Positions 1-64,000 of a stretch of DNA of 64,000 bases are shown here, piece by piece. The position numbers and the translations under genes were made by a program. Within the stretch, counting starts at the first letter, position 1, and each line of letters opens with the position of its first letter. The notes beneath the pieces were generated by a model. That model ran no database searches, was not told where the DNA came from, and saw nothing but the letters and a program-made list of their open reading frames with translations. This stretch comes from an uncultured Nitrososphaeraceae archaeon (GTDB lineage Archaea > Thermoproteota > Nitrososphaeria > Nitrososphaerales > Nitrososphaeraceae): assembly GCA_963837175.1 (NCBI GenBank), contig CAWIMJ010000050.1, forward strand, positions 320,001-384,000, in the 5' to 3' direction.

Positions 1-865
1 GATTGTATAGAGGAATCATTAATCTTCTCAATCCATGCCACAGAGTGTTGAGATCTCTAGCCCAGATTGCTTCAATGTAGCTTTCGCCACGCACCATTTT
101 TATCATAAATTTTTCTTTTTTTACTTTTCCGCCTAATGCCCCGTCTTCTACAAGCTCATATCTAACTGCTTTATGGGTACCTACCTTTTCATAGGTGCTT
201 CTAGTTATTATGAAAAAACTACCAAAGAAGTATCCTATTTTTGTCTTGGGATCATTTACTCGTAGAGCAGAAAATCGACTATGTAAAAAAGTTGAGAGCA
301 TCGGTAATGTGATTTTAGTCCAAAAGTCTTTAGATAGAAGCTTTGGTATAGCAGTTAGGGCATCTAGATTCTCAAAAATCAAATGCTTAATAGACAATGA
401 CATTGTAGAAGGGAGATGTACAGTATCCGCATCTGTAAAAAGAAGCAAATCACCTCGTGCTCTCAGATAGCCTTGAAAACATGCCCAATTTTTCCCTGCC
501 CATCCCTCCGGCTTAGATTTCGCATGAACAACTAGAATTCTAGGATCTTTTGCTGCGTATTGCTGCATTATGACTCCAGTCCCATCTGTTGACGAATCGT
601 TGACTGCAATAATCTCAAAATTTGGATAGTCTTGATTTATTAAACTATCTAAACATTTTGCGATATATTTTTCTTCATTTCGAGCAGGTAAAATTATGCT
701 AACTTTAGGGAAATTTCTAATATTGGCTGATTTATCATAAGAATCTAACATCGGAGATTGTTTCAAAGATTTTAATACATAGACAATAAGGTATATCCAT
801 GTAGCAAGAATTCCAAACGAAATAGCAGTTAATAACGAGTTGATTATAGAGAGAATTATTTCCAT
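1..865 (-). CDS. Family 2 glycosyltransferase with N-terminal TM helix; 3' end runs off the window
   Basis: Not in ORF track. Manual translation from ATG at 865: MEIILSIINSLLTAISFGILATWIYL...VSIILPARNEEKYIAKCLDSLINQDYPNFEIIAVNDSSTDGT...GWAGKNWAC...LLFTDADT (GT-A DxD motif). Confidence 0.9.
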   Translation of the reverse strand, partial: MEIILSIINSLLTAISFGILATWIYLIVYVLKSLKQSPMLDSYDKSANIRNFPKVSIILPARNEEKYIAKCLDSLINQDYPNFEIIAVNDSSTDGTGVIMQQYAAKDPRILVVHAKSKPEGWAGKNWACFQGYLRARGDLLLFTDADTVHLPSTMSLSIKHLIFENLDALTAIPKLLSKDFWTKITLPMLSTFLHSRFSALRVNDPKTKIGYFFGSFFIITRSTYEKVGTHKAVRYELVEDGALGGKVKKEKFMIKMVRGESYIEAIWARDLNTLWHGLRRLMIPLYN

Positions 866-1011
866 GAAAGATCTCTAGCATGGTTATCAACGATTATACA
901 TATACATTCGCCTTTGATTATTGAAGAGCAGGTAATCGTAATCTATGAATTTCTATCGCTCCTTCTCTAAAAGGAAAACTAATTTTAATAGGAATCTTAA
1001 TTTGTAGCCTT

Positions 1012-1368
1012 ATGAGTAGCTCTGAAGAAGCAGAAGATGATCATTATATCACATTTGAAGACTTTTCGAAAATGCATTTGAAAATTGGTAAAATTATTCA
1101 TGTAGAAAATATCCCAGGGATGAAAAAAGTCTTAAAAGCCATAGTGGATATTGGAATAGATCGAAGAACTATCATAGTCGGCGCGGCAATTTTTTATAAA
1201 CCGGAGGAATTAATCGGCAAAGTCGTAGTTATTTGTACAAATATGGAGCCGCGTAAAATTGGCAATATAATTTCTAACGGAATGTTATTGGCGGCAGATG
1301 GATCTGATGGAAAACCTATCTTTCTCACAATAAATGAAGAAGCTCCAATAGGTGCGAATATTCATTAG
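1012..1368 (+). CDS. tRNA-binding OB-fold protein (Trbp111/CsaA/MetRS C-terminal-like)
   Basis: ITFEDFSKMHLKIGKI...NMEPRKIGNIISNGMLLAA signature. Confidence 0.9.
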   Translation: MSSSEEAEDDHYITFEDFSKMHLKIGKIIHVENIPGMKKVLKAIVDIGIDRRTIIVGAAIFYKPEELIGKVVVICTNMEPRKIGNIISNGMLLAADGSDGKPIFLTINEEAPIGANIH

Positions 1369-1408
1369 AATGTTTAACTATTTTCCTGCAGGAATTGAGA
1401 AAGTCATT

Positions 1409-2305
1409 TTATGAGTGTACTTCCTCTGTATCCATTCCGTTTATTCTAGCCGTAAATGCAGTCACTGCTGTATAATCCAGCTCCGAATATCCCATGTTAT
1501 TTGTTACTCTATAGATCTGTTGAGCAAGAGAAGTAAGAGGTAAAGATACTCCTATGCATTGTGATGTACTTGTGGTAAGTTCTAGGTCTTTAAGCATATT
1601 TTTTAGATAAAAAGAGGGTTGAAAATCATTCTTTACCATTTTTGGGCCTTTGTTTTTGCTAATTCCTGTCTTAAAATAAGTAGCATTAATAATTTTAATA
1701 AAGATTTTAGGGTTTATACTAGCAGCCTTGACTAAAGTTATACCCTCAGACATTGCGCCAGCTATTAGCGCTATGTTCAAGTTCAGAGCCAATTTAACAA
1801 CATTAGCTGATCCATCATCCTCTCCAATGTAAAAAACTGAGTTTGCCAATTTGTCAATGATTGGTTTGACTTTCAGAAATGCGCCTTTAGGACCTGAAAC
1901 CATATGCACTAATTCGCCTTTTTCTGCTGCCATCGGGCCGCCCATTACCGGCATCGCAATAAAATCTATCTGCTTTTGCCTAAGTCGGTCAGCACAATAC
2001 TTTGATTGCTCAGGAGAGATGGTACTTGAATTTGCTATAATTAGCTGCTTCCGACCAGCCGCTATGATACCATTCTTGCCAAAGCATACCTCTTTTACTG
2101 CATCGAAGTCTGTAACACATATTAAAATAAAATCACAATTCAAAGCAACATCTCTGGGAGTTTTCAGTATCATACTTCTGGTTTTGGCAAATGGTCTAGT
2201 TTTTACCATATCACGGTTATAAACACATATCTGATGGCCTGTATTGAGTAATCTAATCGCCATCCGTGATCCCATCAATCCAAGCCCAATCACACCGATT
2301 CTCAT
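1409..2305 (-). CDS. NAD(P)-dependent beta-hydroxyacid dehydrogenase (3-hydroxyisobutyrate/6-phosphogluconate DH family)
   Basis: MRIGVIGLGLMG Rossmann motif, PVMGG, KLALN; ATG at 2305 preferred over the ORF-track start 2320. Confidence 0.9.
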   Translation of the reverse strand: MRIGVIGLGLMGSRMAIRLLNTGHQICVYNRDMVKTRPFAKTRSMILKTPRDVALNCDFILICVTDFDAVKEVCFGKNGIIAAGRKQLIIANSSTISPEQSKYCADRLRQKQIDFIAMPVMGGPMAAEKGELVHMVSGPKGAFLKVKPIIDKLANSVFYIGEDDGSANVVKLALNLNIALIAGAMSEGITLVKAASINPKIFIKIINATYFKTGISKNKGPKMVKNDFQPSFYLKNMLKDLELTTSTSQCIGVSLPLTSLAQQIYRVTNNMGYSELDYTAVTAFTARINGMDTEEVHS

Positions 2306-2876
2306 AGTAAAAGAGATCAATTTATAGACGAATAAAAATTCTCACCATAAAGCAATAATACTCTACATTTGATATAGCGTGTTTTTTAAATGTTCAAGGC
2401 AGATTAAGATGTAATCATTCTCTCTGATCTGAATCTCCCGTTTAGTATTTTTCTTTTCAACATTCCTAGATATTATTAGATCAAGTTTTAGGGAGAATGT
2501 AATAATAATAATAATAATACGATCCTTGAGATGGATATATTCCCTTAGCAAGAAATGTGCGAATTTTCAGAACAATTCTGCAATTTTTATCTAATACTTA
2601 TGGCAAGGTATAGGCCGGTTTCTACCGATAGTGATAAACCCTGCTATGATCCTTAAGAAGCATTGTGAAGAACCACTAAGTGTATCAAGGTTAATTGAGA
2701 ATTTTGATGATTTATTCCTCATCTGTTGATAAATTGTACAATTAAATCATCTCTAAATTGATTCAATCTATTATTGACAATTACTATTAAGAGGATCTTT
2801 TTTAGGTTAACAGCCATCTGATTGATTTAGTCGTATGCTCGAGAAATTGATGACAAGAGAAAAGATTAGCATTTTA

Positions 2877-3887
2877 TTATCTCTTTACTGTTGTGCTATT
2901 AACGTTTGCTCCTTGTTCTCCCATTGGAATTTGTATAAACGGAGTAGTACCTGCACTACCACTACCACCACCAGTTACCAGAGGCAATTTACCATCCCAT
3001 CTCTGAGTCTTTAACCATTCTAAATAAGTTGGACTAGTTCGTAGTTGTTGGTCAATTATCTTAATTGCCTGAGATTCTCCTTCAGCTTGTAAAACATTTG
3101 CCTGTCTTATACCATCGGCTCTAGCTACGTTAGCTTTTTGTTCTCCTACCGCTTTTGCTTCATTCTGTTGTGCCTCTATTTCTATCCTTCTCAAGTCATT
3201 TTGTGCTTGTAACGCTCTCTGCTGAGCTTCAACTTTTGCTTCAACTGCTTTTCTAAATTGATCTGAAAATTGGAACTCTGTTATAGATATGGTATCAACT
3301 ACGATATTATAGGGAGCTAGTCTTGATTTGATCTGTTCTTCTATTTGGTTCTTTACAGTTTCTCTCTTTGTAATGAGTTCTTCTGCATTGAATCTAGCAG
3401 TTACTTGTTTAACAGACTCTTGAATTGCTGGAGCAATTACTCTATTACCATATTCAAAACCTAATTGTTGGTAAACAACTTGTGCCCTATCCGGATTTAT
3501 ACGATAATTTAGTGCAACTTGTGTAGTGACATCCTGCAAATCTTTTGATGCTGAAGCAGCATTTTCAACTGTCTTTTGGGTTCTCACTTCCATTTGAATT
3601 ACGCTATCACGAAAAGGTGTTACAAAGTGTATTCCTTCATTTAATGATACACTTGTGTCTACAGCACCAAATTTTAATAAAACACCTCTATATCCTGCAT
3701 CAACTATCTTTACACTGGCACTAACTATAAATAATAATATTATAATGCCTATTATAGCAGGGATTACTATTCGAACAAATGGATTTGACAATCGTCCTCC
3801 CTGTTCAACATTTTCAAGCGGCTCTCCTTCAGGAGTAGTTCTTCTTCGTTCATAAGGCGATCCAGAGCGCCGAAATGGATTTCTCAC
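2877..3887 (-). CDS. Prohibitin/SPFH (band 7) membrane protein
   Basis: N-terminal TM helix, AGYRGVLLKFG, ASKDLQDV, coiled coil AVEAKVEAQQRA, WDGKLP. Confidence 0.92.
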   Translation of the reverse strand: MRNPFRRSGSPYERRRTTPEGEPLENVEQGGRLSNPFVRIVIPAIIGIIILLFIVSASVKIVDAGYRGVLLKFGAVDTSVSLNEGIHFVTPFRDSVIQMEVRTQKTVENAASASKDLQDVTTQVALNYRINPDRAQVVYQQLGFEYGNRVIAPAIQESVKQVTARFNAEELITKRETVKNQIEEQIKSRLAPYNIVVDTISITEFQFSDQFRKAVEAKVEAQQRALQAQNDLRRIEIEAQQNEAKAVGEQKANVARADGIRQANVLQAEGESQAIKIIDQQLRTSPTYLEWLKTQRWDGKLPLVTGGGSGSAGTTPFIQIPMGEQGANVNSTTVKR

Positions 3888-4410
3888 AAATCAATTACTG
3901 TATGAAACCGCATTTAAATTTTTTATTCTGAATCATGATTCTAATCTTGGTGGCAACGAATCTAAGATAATGAGGTTTTAAAATGTATGATATTTTTCGC
4001 TTTTTATAGAAAGGAGGGAGGGATAAACTGAAATAAGAGGGCATCAGGAAAAATAAAAATACAAAATTAAAACATTTCATTCATTGCTGATCACAATATA
4101 CATTTAAAGAAAATAATTTATAAACTAAATCTGAAATTACTCTCCATTATGATTAGTTATCATTCATTACAATTTAAAGATAGCAGCAGTCTTGAACACG
4201 AAATCCTTGAAATTTTACTCACGGTTAGTAGCAGTGGAATAATCTAAAACATCCTATTTGTCTTAATAGCAACAATTGATGACAATCATCAAGCATATTT
4301 TAGAAGCAAAATATATCTATCATTTTCATAATAATTTCTATTTTTCAAAACTTAGTCGTTTAATATTTCCCGTTTATTTGTATGAAGAATTGTTGATACA
4401 ATTGAACGAT

Positions 4411-4782
4411 TTATCTCTTTCCATTCACCAATTCGAGTGTATCTATTGCAATATCCATGACAGTATGCGGATCAACATTTGGTTCTATAGATACAACAAG
4501 TATATTTTTATCCATATAGAATGTTAACATTGAAATCTTTTCGCGTTCTACGTATGCAAATCGTGCTTTTCCCATTGTGTTATCAAATCTCTGTCTCATC
4601 GACTTTCGGATAGCTGTCTGCGCCAGATATAATTCATCATTATCCTGTTCTGTCATGGAATCAAGACCTTTACGCATGCCTCCAGCAAGTAATATACCAG
4701 TATCATCTATAATCCCAGCATAACGTATGTCATCATGTAATGCGAAGACTTCTTCGCATAGCTTTGTAAAATCCATAATCAT
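4411..4782 (-). CDS. Small roadblock/profilin-like protein of an expanded thaumarchaeal family
   Basis: LCEEVFALHDDIRYAGIID..G.LLAGGMRKG...FDNTMGKARFAYVEREKI pattern. Confidence 0.7.
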   Translation of the reverse strand: MIMDFTKLCEEVFALHDDIRYAGIIDDTGILLAGGMRKGLDSMTEQDNDELYLAQTAIRKSMRQRFDNTMGKARFAYVEREKISMLTFYMDKNILVVSIEPNVDPHTVMDIAIDTLELVNGKR

Positions 4783-4994
4783 GTAATGAGAAATTTAACA
4801 TATAAAGAGATAGCTTTTTGTCTAATTGCATCTAATTATGTAGAGCTTAAAACATCGTGGCTCGTACATACAATTGGAAATATTTACAATTATAATTTTT
4901 GCAGTTATTGTAACCCATCTTTCGCGATTGCTTTAGTGAAGTGGTAGAAGCATTAGAGTTCTCTTTGTCTTTTGAACAAAGGTTGATAAAGTCA

Positions 4995-5300
4995 CTACCT
5001 TCTCATATTATAGAGTTTATTGATGATACTTGCTAATTTGAAGTCATAATTGCTAATTCCGTTCACGTCGTGTGTTACCAATTCAATTTTTATACGATTG
5101 TAAACGTTGAACCATTCTGGATGATGATTAATTTTTTCAGCCTCAATTGCTATTTCTGTCATGAAACCAAATGCCTGAACAAAGTTATCAAATTCAAGCG
5201 TCCTATTTAATTTGCCATTTTCGATTATCCAATCGGGATTTTTGCCAATCTCTTTTTTGATTTCCTCGTCAGACAACTTTTTGTATTCTTCTTCAGACAT
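4995..5300 (-). CDS. Pterin-4a-carbinolamine dehydratase
   Basis: AEKINHHPEWFNVYN...THD motif. Confidence 0.93.
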   Translation of the reverse strand: MSEEEYKKLSDEEIKKEIGKNPDWIIENGKLNRTLEFDNFVQAFGFMTEIAIEAEKINHHPEWFNVYNRIKIELVTHDVNGISNYDFKLASIINKLYNMRR

Positions 5301-5820
5301 ATTCTATCCATATAATCTCACGTATAAAAGAAGCATGGTTGTCTTCAAAATTAACCATAAGATGAAGGTATAAAGGATCTTACATTATCTAATCGATATT
5401 CAAACAAATATAGAATGTGACGAATTCTTGTATTAGAATATTAATACTATTAGCATAATTTAGTGTGCATAATAAAAATTTCTAAATTTCAGTATTTGCG
5501 ATTCAACTGACTTTTATATTATCCAAATTTATGAATGCTTCATAATTTACCTAATATTATCCATATCGCCTATTATTTCATCAATAAATTATAAAAAAAC
5601 TCTTGAGGAGGCAAAACCAATCGTGGTTAACAAATAGAGGATTGTACCGCATACCCGTAAGTATGTTACAAAGTCATTGGATTTCATCATTATCACTTGC
5701 AAAATAGGGAATGAGTGTGTAATCCTAGTAAGATACGATTCAAACACTGCCGTTTTGATAAAGTGCAAAGGAAATTATAAAAGAATAAAGGAGAAGATTT
5801 GATTAACAAAGGTAAATAAT

Positions 5821-6633
5821 TTGCGACTATTGCATTCCAAAAAAGTGAGAACAAAAATTGACATTAACGATACGGCTAACATAATACTTTTTTTGGCAGC
5901 TTTTCTGGGAATCTGGCAACTTATTTTTATGTTGGGAATATGGCCCAAGGTATCACTGCCGTCACCTGCAATGGTTGCAGAATCTCTTGTAGGTTTAGTT
6001 GCTGATTCTTCCTTAATTGTTGGCATTGTGATAACTATGTGGAGATTAATCGTTGGCTTCTCTATTTCCATCATTATCGGAGTAGGAATTGGATTGGCCA
6101 TGGTCAAATTCACAGATTTCGGAAAGACGATGAGCTCGTTTGCTGTAGGCTTACAATCTTTCCCGAGCATAGCATGGGTTCCTTTTGCAGTATTATTAAT
6201 TGGATTGAACGATTCTGGTATATTGTTCGTTGTAATTATGAGCTCAGTTTTTTCAGTAATGATTTCTACTTATAGCGGAATTCGCAATATTTCACCAATC
6301 TATTTAAATGCAGCTAGAAATATGGGAGCGCACGGAATATCTCTTTTCCGTCATGTAATGATACCTGCTGCTACGCCATCCTTGATTATTGGGATTAGAC
6401 AAGCTTGGTCATTTGCATGGCATGCGTTGATAGGTGCGGAGATGTTGATAACAACATTAGTGGGTTTAGGACACATTTTGTTTGTTGGAAGAGAATTTCA
6501 ACTCATGGGACAAATTATAGCAACAATGATTACAATTTTCGCAATTGGCTTGTTATTTGATAGACTTCTTTTCTCTAAATTAGAAGAAAAGGTGAGGGAT
6601 AGATGGGGATTAAATCAGCAGAATGAACGCTAG
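5821..6633 (+). CDS. ABC transporter permease, nitrate/sulfonate/taurine (SsuC/TauC-like)
   Basis: LPSP, QSFPSIAWVP, EAA-like loop YLNAARNMGA, LIGAEML; multiple TM helices. Confidence 0.9.
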   Translation: MRLLHSKKVRTKIDINDTANIILFLAAFLGIWQLIFMLGIWPKVSLPSPAMVAESLVGLVADSSLIVGIVITMWRLIVGFSISIIIGVGIGLAMVKFTDFGKTMSSFAVGLQSFPSIAWVPFAVLLIGLNDSGILFVVIMSSVFSVMISTYSGIRNISPIYLNAARNMGAHGISLFRHVMIPAATPSLIIGIRQAWSFAWHALIGAEMLITTLVGLGHILFVGREFQLMGQIIATMITIFAIGLLFDRLLFSKLEEKVRDRWGLNQQNER

Positions 6634-7162
6634 ACAGATAGAGGACTAGTTCTGAAAGGTTATTCAAATATTTTCATCAGATACGTTTAACAGGGTTGGC
6701 GATTTTTGTTAATGCTTGTATAATCGGATATTTGTATTCAATCCAATTTGTAGGCAATATTATCTAAAATGACCGTATGCATATCTTCTATTGACGTACT
6801 GATAACATTTATTTCACATTTTACTACTCTTTAGCTCTCTAGATATCTCTTTTACTTATAAATTGGCCATATCATGTACATCAAGTAAATAATTCATACT
6901 AAAACGCTTAATTGCTGTTACGTTGCCACTATAATAAGATATTGTTAAAATGACGATCTGAGATTATAAAATTGTTAATATTATTGAAGTAATTTTGCCG
7001 TTAGATTTGTTTATAAAGCAAAGTATCGCCTTACGCTCTCTACGAATATATTTGCTATTAAATATTTATGGTAGTCGCATAAATAAGTTGGTGATTACGT
7101 TCAGTCAGATCATCAATTTTAGTTAACCTTCACGGTTTATCCAACAAATTTATGTAAGTCAA

Positions 7163-8314
7163 TCAGTTTTCATATTCGTCCTTTGTTGATTTTTTATTGA
7201 CCTTCTTTGTTTGTTCTTCTAGATCATCTGTTCCCCTTTCGTTTACAGTAAATCTAGTTTCTGAGTATGGATGATATGGCGAATCTATCATCTTTGCAAC
7301 TCTGTTTTCTCCAGATTTTCTAAGGTAAATCCTATAAGTTGAGGCATGTCCTAACACATTTCCTCCAGCTGCTTTTGTTGGATCTCCAAAGAAGGTATCC
7401 GGAGAAGATTGCACTTGATTTGTTATAACTATGGCAATGTTGTAAATTTCTGTGAGTCTTACGAGTTTGTGCAGCATATTATTAAGCCTTTGCTGTCTAT
7501 CAGCCAGTGTACCTCTGCCAGCATATTCAGCTCTATGAAGAGAAATTATACTATCAATTATAACCATTTTCGCTTTAAAATCATTAATATATTTACCAAG
7601 ATCCTTTATTATTAGTTCCAAATGTGAGCTGTTATAGATTTTACATACCGCCACACTTTTCAATATTTGAGAAGGATCGAGACCTCGTGCTCTTGCAATT
7701 TGTTCTACTCTTTCAGGTCTGAATGTACCCTCAGTATCTATATATATTACGCCACCATCAAGTCCTCCTGCTGCAATTGGTTGTCTGGCTGTTGCACATA
7801 GTGTATGACATATCTGTGATTTACCTGAACCAAACTCACCATAGAATTCAGTAACAGCTTGTGTCTCTACACCTCCAAGTAAAAGTTCATCAAGAGCTGT
7901 AAATCCACTGGAACATCGTAGCATAGACTTTCTTTTTTCAAGAGCAGCATCGGCTGTAACAAACTCCTTTTCTAGAACATTAGACTCCCTCAAAAGCTTC
8001 TGAGCTGCCATTATAAATGATGCAGCGCTATCCTTAGAAGAATTAAGGTCTACAGCCAGTTCATCTGAACTTGTTACCGCAAGATCCATTACTGAGACAA
8101 TACCAGCCTCTTTGAGTTTCTTGGCCGTCGTAGGACCAATGCCTTCGATATCTTGGATTTCTAGATCAATAATAGGCGATGAACTTTCAGATATAATATT
8201 TGTATTATTCTTCTGGGCGATGTCATTATCAGATTCGTTCTCCATAGATACTTTTCGATCTACCATTTTCATGATTGTATAATATTTGCTTATATTAATA
8301 TTGAAAAGTACCAT
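7163..8314 (-). CDS. radA: DNA repair and recombination protein RadA (true start probably somewhat downstream of 8314)
   Basis: N-terminal HhH IEGIGPTTAKKLKEAG, Walker A GEFGSGKSQ, IDTEGTFRPER, GGNVLGHAST; no intein. Confidence 0.97.
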   Translation of the reverse strand: MVLFNINISKYYTIMKMVDRKVSMENESDNDIAQKNNTNIISESSSPIIDLEIQDIEGIGPTTAKKLKEAGIVSVMDLAVTSSDELAVDLNSSKDSAASFIMAAQKLLRESNVLEKEFVTADAALEKRKSMLRCSSGFTALDELLLGGVETQAVTEFYGEFGSGKSQICHTLCATARQPIAAGGLDGGVIYIDTEGTFRPERVEQIARARGLDPSQILKSVAVCKIYNSSHLELIIKDLGKYINDFKAKMVIIDSIISLHRAEYAGRGTLADRQQRLNNMLHKLVRLTEIYNIAIVITNQVQSSPDTFFGDPTKAAGGNVLGHASTYRIYLRKSGENRVAKMIDSPYHPYSETRFTVNERGTDDLEEQTKKVNKKSTKDEYEN

Positions 8315-8683
8315 GGAGGGAGGGAGGGAAAAAAAAGAAAGGATACGATTGATTCTCTATATATTATCATATACCTTTCAATCCATATTCTCTCGTTAAA
8401 GAATTATAACATAAGCAAATTCCCCTACAATACAATGCCTACCAGGTTGTTTCTAATTCTGCTTCTGTGTACTAAAGACCAAGGATATCTATAAGTTCTA
8501 TCAAAAGTAAATTTAATGGATTTACTTGATCTTATTGAAAAGGTTCTATCATATAGAAGGTTTGAACAATAAAAATGGTAGATACATCATCGATAACAAT
8601 CGCACAGTTCAGCTTCTGCACAATCGTTAGATAATATCTTGTATATTCTACTTGGATGAGAAAACCAGACAAAAAAGCCGCAC

Positions 8684-9013
8684 CTAAAAAAATAATGAGC
8701 CTATCTGAATAAAAAAACCCAAAGCGATTAATTGTATACCTATACGCTTAGTTCCTAGTATTTTATCACTGATATAACCGACGGGAAAAGGAGTGATCAT
8801 TTGCTCGTCCAAATCGTTTACTGCTCGCGTCTCTAAATCCTCCAGTTTTATTATAGGACTTTCGATATCATCTAGTTGCTTTGTTGGCCTTAATATATTT
8901 GGCTGGTGATTCTTAGATTTTAGTTCCTTTATAATTATCCAAACAAATCCGATAACCTCAAGACCTAATCCCAGAAGGTTCAAAAACAAAGATATCAGTA
9001 AATTGTCTAACAT
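8684..9013 (-). CDS. Hypothetical two-TM membrane protein
   Basis: ATG start; hydrophobic N- and C-terminal helices. Confidence 0.55.
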   Translation of the reverse strand: MLDNLLISLFLNLLGLGLEVIGFVWIIIKELKSKNHQPNILRPTKQLDDIESPIIKLEDLETRAVNDLDEQMITPFPVGYISDKILGTKRIGIQLIALGFFIQIGSLFF

Positions 9014-9268
9014 TATAGTTGGTTAATGATTTTATCAAAGACCAAATTAATATTGTTTTACTGATCTTTGGTTGAGTATTTGGTTAAAATATGCACGATT
9101 GGAATATAGCTACATGTCTGACTACTACTACAAACCTTGATAATTCTTTGCTGAGTTTTTATAAGCGAGGATGCCAAGAAGTAAAGTATAAGAGTATAAT
9201 CTATAGCTGATATCTTTTGTTGATGTCCTCTATTTTCCCTAGACGGTGTATAACACTCAGAATAATGG

Positions 9269-9300
9269 GGATTCTAAAGTTAAAGGATTCTAAAGTTAAA
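9269..9300. repeat. Perfect 16-bp tandem duplication (GGATTCTAAAGTTAAA x2)
   Basis: Direct reading of 9269-9284 and 9285-9300. Confidence 0.85.
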
Positions 9301-9434
9301 GAATTTTAATTCAGTTAAGACAGCACCAGGAATGGTATAAAGATTTGAGTGAGTCGAATTTATATTGTATGCTAGTAAAATTTTTTCACTTTCGATAATA
9401 TTTTATAAGATTGTATTGCTAATTTAAAGGTAGA

Positions 9435-10508
9435 TTGCAACGAAACGAACTGCTAGGTAAAGAAGCTGAACTCTACTATAAACTTCCAAATGGTAGGATA
9501 AAGTGTACTGCATGTGCTAGATTTTGTGAAATACCTGATGGTAAAATTGGGCTATGCGGCATACGGGGAGTAGTTGAGAACAAATTGCGTTTATTTGTAT
9601 ATGGCAGGGTTATCGCAGGTCATATCGATCCAATAGAGAAAAAACCTGTGACGCATTATAAGCCTGGTACTGCTATATTCTCAATAGCTACAACAGGCTG
9701 TAACTGGCTTTGTAAATATTGTCAAAATCACGATATTTCACAGCGTCGCAAGATAGAAGGTATCCAAATGACTCCTGAGCAGGTTGTAGATACCGCTGTG
9801 AGTTACGGTGCACAAGGAATTGCTTATACGTATAATGAGCCCTCTATCTTTATTGAATTTGCAAAAGATTGTGGTGTAGAAGCTCATAGAAAAGGTATTT
9901 TTAATATTTTTGTTTCAAATGGCTATGATACTCCTGAATCAGTTAGTTTAATGAGCAAATTCCTGGATTGTATAACAGTAGATTTTAAGGGAAGTGGAAA
10001 ACAGGAATTTGTAAGACAATATATTGGAATTCCAAATTCTGAACCAATTTTTCAAACACTAAAAGAAATAAGGGATAAGTCAAGTATTCATACTGAGATC
10101 ACAGATCTCATTGTTCCAAAGGTAGGAGATGATTTAGAATCTGCAAGAAAGCTGTGTAAATTTGTCTACAATGAATTGGGACCAGATACTCCGATTCATT
10201 TTTTGCGATTCCATCCAGATTATAAAATGATGGAATTTGATGATACTCCAATTGCGACACTCGAAAAGCATCATGCTATTGCAAAAGAGGAGGGATTACG
10301 ATATGCCTATATTGGAAATGTTCCAGGCCATCCATTAGAACATACATACTGTCCGGAATGCAAGAATGTTGCTATAGAACGTTACGGATTTAGTATAGGC
10401 TCGTGGAACCTAGATGACAGTAATTGCTGCAAAAACTGCAGTTATCCTATTCCAATTATAGGAAAGCTAACCAAAATTAGAAAGAACCGGTTTGCGTTTC
10501 TTCAGTAG
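9435..10508 (+). CDS. amrS: AmmeMemoRadiSam system radical SAM enzyme
   Basis: CTACARFC N-terminal cluster, DPIEKKP, CNWLCKYC radical SAM motif, FHPDYKM, TYCPEC. Confidence 0.92.
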   Translation: MQRNELLGKEAELYYKLPNGRIKCTACARFCEIPDGKIGLCGIRGVVENKLRLFVYGRVIAGHIDPIEKKPVTHYKPGTAIFSIATTGCNWLCKYCQNHDISQRRKIEGIQMTPEQVVDTAVSYGAQGIAYTYNEPSIFIEFAKDCGVEAHRKGIFNIFVSNGYDTPESVSLMSKFLDCITVDFKGSGKQEFVRQYIGIPNSEPIFQTLKEIRDKSSIHTEITDLIVPKVGDDLESARKLCKFVYNELGPDTPIHFLRFHPDYKMMEFDDTPIATLEKHHAIAKEEGLRYAYIGNVPGHPLEHTYCPECKNVAIERYGFSIGSWNLDDSNCCKNCSYPIPIIGKLTKIRKNRFAFLQ

Positions 10509-11290
10509 AAGTCGATAAAGAGATGGATATTTGAATTTTCTTATCCTTTTCTTGCAATATAAACTATTACGAAATTTTTTGTTTCCTTCTCATATTAAAT
10601 ACACATGTGATGCAGTCATCCGAGGATATGATACAATACTACTAAGAAAAGAGCATTGTTATTTAATTAATTTTCTGGTATTTTGTTTGTTTATTATGAG
10701 ATCAATAGAGTTGTAATGATTTGCTCAGAGATAATACTCAGATAAGTATCCAACAGCTAATTTAGAGGAATATATTAATATTCAGCTATTTTACAGGTTA
10801 TTTTATAGAATCTTCAGATGAGTATTGCTTGAAATAATGTTACAGAAATGCAATAAAAATCAATAATCGGTAGGATCAAATGTTACACTTCAGGAACGTC
10901 TAATTATTTATAGAAGATTAAGTAAACACTTTGTATAAAGAAATTGCAGTACTTCACTAGATTCCAAGATATATAGGAAGAAGAAAATGTAAATATGTAT
11001 AAATGTCTGGTAGTATGAACTGCCTATCCAAAAAGGTCTATCACTTGATGATCTTCAGCATAGTTTCAAACCAATTTCCTTTTAGTAGCAATATGACAAC
11101 ACGTTGAAATTGCGCGTAAGTTACCCCCTTTAAAACCATTTCTTTTTCACTCTCCAAGACCATAACTGTTAACCTATATTCCTTGTTTTTTTCCTAGATG
11201 ACTACAAGAACCATTAATTATCTTTATACCTTAGTAACATATCTTCGTCCACAAGATCAATATTCAAATCGTTTGCGGAATTATATTACT

Positions 11291-11908
11291 TCATACTATT
11301 CCCTTTCCTCCTAATTCTTCGAGAAATGCAATTTCTGACAATCGTTTTCTTTGCCGCGGTGCAAATGCCTTCTCTCTTAGTCCTGTTGGTAATATGAGAT
11401 GTGAATCCTGGTATCCTACTGCTATCATGATGCCTGCTTCAAATTCTTCAGGTATATTGAAAACTTCCCTAGCTTTCTGTACATTAAAGCCCCCCATTTC
11501 GTGCATAATTAGGCCCTGATTAAATGCTTCAAGAAACATATTCTCATTCGCCGCGCCTAAATCATGAAAATGAAGTCTATTATGATTTCCATTATCAGAA
11601 TACGTCTTTCTTGTTATTGCGCAGATGAGAATTGGAGCTCTTTTGGCATAATCATTTATTTCATTTAAGACCGATTGAGCTTTATTTAATTTTTCTGGAT
11701 TATCATTAGTAAAAACAATGTAGCGCCATGGTTGTTCGTTACGTGAAGATGGAGCCCATCTAGCAGCCTCAAGTATAGATAACAATTTTGATTTTTCTAC
11801 AGGTCTTGTAGAAAATGCTCTTGCACTCCATCTTCTTGCTATTATATCATTTATAGGAAAATCAGTCTTTGCAGATTTTGTTAACATTTCTTTGTCAGAG
11901 TGGATCAA
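11291..11908 (-). CDS. Nitroreductase family flavoprotein
   Basis: RRWSARAF, AARWAPSSRNEQPWRY, MGGF. Confidence 0.93.
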   Translation of the reverse strand: MIHSDKEMLTKSAKTDFPINDIIARRWSARAFSTRPVEKSKLLSILEAARWAPSSRNEQPWRYIVFTNDNPEKLNKAQSVLNEINDYAKRAPILICAITRKTYSDNGNHNRLHFHDLGAANENMFLEAFNQGLIMHEMGGFNVQKAREVFNIPEEFEAGIMIAVGYQDSHLILPTGLREKAFAPRQRKRLSEIAFLEELGGKGIV

Positions 11909-12842
11909 TGATTGTCCACACTATTGGTTTATTCCATTATATGGAGGTAACGAAGTAATGTATTCAATAATGCAATTAGCATTAATTAAGTCATACTATA
12001 TTGGCTCATATTAGATACGCAGAATATGATGGAATTATATGACAATAAGTGATAGATCAAAGGAATCATTCTTTGTATAGCTCTAAATAATACTATGAAT
12101 GATCATTTTTTGTTGTTAAAAACAACCTTAGAAAGGTGAAAATGAGATTAATAGAAAACCTGACTCATCAATATATTACAATAATAGCATATTTTTAGAG
12201 TAAATTAATTGGTCTAACTATGACCCTGAAGAATAAAAATAGGCGATTATTTCTGAAAGGTATAATTACATAATACAAATAGAATGGACAACGAATAATT
12301 TTGGTTCATTTTATTGTTCTAATCAGAATTCTTCGGACGCTAATTACACAACAATACAAGATTCTCAGGTCAGACTGCTAGAATAATTAAATTCATGGAA
12401 GTTATAGAATTCATTCATATAAAATAAGTTGAAAATCGAAATTATCATTAAAACATCATCTAATAATAATTGACTATCCATCATCAATTGTCATTTTTGG
12501 TCATGACATCCATGTAGTATAAAGAGACATCTAACTTATCTCTTAATCGCAAACAAAATATCTATTCTTTATTGTATTAGGAACTGAAACGGCCGGGAAG
12601 GGTTTGGTTTATCTTCTTCCTATACTGAGCTGAATTAAATGTTTCAAAATCTGGTAACGATCAGTTGTATATGGTCATTTTTAGCTATTATCAGTTGGCC
12701 CATGCCTAATCACACATTTTATGCCTTGGTAAGTTATAACTAAATTAGTTATAATATTTGAGTTTTATAAATATAAATACATTTTAGAAATAAAACAATA
12801 AATTTAAGAGGAATTAAATGATTAAAGTTAATCGCTTCCTCT

Positions 12843-13175
12843 TTATTCAAGTATGCCCTCATTGTCATATTTTTGCTCAACACATATAGTGAATCCTACA
12901 TGTGCACAGTCGTCTGTATGACATGTCTTACATTGTGGTATTCCAGCATGCGTTTGAACATTTACATCATCGGCAAGGTTTTGATCATATAGTATGGCGT
13001 ACTTATTATTAACAAACTCTTTTAAAATAATGGGATTATTGGTAGATTGTTTGTTCTCAGAACCTAACCATTGCATAAAGGCGGTTGTACCTTGATCTAA
13101 CGAATTACAGGGCAGTACTAATCTAGAATCACTATGATTTCTTTTTGTTTTTGTTATTTTGCTTTTACCAAACAA
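12843..13175 (-). CDS. Hypothetical protein with C-terminal SWIM-like Zn site (start uncertain)
   Basis: CKTCHTDDCAHVGF motif. Confidence 0.55.
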   Translation of the reverse strand: MFGKSKITKTKRNHSDSRLVLPCNSLDQGTTAFMQWLGSENKQSTNNPIILKEFVNNKYAILYDQNLADDVNVQTHAGIPQCKTCHTDDCAHVGFTICVEQKYDNEGILE

Positions 13176-13948
13176 CTTTTTATCTGATCTTTTTGAAGCT
13201 GATCAAGCATATCGTAGATATAATTTAATGCAACCCATTAATAAATATATCAATGATTAGGAAATAAAAATGTATTTTCTTTATAGTAAATCATTATATA
13301 TGTAGCTAAAAGATCTGCCATTTGTAACCAGTAAAGTAGAATGGTTTTATGTTTTTATATTTTTGAAATAGAACTTTTTTTTATTCCATCTCTTGGAGAT
13401 GTATTAGTTGTGAAGCTTTATCAAAGAAAGCTTAGCATATGTCAAGAAATTCACTATTATTATTGCTAATTGATCACCAAGTATAGTTCGGAAATAATCT
13501 CTTCAACAGCATTTATAGTCATAGGCAGTAACAACTGGATTGCTCTTTGTCGCAATAATGATACATTGCTCTTTTTTTATATGGCTATCGATTTTAGATC
13601 CACGGCTTCCACTTCCGTTATCTTTGGTTATAGAAGAGCACTGCTATAATTACTAACTCATGTAGAAAGGTGGGTGGTGGAAAATAGTTTGCTGTGACAA
13701 CGAATTTTCCTACAATATTGATAATTATTTATCCACGGCTTGATTTTATTGATGATACTAAGTCACATATCCGGATGGATGATAAAGACTTCTGCAAATA
13801 GGTTAGCAATTCATGTTTTCTTATTCAGAGCCTGCTCTTGATGATATGAAAAGTTGTCTTTTATAGTGATAATTGTTTATTATATTCTAAAGTCAATAGA
13901 TAATAAAATACTTTTAATTAGTGCAATTATTATATTATTATATCGTAA

Positions 13949-14515
13949 ATGGAATTAAACGCCATTCTATTCATATTGTGTCTTCCCATATTATTTTCTT
14001 TATTTTCTAGCGCACATAGTCTTCATTTGGTATATGCAACCTCAGTAGGAGGAGGAGAAGGGCAAAAGCAAGAAAAGGCATCTAGTAAGCTTGATCCTTT
14101 TGATATTGCAGCTAATACTTATGGCTATTTTATAAAACAGTTAAAAAATTTTGAATTCACAGTTAACCTTGATGCCAATCAAATTTTTCCAAACGATGAA
14201 ATAAAGCAAGATATCGTTAGCAAATACAAATCAGCTGAATACAATATTGCCAACTTAAAATATGATCTATTAGGATTTAATATCAGTGCATCAGATATCA
14301 AAATACATGTCGATCCCACAAAAATTGACATAACAAAGACAAGAGTCTATATCCCTGTGATGCTAGCAAACAATGTCAAAGTAAGCAATGGAGTAGTTAA
14401 TTTGGATTTTAACAAAATTGACCTTGGATCAATTTATGCTATTTACGATAGAAATCTAGATAAAATGACAGTTCATATTCCTATGGTTATTGCATACAGG
14501 TATATTCAGCAATGA
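13949..14515 (+). CDS. Hypothetical secreted protein
   Basis: Hydrophobic signal-like N-terminus; 188-aa ORF. Confidence 0.7.
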   Translation: MELNAILFILCLPILFSLFSSAHSLHLVYATSVGGGEGQKQEKASSKLDPFDIAANTYGYFIKQLKNFEFTVNLDANQIFPNDEIKQDIVSKYKSAEYNIANLKYDLLGFNISASDIKIHVDPTKIDITKTRVYIPVMLANNVKVSNGVVNLDFNKIDLGSIYAIYDRNLDKMTVHIPMVIAYRYIQQ

Positions 14516-14653
14516 TGAGATATTCACTGCTACTTGTAAATCATTTTAAACATGAAAGATTTGGTAATATCTTCTTAGAAATCAATAACTAAACAAACTG
14601 TTAATTATAAGTGGTTAAAATATGATTCGCTATAGTAGCAGTAAATCATAAAA

Positions 14654-15160
14654 TTATCTATTTACATTATTAAATTCTGGTGCTATCTTTTCTGCAATTA
14701 TATTTAGCAATTTTTCTCTATATGGGCTTGAATTTGTCCAAACAATTTCAGTAAATCCCCAATCAGCATATTTCTTCAATTTCTTTATTCCTTCTTCTCC
14801 ATTTGAAAAAACAAGCAACTTTCTTCCAATGTATCGTCTCCAATAACCTTACCACTCTTCAATTATTCTTGGATCATGTATTTCTACTTCAATGAAAGCT
14901 TTTATTATGGCCCCTCTCCAAAACCTAATTGATTGCAATGCCTTTTCCTTATTCTCATCATATGAAGTAGGAATGAAGAGTATCTTTTCTAGAGAATCAT
15001 AATCTTTTCCCGATTTTTTTGTACCTTCTTTAACTACAGGTAATAATTTATTTTTTATAGATTCGATATTAAGTTCATTAGTAACAAGTCCGTGGCCTTC
15101 TTCTCCTGCTAGTCTAGCTGATAGGGGTCGGGGTCCAGCAATAAATAATGGAATTGGCCA
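14654..15160 (-). pseudogene. C-terminal half of an F420-dependent LLM-class oxidoreductase (F420-G6PDH-like), frameshifted
   Basis: Manual translation: PIPLFIAGPRPLSARLAGEEGHGLVTNE...SIRFWRGAIIKAFIEVEIHDPRIIEE / GKVIGDDTLEE / KLLVFSNGEEGIKKLKKYADWGFTEIVWTNSSP...IAEKIAPEF; two frameshifts (~14855, ~14821), no N-terminal half. Confidence 0.8.
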
Positions 15161-15256
15161 TATATTATAAAGATAGAAGGAAAACTAGAACAAAACAGTT
15201 TTACCAAAAGCCCGGCATTATCATGATTTATCGCTTCATAAAGTCTGTACAAACTA

Positions 15257-16213
15257 TTAATTTTTCAAAAGGCGACTACGCAAAAAGCAATTGAATCCCT
15301 TTTCATTAACATTTGCAGCCACAAAAATATTATTATGAGATGCATTGTGTTCAATAAACTTTGACTGTCCACGCATTGAACCATTCAACATCACTTCAAT
15401 ATGGCCTTTTTTTAATTTAAATAAAGATGGTTGTTCTAACAATGCAACAGCAAAAACATCATGCAAATTACAAATATCTCGTGTAGAAATTGCAAAATCT
15501 AGTAGGGAAGACATTATTCTTATCAGGGACCTTTTACCTTTAATATTTTTTATCTCTCTGAGGAATTCTGGTCCTACTGCACATACAGGATTCGTAGTGA
15601 CATCTAAGCCAACGAACTTTCTATTTACATTCACATTTTGATTAATTACTATTTTTGCTGCTTCAGGATCACAATAGAAGTTAAATTCTGTAGAATGGTT
15701 GAAACTACCAAAAATTTTATTAGCTAATCCAAATGCGCCGCCCATGACAGAAATTTCTCTTAAATTATTTATTATAGAAGAAGACTTCTTATCTATGAAC
15801 AGCTTTGCAATATTAGTTAGAGGTCCTGTTGCGACAATTGAAACTTCACGTCTCCTATAATTCTTTAAAGTAGATACGATGAAATCAGATAATTGTATCT
15901 TTGAAAGTATTTTTTTATTTTTAGGTACTTCTAATTGTAATCTCCCAAGACCTCCTTTCCCATGGAAACGTTCCTGACGGACTGTTCTTCTTTTGATAAG
16001 AGGTTTTGTTGCTCCCTGCAAAACAGGTATGTCTGTCCTGCCTAATGCATGTAATAGTTTAAGTGTGTTAAGTGCGCCAGCTCTTGAACCGATATTTCCA
16101 TTTACAGTAGTAATCGCTAGAACTTCAATATCTACAGATTGTAATGCTATAATAATCGCTATCGCATCATCGATTCCAGGGTCAACGTCTAAGATGACTT
16201 TATAACTTCTCAT
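15257..16213 (-). CDS. Inosine/uridine-preferring nucleoside hydrolase
   Basis: DVDPGIDDA (DxDxxxDD), HGKGGLG, ATGPLTNIA, EFNFYCDPEAA, LHD. Confidence 0.93.
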   Translation of the reverse strand: MRSYKVILDVDPGIDDAIAIIIALQSVDIEVLAITTVNGNIGSRAGALNTLKLLHALGRTDIPVLQGATKPLIKRRTVRQERFHGKGGLGRLQLEVPKNKKILSKIQLSDFIVSTLKNYRRREVSIVATGPLTNIAKLFIDKKSSSIINNLREISVMGGAFGLANKIFGSFNHSTEFNFYCDPEAAKIVINQNVNVNRKFVGLDVTTNPVCAVGPEFLREIKNIKGKRSLIRIMSSLLDFAISTRDICNLHDVFAVALLEQPSLFKLKKGHIEVMLNGSMRGQSKFIEHNASHNNIFVAANVNEKGFNCFLRSRLLKN

Positions 16214-16371
16214 TATTGCTAGATGTTAGAAAGAGTATAATCCGTAAGTATTTTTACATTACTTTGGCATATTAGGTTAGTCCACAGAAGACGAATCAAC
16301 ATTGATATTATAATAGAGAGATTTATAAAACAGTTCTAGATTTAATTATCAAAGATACAAATGCTATTACA

Positions 16372-17257
16372 TTGAAGTTCAGATTTGCAAAAAAGTCAGA
16401 CAAGGAAGAAATTTTAAAATTCTGCATTGATACGTTTGAATGGGGAGATTACATCAACCAAGTATGGGACATGTGGTTTTATGAATCAAACGGAGCTTTA
16501 TTCGTAGCAGAGGATGAAACAAGAAACAACAAAGGATCCACAATAGCGTTTTCACATGTGTCATTATGTCCTCACAGAAGAAAGATCTGGCTTGAAGGAA
16601 TTAGAGTAAATCCAGATAACAGACGAAGATCTATAGCAACAGAATTAATAAGAAAAATGTTGTCCTATGGAAAACGAAAAGGAGCAAGAGAGGCGTCTGC
16701 AATAGTAGCCGTGAATAATCTTCCATCACAATTAATGATGAAGAAAAGCGGTTTTAATGTTATATCAAAATGGATCTATTCTAGTTTTGATAATTTCCCC
16801 CAAAAATTTGGGAACTTTAATGCTAGAATTGCTACCTTTAATGACATAAAAAAAATACAAAATTATTTAAAACAATCAGCAACGTACAGAATCATCGGGA
16901 AAGCGCTATGTTAATTCATGGCGATGGTATTCATTTGATTCTAAGAATTTATCAGATATTATTAAACACCGAAAATTGATTATAGCAGAAAATGATATTA
17001 TCGAAGGAATGACAATTATCGATGGAGATGGATATTGGAATAAGAACAATGTCTTTCAAATAGTTTATCTTGACTCTATTAATGTTTCTTCATTATATGA
17101 TCTGATAGGCTTTGCTATGATGTTATTACAATCAGCTCATGATCGGTATAAGAGGATACAGATATTCGCTCCTCAAACAAGCCAGATATCATCGGTTATA
17201 AGAGAATTAAATATAATTAACCCAGATGAATTTTTGTTATATGGAAAGTCAATTTAA
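16372..17257 (+). CDS. GNAT-family N-acetyltransferase, split by one frameshift near 16890
   Basis: WLEGIRVNPDNRRRSIAT acetyl-CoA motif; the shifted frame continues SSGKRYVNSWRWYSFD... into ORF 16976-17257. Confidence 0.8.
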
Positions 17258-17572
17258 TACCTTTATAATGACGTTTAGCTCGCACCGGGTATGGATGGAA
17301 GAAAGATAAGAATAGAATTCATGTACTGGTAACAAACGCCCGCTATTGTTATTTGGTCCTTCATCACTTTTCTATCCAAACAAGTCGCTCTCTTGATTCT
17401 CATTCTGAAGCATCTGGATCAGTTGGTATGTCTAATTTGCTTTTAGAATGATAATATATCCAGAATATGTAATGCTAATAAATCTAATATAAATAATAGA
17501 ATAAGATGCTGAAAGTAATATAAAATTTTTCTAAACCTTTAAATCATATGTTCAAATTGGTTTGTATAGAGT

Positions 17573-18649
17573 ATGTCAGATATTATATCATGGGACAAAG
17601 CTATTGACAAAAAAGTAAAGTCAAGTGATAACCAAGATATAGGTAAAGTTCAAAGTATTACAAAGGATTATATTCAAACAAAAGAAGGAACGGTAGCCAA
17701 AAAATATTATTTTATTCCTAAGTATTATTTTCAAGGATATGACGGTGATAATTTATGGGTTTCATTAACCAAAGATCAAATAAAGGCTAAATTTGAGAGA
17801 GAAAAAGAACCTGAGCCTGGTGAGTTACAAACACCCGAGTATGCAGAAAGAAGAACAGCAATTACTAAACAGTATCCTGATTTTGATAGTAATATTCCCC
17901 AATATGCTTCTCCATCTACTTTATCGCCTACGACTTCCTCTACTACTACTGCTGCAGATGACAGTGTTGGTATGCCGTGGGATAAAATTATCGATAAAAA
18001 AGTTAAATCAAGTGACAACCAAGATTTGGGAAAGGTGCAAAGCGTTGCTGCTAATTACATCGAAGCACAAGAAGGCCATCTAAGCAAGAAACGCTACTAT
18101 ATACCTAAACATTATATCCAAGGATTCGACGGCGAGCATTTGCACGCGGCATTAACTAAGGACGAAATAAAAAGTCGTTATGAAAGAGATGCTCCTCCAT
18201 CCGAATCAGAATTTCAGAATCAAGAGAAAACTGAACAAAATCTTCGACAGGGGTCTGCTTCTCCGAAGTCTGTTGAGGGAATACCGTTGATGGCTAAGGA
18301 GCCAGGGCTTGAGCTTCGCGGAGAATATTCAGGTAAATCAGTCAATATTCCATGGGAGGAGGTTATCCATAAACATGTACTCACAAGCGATAACGTTGAC
18401 ATAGGAGAAGTAGATAGAGTAGGAAATGAGTATATAGTAGTTAGAGAAGGTGTGGTAAAGACTCATATCTATTATATTCCAAAAGTTTACATCACCAATT
18501 ATGATGGTAGTACACTTTGGATAAACGCTCCTAGTGGATTAGTAAGTGCTAAATTTGAACGAGAAACAGAGCCAACACCAGAAGACATTAAAAGGCTTGT
18601 AGATGAGGCAAAATCTAAGAGCGGCGCCACAGAGAAGTTTGAAAGCTAA
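17573..18649 (+). CDS. Protein of three tandem PRC-barrel-like repeats
   Basis: Three copies of W...I.K.V.SSDN.D.G.V......YI...EG......Y.IPK.Y....DG..L.........K.ER. Confidence 0.8.
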   Translation: MSDIISWDKAIDKKVKSSDNQDIGKVQSITKDYIQTKEGTVAKKYYFIPKYYFQGYDGDNLWVSLTKDQIKAKFEREKEPEPGELQTPEYAERRTAITKQYPDFDSNIPQYASPSTLSPTTSSTTTAADDSVGMPWDKIIDKKVKSSDNQDLGKVQSVAANYIEAQEGHLSKKRYYIPKHYIQGFDGEHLHAALTKDEIKSRYERDAPPSESEFQNQEKTEQNLRQGSASPKSVEGIPLMAKEPGLELRGEYSGKSVNIPWEEVIHKHVLTSDNVDIGEVDRVGNEYIVVREGVVKTHIYYIPKVYITNYDGSTLWINAPSGLVSAKFERETEPTPEDIKRLVDEAKSKSGATEKFES

Positions 18650-19073
18650 AATGACACTTGATAACTCAAAATACAGACACTTATGATGGGGTTATGTGAA
18701 CCATAAGAAGGGATGGTCGTAGGGGTGGAACTTACGCATCTCGATAGCTGGTACAACAAGTACCTGAAACGATACTAATTTATGAATGAACTGATGTGGA
18801 AGAGGTAGACTGACAATTGGAATACTATCTTTTTGTCATTAATATTAGAACTACTTCTAAAGTTGGTTATATCCTTGACAATACTCTAAATTAAAACACA
18901 CAAATTTGTTATATTTGTCAATTTCAGAATATAGTTTTTTAGTTATATTAGGATGATAGTTTTGTTATTTACCTATTGGAATACAAATTCTCTTGTTATT
19001 TTTCATAATTGACCGTTTCTAGAATGGTTATATTATGCATAATTGTATGATTTCTCACCACAGCAGCATTATC

Positions 19074-19250
19074 TTATTGGGTAAGATCAATAATGCTGTT
19101 TCTGATAATCAATTTTGCCTCTGGCGAAATATTATACCGCTCAAGTACTTTTGTCGGTTCCTTTACAAGTACGTTCCTAAATTCTGGTTCACTAGCAGCT
19201 TTTAGCAGAATTTCGCTAATGACCTCAGCGTCCTTCTGTCGATTATGCAA
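19074..19250 (-). CDS. 58-aa NHLP (nitrile hydratase-like leader peptide)-clan protein; candidate YcaO/TfuA precursor or partner
   Basis: Not in ORF track (<60 aa). TTG start; MHNRQKDAEVISEILLKAASEPEFRNVLVKEPTKVLERYNISPEAKLIIRNSIIDLTQ*, matching the leader pattern ii.kA..DpeFR..Ll.dP..vL..y.i; TATA box at the canonical distance. Confidence 0.8.
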   Translation of the reverse strand: MHNRQKDAEVISEILLKAASEPEFRNVLVKEPTKVLERYNISPEAKLIIRNSIIDLTQ

Positions 19251-19275
19251 TTAACAAAACGTTTACAAAATCTGC

Positions 19276-19282
19276 TATATAA
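19276..19282 (-). promoter_or_regulatory. Archaeal TATA box (TTATATA) for the 58-aa gene, within the 84-bp divergent spacer shared with ycaO
   Basis: Lies 26-32 nt upstream of the TTG at 19250, typical spacing for a leaderless archaeal transcript. Confidence 0.6.
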
Positions 19283-19334
19283 TCCTAATGCATAATTCGG
19301 AAACTTGATATGAACTAATTTATGGGTTTCATCT

Positions 19335-20660
19335 ATGATTATAGGAGAGTTACGTCTTCAACCGAGGCAGAAATGGACCATTAACGGTACATCGAGAATA
19401 AGCCCTCCTCAAGAAATCCTGAAGAGAATTACTTCTATATCACGAAAGATAGGAGTCACCAGACTTGCTGATATCACTAACATGGATATACTTGGCATTC
19501 CAAATTATTCAGCGGTTCTACCAGGGACTGAAGATTATATATGGGTTTATAGTGGCAAAGGCTCCACTAAGGCTCATGCTAGAGCCAGTGCTCTGATGGA
19601 ATCTATAGAGCGATATTCCTCGCTTCCAAGCGGTGGCCCAAAAAATTTTATCCAAGGCAGCTATGATCAACTATCAAAGTCATTTACAGTTCTTCATCCA
19701 GACAAACTTTTAGAACCAGTTAGATTTCAATATACTAATGACATGCCAATGGATTTTCTTCCTGGTTTTGATCTATTTACAAATGAACAGATATTGGTAC
19801 CGGCATCAATAGCATTATTTCGTTATTCTCCCGTCCCTCCTTTTGTTAATCCCTTTGCATTTCATCATACAAATGGACTTGCATCTGGTAACGTACTAGA
19901 GGAAGCTATTTGTCATTCATTATGTGAGGTGATAGAGCGCGATGCAACCAGTTTGGCTGAACTACGTGCCAGTGCTATCCCTTTTCATTTTTTACGACAC
20001 ATCACAAATACGCTGAAGGCAAAAGGGTATGCGCTAAACTCTATTCCTACAGATAAATATGTGGACGATCCTAATATATTTCCTGATGTAAATATTTCAC
20101 AGATTGAATTTCAACCAGTTAAAGCTTTAGCAAAAAAATTTCTACAATCCAAAATTCCCTTGATTATTAAGGACATTACATCGGACATTGGAATTCCGAC
20201 ATTTAACGCTAGCAGTATCGAATGGATAAGCCATGATTATGGTTATCTTGCCGAAGGGCATGGAACACATCCTGATGCACGTATTGCATTATTGCGTGCT
20301 ATAACAGAGGTATCACAAACTAGAGCCGCTAACATTCAAGGTGCAAGAGATGATCTCCGAAAAATCAAATACGGACAAAACAATACAAATGATAAACGTG
20401 CATGGCAATTTATGCAGTCAGATAAAAACGTAAAATTTTCTGAGATTGCTACGTATTTTAACCAAGATATTCTTGATGATATCAAGTTGATTCTAGAACA
20501 TCTAAAACAGATTGGATTAAAGAGAGCCATCATCGTAAATTTAACTAACGATAGCATTGGAATCCCTGTTGTAAGGGCAGTAGTACCTGGCCTTGAGACT
20601 TTCAAAATCACAAAATCTATCATGGGTTGGCGAGCAAGAAGGTATTTTAAAAATGAATAA
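19335..20660 (+). CDS. ycaO: YcaO-family ATP-dependent amide kinase (TfuA-associated, thioamide-forming type)
   Basis: IGVTRLADIT, GKG...ASALMESIERYS, TNGLASGNVLEEA...EVIERDA, RAITEVSQTR, VPGLE; no C-terminal PxP tail typical of azoline-forming YcaOs. Confidence 0.95.
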   Translation: MIIGELRLQPRQKWTINGTSRISPPQEILKRITSISRKIGVTRLADITNMDILGIPNYSAVLPGTEDYIWVYSGKGSTKAHARASALMESIERYSSLPSGGPKNFIQGSYDQLSKSFTVLHPDKLLEPVRFQYTNDMPMDFLPGFDLFTNEQILVPASIALFRYSPVPPFVNPFAFHHTNGLASGNVLEEAICHSLCEVIERDATSLAELRASAIPFHFLRHITNTLKAKGYALNSIPTDKYVDDPNIFPDVNISQIEFQPVKALAKKFLQSKIPLIIKDITSDIGIPTFNASSIEWISHDYGYLAEGHGTHPDARIALLRAITEVSQTRAANIQGARDDLRKIKYGQNNTNDKRAWQFMQSDKNVKFSEIATYFNQDILDDIKLILEHLKQIGLKRAIIVNLTNDSIGIPVVRAVVPGLETFKITKSIMGWRARRYFKNE

Positions 20661-21318
20661 GCCTATAATATTTCTAGGTCCTAGCCTGAACCACGAGAGA
20701 GCAAGACAAATCTTTCAAGCTGATTTTAGAGGACCCGCAAAAAAGGGCGATCTCTTAAGAATTTCAAGTGTTGTAGATGATACAACGATAGTCTGCCTAG
20801 TAGACGCATTATTTCTCCAAGATTATCCTCCTTCTCCAATAGAAGTCTATCAACTGATGCTAAATAAAAATATAAAACTATTTGGAGCAGCAAGTCTTGG
20901 TGCATTGCGTGCAGTTGAGCTCGAAAAATTTGGAATGATTGGGATCGGAAAAATTTTTGAACTTTATAAGAAAGGCAAACTAACTGCTGATGACGAAGTA
21001 GCAGTTACCTTCACAGAGGGTGAGCACCAACTCCAGTCTGAGGCAATGATAGATATTCGATTTAATTTATTTTTGGCATATAGAAATGGAATAATTAATG
21101 AAATTACAAAAAAAACAGTAGCTAAAGTAGCCAAAAGTATCTATTTTCCATACAGGAATTATATCGATATCCTTGACCAAACAGAAAAGCACTATCCTGC
21201 GATAGCCGACGATCTGAAACTATTTCGAACTTATATTATCAAAAATAGGCAAAGTCTGAAGGAGCGCGATACAATAAAACTAATTAATTATGTAAAGAAG
21301 CTTTTCATTGAATCTTAA
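20653..21318 (+). CDS. tfuA: TfuA-like protein
   Basis: IFLGPSL, PAKKGDL, GAASLGALRAVEL..FGMIGIGKIF, DDEVAV; ATG at 20653 overlaps the end of ycaO. Confidence 0.93.
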   Translation: MNKPIIFLGPSLNHERARQIFQADFRGPAKKGDLLRISSVVDDTTIVCLVDALFLQDYPPSPIEVYQLMLNKNIKLFGAASLGALRAVELEKFGMIGIGKIFELYKKGKLTADDEVAVTFTEGEHQLQSEAMIDIRFNLFLAYRNGIINEITKKTVAKVAKSIYFPYRNYIDILDQTEKHYPAIADDLKLFRTYIIKNRQSLKERDTIKLINYVKKLFIES

Positions 21319-22046
21319 ATTATAACGTATTTGACTAATAATAGTCTAATTCATGAAAATTAGTGCTTCCATTTGCCTTTAATAATGGTGCAAAGTTCTG
21401 ATTTGGCTTGTAACAGGGAGTTGAATGCATGACATACTTTCTTTAGAATGATTATTCTCAAATCGAGAAATTAAAACATATTAAATGACTTGTAAATTTA
21501 GAGTGCAATATTCTATGTCTGCCTACTGTAAACTAGAAAGCGAAAAAATAATGTATGAACGTGAACAATTATCATTTATTTGAAGACTTTTAAAATATCA
21601 TTTCTCTAATATTATGATCTTTAAATTCTGAGTCTATACAAGGGACAAATTACAAGGAACCAGTAGTCAGACGATTAGAGTGATTAGGCAATTCATAGCT
21701 AGGAAGACAACAAATTATATATATTCTAGATATGGATTTTGCTCTTGTTTTCTCTACTAATGGATTTCAATATGCTACTGTAATGGATGTTATAAAAAAA
21801 ATCTACTATAAAAAATATTTTTTAACATGCCAATTTTTTATTATTTTACATGATTCAGATTCTCCTTGCGCTAGATATACTGGTTTCCTCAATAATACAT
21901 ATCAGCAAGTCATCTTCGGATTTTTGTCAATCAGCTTTAAATCATTAAATTGGTCCTGACTCTGTTGGTCTTTAGAAAAACTCTCGTTATTTTTTATATT
22001 TATATTAATAGAATGTATCTATTAACAATGATATCGATCCTTATAA

Positions 22047-22247
22047 TCATCTGATCTTCTCCAATATCACCCTTGACATATTAGTATTGTAACCCACTAC
22101 GCTCTTTATGGTAAAGCCCTCTTGTAATATCTTATCGATTTTAACCCATGGTTCATCTTGTTTGAAGCCTGGAATTATTACAACCTTTATTAATTCTCCA
22201 TCATATTGAATTGACTTGTCATTAGACATTATAATTAATAAGAACAA
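22047..22247 (-). CDS. Small hypothetical protein (likely ATG start at MSNDK)
   Basis: Protein-like composition; no recognised family. Confidence 0.45.
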   Translation of the reverse strand: MFLLIIMSNDKSIQYDGELIKVVIIPGFKQDEPWVKIDKILQEGFTIKSVVGYNTNMSRVILEKIR

Positions 22248-22587
22248 AGAATATTTAATGAATATTATTATACTTTATTAGATGTACGAAGATCCTGCCA
22301 TAACTATTATTATTTTTTCGAAAACTGATAATTATGATAAATCTTATTGTAACATCCTAGTTATAAAATATTTTATACTATCATCAACAATTATATAAAT
22401 TATTATAGGCACGTAGGAAGAAAAAGATCGAAAAAGATCCTAATTATTATGAATCCCATTGATTAACTATTGATGTCCCAATGATATACTTCTTGTTGAG
22501 CTAATTACAATATAATTATATAACCTTATTTTCTAAATCACATAATTTTAAATCTTAGAGAATATATATCACAAAAGAGAATCTAAC

Positions 22588-22887
22588 TTGAGTAATAACA
22601 AGCAATTTCTCTTGCAACAGCTAATGTGGATTGCTATATATTTTGCTATCAGTCTTGCTATTTCAATTATAATTCCGTTTCCATTCTCCCTAGTCGCTAT
22701 AATAGGTGTTGTCTTGTTGCTAAGTTTTTACGTAAGAAAAAGGATGATGAAAAGAATGGGAGTCGGAATGGGAAACTTCTCTATGTTTGGTTCAAGTTCA
22801 GTAAATTATTATTGTATGAGCTGCGGAACAAAACATAATGAAGCAGCCTGCCCTAAATGCGGATCCAAAATGAAAAGAGTTGGATGA
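22588..22887 (+). CDS. Two-TM membrane protein with C-terminal zinc ribbon
   Basis: Two hydrophobic helices then YCMSCG...ACPKCGS. Confidence 0.8.
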   Translation: MSNNKQFLLQQLMWIAIYFAISLAISIIIPFPFSLVAIIGVVLLLSFYVRKRMMKRMGVGMGNFSMFGSSSVNYYCMSCGTKHNEAACPKCGSKMKRVG

Positions 22888-23283
22888 CTAAAACTAACAT
22901 TTCAATTCTTTCTCTAGAATGATTTTAGTCTATGTTCGAATTCTGTTAATCTGCAATTTTTCTAATTAGCTCGCTACCTATAAATTATAAAAAATGATTA
23001 TGATATTCTGCTATAGTTGAGATTTCACGAACTAATTTTAGTTATAGTGCCCAAGTATGCTAGTATTTCAGAAAAGCCGCTCATGATTTGCTAAGCTAAA
23101 TAACTAGAGTTTCCTTGCGGTCGCGCCCTGACAGAATTAGCAATTTAACTTCTATAAAGTTATCTTGCAACAGATCATACTTTTTTTGGTGGTTGAACGA
23201 TAAAAAATTACAATGACTAATATATCTTAGAAATAGTAACAAAACATTACTTTAATATACAAATTTAGAACTAGGATCGTTCG

Positions 23284-24450
23284 ATGGACGCTAGGAATAT
23301 TGGCTTACGAAATATCGAAGTTGCTGATACACGTATTTGTTCCATTGATGGAGAAAACGGTAAATTGATTTACCGTGGTTATGATATCTTAGATTTAGTT
23401 AATCATTCTACCTTTGAAGAAACAGCGTACCTATTATTATTTGGTGAACTACCAAGTCCAGATGAGCTAGAAGATTTTTCAGGAAGATTAAGAGAAGCCC
23501 GTAGTGTTCCTGGGACAGTTATTAGAAATTTAAAAACACGTCCAAAGAGAGCACGTCCTATGGATGTGCTTCAATCAAGTGTCTCAGAATTAGCCGACTA
23601 TGATCTGAATATTGAAGACGATTCAAAAGAAGCCAACATTAGACGAGCAATCATCCTTATCGCAAAAATTCCTACAATTGTCTGTGCGTGGAATAGAATT
23701 CGCACAGGTAATCACATTGTAGACCCCCTGGAGGAAGGATCCCATTCTTCCAATTTTCTTTATATGCTTCGCGGAACACCGCCAACTGCAGAAGAAGCAA
23801 AGGTATTTGACATTTGCCTTATCTTACATGCAGAGCATAGCTTCAATGCATCAACTTTTGCAGCTAGGGAAATAGCTTCAACAAGAGCTCATATGTACGC
23901 TTGTATCGGCGGTGCTATCGGTGCATTATCCGGCGAATTACATGGAGGAGCAAACATACAGGTTATGAAAATGTTGCTTGAAATCGATGACATTTCTAAC
24001 GTAGAGAAATGGATAGAGACTAGATTGCAACAAGGTGGGAGAATTATGGGAATGGGTCATGCCGTGTACAGGACTACAGATCCAAGGGCTGAAATACTTT
24101 CGAGACTCTCAAGATCAATGTCAAAGCAAACAGGCACAAAATGGTTTGAGATTACAGAACGTCTTGAAAACTTCACAAAAAAATACATGCTTGAGAATAA
24201 GAAACAAGCTATTTATCCCAACGTCGACCTATATAGCGCCTCGCTTTATTATAGCATAGGCATTCCTATGGATCTCAATACCCCTATCTTTGCAATTTCA
24301 AGAATTTCGGGTTGGTGTGCACATATAATTGAAGAGAAGTTTGCAGAAGCCGCTCCTAAACCTGCCCTATATAGACCCAAAGCTGTTTACGTAGGAAAAT
24401 ATTGTGGACCTATGGGATGCGAATATACGCCTATACAAAATAGAGAATAA
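23284..24450 (+). CDS. gltA: Citrate synthase
   Basis: LHAEHSFNASTFA, GELHGGAN, MGMGHAVY, YPNVDLY. Confidence 0.96.
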   Translation: MDARNIGLRNIEVADTRICSIDGENGKLIYRGYDILDLVNHSTFEETAYLLLFGELPSPDELEDFSGRLREARSVPGTVIRNLKTRPKRARPMDVLQSSVSELADYDLNIEDDSKEANIRRAIILIAKIPTIVCAWNRIRTGNHIVDPLEEGSHSSNFLYMLRGTPPTAEEAKVFDICLILHAEHSFNASTFAAREIASTRAHMYACIGGAIGALSGELHGGANIQVMKMLLEIDDISNVEKWIETRLQQGGRIMGMGHAVYRTTDPRAEILSRLSRSMSKQTGTKWFEITERLENFTKKYMLENKKQAIYPNVDLYSASLYYSIGIPMDLNTPIFAISRISGWCAHIIEEKFAEAAPKPALYRPKAVYVGKYCGPMGCEYTPIQNRE

Positions 24451-24793
24451 TGGTAAAGCATGATACATTTGATTAGGATAACTGTTTCTAATGATCCCTC
24501 TACAAACCTATTCTTTTTTTTCTTAAACTTATTATTATTTTTCAATAGAGTATTATGTATGCGGCCGATTGTAAATAGAGTTAATTGATCATATTCTATA
24601 TGTTAATTCATACAAATCTATTGTTCATATATTAAGATAGCAAGAAATTAGAAATATCTATATTATAAGCAGCAAATCCCCCATTGAAAAGAATAGGCAG
24701 AAAGCATGGTTTAGTATGATATTTAAATAAATTATCTATTGCTATTAATTACCCAAATCAATAGAAATTTAGATACTCTCTACCTATTATTAC

Positions 24794-25183
24794 ATGAAAA
24801 TGCTTAACAGTATCATCGCTATAGTCGTCATTTCTTTCATGGTGGTTGGCGTGCTTTGGGGAGTAAGCAACATAATTAACCGCCCTGAAGGATCATCATC
24901 AATAAAAAACGTTTCAGGCATTTTGTTAATAGCTCAAAACAATGCATTTAACAATACAAATCCTGATATCTATGCTGCCGTCAATGTACCCGAGAAGCTA
25001 CTAGTAGTCAATAAGGATTTTGTAAGACATGATCTTATTGTAGATGTATTAAAGATTAATACAGCTTATTTGTCTTCTGAGCAGGGTTTTACAACTGCAA
25101 TTGCATCAAAAAAGGCTGGCACATTTGAATACTACTGCTCCTTGCACCCAACCACAATGCGTGGTAAAATAATAGTCAAATAA
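24794..25183 (+). CDS. Membrane-anchored cupredoxin (blue copper) domain protein
   Basis: N-terminal TM/signal; RHDL and YYCSLHPTTM type-1 Cu ligands (His, Cys, His, Met). Confidence 0.88.
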   Translation: MKMLNSIIAIVVISFMVVGVLWGVSNIINRPEGSSSIKNVSGILLIAQNNAFNNTNPDIYAAVNVPEKLLVVNKDFVRHDLIVDVLKINTAYLSSEQGFTTAIASKKAGTFEYYCSLHPTTMRGKIIVK

Positions 25184-25688
25184 TGATTGCATTCAGCAGC
25201 CAGGTGCAAACATACTCATCGTCTAGAATATTAAGAAGCTTTCTCTATTTAGTGTACCCCCAAATCTTGCCACGAGGCGATAATTATAACGTAATGAAAT
25301 ATTTCGTCATCTTTTATTTCGATTTTCAATAATCTATATAAATATAAATTAATCCTTAAAAATTGATATGTATGAGTAAAGTCCATCAGACTCTAATGTT
25401 TTAATGCAAAAACATATAATATAATTGATCATATGTACGGATTATATGGGTTATATATTGTCTAATTTCTACACTTCCAGTTGGAGGTACTTAATCATTC
25501 ATTCTCTAAAATTATATAACTAGCTCGATTTTACACCTCTCTAAATTCCTAACTAGCCTAGTATTTCTTCATTATACATTGTTCCTATTCTTTTGGCCGT
25601 CTTCATACGAAGGATAATTATTAACATGGTCAACTTCGTAAAGAATAGACATTATAAACAGGAATTTATCATAGATTTATAGAGAATA

Positions 25689-26171
25689 TTGAAAGTATAT
25701 CTTCTTTCTAAGAGTGATAGCTCTTATTTGACTCAAATGATTCAGAAAAAATGGCCAAGGAATATACTGCCTAGAATAAAAAGTTTCAAGGTCTATGAAA
25801 TAGAACCTGACAAGCGCATACTTCAATATGAAGGTTTTATGGCAGTTCAGGTAAATCGTGATACTGTCCTGCCCTTTCTAGGAAGAATCGAAATAATTGA
25901 GAAATTTCCTTCTGTAAAAATAGATATGGGAGCTGTTAGTTTTGTTTGCAACGGAGCCAAAATAATGAGACCTGGTATAACAAAATTTGATAACTTTCAC
26001 AAAGGAGATATTGTTGTTATAAAGGATGAAATACATGAAAAAACATTGGCAGTTGGAATCGCTCTCGAGGATAGCAAAATAGCTAGTAATAACTCAAGGG
26101 GTTATGTGATAGATAATTTACATTATATCAGCGACAAATTTTGGAAGGCACATAAAGAAATTACCTGGTAA
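25689..26171 (+). CDS. PUA-domain RNA-binding protein (MCT-1/Tma20-like)
   Basis: VKIDMGAVSFVCNGAKIMRPGI, LHYISDKFW. Confidence 0.9.
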   Translation: MKVYLLSKSDSSYLTQMIQKKWPRNILPRIKSFKVYEIEPDKRILQYEGFMAVQVNRDTVLPFLGRIEIIEKFPSVKIDMGAVSFVCNGAKIMRPGITKFDNFHKGDIVVIKDEIHEKTLAVGIALEDSKIASNNSRGYVIDNLHYISDKFWKAHKEITW

Positions 26172-26280
26172 ATACACGGAAATATCCATATTCAAGATTT
26201 AGGTTTAAAGATAAAGATATTTTCATTAGAAGGATATGAAAGCAATACAAATTTAGGGAATTATTACCCTAAAATTTAGG

Positions 26281-26877
26281 CTACACCTTTAATGATTCTT
26301 CTCGGTAACCATTACTATTTATCATCAATAGATCTATGCCGTCTCCACTTGATGCATCTCTTTGTATTGATGATTTTATAGCTTTTATTGCCAGTTCTTT
26401 TGCTTTTTCCTCTGAAAGTTCTTTTTTGTATTCAGCGTCCATAATACCCAGAGCCATTTCAGCTCCTGTGCCTACAGCTGCGTATTCGTCAGGAAGAAGA
26501 GATCCTAAGGGATCTAGTGTATAGATCTGAGGTTTACCATCAACTCCTCCAACGATCACCTGGGTTAATAGTGGAAAAAATCTTCTTTCAAACATTATGA
26601 CTGACATTAATTTTGCAACCGAATTTGGTGCAACATTGCGTTTAGTCTCGAGTTTTCTAATCTTAGCAAGAGCACCTACTTGTCTTACCAGCACTTGCAT
26701 ATCAGCTATCATTCCAGCACACGCAGCACCAACAAATTCGGTAACAGGAAAAGTCTTCTTTGTATTCTTGTTTACAAGAAAATTACCATATGAAACACGC
26801 TTTTCGGCAGCCAAAAGGACGCCGTCTTGATATGAAATTCCCACAGCCGTTGCACCCGGCATAAATTGAAATGCCAT
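26281..26877 (-). CDS. psmB: Proteasome subunit beta (ATAVG type, lacks the catalytic Thr1)
   Basis: GATAVGI...AAEKRVS, DPLGS, GTGA, RDASSGDGID. Confidence 0.93.
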   Translation of the reverse strand: MAFQFMPGATAVGISYQDGVLLAAEKRVSYGNFLVNKNTKKTFPVTEFVGAACAGMIADMQVLVRQVGALAKIRKLETKRNVAPNSVAKLMSVIMFERRFFPLLTQVIVGGVDGKPQIYTLDPLGSLLPDEYAAVGTGAEMALGIMDAEYKKELSEEKAKELAIKAIKSSIQRDASSGDGIDLLMINSNGYREESLKV

Positions 26878-27021
26878 AGATTTTCAGATTATATCCTATA
26901 GTAGTTAGATTTAGTCCTTTCTATTCTTTATTCCCAGCTGGCTGAACATTGTAGTAGTATGAACAAGAAACAATATATTGAAAAAGTTTGTTGCAGTCTA
27001 ATTGTGGTTGTGGGCAATCAG

Positions 27022-28742
27022 TCATTTCTTTATTACAGAATAATCATGTATTCTAATAGCTTCCGCTACCAATCTATTTTGAAGTTCTAAGGCATTCTTT
27101 CCTTCAGGGTGTTTAGATTCGGCTATAGTCTCGGCTACAATGCTAATTATATGTCTTAATAGGAATTCATCTCCTCTCGCAGCTTCTGCGAGATAAGTTG
27201 AATTGGCCTTATTTACGAAAACTACATTTTCATTAGTGAAACTGTATCTTGAATCTGAATCATCTTCATAAGGGATTACCTTATATCCAATTTTCTTTAA
27301 TGCAAATGTCTTTTTGACTATAGGTTTTCTAACTTTTCTTGTTCGTACCAACGTTCCATTTATATCCTTTTCATCCACCACTTGTACCAATTCTGCTTGT
27401 TGAGAAATAGTGTTGGTCGAGGGTTGATTAATTAGCTGTTCTGAGGATGTATGCTGATATTCCTCTTGCGTTTGTTCTTGTGGTTGTCTAAAATCAATTT
27501 GTGATAAATCTGAAGCGTTCTTATGTGGAAACCCTTGTTTTACCTCACCTGCATCTTCCGCTTGTCCAAAGGTATTTGATAGTCTATAAGTAGAAGGTTC
27601 GTCTGTCGAATAATTTATAATTTCAGAAGGAATTCTTCCTCCTTGATCGATATCAGAACTGAGAACATCCCCTGGTTTTATGATTTCTTTCATATCTATT
27701 ACTTCATAGTCTTGTACTTCTCTTGAGATTCAAGATTCTCGATAATGGCTTGTCCTAGTACTTTGTCGATCTCTCTATAAATTTTAGACTCTTCACGAGT
27801 AATCAGAACATCTTCATATTCGGTCAAACTTGGAATGACTATGTCTATTATGAATGTCTTCATTGTCTGATTGAATTTTGAGTATTCTTCATCCTCTATT
27901 AAAGCAGATTTATCTGCAAACCTTGACGTTAAGGTGTCACATCTAATATGACCTGTCACCCTGTTAAATTTAGTGTCAAAACCAAAGTTGTTACGGGTAA
28001 CAATATGGTTTCCTACCATTATCGCTATTCCTCTCTCATCCTCAGATAATGGCCTCCGTGCAATTACTATTTCGCCACTAATGCGACCATTATCTATATT
28101 TACTGGAATTTTGTGACCCTGTATATCGGGAGCTTTAATCATCTGAGCACCATCAAAATTCCATTCTATAAAGTTCTCACCTTCTTTGACATACACCTCA
28201 AACATAGGGTGTCTCAAAATCGCCAACTTACGAATTTCTTTTGTCAATCTAAAAATGTCAATGACGACTTTTGAATTCTTCATAGTCAGTTCAGTACCAT
28301 TGCGGTCAAGCGTCGGTTCGTTAATATCGTCCAATTCGACATTCCCGCTGAAAAGTTTATCAAGGGTATTACCATCTATTAAAATAGATTTACTGAAATC
28401 ATCACGTCTTGTTCTTATTGTCATATTGTCAAAAGAAGTAAGGAATGATAATCTACCAGTACCGTACCTGCCTGTCCTAATTCGCTTTAACTTGGGAGAA
28501 ATAGAGTCATGTTTTTTATGTGGAGACCCTAAAATCAAAAATTTTTCCATAGCATCTGGATTCATTCCAGCATCGTCTTCGATGATAACCGTACCATTTT
28601 TTAAAAGAGTAACAAGAACCTTCGTAGCATCTTCATCAAAGGCGTTTTCTATTAACTCCTTCACAATTTCATTAGGAGAAATCCAGGTTTTAGTTGCAAA
28701 CTCTCTAAAAAAGGATGGATGTATCTTTAATTCAGAGGTCAT
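27022..28742 (-). CDS. GHKL (HATPase_c, MORC/Hsp90-like) ATPase, split by one frameshift near 27722
   Basis: KELIENAFDE, EDDAGM, GRYGTG, GTEL; the shifted frame reads EVQDYEVIDMKEIIKP into ORF 27022-27693. Confidence 0.82.
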
Positions 28743-29537
28743 TTATCAAGTGAGAGGTACTTGCTTTCCTTTATTTATTACTTGTCAAATGAATTTTGAC
28801 AATTTAGTCAGTAGCATTAAGGTTATAAAGTCTAGAATCCGTCAAACTAGTAATTTATAATGATTATAATTCTATGCTATATCTTTGCTATATACATTTT
28901 TGTGTCTACGAGACATCTATAAGGTATTTATGATCACAATCCTTTCAATTAATATTCAATATATTTTTAGATTTTATAAGAAAAGTTTTATATTTCAATA
29001 TATAATGGAATATCGAAAAATAACATGAAATTTTATAGGCGATGAAAGGAGAAGAAAATTCAAGTGTCACCTGCTAACATTTGAAATCATCGTCTTTATG
29101 TGTTAGTTTGCATTTATGCTTGCTCAAGAATAACATAGGCATTTGCATTTTTTAGAGTACTAAGCTTAACAAATACTTTATCACGTAAGAATTCAAAGAT
29201 ATTCAAATTATCTTAGTTAATATCATTCTGATCCAAATATTTTGGATATTAGTAGTTCTTGTGATGAATCCTTCGCTATAATTATTAAAAGTGGTTTACT
29301 AAGAATAATATTGTCACATTTGTATAGGAAACCTAATCCTAGCCGCGTTGAATACTAAACATTAGTCATTATGCGAGTTATATATTATTCCCCATTTTTG
29401 TAGTCTCTGAATTGGATTAACGTTATTATTTATTCTATATTATTATATATTATAAAACTAGTACAACTAGAAAGTTTTTTTTCATATAATGGCTAATTCA
29501 AAAGAATAATTGTCTGGAGTTAGTAATTATTTCTTTG

Positions 29538-30599
29538 TTAATGCGTTTCATTAATATCGTGAGGTAGGAAAAATTGCAAGAATAAACTAATAATGTACAT
29601 TCCAGCTAGCATAATGCCAACCTTGAGCCCAATTTCCTTTTTGAACATAGGTATCAGTGCTATTATTGTAACTGAAGTCACAAGTATAACCTGATAGGCT
29701 AGAAGATTATTCAGACCAATTGATGTGTAAAAGCCACCATGATACATTGCTCCAAACACCGCGACAGCTAATAGTAGCGTGTTATTTAATATCTTTGATC
29801 CTAATACATTTGCCACGGCTATTGTTGCGCCTATGGCGCCCTTTCTAGCTAAAATCATCATAGAAATTTTTTCAGGCATCTCACCTGCTATTGGGCTTAT
29901 GATGATCGCTAGTATAACAGCTGAAATCCCAACCTCTGTAGAAAATCCCTGTAGTGAATGAATAAAGGGTTCAGCGCCTAGCAAGATCCCGACTGTCCCT
30001 GCTAGAAATGCTAGACTCGCTTTTAACATCTGCTTGTCAAATCGATTATTAGGATTGTGTTCTTTTTTTACTTCTACTATCTCCTGACCTCCTATGTTAT
30101 GAAGCAAGTCTGTCGATTTTGTTTTTGATTTTTCAGCCTTCATTTCAATTAGGGCCATTGCCAGATAGGCGACAAACATAACCGCAAAAACAATTCCATC
30201 AATATAATTATAGCCGTCTATGAACAAGACCGCACTTACGACAGCTGTGATGAGAAGAAATATTTTATCCAATTTAAATGGACTCACATCTATGCCCTTT
30301 AAGGGAGCTTTTGAAAGGCGCGTTGTGGCAATAAGCAACATTATAGCCAATCCTAAGGTCATCATCAAAAGATTGCTGCCGAGTCCTGCCGCTACGGCAA
30401 CACCATAGAATCCTCCAGCAGCAGCATAAACGACTATCGCTATCTCAGGAAGTGTCGTTGCCACACTAAGAAGTGTCCTACCAACAAATTTTCCGCCATA
30501 TTTTTTTGAAAGATGCTCTGCGCCATAAGAAAGGATCCAACTAGCCACTGTTAATTCACCAAGCCAAAATAACATTGTAGTCAGATTACTTTCAGCCAA
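29538..30599 (-). CDS. Na+/Ca2+ (CaCA) antiporter family protein
   Basis: Two alpha repeats ATTLPE...GSN and GEMPE...GSK; about 10 TM helices. Confidence 0.9.
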   Translation of the reverse strand: MAESNLTTMLFWLGELTVASWILSYGAEHLSKKYGGKFVGRTLLSVATTLPEIAIVVYAAAGGFYGVAVAAGLGSNLLMMTLGLAIMLLIATTRLSKAPLKGIDVSPFKLDKIFLLITAVVSAVLFIDGYNYIDGIVFAVMFVAYLAMALIEMKAEKSKTKSTDLLHNIGGQEIVEVKKEHNPNNRFDKQMLKASLAFLAGTVGILLGAEPFIHSLQGFSTEVGISAVILAIIISPIAGEMPEKISMMILARKGAIGATIAVANVLGSKILNNTLLLAVAVFGAMYHGGFYTSIGLNNLLAYQVILVTSVTIIALIPMFKKEIGLKVGIMLAGMYIISLFLQFFLPHDINETH

Positions 30600-30753
30600 G
30601 CATGAGTTATCCTAAAAAAGGTTAATATAAATCACATTCTACATTTTCAAATCATATATTGAATTGGCTTCCTATTCAAAAGAAATAATAAACTTACATT
30701 TCCGTAGAAAGCACGAACGTTAGTAGAGATATATATACTGACTATTTTAAAGC

Positions 30754-30918
30754 TCAATTAGTAAATGGGGAAAATACCAAGTTCTTGCTCAAGTATTCCA
30801 TGCTTATCAAGACTTTCGCAGTAGGCATTGTAGTTAACATTATCATTAGTGTAGGGACAACAGCACATACTATCATAGTGAGAATTATCAGGACGACTGC
30901 AGTCATCTTTTCAGCCAT
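30754..30918 (-). CDS. 54-aa small single-TM protein
   Basis: Not in ORF track. MAEKMTAVVLIILTMIVCAVVPTLMIMLTTMPTAKVLISMEYLSKNLVFSPFTN*; TTTATATA 23-30 nt upstream. Confidence 0.5.
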   Translation of the reverse strand: MAEKMTAVVLIILTMIVCAVVPTLMIMLTTMPTAKVLISMEYLSKNLVFSPFTN

Positions 30919-31459
30919 AAATTAACCTCTTCAAATTGGTTATATAAATTTTAAACAAAATATTTATTATTCTTATATCACTTTAATTTTTATTTCACCT
31001 AAATTCGCCAAAAAATGTTGCTTACGGTAGAGTTAGACTTATTCACAGCGTCTAAAACGTCTTAGAATATACATTAGTCTTTTTCTTTGTATTATTGTAC
31101 TATAAGCAGTATAATGGTATCAGAACGCTAGACAAATAAAAATAGATACAAAAAGGAAAGTAAAATGTTTATTGAGTTATGAGAAAATATCTGGTCCTAT
31201 GAGAAAAACATAGCTGCGATGAGATAGATCTGCCAAGCGCGATCCTCAAAATTATTGGACATTTTATGCAGGTAAATATGAAAGATCTACGCAAATTTAG
31301 AAGATTTGATATGAAGGTAAATGGTTTAATCTCTCATTTTCAGCCATGACCTGATAACTTAAGTGACAGACAGGCAGTTGATTGTTTTACATTATCTTAT
31401 ATCTTATATGTAGGTTTAGTGTATATTATGTGATCTTTTTGATACAAAATAGTTTTCCG

Positions 31460-31762
31460 ATGAGGGAATGGCACGTTGAACACATGGAAAAAATAATTGT
31501 GAAGTACATAAGAGGATTATCGGAGAATGCTTCTGCATGGGAGAAGAGGCAGCACAAACGATACGGCAAAATAACAAATACATGTAGAAGTATTGACTAT
31601 GATATCAAGCACGGAGTTACACATGAAGAAGTTCTTTTGCTTTTACAAAAAATTCGAAACCATTCGTCTTTTTCTAGTCTTCGAAAAAATGAAGGATCTA
31701 TAGAAAGATTAGATGAGGTAGAAAAATACTTTGTCCCATCCAAACGGACGAGCTGGCAGTAA
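31460..31762 (+). CDS. Hypothetical protein (MREWHVEHMEK...)
   Basis: ATG at 31460, in frame with ORF 31382-31762; globular helical composition. Confidence 0.65.
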   Translation: MREWHVEHMEKIIVKYIRGLSENASAWEKRQHKRYGKITNTCRSIDYDIKHGVTHEEVLLLLQKIRNHSSFSSLRKNEGSIERLDEVEKYFVPSKRTSWQ

Positions 31763-32575
31763 TATCAACTCCCAACTTAGATTGTATATACATAGATGTA
31801 TATGATTATATGTGTAATTTTTACATAATATAGAGATAATATTATAATATTTACCATGGAAATGTTTGTCATAACGAAATATGTCAAAATGAGTTTGAAT
31901 ATAGTATAAAAGTAAATTATCATTGCTCATGATAATAGTATAATTCTCTCGTCTTTTTGATTTCTTCTTTACACGTTAGGTCAAAAATGATAAGATTTAC
32001 TGATTCTTCAAGTAAAGGAGATTGATGATAATCCAAAATGAACAATTCGTTTTTTTCTAAGCCAGGAACACTAATACTCAGGTTGATTAGAAATCAGTGA
32101 AGCACCATACTCTAAAGTCTATTATCGGTTTTCAATAAATAAAATCAGAAGAAAGGTTGGAATATCAACAGTGTGGTCAAGTCATTATGAACATTAGATC
32201 ATGGAGAAAGTATCATTGATTACGGCATGCATTATTGATCCGTCATTTATTCTTCAAATCGTTTAAAGTTCTTGAATCTATTCTAATTTCTTAATATGAC
32301 AATTAAATATGTATGAATACAAACTTGACAACCTAACAAACGATAATTGTAAGTTGAACCTCATATACGATATTGTCTTAATGAGTTTGTATTCTGTTCG
32401 ATAACACTTATCAAAGTATAATGTATGTCTTAGAGTCAATATTATAGAGACGAGAGCTTATCAGTAAAATGTTAAACGCTCTTAAATGTATTACTAGTCA
32501 TAAAAATTTAAATTATAATGGCTTTTCTATATAACGAATATAAATAACCACAATAAGAATGTCCTCTGCTGTTAG

Positions 32576-33700
32576 ATGAGATTAATCGAATATCAGGGCA
32601 AGGAGTTGTTTGATCAATACGGCATTAGAATTCCAAGGGCGTATCTTGCAAATACTATCGAAGAGGCTCAGCAAGCTGCGATTAAACTTGCATATCCCTT
32701 TATGCTAAAATCACAACTTACTGTGGGTGGAAGAGGAAAAGCAGGAGCAATTTTAAAATGCAATTCAGAAAAAGAATTGAAATCCAAATTCTACGAACTT
32801 TTAAATAAAGAAGTAAAAGGAGAGCAGCCTCGTGGAGTTTTACTTGAAGAAATGGTTGGAATAACAAAAGAACTATATCTATCGTTTTTCCTCAACAGAA
32901 GCAAACGGTGTTATTCTCTTATTGCATCAGCTGAAGGGGGAATTGAAATAGAAAATGTGGATAAGAAAGTAATTATAGATATACCTCTTAACGGACTCAC
33001 CATGCAAACTGCAGAAGATGTAGCTCATAAACTAGGTCTAATGGGCAGCATGGTAGTCTCTTTTATTGATTTTATCACGAAACTTTCCAGACTTATGGAA
33101 GAAAAGGAAGCAGAGTTGGCAGAAATAAATCCTGTTGCTATACTCGGCGATGGCTCTCTCATGGCTCTTGATGCTAAAGTGATCATAGATGACAATGCGA
33201 CTTTTAGACATCCTGAATTGAAAAAATATGAATATACTTCGGAATTAGAGGCACAAGCTCAGAAGAGCGGATTCTCTTTGGTCGAATTAGGTGGAAATAT
33301 TGCTATAATAGGTAATGGGGCTGGACTTGTAATGTCAACGCTAGATATGGTTTCAGACGCAGGCGGTAAACCAGGCTCTTTTCTTGATTTTGGTGGTAGA
33401 GCTACGACTGAAACAATCTATGAGGCGTTAAAGTTGATAAGCAGGTTAAAAAAAATAGATGCAATTTTGGTAAATCTCTTCGGAGGGATAGTAAAAACTA
33501 CTCTTGTAGCGCAGGCGATACTGGACGCATATAACAATAATCTTCTTGATGTTCCCGTGTTTGCCAGAATTTCTGGCGCAGAATCCGACACCGCTAAAGA
33601 AATGTTGAAAGGGAGTCATGCAAAATTATATGATACAGTTGAGGAAGCAATACTTGCGGCGGTAGAACAGATAAAAAAAAAGAGGCATAGAAATGAATAA
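32576..33700 (+). CDS. sucC: Succinyl-CoA synthetase beta subunit
   Basis: MRLIEYQGKELF, GGRGKAG, EINP, GNGAGLVMSTLD. Confidence 0.96.
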   Translation: MRLIEYQGKELFDQYGIRIPRAYLANTIEEAQQAAIKLAYPFMLKSQLTVGGRGKAGAILKCNSEKELKSKFYELLNKEVKGEQPRGVLLEEMVGITKELYLSFFLNRSKRCYSLIASAEGGIEIENVDKKVIIDIPLNGLTMQTAEDVAHKLGLMGSMVVSFIDFITKLSRLMEEKEAELAEINPVAILGDGSLMALDAKVIIDDNATFRHPELKKYEYTSELEAQAQKSGFSLVELGGNIAIIGNGAGLVMSTLDMVSDAGGKPGSFLDFGGRATTETIYEALKLISRLKKIDAILVNLFGGIVKTTLVAQAILDAYNNNLLDVPVFARISGAESDTAKEMLKGSHAKLYDTVEEAILAAVEQIKKKRHRNE

Positions 33701-34607
33701 AAAATTTGATATATTTGATATTTTGATTGGAGATACAGCTGATAACGATTTTGAAAAAAAACCTGTCATAATTCAAGGAATTACAGGAAGTTATGGTTCT
33801 ACTCATACAAGACTAATGAAATCTTATGGTACAAATATTGTTGCCGGAGTAACCCCTGGAAAAGGGGGCCAGAACTTTGAAGGAACTCCAATTTATGATA
33901 ATATGGCGGAAGCAGTGAAATCTACAGGTGCCAAAATATCGGGAATATTCGTTCCTGCACCGTTTTTTCTTACTGCTGCAAGGGAAGCTTTGGATAATGG
34001 AATAGAATTACTAGTTGCCATTCCTGAACATGTTCCTATCAGAGATTCCATCACAGTTGTAGAGTATGCTAAGAGTAGGGGCGCGAAAATGATAGGACCT
34101 AATACGCCTGGTGTAATTGTGCCTGAGATCATGAAAGTTGGTATCATGCCTGCCCAGCCATTCAAAGCAGGAAATACGGTAGTGTTTTCGAGAAGCGGAA
34201 CTTTAATGTATGAAGTATCTTATAATTTAACTAAAGCAGGTTTTGGACAAAGACTCTGCCTTGGCATTGGCGGAGATCCAATCAATGGAACTAATCTGAT
34301 TGAAGCCTTTGATATGGTTAAAGACAGAGATGACGTTGATTCAATAGTAGTAGTAGGAGAGATTGGAGGAGACGCCGAAGAGCTACTTGCAGATTACCTA
34401 ATAACAACTAATTATTCTAAACATGTGGTAGCTTATATCGCAGGAAGATCTGCTCCAAAAGAGAAGCGAATGGGACATGCAGGTGCCATAGTTTACGGTA
34501 ACTATGGTTCTGCAGAATCGAAAGCAAAGAATTACGCAAAAGCCAACGTTGAAGTTGCAAGAAGACCAAGAGAGGTAGCGCAATTATTATCAAAGATTCA
34601 CCGATAG
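33693..34607 (+). CDS. sucD: Succinyl-CoA synthetase alpha subunit
   Basis: QGITG, GVTPGKGG, IGPNTPG, SRSGTL, RMGHAGA phospho-His motif. Confidence 0.96.
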   Translation: MNKKFDIFDILIGDTADNDFEKKPVIIQGITGSYGSTHTRLMKSYGTNIVAGVTPGKGGQNFEGTPIYDNMAEAVKSTGAKISGIFVPAPFFLTAAREALDNGIELLVAIPEHVPIRDSITVVEYAKSRGAKMIGPNTPGVIVPEIMKVGIMPAQPFKAGNTVVFSRSGTLMYEVSYNLTKAGFGQRLCLGIGGDPINGTNLIEAFDMVKDRDDVDSIVVVGEIGGDAEELLADYLITTNYSKHVVAYIAGRSAPKEKRMGHAGAIVYGNYGSAESKAKNYAKANVEVARRPREVAQLLSKIHR

Positions 34608-34688
34608 ATACTTATCAACACTCAATTATAAGACGCGCCCCAAGTCCAGGACTAGAGTGGTATATAAAAAAAATTGTGTAGTTTGATC

Positions 34689-34982
34689 TTAAACATTAAT
34701 GACATCAGTATATGTAGTTGCACACAACTGACAGGTAAAACAACCCACCCATTGTCCTATGTCCCTTTTTCTGTAATCTAAATTGGCAAGTGTCGAGCCA
34801 CATTTAGGGCAATTTTTTTTAAAGTAAGAATATCCACATGAATTACAATTTGTTTGCATAGGCGTTTCAAAGATATCTTTACGTTGGCATTTTGGACAAC
34901 GGTCCAATCTTCCGAAAAATTGGCTTAACAATAATAAAACCTTATCGTTGCAACTAAATCCATTTATACAATTGCAATACAT
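34689..34982 (-). CDS. Multi-CxxC zinc-ribbon protein
   Basis: CPKC, CNSC, CPKC, CQLC. Confidence 0.7.
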   Translation of the reverse strand: MYCNCINGFSCNDKVLLLLSQFFGRLDRCPKCQRKDIFETPMQTNCNSCGYSYFKKNCPKCGSTLANLDYRKRDIGQWVGCFTCQLCATTYTDVINV

Positions 34983-35163
34983 GAATGATATTGAAAAGAC
35001 AACGATGTTTCTCTGACAACCTTATGACAAAATATCTACGTGATTCATCTAAGTTTTTCTTTCTAATTATACAAATAGGAGAAAACATAAATATAAAATA
35101 TGTGATTATAAAAGATATCAGACAGGCGCGATGTCTTCCTACCGAATCCGTTTATTAAGATAG

Positions 35164-36003
35164 TTGAGAATAAACAAAATGCATCAGTTGTTAGCAAGAG
35201 AAATTATCGATTTAAAACAAGAATTTATAAAAAACCATGAAGCAACGGGTTTTATCTATGAGGTCATCCCCTTATCTTATTCTTTTAAATTACCAATCAA
35301 TGAGTATATTTTGCATATGTTGAACGAATTTGGAAAAAATAACCCTCTTTATTACAAAATTGATGATTTACAGCTATTTAATATCCCATGTAGATCTTAT
35401 GCAGGAGATATCAATCATTATTGGATTAGCAGCAAAAAATATGATACAAACTATCAGCCGTTTTATCCCACATGGCTTTTATCCGCCTATACACTGTCGT
35501 TAGGGGCTAAAAATTTCGGTTTTAAAGAAATCATTGACATAGGATCCGGAGATGGAAGGATTGCTTATTGCGGTCAGCTGTTGGGAATGAATTCGATTGG
35601 AATAGAAATTGACAGCGAGCTTGTAAGTCTTCAGCAAAGAATATTAAAATCGACTGGAATTGAGTATAAAATAATAAATGATGATGCAACAATTATAGAC
35701 TACTCAACACTTGAAATTTCAAAACCTATTTTCTTCATTTCAGGTTTGCCTGAGTTGGGCGATATGCTCGCTATTAACGTTCTTGAGAAAGTAAAAGAAA
35801 TAGCCGATCTGCGGCAATCTTCAGGTTTTAATTTCATGGGCAGCCATATCATGAAACAATATACATCAGACAAGACAAAGTGGGGATGGGGAAAAATTAT
35901 TGATAAATTTGATCTACATCTTATTGATTGCCTTACGTTGCCAACGCATTGGACTAATGAACAACAACATAATACTCCATATATTTATACAAAGATGTAT
36001 TGA
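35164..36003 (+). CDS. Class I SAM-dependent methyltransferase-like protein
   Basis: IIDIGSGDGRIA motif I, GIEID, NDDA. Confidence 0.78.
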   Translation: MRINKMHQLLAREIIDLKQEFIKNHEATGFIYEVIPLSYSFKLPINEYILHMLNEFGKNNPLYYKIDDLQLFNIPCRSYAGDINHYWISSKKYDTNYQPFYPTWLLSAYTLSLGAKNFGFKEIIDIGSGDGRIAYCGQLLGMNSIGIEIDSELVSLQQRILKSTGIEYKIINDDATIIDYSTLEISKPIFFISGLPELGDMLAINVLEKVKEIADLRQSSGFNFMGSHIMKQYTSDKTKWGWGKIIDKFDLHLIDCLTLPTHWTNEQQHNTPYIYTKMY

Positions 36004-36603
36004 TAAAATTGTTGAGCTAAATATACGGAACCTATGAGAGAAATAGTTTTTAATCAAAATATTAATTATATAAAAATGTAATTTTATTTGGGTCAGAAAT
36101 ATTACCGATACTTTACCTATTGGAATATACTAATTAGAATATAATCTAAAAATACTCTAGAATTCCATAACATAGCGTTCTTCATTGCTTTAATTCAATT
36201 ACAATCATCGCCAGAATGTTGTCTTATCAATTTTTACAAAATGCCGACCAATGATTTATATAATCGCCAGAGTGCGTAATTTTTTATTAGATATTTATAT
36301 TCACATAGATATAAATTGAAGCGATCACAGAATCAGCTTATTACATACAATTTAATTCTCTAAAACGTCTATCGGATGGCATATGCAATTGAAGTATGAA
36401 AAAATTTAAACACTTATTGATAAATGGTTTCTTATTTACCAAAATGCTGACATACTTTACCACTGGCTGAAGTGAATTGCTGAACAAGGTTTATCTGGTT
36501 TGGTTGTATGACAGATTTTGTAATTCATACTACCGTAATGAACGATATCTAAATGCGTATTTAGCGAAATTTATTTCATTAATGTTAGTGTAATAGAGTT
36601 AAG

Positions 36604-37167
36604 ATGGATCGATATATGATATATTTAAAAAATGTCTCATATAAACCAAAAGATGCACAATCTCTATTATCAAGAGCAAGAGAATTAGTTTCAGACCAGA
36701 CCATCATTATACGTGATACTCGGGTCTCGGAGAGTTTCATAGAATACGATACTAGCATTCCAGAAAATACAAGACTAAAAGAAGTTATAAGAAAGCTCGT
36801 ATCTATTGCACCTTTGTTAGAGTATGAACAAATTGCTGATAGGAAGATAGAAAAAGAGGAAGCTATAAAAATCGCGAGAAATTTGTTCAATACCGAAAAG
36901 TATTGGAGAGCACATGAGATTTTAGAATCTATATGGAAAAATTCTTATGGAAATGAAAAAGCTTTGCTTAATGGTATTATACTGATTGCAGCGGCTTTTG
37001 TTCATCATGAAAAAAACGAAAGCGAGATTTGTATTTCAATATTAAAAAGAGCATTAAAGAAATTGGAAGGAGCAAGTGGATATTACTTCGGAATAGGACT
37101 GGATGAAATAAAAGATCGTATTTCAGAGATACTTAAAACAGGAAATATACAGCGTTTAATCATCTAG
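36604..37167 (+). CDS. DUF309-domain protein
   Basis: LFNTEKYWRAHEILESIW...GIILIAAAFVH. Confidence 0.85.
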   Translation: MDRYMIYLKNVSYKPKDAQSLLSRARELVSDQTIIIRDTRVSESFIEYDTSIPENTRLKEVIRKLVSIAPLLEYEQIADRKIEKEEAIKIARNLFNTEKYWRAHEILESIWKNSYGNEKALLNGIILIAAAFVHHEKNESEICISILKRALKKLEGASGYYFGIGLDEIKDRISEILKTGNIQRLII

Positions 37168-37878
37168 AAAAATTGAATTGTACTCGATTCAAAAAATTTT
37201 CTCTCTATTGATATTCATTATGTCTGTGAATCGCTAATATTACTAGATCTCTTCCTCTGAGGGAGGTCATTGTATTCATCTTCTTTATACATATATATTT
37301 CTATATATATCTATTTAGTTATGCTAGCTTTGCTTACTATCCTCTTGACGTCTTCTTCTAAGTATAAAAGCAATTCCTATGAGAGTAATAAGGATAGACA
37401 AAATTATGAAAAATGAGGTTTCATCTCTAACTGACCCTTTTGGTAGAACATAAAGAATGAATATATAAAGTGCACTTGACATAATCTATGTTTTATGAAG
37501 GAATATTTGGCCGTTACTAAAAATCTTTATATTCTTTATATTAAACTACTTTATTGCTATTTTACTAGCTATAAATAATGGCGCGTGTTATAGTGACTAT
37601 TATATTGATCTTTCAATATACTAAGTATAAATTTCTTCACAAAACAATAGCACTGTTTTATGTTTCACTAAAATACTTGTAGAACATTTCTATTATAATA
37701 GTACCCATCGGTAGATAAATTTATCAAAGGTTTACCGTATTTAATGAATACACCCGACAACTAATAACAAACACCTAATATCTGATACAGTTAGTCGTAA
37801 AAGAAAGTCTTTTTCTATGCCGATATGTCTGTAAAAAGGCAAGGATTAATTATTGACATTTATCTTCATTATTATCGT

Positions 37879-38103
37879 ATGTCGACAAGTCCTGAATTTG
37901 GTCTAGCTACTATGTATCGTTTGATAAAAAAATCAGGAGCAGAGAGAGTAAGCGATGAAGCAGCAGATGAGTTGCGAAAAGTTCTAGAAGATATTGCATA
38001 TAGAATTGCACAACAGGGTGTAGATCTGTCTGTCCATGCTGGTAGAAAGACCATAAAATCTGATGATATTCGCCTAGCGGCTAAGAATATTTTAAAACTA
38101 TAG
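37879..38103 (+). CDS. Archaeal histone (HMf family)
   Basis: RLIKKSGAERVSDEA...HAGRKTIKSDDIRLA; ATG at 37879. Confidence 0.95.
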   Translation: MSTSPEFGLATMYRLIKKSGAERVSDEAADELRKVLEDIAYRIAQQGVDLSVHAGRKTIKSDDIRLAAKNILKL

Positions 38104-38263
38104 GATAGAGATAGACACGAATAGCCATCTCCTCAATTGCTATGAAAAATATTATTACATACAATGTCTCGCGATTAACTGCTTACCATCTTATAAATAC
38201 TCTTACTATATTCAGAGTTTATATTAAAGAATAATATTGGGATATTTCTTCTAATCAACGGAG

Positions 38264-38352
38264 GGTGGGGTGGCAGAGCGGCTATGCGTTCGCCTGCAGA
38301 GACCTACTAAACAGTCAGCGAATTTATAAGGGTTCGAATCCCTTCCCCACCT
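38264..38352 (+). tRNA. tRNA-Cys(GCA) with 17-nt intron (38300-38316) at the canonical 37/38 position; CCA not encoded
   Basis: Acceptor stem GGTGGGG/CCCCACC, anticodon stem TTCGC/GCGAA around CT-GCA-G^A, T arm AAGGG-TTCGAAT-CCCTT, U73 discriminator. Confidence 0.92.
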
Positions 38353-38736
38353 AATTGTTCAATTTTTTAACTTGCAGGGATGATCAAAAAGCTTCCTTTT
38401 AAATTTTTTATAAATGCATTTTAATAGAGTAGAATGCTATAATAAAACTGAGTAATTAGATCATCCTTAGTGCAAATTTATAAACATCACAAACTAACAG
38501 ATATCCCAGTCGCGATAAAAATTGGTTACTCGACAAGGTGTCAAGACAAAATTATTCAGCTAGATTGATACAATGTTATAATAATATATTTATAATGTAA
38601 CGGCCACATGTAATGCATGTCTTGCTACGAATTAATACTATCTTTACTAAATATTGTAATAAAATATAATTATGGCACGATGCACGGAAGGTCTTAATAG
38701 ATTGCAAAAGATCAAATTGGATTGGGCAACAACTAA

Positions 38737-40396
38737 GTGATCACAGAGGTAAGAAAATCAATTAACGTGAGATCTCTTTTATCTAAATATGATGAAGTGC
38801 AGAATCCTGTACTCTCTCATTTTATATCTTCAATACCAGAGACTTTCTCTTCAGCTGTGAAGATGTTGCTCTCATCATCTTCTAACATCACCGATGAGAG
38901 CAGTTTAATCCTAAAAAATAGAGGTACTATTGAGGAAATATATAGAAGAATTTCATCTGGAAGCTAACACTAACACTAATGAAGTGATCGATAGGTGTGA
39001 TATGCTATCCAATCCTGCGACTGAAATTCTTACTTCAACCCATCAACCAAATCTTTTCGCATATAGCGGTGTATTCAAAAAGATAGTCTTATCTCAGACT
39101 ATTAAGAGGGCCGTGGAAGAGCAAAATAGCAAAAAAAAAATCATTGATTTATTTCTAATTGTCGATCATGATTTTATGGACGATATTTGGATCCGTGTTG
39201 CGCAACTTCCAAGTATGCACCATTCTGATGGAATTCTTGAACTCCGATTGCCTATTAGTAACTCAAACAGATGGAGAATAGTCTCCCAGATGCAGCTGCC
39301 TAACCATACAATACTCCATTACTGGCGAAGACAGCTAAATTCATGGATAAAAAATTCCACATCCATATCAAAGAGTATTGATAAAACAGCATTGACAAAT
39401 AATTTTGAGGATTTCTGGCGCCAGGTCGAAAGTGCCTATGCTAAAGCAAAAACATATTCAGATTTTAATTCTTTCTTGATGTCTCAAATAGTCAATAATG
39501 TCTGGAAATATGATACACTTTTTGTTAGGCTCTCTAAGTTATCCTCAGTTTTCGAAGAAGGTTTTAAATACCTAATTTCTAACTTTAGCAGTTATTCAAA
39601 TTGCCTTAGAAAAGCAGAAACTACTTTTATGCATCGTGGCATACAAACAGGTGTTAGTTCCACCTCTTACCTGTATGCCCCATTATGGTTACATTGCAAG
39701 TGCGGCAGTAAGGCTTCTGTAAAAATCAAAAGAGATGGAGAACAATTAGAGCTTAATGGTATATGTATGTCATGTAAAAAGGATCTTCACTTAAACATTG
39801 GTAATCAGACTCAACTTAATTTATCAGATAAAATTGTTCAAAATCTTTCTCCTCGGGCAATTCCAATACTATTGCTCCTTTGTAGAGATCTTGGAGTAAC
39901 CAACCTTGTTTCTGGTACCGGAGGCAGCATGGATTACACAATAGTTGCCAGCATCGTATTTAAAGAACTTGGTATTGATATGCCGCGTGTTCTAGTTTGG
40001 CCTTCTAATGATATTTACACTGGCATCGGTCAATCTGGAGCAATGAACTTTTTAAAAATAACAGAACGGTCGGATGTATTGAAATATCTAGAAAAACTTA
40101 GACTCCAAAATGCCGAATATGAGAACAAGATAAAACCATTCATTATCGAAAGAGCACACAAAATTAAAGCGCATGAGCCTATCGACAAGCTTCTTTCCAA
40201 TTTATTTGACCTTAAAGAAGCGCAACGCATTATTCGTCAAAACATTAAGATAACAGAAAAAGTAAATAATATTCTAGGTTTAAAACCATGTTTTATAGAT
40301 TATGCTGTGAACTTCGGAATGATGCAGACAGAACAACTCTGGCGTAAGAATCTTTTAAACAACAAAAATTTGTTCACACCAGTTATTATGCACTAA
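38737..40396 (+). CDS. BshC-like (bacillithiol cysteine-adding enzyme-like) protein with zinc-ribbon insert; one frameshift near 38920
   Basis: Ordered BshC-like motifs THQPNLF, LFLIVDHDF, SPRAIP, VSGTGGSMDY, MPRVLVWP and a C-terminal coiled coil; HCKC...CMSC insert; ORFs 38737-38967 and 38930-40396 join. Confidence 0.65.
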
Positions 40397-40420
40397 TCTG
40401 AGTGATGAGATTTATCGCCA

Positions 40421-41525
40421 ATGTTAAGAGATCTAAAGTCCTACAAAACTACTGGCAATGAGACGATTAATGTAAGTGTATTAATTACTGCAGCAGGAAG
40501 CATAGTAGCGCAGGGAATTATTAAGTCTTTAAAACTAGCAAATCAAATAAGCAAGGCTGTGAAATATAGAATTATTGCTACTGACATGAGTGTTCAGGCT
40601 GCTGGTCTATATAGATGTGATAAAGGTATTTTAGTACCTCCATCTTCATCGCCAGATTATATAAATTCAGTTATAAAAATAGTCAATGAAGAAAATATTC
40701 AGGCAATTTATATAGGCTCCGACCAGGAATTGCTGATAATCGGTAATGCGAGCAGAATATATCGAACGCGAGACAGAAGCAAAAGTATTGAGTAATCCAA
40801 TAGAAGTCGTAAATATTGCCAGAGATAAATGGAAGACGTTTGAATTTCTAAAAGCCAATAACCTCCCTTACACCTTATCATCTTTGCCAGAAGACAGTGA
40901 TAAATTTATTCACAAGATCGGTTTTCCAATAGTTGTAAAGCCAAGAGAGGGCTATGGTTCATTGCATTTTTACATAGTGAATAATTTAGAAGAAATGAAC
41001 TATGCAATATATAGAATAAGAAAAGTAGGATGGAATCCCATACTTCAAGAATATTTGGAGGGCGATGATGTAGAATTCACTTCCGGCGTCACAGTGGACA
41101 GACTTGGAAAATATGTGATGTCCTCAATTTCTATTCAAAAGATAATAAAAAACGGTCAAACTTACAAGGCCTTTATAGGTGACTTTAAAAAAATAAGAAG
41201 TTCATCTGAAGAAACTGCCCTGAAATTGGGGACTAGAGGGGCTATTAATATTCAAGCAAAGCTCCAAGGCGAAGAGCCAAAAATATTTGAAATCAATCCA
41301 AGATTTTCAGCAACTACTCCAATGCGGTCAACTGCTGGAATAAATGAGCCAGATATTGTATTTCGTAACAACATTTTAGGGGAAGAAATTAAAATTGAGC
41401 ATTATGAAAGGTTAATCTGCATGAGATATTGGAATGAAGTTTATATTAACTACTCTACTTATGAAAAAACCTTAAATGCGGGTAGAATAGATGGCGTTAA
41501 TTCATTTATACATAATTATTTTTAG
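40421..41525 (+). CDS. ATP-grasp ligase (CarB-like single domain); one frameshift near 40750
   Basis: VLITAAGS, ARDKWKT, PIVVKPREGYGS, ILQEYL, IFEINPRFS; ORFs 40421-40795 and 40746-41525 join at GN-A/AEYIE. Confidence 0.85.
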
Positions 41526-41653
41526 GATGTGTTAGATAGACAACTGGCTAACCTCAAATTAATAAGATCACATCACAGTAAGCTACTTTGTTAATATACA
41601 ATGGGAAATTTTGGTGTTTCTAGTAAGCCTAAGATAATATAATCGCAAATATA

Positions 41654-42292
41654 CTACCATTTAGTAACTTTAATTACTTCAAAAGCTTCTGCATATTTTA
41701 CATTCATTTGATAGCCCCTGTAAGAACATCTTCCAACCACTGCGTCGATCCAAAAATTTCCGCAACGATTATTTTTTTGTGAATGAAAGCACTCTAATGC
41801 ATTTGATTTCATCTTTAAGGTTTCAGTTATATCAATATAGAGTTGAGGCCTAAAAGCACTCTCAGTTAATCCACCAGGAATAGTTGTTTCATACATTAAA
41901 AGATTATTACAATCTCGTGATGCTGCTATTACAGCTCTAGTAAGAGCCTGGTGATCCTGATGTGAATCCCCTATCCATTGAGTAAAAACTGTTGCCTGTT
42001 CGTGCTTGTGAATTATTTCATCTATAATATTGACGAATTTTCGTCCAATAGTTATCGCATCTGGAGGTAAATCTAAAAATTGTGGACTTTTACAGCCTAA
42101 TGTCTTTGCAGACATAGTAGCTTCCATTCTTCGTTGTTCCTTGGTATCTGTTTTAACAAAATTTGGAAGTGTGGCTATAACCATGTTAACGTCATAGTCC
42201 ATCCGAGCAAGTTTGGCCAGTGTTCCGCCCATACCTATTTCTAAATCATCTGGATGTGCTCCAAATGCTATTACTGATTGATTTTTGCTCAT
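41654..42292 (-). CDS. PIG-L/LmbE/BshB-family N-acetyl-sugar deacetylase
   Basis: AHPDDLE, RRMEA, DSHQDH, YAEAF. Confidence 0.92.
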   Translation of the reverse strand: MSKNQSVIAFGAHPDDLEIGMGGTLAKLARMDYDVNMVIATLPNFVKTDTKEQRRMEATMSAKTLGCKSPQFLDLPPDAITIGRKFVNIIDEIIHKHEQATVFTQWIGDSHQDHQALTRAVIAASRDCNNLLMYETTIPGGLTESAFRPQLYIDITETLKMKSNALECFHSQKNNRCGNFWIDAVVGRCSYRGYQMNVKYAEAFEVIKVTKW

Positions 42293-42352
42293 TCCGACTT
42301 TTCTACTTCATTATTTATTTGTCTTTGCCATTCATATTAGATATAGACAAAA

Positions 42353-43321
42353 TTACATCTGATTCTCAATTCCTTTTATTTCTCTAGCTTCTCTATATCG
42401 TCTATAATCTTGATCTACTTCAATTGCTGCCTGTAGTATCTTACTTTTAATAGACTTTGATGAGTGCAAAAACATTTTAGTATCCTTTGGTAGACAATGT
42501 CCTCCAATTCCTTCTCTTGGCTCAAGAATATGTACATTCCATTTGGTATTTATAGCATCTCTTAGTTCTGAGAAATTTATGTTATTAGCCTGACAGTAAA
42601 GATAGAGATCTTCAGCAAATGCAATTTGTAAATATCTGTGTGCATTTTCAGCAATCTTACTTAATTCTGCAATTTCTATGTCTGAAACTGGATGCATAGG
42701 AATACCCAGACTTTTACCTTTACCTTTACTTTTTTCATTAGTAATAGATGTAGTAGAAGTAGTAGAAGTAGAAGAAGAAGAACTGTTCATATTCTCAGAC
42801 TTTCCATCATAGAAATACATGGCTACTTTGAGACAACAATCACATACTCCACCTATTACACGCACCTGATTTACACCATGTTCTTGCTCTTCTAAAGCAT
42901 ACCATCGGTGTGGTGCATGAGCTACATGCAATCTATGGTTAAGCATTTCAAATACTTTCTTTGAAGTTCCTTTTGGAATAGTACTCTCTATAGAAACAAG
43001 AGCACCATTCTTTGCTTCCTTTGATATTTTATCTACTATTGATAATAAACCCTCAATTTGAGGAGAAAACATATCATCAGGTTTATGGGTTGATATACAC
43101 AAAATATAAACATCAAAATCACTAAAGCTAGTAGCTTTTTTTATTCCTGCCGTTGTTTGTGCACGGTCCATTGCCTTAGAACTAATGTCATATCCATAGA
43201 CATCAAATTCTTCTTGTTCCTTTATAAATTTGGCCACAGGTAGTCCAAGTTGACCAAGTCCAATTATCAGAATTTTATGAAGAGAAAATATCTGCGCTTT
43301 TTTTTCATCCACTGTTAGCAA
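42353..43321 (-). CDS. UDP-glucose/GDP-mannose (UDP-ManNAc-type) dehydrogenase family, short form
   Basis: IIGLGQLGLP, IESTIPKGT, AELSKIAENAHR, GIGGHCLPKD catalytic Cys; lacks the usual C-terminal domain. Confidence 0.88.
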   Translation of the reverse strand: MLTVDEKKAQIFSLHKILIIGLGQLGLPVAKFIKEQEEFDVYGYDISSKAMDRAQTTAGIKKATSFSDFDVYILCISTHKPDDMFSPQIEGLLSIVDKISKEAKNGALVSIESTIPKGTSKKVFEMLNHRLHVAHAPHRWYALEEQEHGVNQVRVIGGVCDCCLKVAMYFYDGKSENMNSSSSSTSTTSTTSITNEKSKGKGKSLGIPMHPVSDIEIAELSKIAENAHRYLQIAFAEDLYLYCQANNINFSELRDAINTKWNVHILEPREGIGGHCLPKDTKMFLHSSKSIKSKILQAAIEVDQDYRRYREAREIKGIENQM

Positions 43322-43583
43322 TATCTACCTATAATAGGCGAGACAATAGTTATTAAAGTATTACGTAAAAAAAACCTGAATCTATTTATTATGAAATTTA
43401 ACTGTTCTAATGTATAGGATATTGCTAGAAACGATAGATTAACTTACAAAATATCTTAATAATATTATATCTCAAACATAATTCTAAGCATACAATGTTC
43501 TTCAGATAGCTACACTATTTCGTTAAACACTTCTATATGGGTAGTTAGCGATATTTATCTTGGGATTAAATAAACGTTAATAC

Positions 43584-44180
43584 TTGCTCAATAGATTTAG
43601 ATCTCTGCTACAACCTGTAATGGAAAGAATAGGAAATATCTTTGCCTCATTGGGCTTTTCTCCCAACTTTTGGACTATGTGGGGTCTGATAGCATCAATA
43701 TCTTCAGCGTTCGTCTATGGCGCGGCAGCGCCATCTGTAGGTTTACCATGGTATTACGCCACAATGCTCGGAGGTATTCTATTATTAATCTCTGGCTTTT
43801 TCGACATCGTTGATGGTTCAGTCGCTAAAATAACAAAACAAAGCTCAAAAAAAGGATCTTTTCTTGATTCTTCATTTGATAAAATCTCTGAAATCTCTGT
43901 ATTCTTAGGTTTGACAATAGGAAATCTTGCAGAACCGATATTATGCATTATTGCATTGTCTTTATCGCTTCTCGTAAGCTACATTAGAGCTAGAGCAGAA
44001 TCATTAGGAGTAGATCTGAAGGGCATAGGTATAGGAGAAAGAGCAGAAAGGCTATTGATCCTGGCAATAATAGGAATGATACCAATTCCAGGTACTATAC
44101 ACTGGGCTTTGGCTATAGTATCAATAATTGCAGGTATAACCATAATTCAAAGGATGATAGCTACATACAAGAAGTTGTAA
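43584..44180 (+). CDS. CDP-alcohol phosphatidyltransferase (archaetidylinositol-phosphate synthase-like)
   Basis: DIVDGSVAK...GSFLDSSFDK signature, SYIRARAE, GIGERAER. Confidence 0.92.
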   Translation: MLNRFRSLLQPVMERIGNIFASLGFSPNFWTMWGLIASISSAFVYGAAAPSVGLPWYYATMLGGILLLISGFFDIVDGSVAKITKQSSKKGSFLDSSFDKISEISVFLGLTIGNLAEPILCIIALSLSLLVSYIRARAESLGVDLKGIGIGERAERLLILAIIGMIPIPGTIHWALAIVSIIAGITIIQRMIATYKKL

Positions 44181-44186
44181 AATTAT

Positions 44187-44474
44187 CTATCTAAGTCTCC
44201 CAGCCGTTCGTCTATCTGATTCAGATCTAACTTTTACTATACCTCTATGCACAGCACACGAGACGCAATAAAACTTTACATCTGTAGAAGGTGCTATGTA
44301 TGCTCCTTGTGCTTTAAGTTCTTTGGCAAGAGTTGGTTCTACAAGAGTAATCCTTCCTGTGACTTTCTTTGCTTTGTCACGAGGCACCATTGCGCCACAT
44401 TGACTACAATGTACCGTACCAGAACTGCCTTTTCCCCCTTTAGTACGTCCTCTGCTGGTTCTCTTCTTCGGCAT
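44187..44474 (-). CDS. rps26e: 30S ribosomal protein S26e
   Basis: MPKKRTSRGR, CSQCGAMVPRDKAKK, YCVSCAVHRGIVKVR. Confidence 0.96.
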   Translation of the reverse strand: MPKKRTSRGRTKGGKGSSGTVHCSQCGAMVPRDKAKKVTGRITLVEPTLAKELKAQGAYIAPSTDVKFYCVSCAVHRGIVKVRSESDRRTAGRLR

Positions 44475-44866
44475 CTAACAAATAAAGTCTTTTTCTATCC
44501 TTTAAATCTTATGATATCTATTCAGAATATAATAGCAGCCTTGATCAGTCTTGTCAGAAGATAAATTATTTATATAATATTCCAATTGATTATATTTGCA
44601 TATGCTATGATTTCTTTAGTCATTGATATTTTTAATAAGGTAAGGAGTGTATAGACCCTTTTATTCCCTTGTGCACATAGATAACGTAGATGATAATAAG
44701 TAATTGATGAATCTGTAATAACAATTACAATGAGATTAGCATGATTGGAAAAAATTTTAGGTATTGTAGCAACTGATAAATAGAGAATATGTGCAATTTT
44801 TTTTAACCTCTTAAATTGAACTCTTCCAAGGCAAATCATTAAAACAGATTCGTTTTAATAACTCAC

Positions 44867-45778
44867 ATGAAAATAGCAGTAGCGTCTCACATAGCATTGG
44901 ATACAATTCAAGACATGCAAGGAAGGATTACTGAAAGCTTAGGCGGTCCGGCGTGCTACTCCAGTATAACAGCAAGGAGATTTAATTTTAAAGTGAAACT
45001 CGCTACAAAAGTAGGTAAGGATTTTTCTCAAGACAACAGACTGATGTTACGTACTAATGGGATAGATATCGAGGATAATTTCTTCACTGACAACCCTACC
45101 ACGAGATTTCGGATTATTCAAAGAAAAGATAGTAGAGAACTATTCTTGCTATCAAAATGTGCACCAATAACAATTGAAGATATTCAAGGAATCCAAACAA
45201 ATTGTTGGATAGTAAGCCCTGTAATGGACGAGATCCCTTATCCTGTACTCCATGAAATAGTGAAAGACAAGGATAACCTCGAGTTTGTGATGCTTGATCC
45301 ACAAGGTTATATACGTACAGTAAATCCAGATGGAAGAATATCATTTCTTCATAATATAAGATTGGATTTGTCTAGAATATCGGCAATTAAAGTAGATCCT
45401 GAGGAACTCGCTGCTCTGACTGGTGGTCGTAAGGGAATTGAGGGTATGCATTTTCTACAAACCTTTAAAGGCATAAAATTTGTCATAGCTACAGAATATC
45501 AAATTATACGTTTATTATATAATAAAATGCATTATTCGATAAAACTCCCTCCTATAGATTCACCGCATTCTACTGGTATTGGAGATATTTTATCGTCTTC
45601 TTTTTGTTGCGCATATTTGAAAGAAAAAGATCCGCTGTGGGCAATTTGTTTTGCAGCCGGTGCCGTACAAGGTGCGTTAGAAACAAATTTGGTGGGTTTA
45701 GAGAAGATACCATCAAAATCAAAGATTGAACAGAATGCGTCCTATTATTATAATACCGTATCATTCCAGGAAATTTAA
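44867..45778 (+). CDS. PfkB/ribokinase family carbohydrate kinase
   Basis: LGGPACY, LDPQG, STGIGD. Confidence 0.85.
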   Translation: MKIAVASHIALDTIQDMQGRITESLGGPACYSSITARRFNFKVKLATKVGKDFSQDNRLMLRTNGIDIEDNFFTDNPTTRFRIIQRKDSRELFLLSKCAPITIEDIQGIQTNCWIVSPVMDEIPYPVLHEIVKDKDNLEFVMLDPQGYIRTVNPDGRISFLHNIRLDLSRISAIKVDPEELAALTGGRKGIEGMHFLQTFKGIKFVIATEYQIIRLLYNKMHYSIKLPPIDSPHSTGIGDILSSSFCCAYLKEKDPLWAICFAAGAVQGALETNLVGLEKIPSKSKIEQNASYYYNTVSFQEI

Positions 45779-45846
45779 TATAAAAAAAGCGAGTATATTT
45801 TTACCTTAAAATTGAAATAAATAATAATTTTATATATAGATAGAGA

Positions 45847-46851
45847 ATGAAAATAGCACTTGCAGGAGCTGACTCTAGAGATGGAGCATTGCTATCTCAA
45901 ATGAAAAAGACGCTTGACTCACTCAGTGTAGACACGCAAGTAATGAAAAATGGCGATTATAAGCTCGCTAAGGAAGTTGACCTTGTTTTATTGGCAGGAG
46001 GAGACAAAAGCATTCTTAACTACTTCCATAAAGTTGAATCTGATTCTGCTCCAGTTTTAGGAATTTATGAATCCGACTCCACCGGATTCCTTGCCCAAAT
46101 AGATGTCAAAGATTTAGAAATTGCAACTTCAAGATTAAAGAAAAGTGATTATGAAGTAGATGAGGTATTTCGTTTAGCAGTTAAAGTTGATGGTAGAGAG
46201 GTTGAACCTGTTCTGAACGATGTAGCCATTTTTCCAAGTAAAAGTGCAATTTTAATGGAACATGTACTTAAAATAGACGGGAAAGACATATGGCATGACA
46301 ATAGTGACGGTGTTATAGTATCCACTCCGACAGGATCTACTGCATATTCAATGTCAGCAGGTGGCCCTATGGTTCTACAAAGATCTCAAGTATTTATAGT
46401 AGTATCGGTAAATTCCGTGGATAACACACGTCGTCCTATGGTTATCCCTAATGACACAATATTAGAGATTGCTGATATTATGAGTAGATATCATTGCGAA
46501 GTTATACTGGATGGCGGATGTAGGTTAAGAATAAGAAAAATATTGGAATGCTATAAACACCAATTTCCAGCCAGACTTATCAGGCTAATGGGACACTCTT
46601 CTGCGACGTCGCTCATGGCTAAAAAGGTTAAACTGGCAGAAGATTTGTTAAGCATGCCTCCAAGTGCAAAATTGATTTTAAAGACGTTAGAATATGAAGG
46701 TGCACTGAGTCAAAAAGATCTTTCCGTAAGAACGATGCTTCCAGAGCGAACTATAAGGCTCTCACTTAGCCATTTGCTTAATCTCGGCTATGTTAAGAAG
46801 AAGACATCTTTACGCGATGCAAGACAGAGAATTTATGAACTTAGAATTTAG
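45847..46851 (+). CDS. NAD(+) kinase-family protein fused to a C-terminal winged-HTH
   Basis: GGDKS, GFLA, LNDV, STPTGSTAYSMSAGGP; C-terminal MPPSAKLILKTLEYEGALSQKDL...ERTIRLSLSHL...DARQRIY. Confidence 0.88.
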   Translation: MKIALAGADSRDGALLSQMKKTLDSLSVDTQVMKNGDYKLAKEVDLVLLAGGDKSILNYFHKVESDSAPVLGIYESDSTGFLAQIDVKDLEIATSRLKKSDYEVDEVFRLAVKVDGREVEPVLNDVAIFPSKSAILMEHVLKIDGKDIWHDNSDGVIVSTPTGSTAYSMSAGGPMVLQRSQVFIVVSVNSVDNTRRPMVIPNDTILEIADIMSRYHCEVILDGGCRLRIRKILECYKHQFPARLIRLMGHSSATSLMAKKVKLAEDLLSMPPSAKLILKTLEYEGALSQKDLSVRTMLPERTIRLSLSHLLNLGYVKKKTSLRDARQRIYELRI

Positions 46852-48491
46852 GATTGCAGGCTTTAATGAATGTTTCAAAAGCTTGCTCGGGCTTCCCAGG
46901 TCTGCTGTCAAATTCACAATGATATTGTACCCCAAAATAGAACTTGCAATCTGGAAGTTCCAAGATTTCTGTTCGTCTGCCCTTATCTGAGAAACCTGAT
47001 AAAACCATACCATGCTTTTCGACAATGCAGCGGTAAGCTTGGTTAAATTCAAATCTATGTCTATGTCTTCTTTGTATCATGCTTTTCCCATATATTTTCG
47101 CGGCATTAGTACGAGATATAATCTCAATATTATGTCTACCAAGCCGCATCGTTCCACCCATATCTTGGAGTGTTTTTTGCTCGGGCATATATTGCACTAC
47201 TGGATCTTTTGTCTGGAGACAAAGTTCTGTAGAATGAGCGTTTTCTAAACCACACACATTCCGTGCAAATGCCACTATCGCTAACTGAAAGCCAAAACAT
47301 ATTCCTAAATATGGTATATTCTCTAAGCGAGCAAAATTTGCCGCGTTAATTATTCCTTCACTTCCACGCTTTCCAAAGCCGCCGGGAATCAATATACCAT
47401 CAAACTTTTTTAGACAGTCAAGTTTTTTTTCTCCTTCCTCTTCTAAACTTTCTGATTCAATCCACTCAACTTCGACCTTCCTACCAATATTTGCTCCAGC
47501 ATGTAATAGTGCATGATATATACTGACATAACTATCTGGTAGACTAACATATTTTCCGACTATTGCAATATTCGTTGAACCATTATATTGATGGAAGGAT
47601 TTTGTAATTGTTTTCCAATTCCCCCATTTTGGAGTAACAATTTCTAAACAACAATTTGTTAGTGATCACCTTGACAATCCCTTGGCTCGCTAGAACTTCT
47701 GGAATTTTATAAATAGAAGGGGCATCGTGACTGGAAATAACGGACTCTTCTTTGATACTGGCAAAGAGTGAAATTTTACGCCTCGCCTCTAAAGTAAGGG
47801 GAGTTTTGCATCTAACAGCCAGAATGTCAGGCTGGATGCCGATTCTTCGTAATTCCTGGACACTATGTTGAGTAGGTTTTGTTTTTTGCTCACCTACTAC
47901 ATCCAATTTCGGTGCGAGTGTAACATGGATAAATAGCGTATTAGAGATACCATCTTCAAGTTCCATTTGCCTTAGGGCCTCCAGAAATGGAAGACTTTCA
48001 ATATCGCCTACAGTACCTCCACATTCTACAACCATAACATCTAGAGATTCTTCAGAGGCAATTTTTCGTAACTGATTTTTGATAGCATCTGTAATATGTG
48101 GAATGATCTGAACACATTGGCCAAGATATTTTCCTTCTCTCTCGCAATGAATAACGTCAAGATATACTCGTCCTGTTGTAATATTATGATCCTTAGTAAC
48201 TGCGATATCAAGAAAACGTTCGTAATTTCCGATATCCATATCGCATTCCCCGCCATCCTCGGTAACGAAAACTTCCCCATGCGCAATAGGATTCATTGTT
48301 CCTGCGTCGTAGTTTAGATAAGGATCGATCTTTACACAGGATATTTTCAAACCAGATAATTGCAGCAATTTAGCAATAGATGATGTAATTACACCTTTTC
48401 CTAGACCGGACATAACACCACCTGTGATAAAAATAAACTTTGGACTTAATCTTCTTGACCGCGCTTTGGATAGCACATTGGAGTTCAACAT
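46841..48491 (-). CDS. pyrG: CTP synthase, split by one frameshift near 47650
   Basis: [30 protein letters not shown]; the intervening frame reads [12 protein letters not shown]...[17 protein letters not shown]. Confidence 0.95.
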
Positions 48492-49034
48492 ATCACCTTT
48501 TTATTCTTTTTTAAAAAATGCGTCGTCCGGGCCAAGTGGATATGTGTCATCGCAAAACCAGTGTCTCCTAGAATATTTTCGTCATAATATCTAATATGTA
48601 GACCAAATCATATTTTCCTATTTCTTGATTGCTGCATACAGATTATTTTTCATTCTGCATCTTCATACGTTTTTACATTACATTAGCTGTTGCTCCTACA
48701 TTATAGCAACTCAGAGAGTATCAATATTACATAATTAGACGACTGACACAAAATGGTAGTGTTAATTCTACACAAATTAGTTAATGAAGAAACCCTTAAC
48801 ATCAGAAAAAATTACAAAAATGTAGATAAAAAATCTATATATGAGAGAATTCTCTGCTTTCGCAAAGAAATCTTCTATCGGAAGTTCAATAATTCTATTT
48901 TAATGCACATAAGCTTTGATTCTATCCTCTTATTAGGACTTCTAAAAAGCTGCTACATTGTAGTAAAAGAAATTGACGTGCGCCCGGAGTAGAACGCACA
49001 ATTTTATTCCTTCTTCATTCGTTTAGCTGGTTTC

Positions 49035-49301
49035 CTATTCAGGATAGTCGACAGTCGTCATCTCATCTACTCTCATGCTAATTTTATACCATTTGTCATT
49101 GTGTTTGAAAATATTTGTAGAAGCTTTTTTATTACTTGCAGAGCCATAGCCTCCTATCCTTTCACTTAACCTTGATCTCAATTTATCTACCTGATATTGC
49201 GCAATCATAAGATTGCCTATGATATTTTCAAGTTCAAGGTCTCTTTCTTCTTCCATATATGGATTATGATTGTTGTTCGAATTCTTTCTATTATTACTCA
49301 T
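49035..49301 (-). CDS. Hypothetical protein
   Basis: ATG at 49301 overlaps the end of the upstream small ORF; helical, charged. Confidence 0.6.
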   Translation of the reverse strand: MSNNRKNSNNNHNPYMEEERDLELENIIGNLMIAQYQVDKLRSRLSERIGGYGSASNKKASTNIFKHNDKWYKISMRVDEMTTVDYPE

Positions 49302-49449
49302 CTGCATTCTCGATGTACATCCTGTTTGCTATTAGGAAATGGATTTGGTCGATATATTGTGCCTTGTTCACCATAGGAGAAGATAAGTTTGCGCTACATA
49401 CAGGTACTTCCTCCTCTTCTTCATTTTGTTTTTTAACCAGTATGCTCAT
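49294..49449 (-). CDS. 51-aa hypothetical acidic protein
   Basis: Not in ORF track. MSILVKKQNEEEEEVPVCSANLSSPMVNKAQYIDQIHFLIANRMYIENADE*; 8-nt overlap (ATGAGTAA) with the next gene. Confidence 0.45.
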   Translation of the reverse strand: MSILVKKQNEEEEEVPVCSANLSSPMVNKAQYIDQIHFLIANRMYIENADE

Positions 49450-49640
49450 GGCAACATTACAATTGGCAACATCAAATAATAATGAGATAGAAGAAATGTT
49501 ATATAAGCTAAAATAATAGAATATAATAAAACAAAAACCTATTAGTTCTTTACATATTCGAAACCCTAGATAATTGCACTTAAGCGAAATTTATAGGAGC
49601 AGGACCGCTGAATATAATTCATAATATTCTATTAAATAGC

Positions 49641-50465
49641 TTATGGATGCATATACTCTGTTAATTTGCTATTTTTTGTTTCTTGGACCAAATTCTCTAG
49701 TTGCTTTCTATCAGAAAAGGTGTCAATGTCCATCAACTTTCTCATGAATTCTGTTTCGTCCTTCCCGAAATTTATCCTTTCATGATAAAATTCACTGAAA
49801 GCGAGTTTTTGGTTTATTCTATGAATATATGAAAGACAACGATATATCTTGTCTAGTTTGATATCCGCCAGTCCATTAGCAATTAATAGCCTTGCAATGC
49901 CTCTTTTTGAAATGTTAAACATTCCGTTTGTAACTAACCGATTGAATACAGAAATTACCTCGAATTTGTCATCTTCTCCCGAATAACCAATTATCGTAGT
50001 TGGAAGCAATCGCAATGTTCTGTTGCTTTTTGTATTCCTAGAATGATGCTCGTCCAAAATGAGAACGGATCTTCCGAAAGTTAGAATCGCATTAAGAATC
50101 TGGTTCGGCAAGCGTTCATCTAGAACATCGTTATCAGATTTGATTTCAATCGGGTAAAACCTAATCCAATCAATTCTGCATTTTTCTTTTCTTGCGAATT
50201 GTTTTAGGAGACTATCTCTCATCAATATATTATTATAGTTATCAAATGTTTCAATTGAATTGTATTTTATGGTGGAACTGTCGCGCTTCTCAATTATTGC
50301 AATCACAAGGTCAAAATTTCTGAAATACCCCTCTTGCTTTATTTTCATCTCTCGATTTGTGTTAGCTGACGTCGGAGGAAAGATATTGTTTTTAATATGT
50401 CCAGATGATATAGATCTTATAAAGAGAGATTTTAGTTCCTTTTCTTTCACGACTAATTGACTCAT
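49641..50465 (-). CDS. PD-(D/E)xK-fold protein (MmcB/sce7726-like)
   Basis: FDLVIA...PIEIKSDNDVLDERLPNQI....F pattern. Confidence 0.6.
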   Translation of the reverse strand: MSQLVVKEKELKSLFIRSISSGHIKNNIFPPTSANTNREMKIKQEGYFRNFDLVIAIIEKRDSSTIKYNSIETFDNYNNILMRDSLLKQFARKEKCRIDWIRFYPIEIKSDNDVLDERLPNQILNAILTFGRSVLILDEHHSRNTKSNRTLRLLPTTIIGYSGEDDKFEVISVFNRLVTNGMFNISKRGIARLLIANGLADIKLDKIYRCLSYIHRINQKLAFSEFYHERINFGKDETEFMRKLMDIDTFSDRKQLENLVQETKNSKLTEYMHP

Positions 50466-50559
50466 TGAGGGATTATATAATTTCTAATACAGGAAAATAT
50501 ATCCGTCGACTCCGAAGTTCCTGATTTAACATAATTCAAGAAGACTTTTTCTCAATACA

Positions 50560-50880
50560 ATCAATATTTGAATATGTCATTGCAATAATTAGCACATCCG
50601 AGTATTTCTTTCAAATATTTTTTGACATTCTAAAATGTCCATCAGGTATAACGCCCATAATTAGGAATTGTAGGTTGCTTCTTGAATAATTGGACTGTCT
50701 GAAATCGAATTAGAATATGGAATTCTAATATCGAGGATGTCTGCTCGACTATTTATTAAACTAAATACTATTTCTTCTGTACTAGCTCCGTCTACTAGCC
50801 ACCAAAGATATAGCAAATCAGATCATACTCATTTCACTTCGATAATTCTTTAAATCTCTTAGCCTGTTGTGTAGTAAGTT
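50560..50880 (-). pseudogene. trpA: Decayed tryptophan synthase alpha subunit (N-terminal remnant)
   Basis: Directly after trpB: KRFKELSK*NEYDLICYIFGG* / TEEIVFSLINSRADILDIRIPYSNSISDSPIIQEATYNS / GVIPDGHFRMSKNI*KKYSDVLIIAMTYSNI, compared with TrpA consensus GADiiElGiPfSDPiADGPiIQ.A...lMtY.N. Confidence 0.85.
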
Positions 50881-50885
50881 GTTTG

Positions 50886-52088
50886 TTATATTTTTCTCTC
50901 CCTACTTTTCAAATATTGTTGAACCACTTCAACATCCTTGTCTCCGCGCCCCGATAATGTAACTACAATGTTCTCATTCTTGTCTATCTTCTTTGCGAGT
51001 TTCATTGCATAAGACACAGCATGAGAGGATTCCAGAGCGGGAATTATTCCTTCAAGTTTAGATAGTTTAAGAAAGGCATTAACAGCCTCATCGTCGGTAC
51101 ATTCAAGATACTTGGCTCTTTTAAGATCCTTTAGATTAGCATGTTCTGGTCCTACCCCCGGATAATCTAAACCTGCAGAAATACTATGTGTTTCAGCTAC
51201 TTGACCAAATTTATCTTGTAGAAGGTAAGAGAGCATTCCATGTAAGACTCCTTCCGTCCCAGCGGACAGTGAGGCTGAGTGGCTTCCTGTTCTAATGCCC
51301 CTGCCTCCTGCTTCTACTCCGTACAAGGCGACATCTGAATCTTCAATAAACGAAAAGAATGTCCCCATAGCATTGCTTCCACCGCCTACGCATGCTACAA
51401 TGGCATGTGGAAGTTGATTAGATATTTCTAGCATTTGTTGCTTTATCTCATGACCAATTATACTTTGAAAATCTCTAACCATCATAGGATAAGGATGCGG
51501 TCCTACTACTGATCCTATTAAATAATAGGTATTATTTACATTAGTTATCCAGTCGCGCAAGGCTTCGTTAATGGCATCTTTAAGAGTCTTAGTCCCTGCT
51601 ACAACTGAGTGAACCTTTGCTCCCAACAATTGCATGCGAAAAACGTTCAATTTTTGTCTTTCAACATCCTTTGCTCCCATGTAAATTTCAGCATCTAGGC
51701 CAATGACAGCCGATGCAATAGCAGTGCCTACACCATGTTGACCCGCTCCTGTTTCAGCAATAACTCTTTTCTTACCCATCCGTTGTGCTAACAAGGCCTG
51801 GCCAAGAGTATTATTAATTTTGTGGGCGCCACCATGAAGAAGATCTTCCCTCTTTAGGAAAATTTTTCCACCTCCAATATATTCAGTGAGATTTTTGGCA
51901 AAATATAATGGCGTAGGACGACCTGCGTATTTAGTTAATAAATATGAAAGTTCTTTCTGAAATCCTTCATCTTTCCTGTACTTTTCATAGGCTGTTTCGA
52001 GTTCTATTATGGCAGGAACTAGAGTTTCGGGGATATATTTTCCTCCGTATTTTCCGAATTTACCTGCGACGGGATAATTAGTACTCAT
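50886..52088 (-). CDS. trpB: Tryptophan synthase beta subunit (TrpB1 type)
   Basis: [15 protein letters not shown] (PLP Lys), [32 protein letters not shown]. Confidence 0.97.
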
Positions 52089-52148
52089 TATATACTATAT
52101 CTTTGGATAGCATAAAGGACTATTAAGAGATTGGGATATCGAAGCTGC

Positions 52149-52967
52149 TCAAATTGAAAGATAAAGTTGCCTAACTTTTGATGCAATATCATTTGACTCC
52201 ATGATACTCGTCCCTATTAGGAAGGCGTCGGCTCCTGCTCTCTTCAAATAACGAATTTCATTTGAGTTTGTTATCCCGCTTTCGCTAATGATAATGTTCT
52301 TTCCTTTGTCATATTTTTCAAGCAATCTGTATGTAGTCAAAATATCAATTTCCAAATTGTTCAAATTCCGATTATTTATCCCAATCAGGTCCCGATAGTC
52401 TTCTTTTAATCTTAGGCTGTCAGCAAATTCGTTTTCTGAATGAACTTCGACAAGTATCTGTAAGCCTTTCTTATGAGCATATTCTAAGAGTTTTTCTAAA
52501 CCGCTTTCTGCCAGGTTCTGATCAAATATTGCTTTGATGAATAGCACACAATCTGCGCCTATTCGTTTTGCAGCATCTATTTGAATTTCGCTAACTATTA
52601 TATCCTTCATAAGAATTGGCACTTTCATTTTTTTCCTAATCTTAGCCAAGTAGTCAATGGAGCCATTGAATAAATGTGGTTGTGTCAAAATTGAAAGACC
52701 AATAGAGCCGGATGAGATCATATTAAATGCGAGTTGAATGGAGTCCATTTCTGTTTGTGCGATAATTTGACCCTTGGAGGGAGACGCAAATTTGATTTCT
52801 GTTATAATTGGCGCATGTGAACAAGAGAGAATAGCACGCTTCATGCTAATAGAGTCATGTTTTGTGAAATCGTAATTTTGAGCATCATATGCACCTTCTT
52901 CAATAGCTTTATAGGAATTATCAGCGAGTGACTTCAGATTAAATCCTGAGTTAGCAAATCTACTCAT
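52149..52967 (-). CDS. trpC: Indole-3-glycerol phosphate synthase
   Basis: EIKFASPSKG, PILMKD, LVEVH, GINNRNL, ISESGI. Confidence 0.95.
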   Translation of the reverse strand: MSRFANSGFNLKSLADNSYKAIEEGAYDAQNYDFTKHDSISMKRAILSCSHAPIITEIKFASPSKGQIIAQTEMDSIQLAFNMISSGSIGLSILTQPHLFNGSIDYLAKIRKKMKVPILMKDIIVSEIQIDAAKRIGADCVLFIKAIFDQNLAESGLEKLLEYAHKKGLQILVEVHSENEFADSLRLKEDYRDLIGINNRNLNNLEIDILTTYRLLEKYDKGKNIIISESGITNSNEIRYLKRAGADAFLIGTSIMESNDIASKVRQLYLSI

Positions 52968-53187
52968 CTACAAAGTTTTGGAGAGCAATATTATATATTG
53001 ATATAATTACAGATGCCTGCTTCTTTAAGTAATTTCTTCATTTAATTATATTGAGTAATTGTCATAGAATGATTTCAAAAGGAGGATGGATACACAATGC
53101 AGGTTATATATAATAATATTAGTTTTTATGGCGTGAATTTTTGCCAGAATAATTAATATATTATCTGTGATAACTATTCACTTCACG

Positions 53188-54366
53188 ATGTCAGAAAGCA
53201 CAATATTCCGTGATAAATTAAAATTATCACCAAGATATGTTCCTAGTGAGCTGCCTCATCGCGAAAAACAGATTGAGCAAATTAATCATATTTATAGAGT
53301 GTCATATTCGAATCCAAGTAAATTTCCATTAACTGTATTGCAAATAGTTGGCTCTGCAGGAATCGGCAAAACTTCTACTGTTCTTAAATTCTCTAAACTT
53401 TTAGCAGATAATTTTTTGCACAATAGATTAACTCTGAAGACAGCATATGTTAATCTAAAATTACAAGGAGGCAATAAATATGCAATCTATAGGTTCCTGT
53501 TAGAAAGAGTTGCGCCAGAGTTGCCGTCACAAGGACTCAGTGCAGAAGAGATGTTAAGATACATGTTACGTTATCTGTATGAAAATAATATTTATTTACT
53601 AATAATCCTTGATGAGATCGATTATTTAATAAAGATTAGCAAAGATACTGGCATAATCTATGATTTAACTCGTCTTAATGAATTTGATCCCGACGCACCA
53701 TGCAATGTGAAGGGAGTGATATTTATTGCAAGAAGCACAGACTTCTACAACAAACTCGATCAAGCGGAGTTGAGCACATTAGGAAAAATTCCATTGGAAT
53801 TTCCAATATATTCTATTAAGCAGGTTAGTGACATATTGATAAATAGGTGTGCGGAAGCATTTATTGGAAACGCCATAGGATCAAATATACTGGACGAAGT
53901 AGCAAAAATCACTGTTTCACCTACAAATAATGGTGATATAAGGTATGCACTTGATCTTCTCCTGTATGCTGGAAATCTCGCTGAAGTACAAGGAACAGGT
54001 AGGATAACTCTCGATCAAATCCGAAAGGTTCATGGTCAGATTCATCCTTCTATAAACACCGAAGAAATAGAAGAATTACCAAAGAATCACATTTTCACCC
54101 TCATGGCAGTGATAAGGGCGCTTCGTGCAAGAAAAAAGCAGTATGTAGAACTTAAAGAAATTCGACTCCATGCATTAGAATTATCAGAAGAATTTAAATT
54201 AAAAAAACTGGATGTAGAAGATTATCTCAATGATTTAGAGGCAAGAAAAATTATTGAAATTAGATCATTAAAGGAAATAGGAATGCATATAACTTCACTC
54301 CATGAACTTGAGCCAATACTTCAAAAACGGATCAAACGTGCTAATATTAATGATTCTAGAGAGTAA
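53188..54366 (+). CDS. cdc6: Orc1/Cdc6 replication initiator family AAA+ ATPase
   Basis: LSPRYVPSELPHRE, Walker A GSAGIGKT, Walker B IILDEID, GDIRYALDLL; ATG at 53188. Confidence 0.93.
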   Translation: MSESTIFRDKLKLSPRYVPSELPHREKQIEQINHIYRVSYSNPSKFPLTVLQIVGSAGIGKTSTVLKFSKLLADNFLHNRLTLKTAYVNLKLQGGNKYAIYRFLLERVAPELPSQGLSAEEMLRYMLRYLYENNIYLLIILDEIDYLIKISKDTGIIYDLTRLNEFDPDAPCNVKGVIFIARSTDFYNKLDQAELSTLGKIPLEFPIYSIKQVSDILINRCAEAFIGNAIGSNILDEVAKITVSPTNNGDIRYALDLLLYAGNLAEVQGTGRITLDQIRKVHGQIHPSINTEEIEELPKNHIFTLMAVIRALRARKKQYVELKEIRLHALELSEEFKLKKLDVEDYLNDLEARKIIEIRSLKEIGMHITSLHELEPILQKRIKRANINDSRE

Positions 54367-54646
54367 ACTAACTAGTAAAGAGATAGTGGAGATAGGTCTT
54401 GGAAGTATCGGCAAAGTGAAAATAATAAAGGCCTTAGAGGAACAGGGGAAAATGGTTACCGTATATACTTTGCAGAAGAAAACTCATTTAAAGAGAGAGG
54501 ATATCAAACGCAATCTAAATGATTTAATGAAAATTGGCTGGGTCAAAGAAAGTAAGCTCGCTAATATTATGTACAGTTTGAATAAAGAGGACCATTATAT
54601 TATTTGCATGATTGCATTTTTCAAAGAGGTAGGGTACATTTGTTAG
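54350..54646 (+). CDS. Winged-HTH protein coupled to cdc6
   Basis: LGSIGKVKIIKAL...TVYTLQKKTHLKREDIKRNLNDLMKIGWV; ATG at 54350 overlaps the end of cdc6. Confidence 0.8.
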   Translation: MILESKLTSKEIVEIGLGSIGKVKIIKALEEQGKMVTVYTLQKKTHLKREDIKRNLNDLMKIGWVKESKLANIMYSLNKEDHYIICMIAFFKEVGYIC

Positions 54647-54838
54647 CAACTAATGACGATATCTATTAGATTATCAGTCGTCGTTTTAAGCCGAATATTC
54701 ACTATTAAAATTCTCCTCTATCCTTTTTAATTGACCTAGCCTTAAAAAAATGAGGATTATCTTATCGGTACTCCTGTCGTATTACCTCTATAGGATTGAA
54801 TAAAAGCGATAATGCAAATCTAATTTATCATCAAAAGT

Positions 54839-55171
54839 TTACGGAATTACGATGCCTGACATATCTTTTGCAAAAAGCATATTATTCAAAGTTACCTGAA
54901 ATCTTGTACCGTTCCGTTCTACAAGTAATTCAATATCATCAAGAGAATCTGAGATCTCGGCTCCTTCATTTTTTTTTATTACTACATGAATGGATTCATG
55001 AGAAATTAATGCTTCTATAAACGGCTCGATATATTCAAAATCACCTGTCTTATGGCAGGAACGGTTTTTGGATAGTATGATTAACATTGTTTGATTGTGA
55101 TATGTAAAGTATGGTGGAGATTCATCGATCGCACAAGCTAAAGCAAAATTATTTATCGTCACACCTATCAA
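54839..55171 (-). CDS. Small HExxH (zincin-like) protein
   Basis: LISHESIHVVI. Confidence 0.65.
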   Translation of the reverse strand: MIGVTINNFALACAIDESPPYFTYHNQTMLIILSKNRSCHKTGDFEYIEPFIEALISHESIHVVIKKNEGAEISDSLDDIELLVERNGTRFQVTLNNMLFAKDMSGIVIP

Positions 55172-55660
55172 TATATCCTTATATATTGCAAGAATTTATA
55201 TGCTCATATCTTTAGGATGAAAACTAGAATCGTGTCCTATGAATGATATGCAAAAGTATAACAAACAGATAATTTCTCTTTAGCCTCCTATTTCTATACA
55301 TAGGATTTATCTTCTAAATAATCTACTCTAGAGGAATACGTAAGAATAGCGTTGCTCTGTAAGATTAAAACGTATGTATGGTTTCGTTTGTAGATTTGAG
55401 AATACTAGAAGATGATAGCGAAATTAATGAAAGCATATCCTCTAGTTAAAAAACTGCTATCCCTATTATATATCGTGAAGATTTATTTACTATATTTTTA
55501 ACTTTTCATAATCTCATGAGAACGTTGAATAAAGATCAAACTGAATGTCAATGATACAAGCTAATAAAGATATTGTTATGGATCGAGTTTATTCTTTTGA
55601 TTCTAAGTTAATATAGCATAATAATAATAATAATAATAATTTAGATAGCCTTTAGATAGC

Positions 55661-58183
55661 TTAAAGTACAAAATATTCTGCTTGAGGATGATGTACCACT
55701 ATAGCTGCAGTAGATTGATCCGGAATTATTTGTCCAGATTCGGTTAATCTCATGCCAGATTTCGTTGGATCTAGTAATTTCCATACTAGATAATGTTGCG
55801 AGATATCTGGACAACTAGGATAACCCCAGCTGTACCTAAGACCACGCTTTACACCGATATTAAGTTCCGTTTTTATCTTTAAATTAATCCAGTCTGCCAA
55901 AGCTTCCGCAGTCTCGACTGCTATACCGTGCAAATAATATGCATCAGTATATTTATTATCTTTATTCCAACTATCGATAATTTTTGTTACCTTGTTGCCT
56001 ACGGTGACTGCCTGAAAAGCAACGATATCATCATCTCCAAAGAAATCAGTCAAACATAGATGTTTTTGTTTAGAGGATCTAGGAAAATCAAAAACCACTT
56101 CGCCTTTACTGTGAGGTAACTCTACTACGAGTTTTCCATTTCTATTATGGCATCTAAAATAACCGTACACCACCTCCGGAGCAAAGAGATTTTCTTTTAT
56201 CACTCTTGATTTCCATTCTTCAAAAAGTCTTTCAGCTTCCTGACTTAAACCTTCAGCACTTTTTCCACGAATTCCCCAAGAAAGAATAAAGAGAGATTTT
56301 TTATTAACGAACTTCCATACCTTGGACAAATCAATCTCGTCAACTCCAAGTCTTATCTGTCTGTTAATATGTGGAGCAACGGGAGGAGAAACAGGCCTTA
56401 TGCTACTTTGCGGTACCTCTACGGCTTCGACGCTGGGATTTTGTTTCTCCTGCCACTTTTCAAGTTTTTGCCGCCACTCTTCTATATATTGACTTTTTTC
56501 GTCAGACATGAGTATGTTCATAACTTTTAAGCCTTCAAATGCAGTTTTACAATAGAATATTCCATCCTCATAAATCGCATCTTGTTTCGCTATTCTATTG
56601 ATAAAACTGCTATTAATTGCGGCGCCTCCACATAAGACAGGAATTCTCATATTATTTTTTCTCGCATGGTCTATAAAATACTGCATCTGCTTTGAAGTAG
56701 AAACAAGGAGAGCAGAAAGCCCTACTGCATCAGCATTAACTTCTTGAATTTTTTCAATGATCTTTTGTAACGGGACTTGTTTACCTAAATCATATACTGT
56801 GTATCCATTATTAGTTATTATGGTCTTTACCAAATTTTTGCCTATATCATGCACATCTCCATATACAGTGCATAATACAATTTTGCCTTTGCTTACTCCC
56901 TCTTGTCTAATAAGATACCTTTCTAATTCACCAACCGCTGCTTTCATACATTCCGCTGATTTTAAGACAAAAGGTAAAATTAGCTCGCCTGCTCCAAACT
57001 TATCTCCAACTTCTTTCATGGCAGGTAATAAAACCTCATTTAAAGTCTGCACCGCCGCTTGATGACATTCTTCCTTTGATGCAACAAGTTTTAAGTCACC
57101 ATTGTTTTCTATTATTTTGGTCCCTGCATTCCCATCTGTAGAAATTCTATCCGCTATTGCTGCCGTAACATCATTTTCTATGCCATCCTTGAGTCTATTA
57201 AGAATTCTGAAATAGCATCTTCTGCTGGCGTCCCATGTTTCATCGAATTGTACTCTCTTAGCAGAAGATGTTGTACTAGTCAAACTTAATCCTTCAAAGT
57301 AAGAGATAAGATCTGGTAGAGCATTAGGATGATTATTGAATATAAGATCCTCTGCAAGTTTTAGCTGTGTTGGATCTATTTCTGTGTAAGGAATAATGTC
57401 TTTTGCATTTATAATTACACAATCTAGGCCAGCCTTTATAGCGTGATGCAGATATACAGAATTGACTATTCTTCTTGCTTGTAACGGAAGACCAAAACTA
57501 ACATTGCTGAGACCTAACGTAGTAAAGCAACCAGGAAGATTTTCTTTTACCAGCTGAATGCCTTTAAGTGTATCTTTAGCCGACTGTAGGAATTCTGGCT
57601 CACCTGTTGCCAAAGTAAACGTAAGGACGTCAAAAATAAATTGCCATGGCTGAAGTCCATAGTTTTTTCCAGCCTCAAAAAGAAGCTTCGCTGTTTCCAG
57701 CTTTTCTTCCGGAGTCTTTGCCATCCCTTTGGGTCCTATACACATTGCAATAGCAGGGACACCATAATTTACCATTAATGGTGCCAGTGAGTGAAATCTG
57801 TTGCCGTCGCCTTCAAGATTAATGGAATTAATTATTGGCCTAGCAGGAATTTGCTTTAGAGCCATTTCGATTACTTTCGGGTCAGTCGAATCAATAACAA
57901 GTGGTGCTTCTATCTCTAGACTTAATCGTTTGACGAGTGTTCTCATAAATTCTATCTCATCTGACCGTTCTGTAGTTGCTACACAGACATCAAGACAATG
58001 AGCGCCATCTTCAACCTGCGCTCTGGCTAAATTCACTAGACCATCGAAATCGTTCATAAGTACCATAGCCTTCGCCTTTTTGGATCCTTGCGTATTAAGT
58101 CTTTCACCAATTATGAGGGGTGGAGGTTCTTGTTTAAGGTCAAGTGCCTTCAAGGCAGAACTAATTCTTGGTATCTTCCACAT
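55661..58183 (-). CDS. metH: B12-dependent methionine synthase: pterin-binding, cobalamin-binding and activation domains
   Basis: IIGERLN, GLSNVSFG, GDVHDIGKNLV, GLSALL, RYSWGYPSCPD. Confidence 0.95.
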   Translation of the reverse strand: MWKIPRISSALKALDLKQEPPPLIIGERLNTQGSKKAKAMVLMNDFDGLVNLARAQVEDGAHCLDVCVATTERSDEIEFMRTLVKRLSLEIEAPLVIDSTDPKVIEMALKQIPARPIINSINLEGDGNRFHSLAPLMVNYGVPAIAMCIGPKGMAKTPEEKLETAKLLFEAGKNYGLQPWQFIFDVLTFTLATGEPEFLQSAKDTLKGIQLVKENLPGCFTTLGLSNVSFGLPLQARRIVNSVYLHHAIKAGLDCVIINAKDIIPYTEIDPTQLKLAEDLIFNNHPNALPDLISYFEGLSLTSTTSSAKRVQFDETWDASRRCYFRILNRLKDGIENDVTAAIADRISTDGNAGTKIIENNGDLKLVASKEECHQAAVQTLNEVLLPAMKEVGDKFGAGELILPFVLKSAECMKAAVGELERYLIRQEGVSKGKIVLCTVYGDVHDIGKNLVKTIITNNGYTVYDLGKQVPLQKIIEKIQEVNADAVGLSALLVSTSKQMQYFIDHARKNNMRIPVLCGGAAINSSFINRIAKQDAIYEDGIFYCKTAFEGLKVMNILMSDEKSQYIEEWRQKLEKWQEKQNPSVEAVEVPQSSIRPVSPPVAPHINRQIRLGVDEIDLSKVWKFVNKKSLFILSWGIRGKSAEGLSQEAERLFEEWKSRVIKENLFAPEVVYGYFRCHNRNGKLVVELPHSKGEVVFDFPRSSKQKHLCLTDFFGDDDIVAFQAVTVGNKVTKIIDSWNKDNKYTDAYYLHGIAVETAEALADWINLKIKTELNIGVKRGLRYSWGYPSCPDISQHYLVWKLLDPTKSGMRLTESGQIIPDQSTAAIVVHHPQAEYFVL

Positions 58184-58238
58184 TTTAGTACGACAGATTG
58201 CTTTGGTTCAAAACCCCACTAAAATCTTATCCCTATTG

Positions 58239-59192
58239 TTAATTTTTTTTGGATATTTTTTCGTCTAACATTTTACGTAACTCGGCTATATGTTCTGGAT
58301 TAGTTCCACAACATCCGCCAATAATGCGGATATTTTTATAGTTCTCGATAAAGTCTTTAAGTTTGTCTCTCATTTCTACTGGAGTCATTTTATATACAGC
58401 TTTACCGCCTTCATTTCGAGGCATGCCTGCATTAGGAATCACTAGTATAGGCAGTTCACCTTGCTCACTTAACCATCTAACACTCGGAGTCATCTCCACG
58501 GGACCAGTAGAGCAATTTAGACCAAAAACATCTATTCCCATGTCGCTAACTGTAGTGTAAGCAGCTTGAACATTTGTTCCAAGTAACATCTTTCCATATT
58601 GATCTAGTGTAACATTGGATATCAGTGGAACTTTTTTTCCTGTCTTCTGCATAGCATCATGGCATCCATTGATCGCAACTTTTACTTCGAGAATATCTTG
58701 GCTAGTTTCGATAAGTAGTGCATCGACTTTTCCAAGAATCAAGCCTTCTGCTTGCTGCTCAAATGCTTCATTGATCTTGTCTAGAGATATTTGTCCTAAG
58801 TCAGGATCGTTTGAGCTTGGTAGATAGCCTGTCGGTCCCATAGAACCTATAACATAGCAAGCTTTATCGTCAAATTCACTGCATACTTCTCTTCCAAGTT
58901 CAGCAGCTTTTTTATTGAGTTCAACAGTTCTGTTACCATATCCATACTCATCTAGCTTTAGCTTGTTACTTCCAAAGGTGTTTGTCTCTATACAATCGGC
59001 TCCAGCTTTCAAGTAGTCTCTATGGATTTGTTTGATCCATTCCGGTCTACTAATGATTAAACCATCATTAAAACCATCCTTTTTATCTGGAAAATCATTA
59101 AGGTTAGGATTCAATCTCTGTATCTCTGTTCCCATCGCTCCATCAAAAAGAATTATTCGCTTTCTAAGTTCTTCGCTAAATGATATAACCAT
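58239..59192 (-). CDS. metH: Methionine synthase homocysteine-binding (S-methyltransferase) domain, separate gene
   Basis: FDGAMGT, AGADCIETNTF, GLNCSTGP, PNAGMP, IGGCCGT. Confidence 0.95.
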   Translation of the reverse strand: MVISFSEELRKRIILFDGAMGTEIQRLNPNLNDFPDKKDGFNDGLIISRPEWIKQIHRDYLKAGADCIETNTFGSNKLKLDEYGYGNRTVELNKKAAELGREVCSEFDDKACYVIGSMGPTGYLPSSNDPDLGQISLDKINEAFEQQAEGLILGKVDALLIETSQDILEVKVAINGCHDAMQKTGKKVPLISNVTLDQYGKMLLGTNVQAAYTTVSDMGIDVFGLNCSTGPVEMTPSVRWLSEQGELPILVIPNAGMPRNEGGKAVYKMTPVEMRDKLKDFIENYKNIRIIGGCCGTNPEHIAELRKMLDEKISKKN

Positions 59193-60020
59193 GTTATAAT
59201 GTTATTCGAAATCAAGAAACGGGTTTAATATGTTTCTCTCAATCTCATTTTATCTTCTCTCCTCTTCCCAACATTACAACCTATCATAATTGAAAGGCGT
59301 GTATTTGACTACCAGAGAACATTAGATCCTTTGCTTTTTTAGCATCTAATACTATGTTCATTCTCTTTTAATTAAATCTGTCAAAAGATTCATCCATCGG
59401 TAGGTGTAGAGATTACTTCACGGATGATCATATAATTGTGAATCCGTCTAAAAATTGATTCTAATGGGTAAGGATATTGCCGCTCTTTTGACTCTCATCA
59501 AAGGTACTCTGGTTTTTTCTAAAAGGATGGTCATTTGCTTCTTCTTGTAAGTGTGTAGTAAACGAATGCATGAACATAATAACTTGTAATCATTATCCTT
59601 TAAGCTTATTCTAATGTAGTTCAAAGGAACTATTGTGAATATATGCATCGATAATATTGGTTTGCCAACTAAGTATTTGTGCAGATGGGATATAGCGATA
59701 ATATTTTCGCCGCAATCATCAGCTTGCTGATTGGGTAAGAGATTTTGAATCGAATGCAAATTAAAAAGCCTCTGGTTAAATCTGCCTAAATGATGTTATT
59801 TAAGTAATCCTAGCTGTATTCATGCAAGACAATGTTTCTTGTATCATAGAGCTCAGAGATATAGATTAAGGTATGATGCTTCGTTCTTAAAAAATAAAGG
59901 AAAAAATGGAAATAGGATAACGATGCAAGCATTGATGGTCTGTATAGGATATCATTCTAATTCCAGATTATATATTGCAAATTCGAAAGGGTTCAAAATT
60001 AGATTACTTTTTACATTATA

Positions 60021-60170
60021 TATGATTCTGCTCCAGCGATATTACCATACGAATTAACTGCTGGTTCAGCTATAATGTTTGATTCTTTAGCTCATGAATT
60101 ACCATTTATAGCTACCGGTCAAGGTTGCTTTAGAGAATTGCTGCGCCTGCGATAAGGAGTAACTGCCGAA
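60021..60170 (+). pseudogene. Fragment of a GT4 (GT-B) glycosyltransferase C-terminal domain
   Basis: AILPYELTAGSAIMFDSLAHELPFIATGQGCFRE resembles the GT4 donor-binding segment LPY....SG...dAla.GlP.iat..g...E; no start, internal stop. Confidence 0.6.
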
Positions 60171-60208
60171 GAATTGACTGCTTCACCACAAACTTTCAAT
60201 ATCTCGTT

Positions 60209-60733
60209 TTAAATGATCAATAAAGGTGATCCTTTCATTGAATTTATATTAACAAATTCCAGTCGTTTATTTTCAGTTTCAAAAATCGCTAAGGTTGCCT
60301 TATATCCAAATAACCATCCTTTTGCTGTTCCTGGATTAATAACCATTGTTTTAGCTATGTTCAATTTTTGCAATTGATGAGTGTGACCACAGATAACAAC
60401 ATCATATTTTCTGGAATGAATCAATGATTCTTTCAGTTGACAGCTAGTTCCATGATATACGGCAAACTTTATACCGTCTTCATTGAATTCATAAAGCTCG
60501 CCTTTTAGTTCACCGCCAATTTCATTGAAGGCATCACTTAACCCAGCTTTATCTACATCATTATTTCCTAAAACTCCAATTAGTTTTAAGTCTTGAAAAC
60601 ATCTAACAGCTGGTGGTTTAACATAATCGCCAGCATGAAGTACAAAGCTTATTTTGCTGTCTTTGAAGATTTTGACAGCTTTGTCAATATTTTCTATAGA
60701 ATCATGTGTATCAGATATTATGCCAATTTTCAA
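60209..60733 (-). CDS. Metallophosphoesterase (YfcE/MJ0936 family)
   Basis: ISDTHD, HAGD, GNND, YHG, GHTH, NPG. Confidence 0.93.
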   Translation of the reverse strand: MKIGIISDTHDSIENIDKAVKIFKDSKISFVLHAGDYVKPPAVRCFQDLKLIGVLGNNDVDKAGLSDAFNEIGGELKGELYEFNEDGIKFAVYHGTSCQLKESLIHSRKYDVVICGHTHQLQKLNIAKTMVINPGTAKGWLFGYKATLAIFETENKRLEFVNINSMKGSPLLII

Positions 60734-61131
60734 ATATATCTTATATAACGGTTGTAGATAAGGACTTAAAATATGTATATATGATGATAGATTTTACTTC
60801 ATTAAAGGAACGATGGTAATATCAGCTGTGAAATAACTTAGGTATTCTAGTTACAACTTATAAAGATACGAACTAACTTCTTTCTATGAATTAATGATAA
60901 TGTAATGAAGTACACCTAGATTTTGATTATGAAATTAGTGAACGACCTAAGTATCTAATGATTGTGTTGTTTGGCTAACATGATCAGTTATGACTGGTGC
61001 GGCTTCAGCTCCAGACCAAACCTTCCAAAGAACATTTCTATGCATTGTTAGATGATTCCTTATGTTTTAAATGATTTTCATTTGACCGGTCTGCATTTAG
61101 TTTACTAATATTACTCATTCTACACACACAG

Positions 61132-61995
61132 ATGCTGGACTGGCCTCTCTATAATGAATCACTAGTTCGACGTGTTAAAATACTCTTAGTTTTGATATAC
61201 TTGATGGATAGGCTCATGAGTTAGCTCATATGACTCGTGATAAGGTTGGCGAACCCTATGATTATCCAAACTCCTTTATTCAGCTTCTAGGTTATATGAG
61301 AGCATATATTTTCATCGATCCTGTATAGACAGACACAAGGTGTTGTTATAGCTTAAGCAAGTAGAAAAGTACCGTGCATACCTCATTACAGTACCATTAG
61401 TAGACTCACACAAACTAGAGATTAAAATCAATGAGAAAATAGGAGATGATATTGTGATTGCTTTAGACAGTACAGAGGTATTCAAAGTAGATAATAGAAG
61501 AGAATGGAAACGCCAGTATAAATGCCATGTTAGAAAGGGATGCATGAAAATACATTTGTTTCAATAGATATCAAGAAGAAAAGAACCATGTCTTTAGAAG
61601 TCACAAGTGAAGAGATGCATGATGGCAAGATGCTGAAGAAAGAAGGCGGATAGATAAAGCTTCTGAAAATAATAATCTGAAGTGTGTACGTGTTATCTAT
61701 TGGTATGTATTATAACAATAAGAATTATAGATATTATCAAAGAACCATATTAAATCTGGTATAAAGACTAGAAATAATTCCAAGGTCAAGACAACTAACT
61801 GTCAAGATAGAAACATATCAGGGGTAAGACACAACAACCAAATCTGAACACATGGAAGCATAGCGTAGGCTATGGACAGAGAGGTGATATAGAATCTGTC
61901 TTTTTGTGTATGAAAAGGATGTATGGAGAACACGTATCTGCAAGAAAGTTTCCTAATATGATAAACGAGATCTTTCTGAAGGCGGCTGAAATACT
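61132..61995 (+). mobile_element. Degenerate IS5-family DDE transposase pseudogene
   Basis: Across frames: DWPLYNESLVRR, KVGEPYDYPNSFIQLLGYMR, YRQTQG, PHYSTISR, IVIALDST, LEVTSEEMHDGKML, WKHSVGYGQRGDIESVFLCMKRMYGEHV; many stops and shifts; terminal repeats not identified. Confidence 0.88.
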
Positions 61996-62063
61996 TTATT
62001 CTGAGGAATCTGAGTCAGGCTATATTTTATTTAAGCTTAAATCATCTGTTGTTTCCTTACAAG

Positions 62064-62246
62064 CTATGTCTTCTCTTTTATGGGTATCTCACCCTTTTGT
62101 ATGTGATCTGTCAACTCATGCCTTTGTCTATCACCTAAATTATCAAAATGCACTTGGCACAGTCTACATCTATAATAATGCGCCATCATATTGTCATTAT
62201 TCTTGGACAAATTACTACTCGCTCTTACATATTTAATACTCGTCAT
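62064..62246 (-). CDS. Small C2H2-type zinc-finger protein
   Basis: YRCRLCQVHFDNLGDRQRHELTDH. Confidence 0.7.
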   Translation of the reverse strand: MTSIKYVRASSNLSKNNDNMMAHYYRCRLCQVHFDNLGDRQRHELTDHIQKGEIPIKEKT

Positions 62247-62297
62247 ATAAGTTTAAGCAAATATTTTATATTAGTTAAGAAAACTTATAAAGATCTT

Positions 62298-63780
62298 ATG
62301 AAAGGGTAATAATATACACCCTTACTCTTCTTATACGTCTGGTTCTGCTAATACTTGGAAATCTTTTATTATTAAGGCAGAAAGGTTCATAAAGAAAACC
62401 CAAGAACACGTACTTCAGGGGCTAAATCCTGGAGGAGTTTACCAAGCAATATGGTGTAGAGACGCATCCTATATCCTTAAAGATTGGTTTCTATCTGGCA
62501 ATCTTCAAGGAGTAATGCAGCAAATTTATCTAATATGGTCTCATCAAATATCACCTAATAAAGAAAAGGTAATTTATGGAAGAGGATCTCCAAAGATGGA
62601 TTTTTTACCGGAAGTAGCAAATGCAGATAAAGAAAAAGAGTTTGAGGGAGCACTTCCAACAACAATCTATCAAGCTGGATTTTCTGAAATTTATGGACAA
62701 AGTCCAGACATTGATTCTACTGGGTTGATAATCTCTACTACCTCTTGGATATTGGCTAGAGCTTTGAACGAGCAGCAACAACAAGAAGGCAAGGTTTCTT
62801 TAACTCAAGAGTCATCGGCACAGAGCACAATTACAGCATCTGAAAATTCATCAGACTACGTTTCTGCTTTATTATCAAAAGCCGGAATAACAGATCCGCC
62901 ACAAGTTACTAAGTTTGTTGTTCCTCGTATGTTAAGATCTATTGAATACTTGAATAGGCGTGACATTGATAACGATGGTTTGTTAGAACAAAGTCATAAT
63001 GAAGACTGGATGGATACTACAGTAAGGTCAGGGAAAATAGTCTACAGTCAAGCTTGTTGGCTTCTTGCTCTAAATGACCTCTCTACTTTATTAACAAAAC
63101 TAGAAAGAGATAGTGAATCTAACAGATTAACACAATTGGCAAATAAAACAATACATGCTATAGAGGAAAAACTATGGTCAGAGGAGGCTGGCTGCTATAT
63201 GGATATTGAAGAATCACATCACAATGGCGCCGAAGATAGAATGATTACTCAAGATATATCCCTTTATCTTGTTGCACTTACAGAGAATAGATCATACGAT
63301 AGCTTCAGACTATATCATCACCAAGATAATAATAAGAAAAAAGAGACGAAGCAACAAGAACAGGAACAAGAACTAAATTCGATTCATCAAGAACTCTATA
63401 ATAGAACCACAGGCAGCCTTTATGCTCTCAGAAAGAGAATATGGAAAGATAAATGGCCCCTAGTGACAGAAGGTGAGCTAAAGAAAACTGCGCCATGGGT
63501 TCATAAATCATATCATTATCATAACCACACATGTTGGCCTTGGCTTACAGGAGTGGAAATGCTTGCAAGAAGCAGGTTTAATCAAATTGAAGAGTGCGAT
63601 ATTCTATTTTCAAAATTTGCGTCAGAAGATGATCCACATATCCATACTTTTTATGAATGGATAAATCCTGTTACTGAGGAAGGATGTGGAGCCTATCCAT
63701 TTAGAACGGGAATATCAACTTTAAGAATAGCGCTTGCAGATATTATTGAAAAAATTAGAAATGAATCTTCTTTTTTATGA
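62298..63780 (+). CDS. Six-hairpin glycoside hydrolase (amylo-alpha-1,6-glucosidase/GDE-like); true start probably 62298 with an indel at ~62303
   Basis: The reading frame is open upstream of 62515 through GLNPGGVYQAIWCRDASY; also DIDNDGLLEQ, EDWMD, YHNHTCWPW, FYEWINP. Confidence 0.85.
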
Positions 63781-64000
63781 ACAACAGCAAAAGGATAAGA
63801 TTATAAAAGCAATACTATTGTGAATTGATCTCAATAACGTATCATTACTTTAAAAAATAAGAGAACAATAATATTCCTTCTTATTGCTCACTGGATTTAC
63901 TCATTTATTTCCTTTATTTGCACTAGTACAACTAGTACTATATTATGAATTTCTATATTATGTTCGTTTGCAGCAAGCTAGGATATTGAATCATTACACC

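What the first reader, a model, noticed from the sequence alone, without database searches (positions are those of the whole stretch)
19074..21318. Hidden NHLP-leader-like peptide gene divergent from ycaO-tfuA: candidate thioamide RiPP / peptide-modification system in an ammonia-oxidising archaeon
Seen: a 58-aa ORF missed by the ORF track (MHNRQKDAEVISEILLKAASEPEFRNVLVKEPTKVLERYNISPEAKLIIRNSIIDLTQ). It has its own correctly spaced TATA box and lies 84 bp head-to-head with translationally coupled ycaO-tfuA. Known: the A..(D/E)PEFR..L..(D/E)P..VL motif is the hallmark of nitrile-hydratase-like leader peptides recognised by RiPP enzymes. YcaO plus TfuA install backbone thioamides in thioamitide RiPPs and in methanogen McrA. 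Inference: this lineage has no MCR, so the pair needs another substrate, and the neighbouring peptide is the obvious candidate. This would be a compact three-gene archaeal thioamidation system that standard gene calling misses.
Basis: partly seen in the sequence, partly recalled or inferred. Interest (0 to 1): 0.9.

Follow-up and report, generated by a model that had tools for sequence, protein, structure and literature searches.

The report
Leader-like mini-protein beside archaeal YcaO-TfuA
A conserved 58-residue protein gene sits head-to-head with two sulfur-inserting protein-modifying enzymes in soil ammonia-oxidising archaea and is probably their target or docking partner, which would explain why these microbes keep enzymes otherwise known from methane producers.

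Summary
The ORF is real. It lies at 19074-19250 on the minus strand, encodes 58 aa from a TTG start, and sits 84 bp head-to-head with ycaO. ycaO overlaps tfuA by 8 nt. The ORF is a conserved coding gene: 19 of 19 orthologs share the TTG start and the stop, and substitutions fall mainly on third codon positions.

Across 61 related genomes it occurs in exactly the three families that carry YcaO-TfuA. In 33 of 41 genomes that have both, it lies divergently within about 300 bp of ycaO.

Profile methods place it in the nitrile-hydratase-leader (NHLP) clan: hhalign 99%, E 9.5e-18 to NF038399-type precursors. It matches only the first ~46 leader residues, has no Gly-Gly site or separate core, and folds as a compact four-helix protein.

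A complex model scores 0.81 against 0.02 for the best control. It docks the protein on a 33-35-residue insertion. All 24 ammonia-oxidiser YcaOs have this insertion; all 12 YcaOs from MCR-bearing relatives and the M. jannaschii enzyme lack it.

Best reading: a dedicated YcaO partner (~0.85), most likely thioamidated in its C-terminal segment (~0.5 overall). The main rival is an unmodified leader-in-trans adaptor. I found no description of this in the papers searched. It is a new variant of a known kind.

The parts
19074..19250 (-). Gene for a 58-aa NHLP-clan mini-protein (TTG start at 19250, stop TAA at 19074-19076). The predicted fold is four helices (2-20, 22-30, 32-37, 43-57). Residues I14, A18, P22, F24, R25 and L36 are invariant.
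   Evidence: ORF. Coding signature. Conservation. Fold (pLDDT 86.7, pTM 0.69). NHLP-clan homology.
19276..19282 (-). TATA-like block (TATATAA on the plus strand), 26-33 nt upstream of the TTG start. The spacing fits a leaderless or near-leaderless transcript of the small gene. Promoter function is inferred, not shown.
   Evidence: Sequence. Invariant in 12 of 12 aligned intergenic regions from several genera.
19298..19315 (+). Conserved block CGGAAACTTGATATGAAC, 20-37 nt upstream of the ycaO ATG. I read it as a BRE/TATA-like promoter element of ycaO. This is an inference; it could instead be a regulator site.
   Evidence: Sequence. Positions CG.AA.CTTGATATG are invariant in 12 of 12 sequences.
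19335..20660 (+). ycaO, 441 aa, an ATP-dependent backbone-amide-activating enzyme. Its closest solved relative is the M. jannaschii thioamide-forming YcaO.
   Evidence: PF02624 at 242.7 bits; TIGR03266 at 284.4 bits, below its 365 cut-off. PDB match 6pe3/6peu, E 4.6e-38. AF2 model with TMt 0.86-0.88 to 6peu.
19968..20084 (+). Insertion specific to ammonia-oxidiser YcaOs (about residues 212-250). It forms helix 215-229, a loop, and a short helix 239-242, directly after the active-site helix 188-212. It is the predicted docking surface for the mini-protein.
   Evidence: Present in 24 of 24 ammonia-oxidiser YcaOs and gapped (33-35 residues) in 12 of 12 YcaOs from MCR-bearing relatives. Query residues 213-261 face residues 188-202 of the M. 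jannaschii enzyme. Interface residues 216-247. Secondary structure.
20653..21318 (+). tfuA, 221 aa counted from the ATG at 20653. It overlaps the ycaO stop by 8 nt.
   Evidence: PF07812 at 118.5 bits; NF033432 at 197.9 bits, below its 235.2 cut-off. Overlap.

Best explanation
The window carries a three-gene module of terrestrial ammonia-oxidising archaea: a 58-aa folded mini-protein of the NHLP clan, transcribed divergently from an overlapping ycaO-tfuA pair.

Proposed mechanism:
1. The mini-protein docks as a folded unit on a helix-loop insertion that only the ammonia-oxidiser YcaOs carry. It does so through its invariant A-A-x-x-P-x-F-R helix region and its C-terminal helix.
2. Its C-terminal segment (about residues 50-58, ending I-I-D-L-T-Q in this genus) is then presented to the YcaO active site.
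3. YcaO activates a backbone amide with ATP. Sulfide delivered through TfuA, from a ThiS-type thiocarboxylate, converts the amide to a thioamide.
4. The product is most likely kept as an intact thioamidated mini-protein. No protease or exporter is consistently linked.

Shown: the gene, its conservation, its clan homology, its co-occurrence and synteny with ycaO-tfuA, and the insertion.
Predicted: the binding.
Inferred: that the protein is modified, and where.

My odds are about 0.85 that it is a dedicated YcaO partner and about 0.5 overall that it is the thioamidation substrate.
For: Co-occurrence. In 61 related genomes the mini-protein (E <= 1.4e-4) was found in family f1 (36 of 36), f4 (2 of 2) and f9 (2 of 2). 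The 17 other families gave no match or only weak ones (best E 0.058). YcaO shows the same distribution: 36/36, 2/2, 2/2, and 0 elsewhere. TfuA shows 35/36, 2/2, 2/2, and 0 elsewhere; the single miss is a contig end. In a sample of 401 genomes from the phylum, the 56 genomes of family f13 had neither gene.

Synteny, from my tally of the coordinates over the 41 genomes that have both genes:
- 33 are divergent, with a gap of about 300 bp or less.
- 3 are divergent at 0.5-1.6 kb.
- 2 are split over contig ends.
- 3 are unlinked.

Clan homology.
- 25 of 26 family members hit NF038399 and 24 of 26 hit TIGR03793 at E <= 0.1.
- The family profile hits nitrile hydratase alpha chains in the PDB (E 8.9e-8) and an NHLP leader chain, 9cjx_A (E 0.0028).
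- hhalign against NF038399-type precursors gives probability 99.0% and E 9.5e-18.

Binding prediction with YcaO, ATP and the mini-protein.
- The score was 0.81 (three runs: 0.80, 0.81, 0.82). The best of 3 controls scored 0.02.
- In the tool's calibration this mark was reached by 58 of 80 solved complexes and 2 of 110 mismatched pairs.
- The runs share at least 94% of their contacts, and the partner's pLDDT is at least 87.
- These counts hold only roughly, because I used my own alignments and a ligand rode along.

The interface (YcaO 216-247 and 438-440) coincides with an insertion present in 24 of 24 ammonia-oxidiser YcaOs. The insertion is absent from 12 of 12 YcaOs of MCR-bearing relatives and from M. 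jannaschii YcaO. Those relatives carry MCR alpha (4 of 4 tested) and lack the mini-protein (0 of 32). The window's own genome has no MCR alpha match.

Precedents. Folded NHLP leaders are bound by a YcaO through protein/protein contacts (PMC12455567; I read the first third of the text). TfuA-YcaO clusters in Actinobacteria include a network of precursors with nitrile hydratase domains (PMC6511847, passage).

Sulfur carriers. The genome has three matches to the ThiS family.

A weak lead. The C-terminal I-D-L-T-Q resembles F-D-L-Q-D, which follows thioGly465 in McrA (PMC5589413, passage).
Against: - There is no distinct core. The protein ends 7 residues after the part that aligns to leaders, and it has no Gly-Gly site.
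- AF2 folds the C-terminal segment as a packed helix, residues 43-57.
- The listed interface holds no ATP-site residues (none from the E89/E92 or E198/E201 regions). A catalytically competent pose is therefore not shown, and I could not inspect coordinates.
- The C-terminal tails differ between lineages...SIIDLTQ...VIDDFR...YFDEIKNPAD...TIQGKEQL...TIRGMLTSN. No single modification site is conserved.
- In 3 of 41 genomes the gene is unlinked from ycaO.
- No protease or exporter gene is consistently present.
- Both enzymes score below the curated cut-offs of the McrA-specific models.
- Nothing here measures a thioamide.
Confidence: 0.5

Rival explanations
1. Leader-in-trans adaptor. The mini-protein is not itself modified. 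It is a stand-alone NHLP-type leader domain that binds the YcaO insertion as a permanent or regulatory subunit. In that role it either activates the enzyme or forms part of the recognition surface for a different protein or peptide substrate encoded elsewhere in these genomes.
For: - It matches only the leader part of NHLP-clan precursors and has no core or cleavage motif.
- It has a compact four-helix fold, with the C-terminal helix packed against the rest.
- It docks as a folded unit, and the interface lists no active-site contacts.
- It is conserved along its whole length, like a structural subunit.
- The gene can sit away from ycaO in 3 of 41 genomes.
- Both characterised protein targets of thioamide-forming YcaOs, McrA and uL16, are large folded proteins recognised directly (PMC13063428, abstract and passages).
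Against: - No candidate second substrate with the same phylogenetic distribution is known. I could not scan for one.
- The simplest partner with exactly the YcaO-TfuA distribution is the mini-protein itself.
- All eight C-terminal residues (51-58) lie in the predicted interface, next to the YcaO C-terminal helix. From recall, the C-terminus of YcaO enzymes lines the active site.
- A natural trans-acting leader is, to my knowledge (recall only), unprecedented for YcaO enzymes.
Confidence: 0.3
2. Functionally linked but neither substrate nor adaptor. For example, the mini-protein could be a small regulator, a chaperone, or a product-binding protein that is co-inherited with ycaO-tfuA, while the enzymes modify another target.
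For: - Co-occurrence and synteny show only a functional link, not its nature.
- NHLP-like motifs also occur in non-precursor contexts. Examples are tandem nitrile-hydratase-alpha-like proteins, a fusion with an anti-sigma-factor antagonist domain (P0157), and the C-terminal segment of gallate dioxygenase.
Against: - The complex prediction is strong and well controlled (0.81 against 0.02 for the best control), and it lands on a lineage-specific YcaO insertion.
- Nothing in the 58 residues suggests a DNA-binding or enzymatic function. No family outside the NHLP clan scores better than E 0.02.
Confidence: 0.12
3. Chance open frame, or a gene unrelated to ycaO-tfuA that merely happens to lie next to it.
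For: The ORF is short, starts with TTG, and scores below the curated cut-offs of all family models.
Against: - The coding signature and the conserved start and stop are present in 19 of 19 orthologs.
- There are 444 database homologs.
- The phylogenetic distribution is the same as that of YcaO-TfuA across 20 families.
- 33 of 41 genomes show divergent adjacency.
Confidence: 0.02

Closest known systems
YcaO-TfuA thioglycine system of methanogens and methanotrophs (McrA Gly465; TIGR03266 / NF033432)
   Same: - The enzyme pair and gene order are the same, with ycaO directly upstream of tfuA.
- These are the best-scoring NCBIfam models for both enzymes.
- The closest solved structure is the M. jannaschii YcaO.
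- Ammonia-oxidiser YcaOs are reported to fall in the same clade (PMC5589413, passage).
   Different: - The genome has no MCR alpha match.
- Both enzymes score below the equivalog cut-offs: 284.4 against 365 and 197.9 against 235.2.
- The ammonia-oxidiser YcaO carries a 33-35-residue insertion that the MCR-linked enzymes lack.
- A co-inherited NHLP-clan mini-protein is present that MCR-bearing relatives lack (0 of 32).
NHLP-clan RiPP precursors (TIGR03793 NHLP leader; NF038399 Os1348 family), including the folded MprE leaders bound by the YcaO cyclodehydratase MprC
   Same: - The N-terminal helical module is homologous and carries the A-x-x-(D/E)-P-x-F-R...L...P...L motif.
- It is a stably folded unit (PMC12455567).
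- It is encoded next to a YcaO.
- It is predicted to bind the YcaO through protein/protein contacts.
   Different: - Only 44 columns align. The protein stops at about position 53 of leaders that are 63-81 positions long.
- It has no Gly-Gly site and no Cys/Ser/Thr-rich core.
- It scores below the curated cut-offs: 18.2 against 50.9 and 17.1 against 40.
- The partner YcaO is the TfuA type and has no RRE-like family hit. The predicted docking site is a lineage-specific insertion.
- The protein is highly conserved and part of the core genome, not hypervariable.
Bacterial TfuA-YcaO thioamide RiPP clusters (thioamitides, thiovarsolins, and the RiPPER 'Network 7' with nitrile-hydratase-domain precursors)
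   Same: YcaO and TfuA lie next to a short precursor-like gene, here on the opposite strand. Pairing of a nitrile-hydratase-like precursor with TfuA-YcaO has been predicted in Actinobacteria (PMC6511847, passage).
   Different: - The host is an archaeon.
- I found no further tailoring, protease or export genes among the neighbours scanned: 5 flanking ORFs, with no relevant family.
- There is no recognisable core.
- It is present in every genome of the family searched (36 of 36), like a housekeeping trait and unlike a patchy secondary-metabolite cluster.
E. coli YcaO thioamidation of ribosomal protein uL16
   Same: A YcaO acts on, or here is predicted to bind, a folded protein through an extended surface rather than a short linear leader (PMC13063428, abstract).
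   Different: - EcYcaO has no TfuA. It is a different subfamily: NF040716 scores only 33.1 bits against a 700-bit cut-off.
- Its target is a ribosomal protein encoded elsewhere in the genome.

Membership tests
NHLP clan (nitrile-hydratase-alpha-like leader domain) | Sequence homology of the N-terminal helical module to nitrile hydratase alpha and to NHLP leaders | tested here: met
   - The family profile against the PDB gives nitrile hydratase alpha at E 8.9e-8 and NHLP leader chain 9cjx_A at E 0.0028.
- hhalign to NF038399-type precursors gives 99.0% and E 9.5e-18 over 44 columns.
- A profile search of 1.84 billion proteins retrieved members that pass the NF038399 or TIGR03793 cut-offs.
TIGR03793 NHLP leader peptide family / NF038399 Os1348 family (as curated models) | Score above the curated cut-off | tested here: not met
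   The window protein scores 18.2 bits against 50.9, and 17.1 bits against 40. 24 of 26 and 25 of 26 family members match at E <= 0.1, with best E-values of 4.7e-5 and 4.9e-6. The tally lists E-values, not scores, for the other 25 members; only the window protein was compared with the cut-offs.
NHLP-type RiPP precursor | Full-length leader followed by a cleavage motif (typically Gly-Gly; motif recalled) and a separate core peptide | tested here: not met
   - The alignment covers protein residues 8-51, matching leader positions 3-46. Only 7 residues follow.
- The window protein has no Gly at all in residues 41-58.
- All 10 of 10 longer database forms are N-terminal extensions that end at the same C-terminus.
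NHLP-type RiPP precursor | Encoded next to a RiPP maturase such as YcaO | tested here: met
   The gene is 84 bp divergent from ycaO in the window. 33 of 41 genomes show the same arrangement.
YcaO superfamily (PF02624) | Pfam domain above the gathering score, and the YcaO fold | tested here: met
   242.7 bits against a 25.7 cut-off. The AF2 model matches 6peu with TMt 0.86-0.88.
TfuA (PF07812) | Pfam domain above the gathering score, and a gene adjacent to ycaO | tested here: met
   118.5 bits against a 30 cut-off. The gene overlaps ycaO by 8 nt.
McrA-glycine thioamidation system (TIGR03266 + NF033432 equivalogs) | Scores above the equivalog cut-offs, and the McrA substrate present in the genome | tested here: not met
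   The scores are 284.4 (cut-off 365) and 197.9 (cut-off 235.2). PF02249 MCR_alpha gave no match in the window's genome, which is 91.5% complete. It matched 4 of 4 MCR-lineage genomes and both methanogen controls.
Thioamide-forming activity (any substrate) | A backbone O-to-S exchange measured on the product | not testable with these tools
   This needs mass spectrometry of the co-expressed or native protein.
Thioamitide-type biosynthetic cluster | Further tailoring, protease or export genes around ycaO-tfuA (feature list recalled) | tested here: not met
   The flanking ORFs are a DUF2171 repeat protein, a zinc-ribbon protein, citrate synthase, and two ORFs with no family match. Only 5 neighbours were scanned.

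The most novel reading that the evidence does not exclude
Soil and thermophilic ammonia-oxidising archaea make a housekeeping, intact thioamidated mini-protein. This would be a third natural class of thioamide-bearing protein after McrA and uL16, and the first in an aerobic archaeon.

It would be made by a YcaO that evolved its own insertion to grip a stand-alone NHLP fold. The thioamide(s) in the C-terminal segment would give the 58-residue protein a soft-metal or redox function, such as Cu(I) handling in these copper-dependent organisms.

The copper role is pure speculation. I put it at about 0.1 on its own.
Probability: 0.3. Interest if true: 0.85.

Novelty: new variant of a known kind. Interest (0 to 1): 0.72.

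Why it matters
YcaO-TfuA homologs in ammonia-oxidising archaea were noted in 2017 (PMC5589413) and counted as eight 'TfuA-related' clusters in 2021 (PMC8120280). The passages I read name no substrate. A 2026 paper still lists McrA and uL16 as the only characterised thioamidated proteins (PMC13063428).

This finding gives a concrete, cheaply testable candidate: a 58-residue protein and two enzymes. It also points to a specific docking element, the YcaO insertion.

If the protein is modified, protein thioamidation extends to aerobic nitrifiers that matter for soil nitrogen cycling. It would also show an RRE-independent way for a YcaO to recognise an NHLP fold. If it is an unmodified adaptor, it would be a natural trans-acting leader. 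That would be of interest for RiPP enzymology and engineering.

Tried and rejected
Fold search of the mini-protein model against the PDB. 0 of 68 matches reached E <= 0.001. The proteusin precursor 8tb1 appeared only at rank 42 (TMq 0.55, rmsd 2.0 over 40 columns). The domain is too small for this to be decisive.

Collection scan with the family alignment (search for related loci on genome contigs). I used the genome search with the alignment on 401 genomes of the phylum instead.

Co-variation between the mini-protein tails and the YcaO insertion or C-terminus. Over 24 pairs I saw no pattern beyond lineage.

RNA evidence. Contigs from three soil metatranscriptome studies (X4, X5, X7) and one unlabelled run (X1) cover the ORF.
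- Relatives' contigs lose similarity exactly at the stop codon (position 19075).
- 11 of the 13 variant positions inside the ORF are third codon positions.
- These are assembled contigs in RNA libraries, which may contain DNA. They show no transcript ends, no strand and no expression level.
- All 24 runs found held only small shares of the stretch (0.05-0.20).
- I count this as a hint that the ORF is present in RNA libraries and nothing more. I name no habitat from it.

The resemblance of the C-terminal I-D-L-T-Q to the McrA sequence after thioGly. It rests on three residues and holds only in part of the family. I keep it as a lead, not as evidence.

Tools and papers I could not use.
- The structural and biochemical papers on methanogen YcaO and TfuA (Mahanta 2018, Dong 2019, Liu 2021) and the 2017 YcaO review were not held. 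Statements on where the substrate peptide lies in the M. jannaschii enzyme, and that the YcaO C-terminus lines the active site, are from recall.
The supplements of PMC8120280, which list the Thaumarchaeota clusters and RiPPER-predicted archaeal precursors, may already contain this ORF.

Literature searches that returned no paper on this system.
- YcaO + TfuA + Thaumarchaeota: 1 paper.
- YcaO + TfuA + ammonia-oxidizing archaea: 2 papers held the terms and 1 was listed, the 2017 eLife paper (also held as a preprint).
- TfuA + Nitrososphaera: 0 papers.
- thioamide + Nitrosopumilus: 0 papers.
- Nitrososphaera / RiPP / YcaO, any two terms: none of the 15 papers listed held Nitrososphaera.
- NHLP with the ammonia-oxidiser terms: none of the 15 papers listed held NHLP.
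- methanogenesis marker + Nitrososphaera: 5 papers; I opened only the top one, which did not hold YcaO or TfuA.


Full report
**What is in the sequence.** Its only usable start is a TTG at 19250, directly after an in-frame TAA. The ycaO ATG follows 84 nt away on the other strand, at 19335 (441 aa). tfuA starts at ATG 20653 and overlaps the ycaO stop codon (20658-20660) by 8 nt. A TATATAA block at 19276-19282 lies 26-33 nt upstream of the TTG.

**The ORF is a real gene.**
- A six-frame search of 61 related genomes found it at E <= 1.4e-4 in 41 of them. The frame was always open.
- The public protein collection holds 444 homologs. Many are called 'hypothetical protein', and one carries a Candidatus Nitrososphaera gargensis locus tag. 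The gene is therefore short but not generally missed by gene callers.
- 19 of 19 orthologs from several genera begin with TTG at the same codon and stop directly after Q58.
- Differences by codon position over all pairs are 2018 / 1168 / 4880. Synonymous versus non-synonymous codon differences are 3283 / 2639 in frame, against 553 / 5566 and 287 / 5693 in the shifted frames.
- In 12 of 12 aligned intergenic regions the TTG, the TATA block and a second block (CGnAAACTTGATATGAA, window 19298-19315, 20-37 nt upstream of the ycaO ATG) are invariant. I read the two blocks as promoters of two leaderless or nearly leaderless divergent transcripts. This is an inference.
- Contigs from RNA libraries of three soil studies cover the ORF. 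Relatives' contigs lose similarity exactly at its stop codon. This is only a hint of expression.

**The link to ycaO-tfuA.**
- In the 61 genomes, the mini-protein, YcaO and TfuA occur in the same three families: f1 (36/36, 36/36, 35/36), f4 (2/2 each) and f9 (2/2 each). YcaO and TfuA were found in none of the 17 other families; there the mini-protein query gave no match or only weak ones (best E 0.058). The single TfuA miss is at a contig end.
- From the printed coordinates I tally the 41 genomes that have both genes as follows: 33 are divergently adjacent (gap of about 300 bp or less), 3 are divergent at 0.5-1.6 kb, 2 are split over contig ends, and 3 are unlinked.
- In family f9 a sodium/bile-acid-symporter-family gene lies between the two genes.
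- In the three unlinked genomes, one of them a complete chromosome, the small gene lies beside a Na+/H+ exchanger gene.
- In a 401-genome sample of the phylum, the 56 genomes of family f13 have neither the mini-protein nor TfuA.
- Families f27 (31/32) and f54 do have TfuA but lack the mini-protein (0/32 in f27). They carry MCR alpha (4 of 4 tested). The window's own genome, 91.5% complete, has no MCR alpha match.
- So within one phylum, YcaO-TfuA goes either with MCR or with this mini-protein.

**What the mini-protein is.**
- Alone it scores below every curated cut-off. Its weak hits are all in the NHLP clan: TIGR03793 at E 0.0017, NF038399 at E 0.0044, TIGR04351, Frankia_peptide and NHase_alpha.
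- An alignment of 26 members that includes the distant lineages has I14, A18, P22, F24, R25 and L36 invariant.
- 25 of 26 members hit NF038399 and 24 of 26 hit TIGR03793 at E <= 0.1.
- The family profile finds nitrile hydratase alpha chains in the PDB at E 8.9e-8 and an NHLP leader chain at E 0.0028.
- A profile search of 1.84 billion representatives gave 171 hits at E <= 0.001. Beyond the family itself these are NHLP-clan precursors and tandem nitrile-hydratase-alpha-like proteins. I scanned 10 of them. All 5 precursor-like ones pass the NF038399 cut-off and the 2 tandem ones pass TIGR03793.
- hhalign of the family against 23 such precursors gives 99.0% probability and E 9.5e-18. Residues 8-51 of the mini-protein align with precursor residues 3-46.
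- Clan homology is therefore established, but only to the first two thirds of a leader. The archaeal protein ends 7 residues later. It has no Gly-Gly site and no separate core.
- All 10 of 10 longer database forms are N-terminal over-calls that end at the same C-terminus.
- AF2 predicts a compact four-helix protein (pLDDT 86.7, pTM 0.69). The C-terminal residues 43-57 form a helix.
- The C-terminal tails differ between lineages.

**The enzymes.**
- YcaO is a clear PF02624 member. It is closest to the methanogen thioamidation model but scores below its equivalog cut-off. The same holds for TfuA.
- The closest solved structure is the M. jannaschii YcaO.
- Against that enzyme, and against 12 of 12 YcaOs from the MCR-bearing families, all 24 ammonia-oxidiser YcaOs carry a 33-35-residue insertion at about residues 212-250.
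- The AF2 model shows the insertion as helix 215-229, a loop and a short helix, directly after the helix that carries the conserved E-x-x-E-R-D motif.

**Predicted binding.**
- I folded YcaO (24-row alignment), ATP and the mini-protein (24-row alignment) with controls.
- The score was 0.81 (runs 0.80, 0.81, 0.82). The best of three controls scored 0.02.
- In the tool's calibration the mark was reached by 58 of 80 solved complexes and 2 of 110 mismatched pairs. Those counts hold only roughly here, because I used my own alignments and a ligand rode along.
- The runs agree in at least 94% of their contacts, and the partner's pLDDT is at least 87.
- The interface is YcaO 216-247 plus 438-440, against mini-protein residues 4-29 and 45-58. 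In other words, it is the lineage-specific insertion against the invariant A-A-x-x-P-x-F-R region and the C-terminal helix.
- This supports binding but does not show it.
- The list holds no residue of the ATP/Mg site, and I could not see coordinates. Whether the tail can reach the active site is open.

**Mechanism and odds.**
- Known chemistry: YcaO activates a backbone amide with ATP, and sulfide attacks it (PMC8120280, passage). TfuA, with a ThiS-type thiocarboxylate, supplies sulfide equivalents in organisms not living in high sulfide (PMC13063428, passage). The genome has three ThiS-family matches, none of them in the window.
- Known precedents: NHLP leaders are folded and are bound by a YcaO cyclodehydratase through protein/protein contacts (PMC12455567, first third read). 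TfuA-YcaO clusters with nitrile-hydratase-domain precursors have been predicted in Actinobacteria (PMC6511847, passage).
- Putting this together, I hold with about 0.85 that the mini-protein is a dedicated physical partner of the ammonia-oxidiser YcaO.
- I hold with about 0.5 overall that it is the thioamidation substrate, modified in its last ~9 residues and probably kept intact.
- The main rival (0.3) is that it is an unmodified, stand-alone leader domain that activates or targets the enzyme towards another substrate. Its leader-only architecture and packed C-terminal helix speak for that reading.
- A looser functional link (0.12) and chance (0.02) complete the list.

**Novelty.**
- YcaO-TfuA in ammonia oxidisers is in print (PMC5589413, PMC8120280), but the passages I read name no substrate.
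- A 2026 paper counts McrA and uL16 as the only characterised thioamidated proteins (PMC13063428, passages).
- Seven searches found no paper on the mini-protein, the insertion or a target in these archaea.
- The closed supplements of PMC8120280 may list the ORF as an automatic candidate.
- I rate this a new variant of a known kind. It is a TfuA-type YcaO system with an NHLP-clan partner, in archaea, with its own docking insertion and an atypical core-less partner. Interest is 0.72, because it makes a question open since 2017 directly testable with three genes and a mass spectrometer.

Noticed in passing
L058 (G005:C19) 2640-4040; L059 (G017:C39) 2346-3764; L060 (G032:C7) 2556-3980: Three relatives carry a second, stand-alone YcaO paralog of 466-474 aa, 55-63% identical to the window's enzyme. 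It has no tfuA and no NHLP-like ORF nearby. It is flanked by one to four paralogous proteins of ~200-240 aa that share an N-terminal motif (P-F-G-x-S-W...W-x-R-W-x-L...P-K...N-P). This may be a separate YcaO system with its own substrates. No such paralog was found in the window's genome.
   Followed up: partly
G021:C60:154010-154669: In one relative (5.0 Mb, 81% complete) the tfuA next to an intact ycaO and mini-protein gene reads with 7 in-frame stops (2 TGA, 4 TAG, 1 TAA). This could be a pseudogene or an assembly problem.
   Followed up: no
L021 3496-4464 (-) and L022 3306-4340 (-): In family f9 a gene of the sodium/bile-acid symporter family (PF01758) lies between ycaO and the mini-protein gene. 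It is the only transporter seen inside the module in any lineage.
   Followed up: partly
L029 3941-4105, L031 3818-3991, L017 1501-1668: In the three genomes where the mini-protein gene is unlinked from ycaO, it lies in a conserved alternative neighbourhood. A Na+/H+ exchanger gene (PF00999) is on one side. In L029 and L031 a ~330-aa secreted-looking protein with no family match is on the other side; L017 was not seen to hold it.
   Followed up: partly
G022:C279:124-294; G029:C220:82-246: Some relatives hold a second copy of the mini-protein gene on another contig, 69-71% identical to the query, in addition to the copy next to ycaO. This may be a real paralog or strain heterogeneity in a metagenome bin.
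   Followed up: no
P0156, P0174, P0177, P0192, P0193, P0196, P0197, P0205, P0247, P0251: A subfamily of ~72-aa NF038399-type peptides from unnamed sources ends in a conserved C-terminal D-I-R-(I/L/Y). This is another NHLP-clan group with a short, conserved C-terminus rather than a variable core. Its gene context was not examined.
   Followed up: no
window 17573-18649 (+): The upstream neighbour is a 358-aa protein with three internal repeats of a DUF2171-like segment (PF09939, E 2.8e-14 for the best repeat).
   Followed up: no
PDB 3wku/3wr8 chain residues ~330-360: The C-terminal segment of gallate dioxygenase DesB matches the mini-protein profile (E 0.0083) and its model (rmsd 1.6 over 42 columns, 31% identity). 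The NHLP-like helical module therefore also occurs inside an unrelated enzyme.
   Followed up: no
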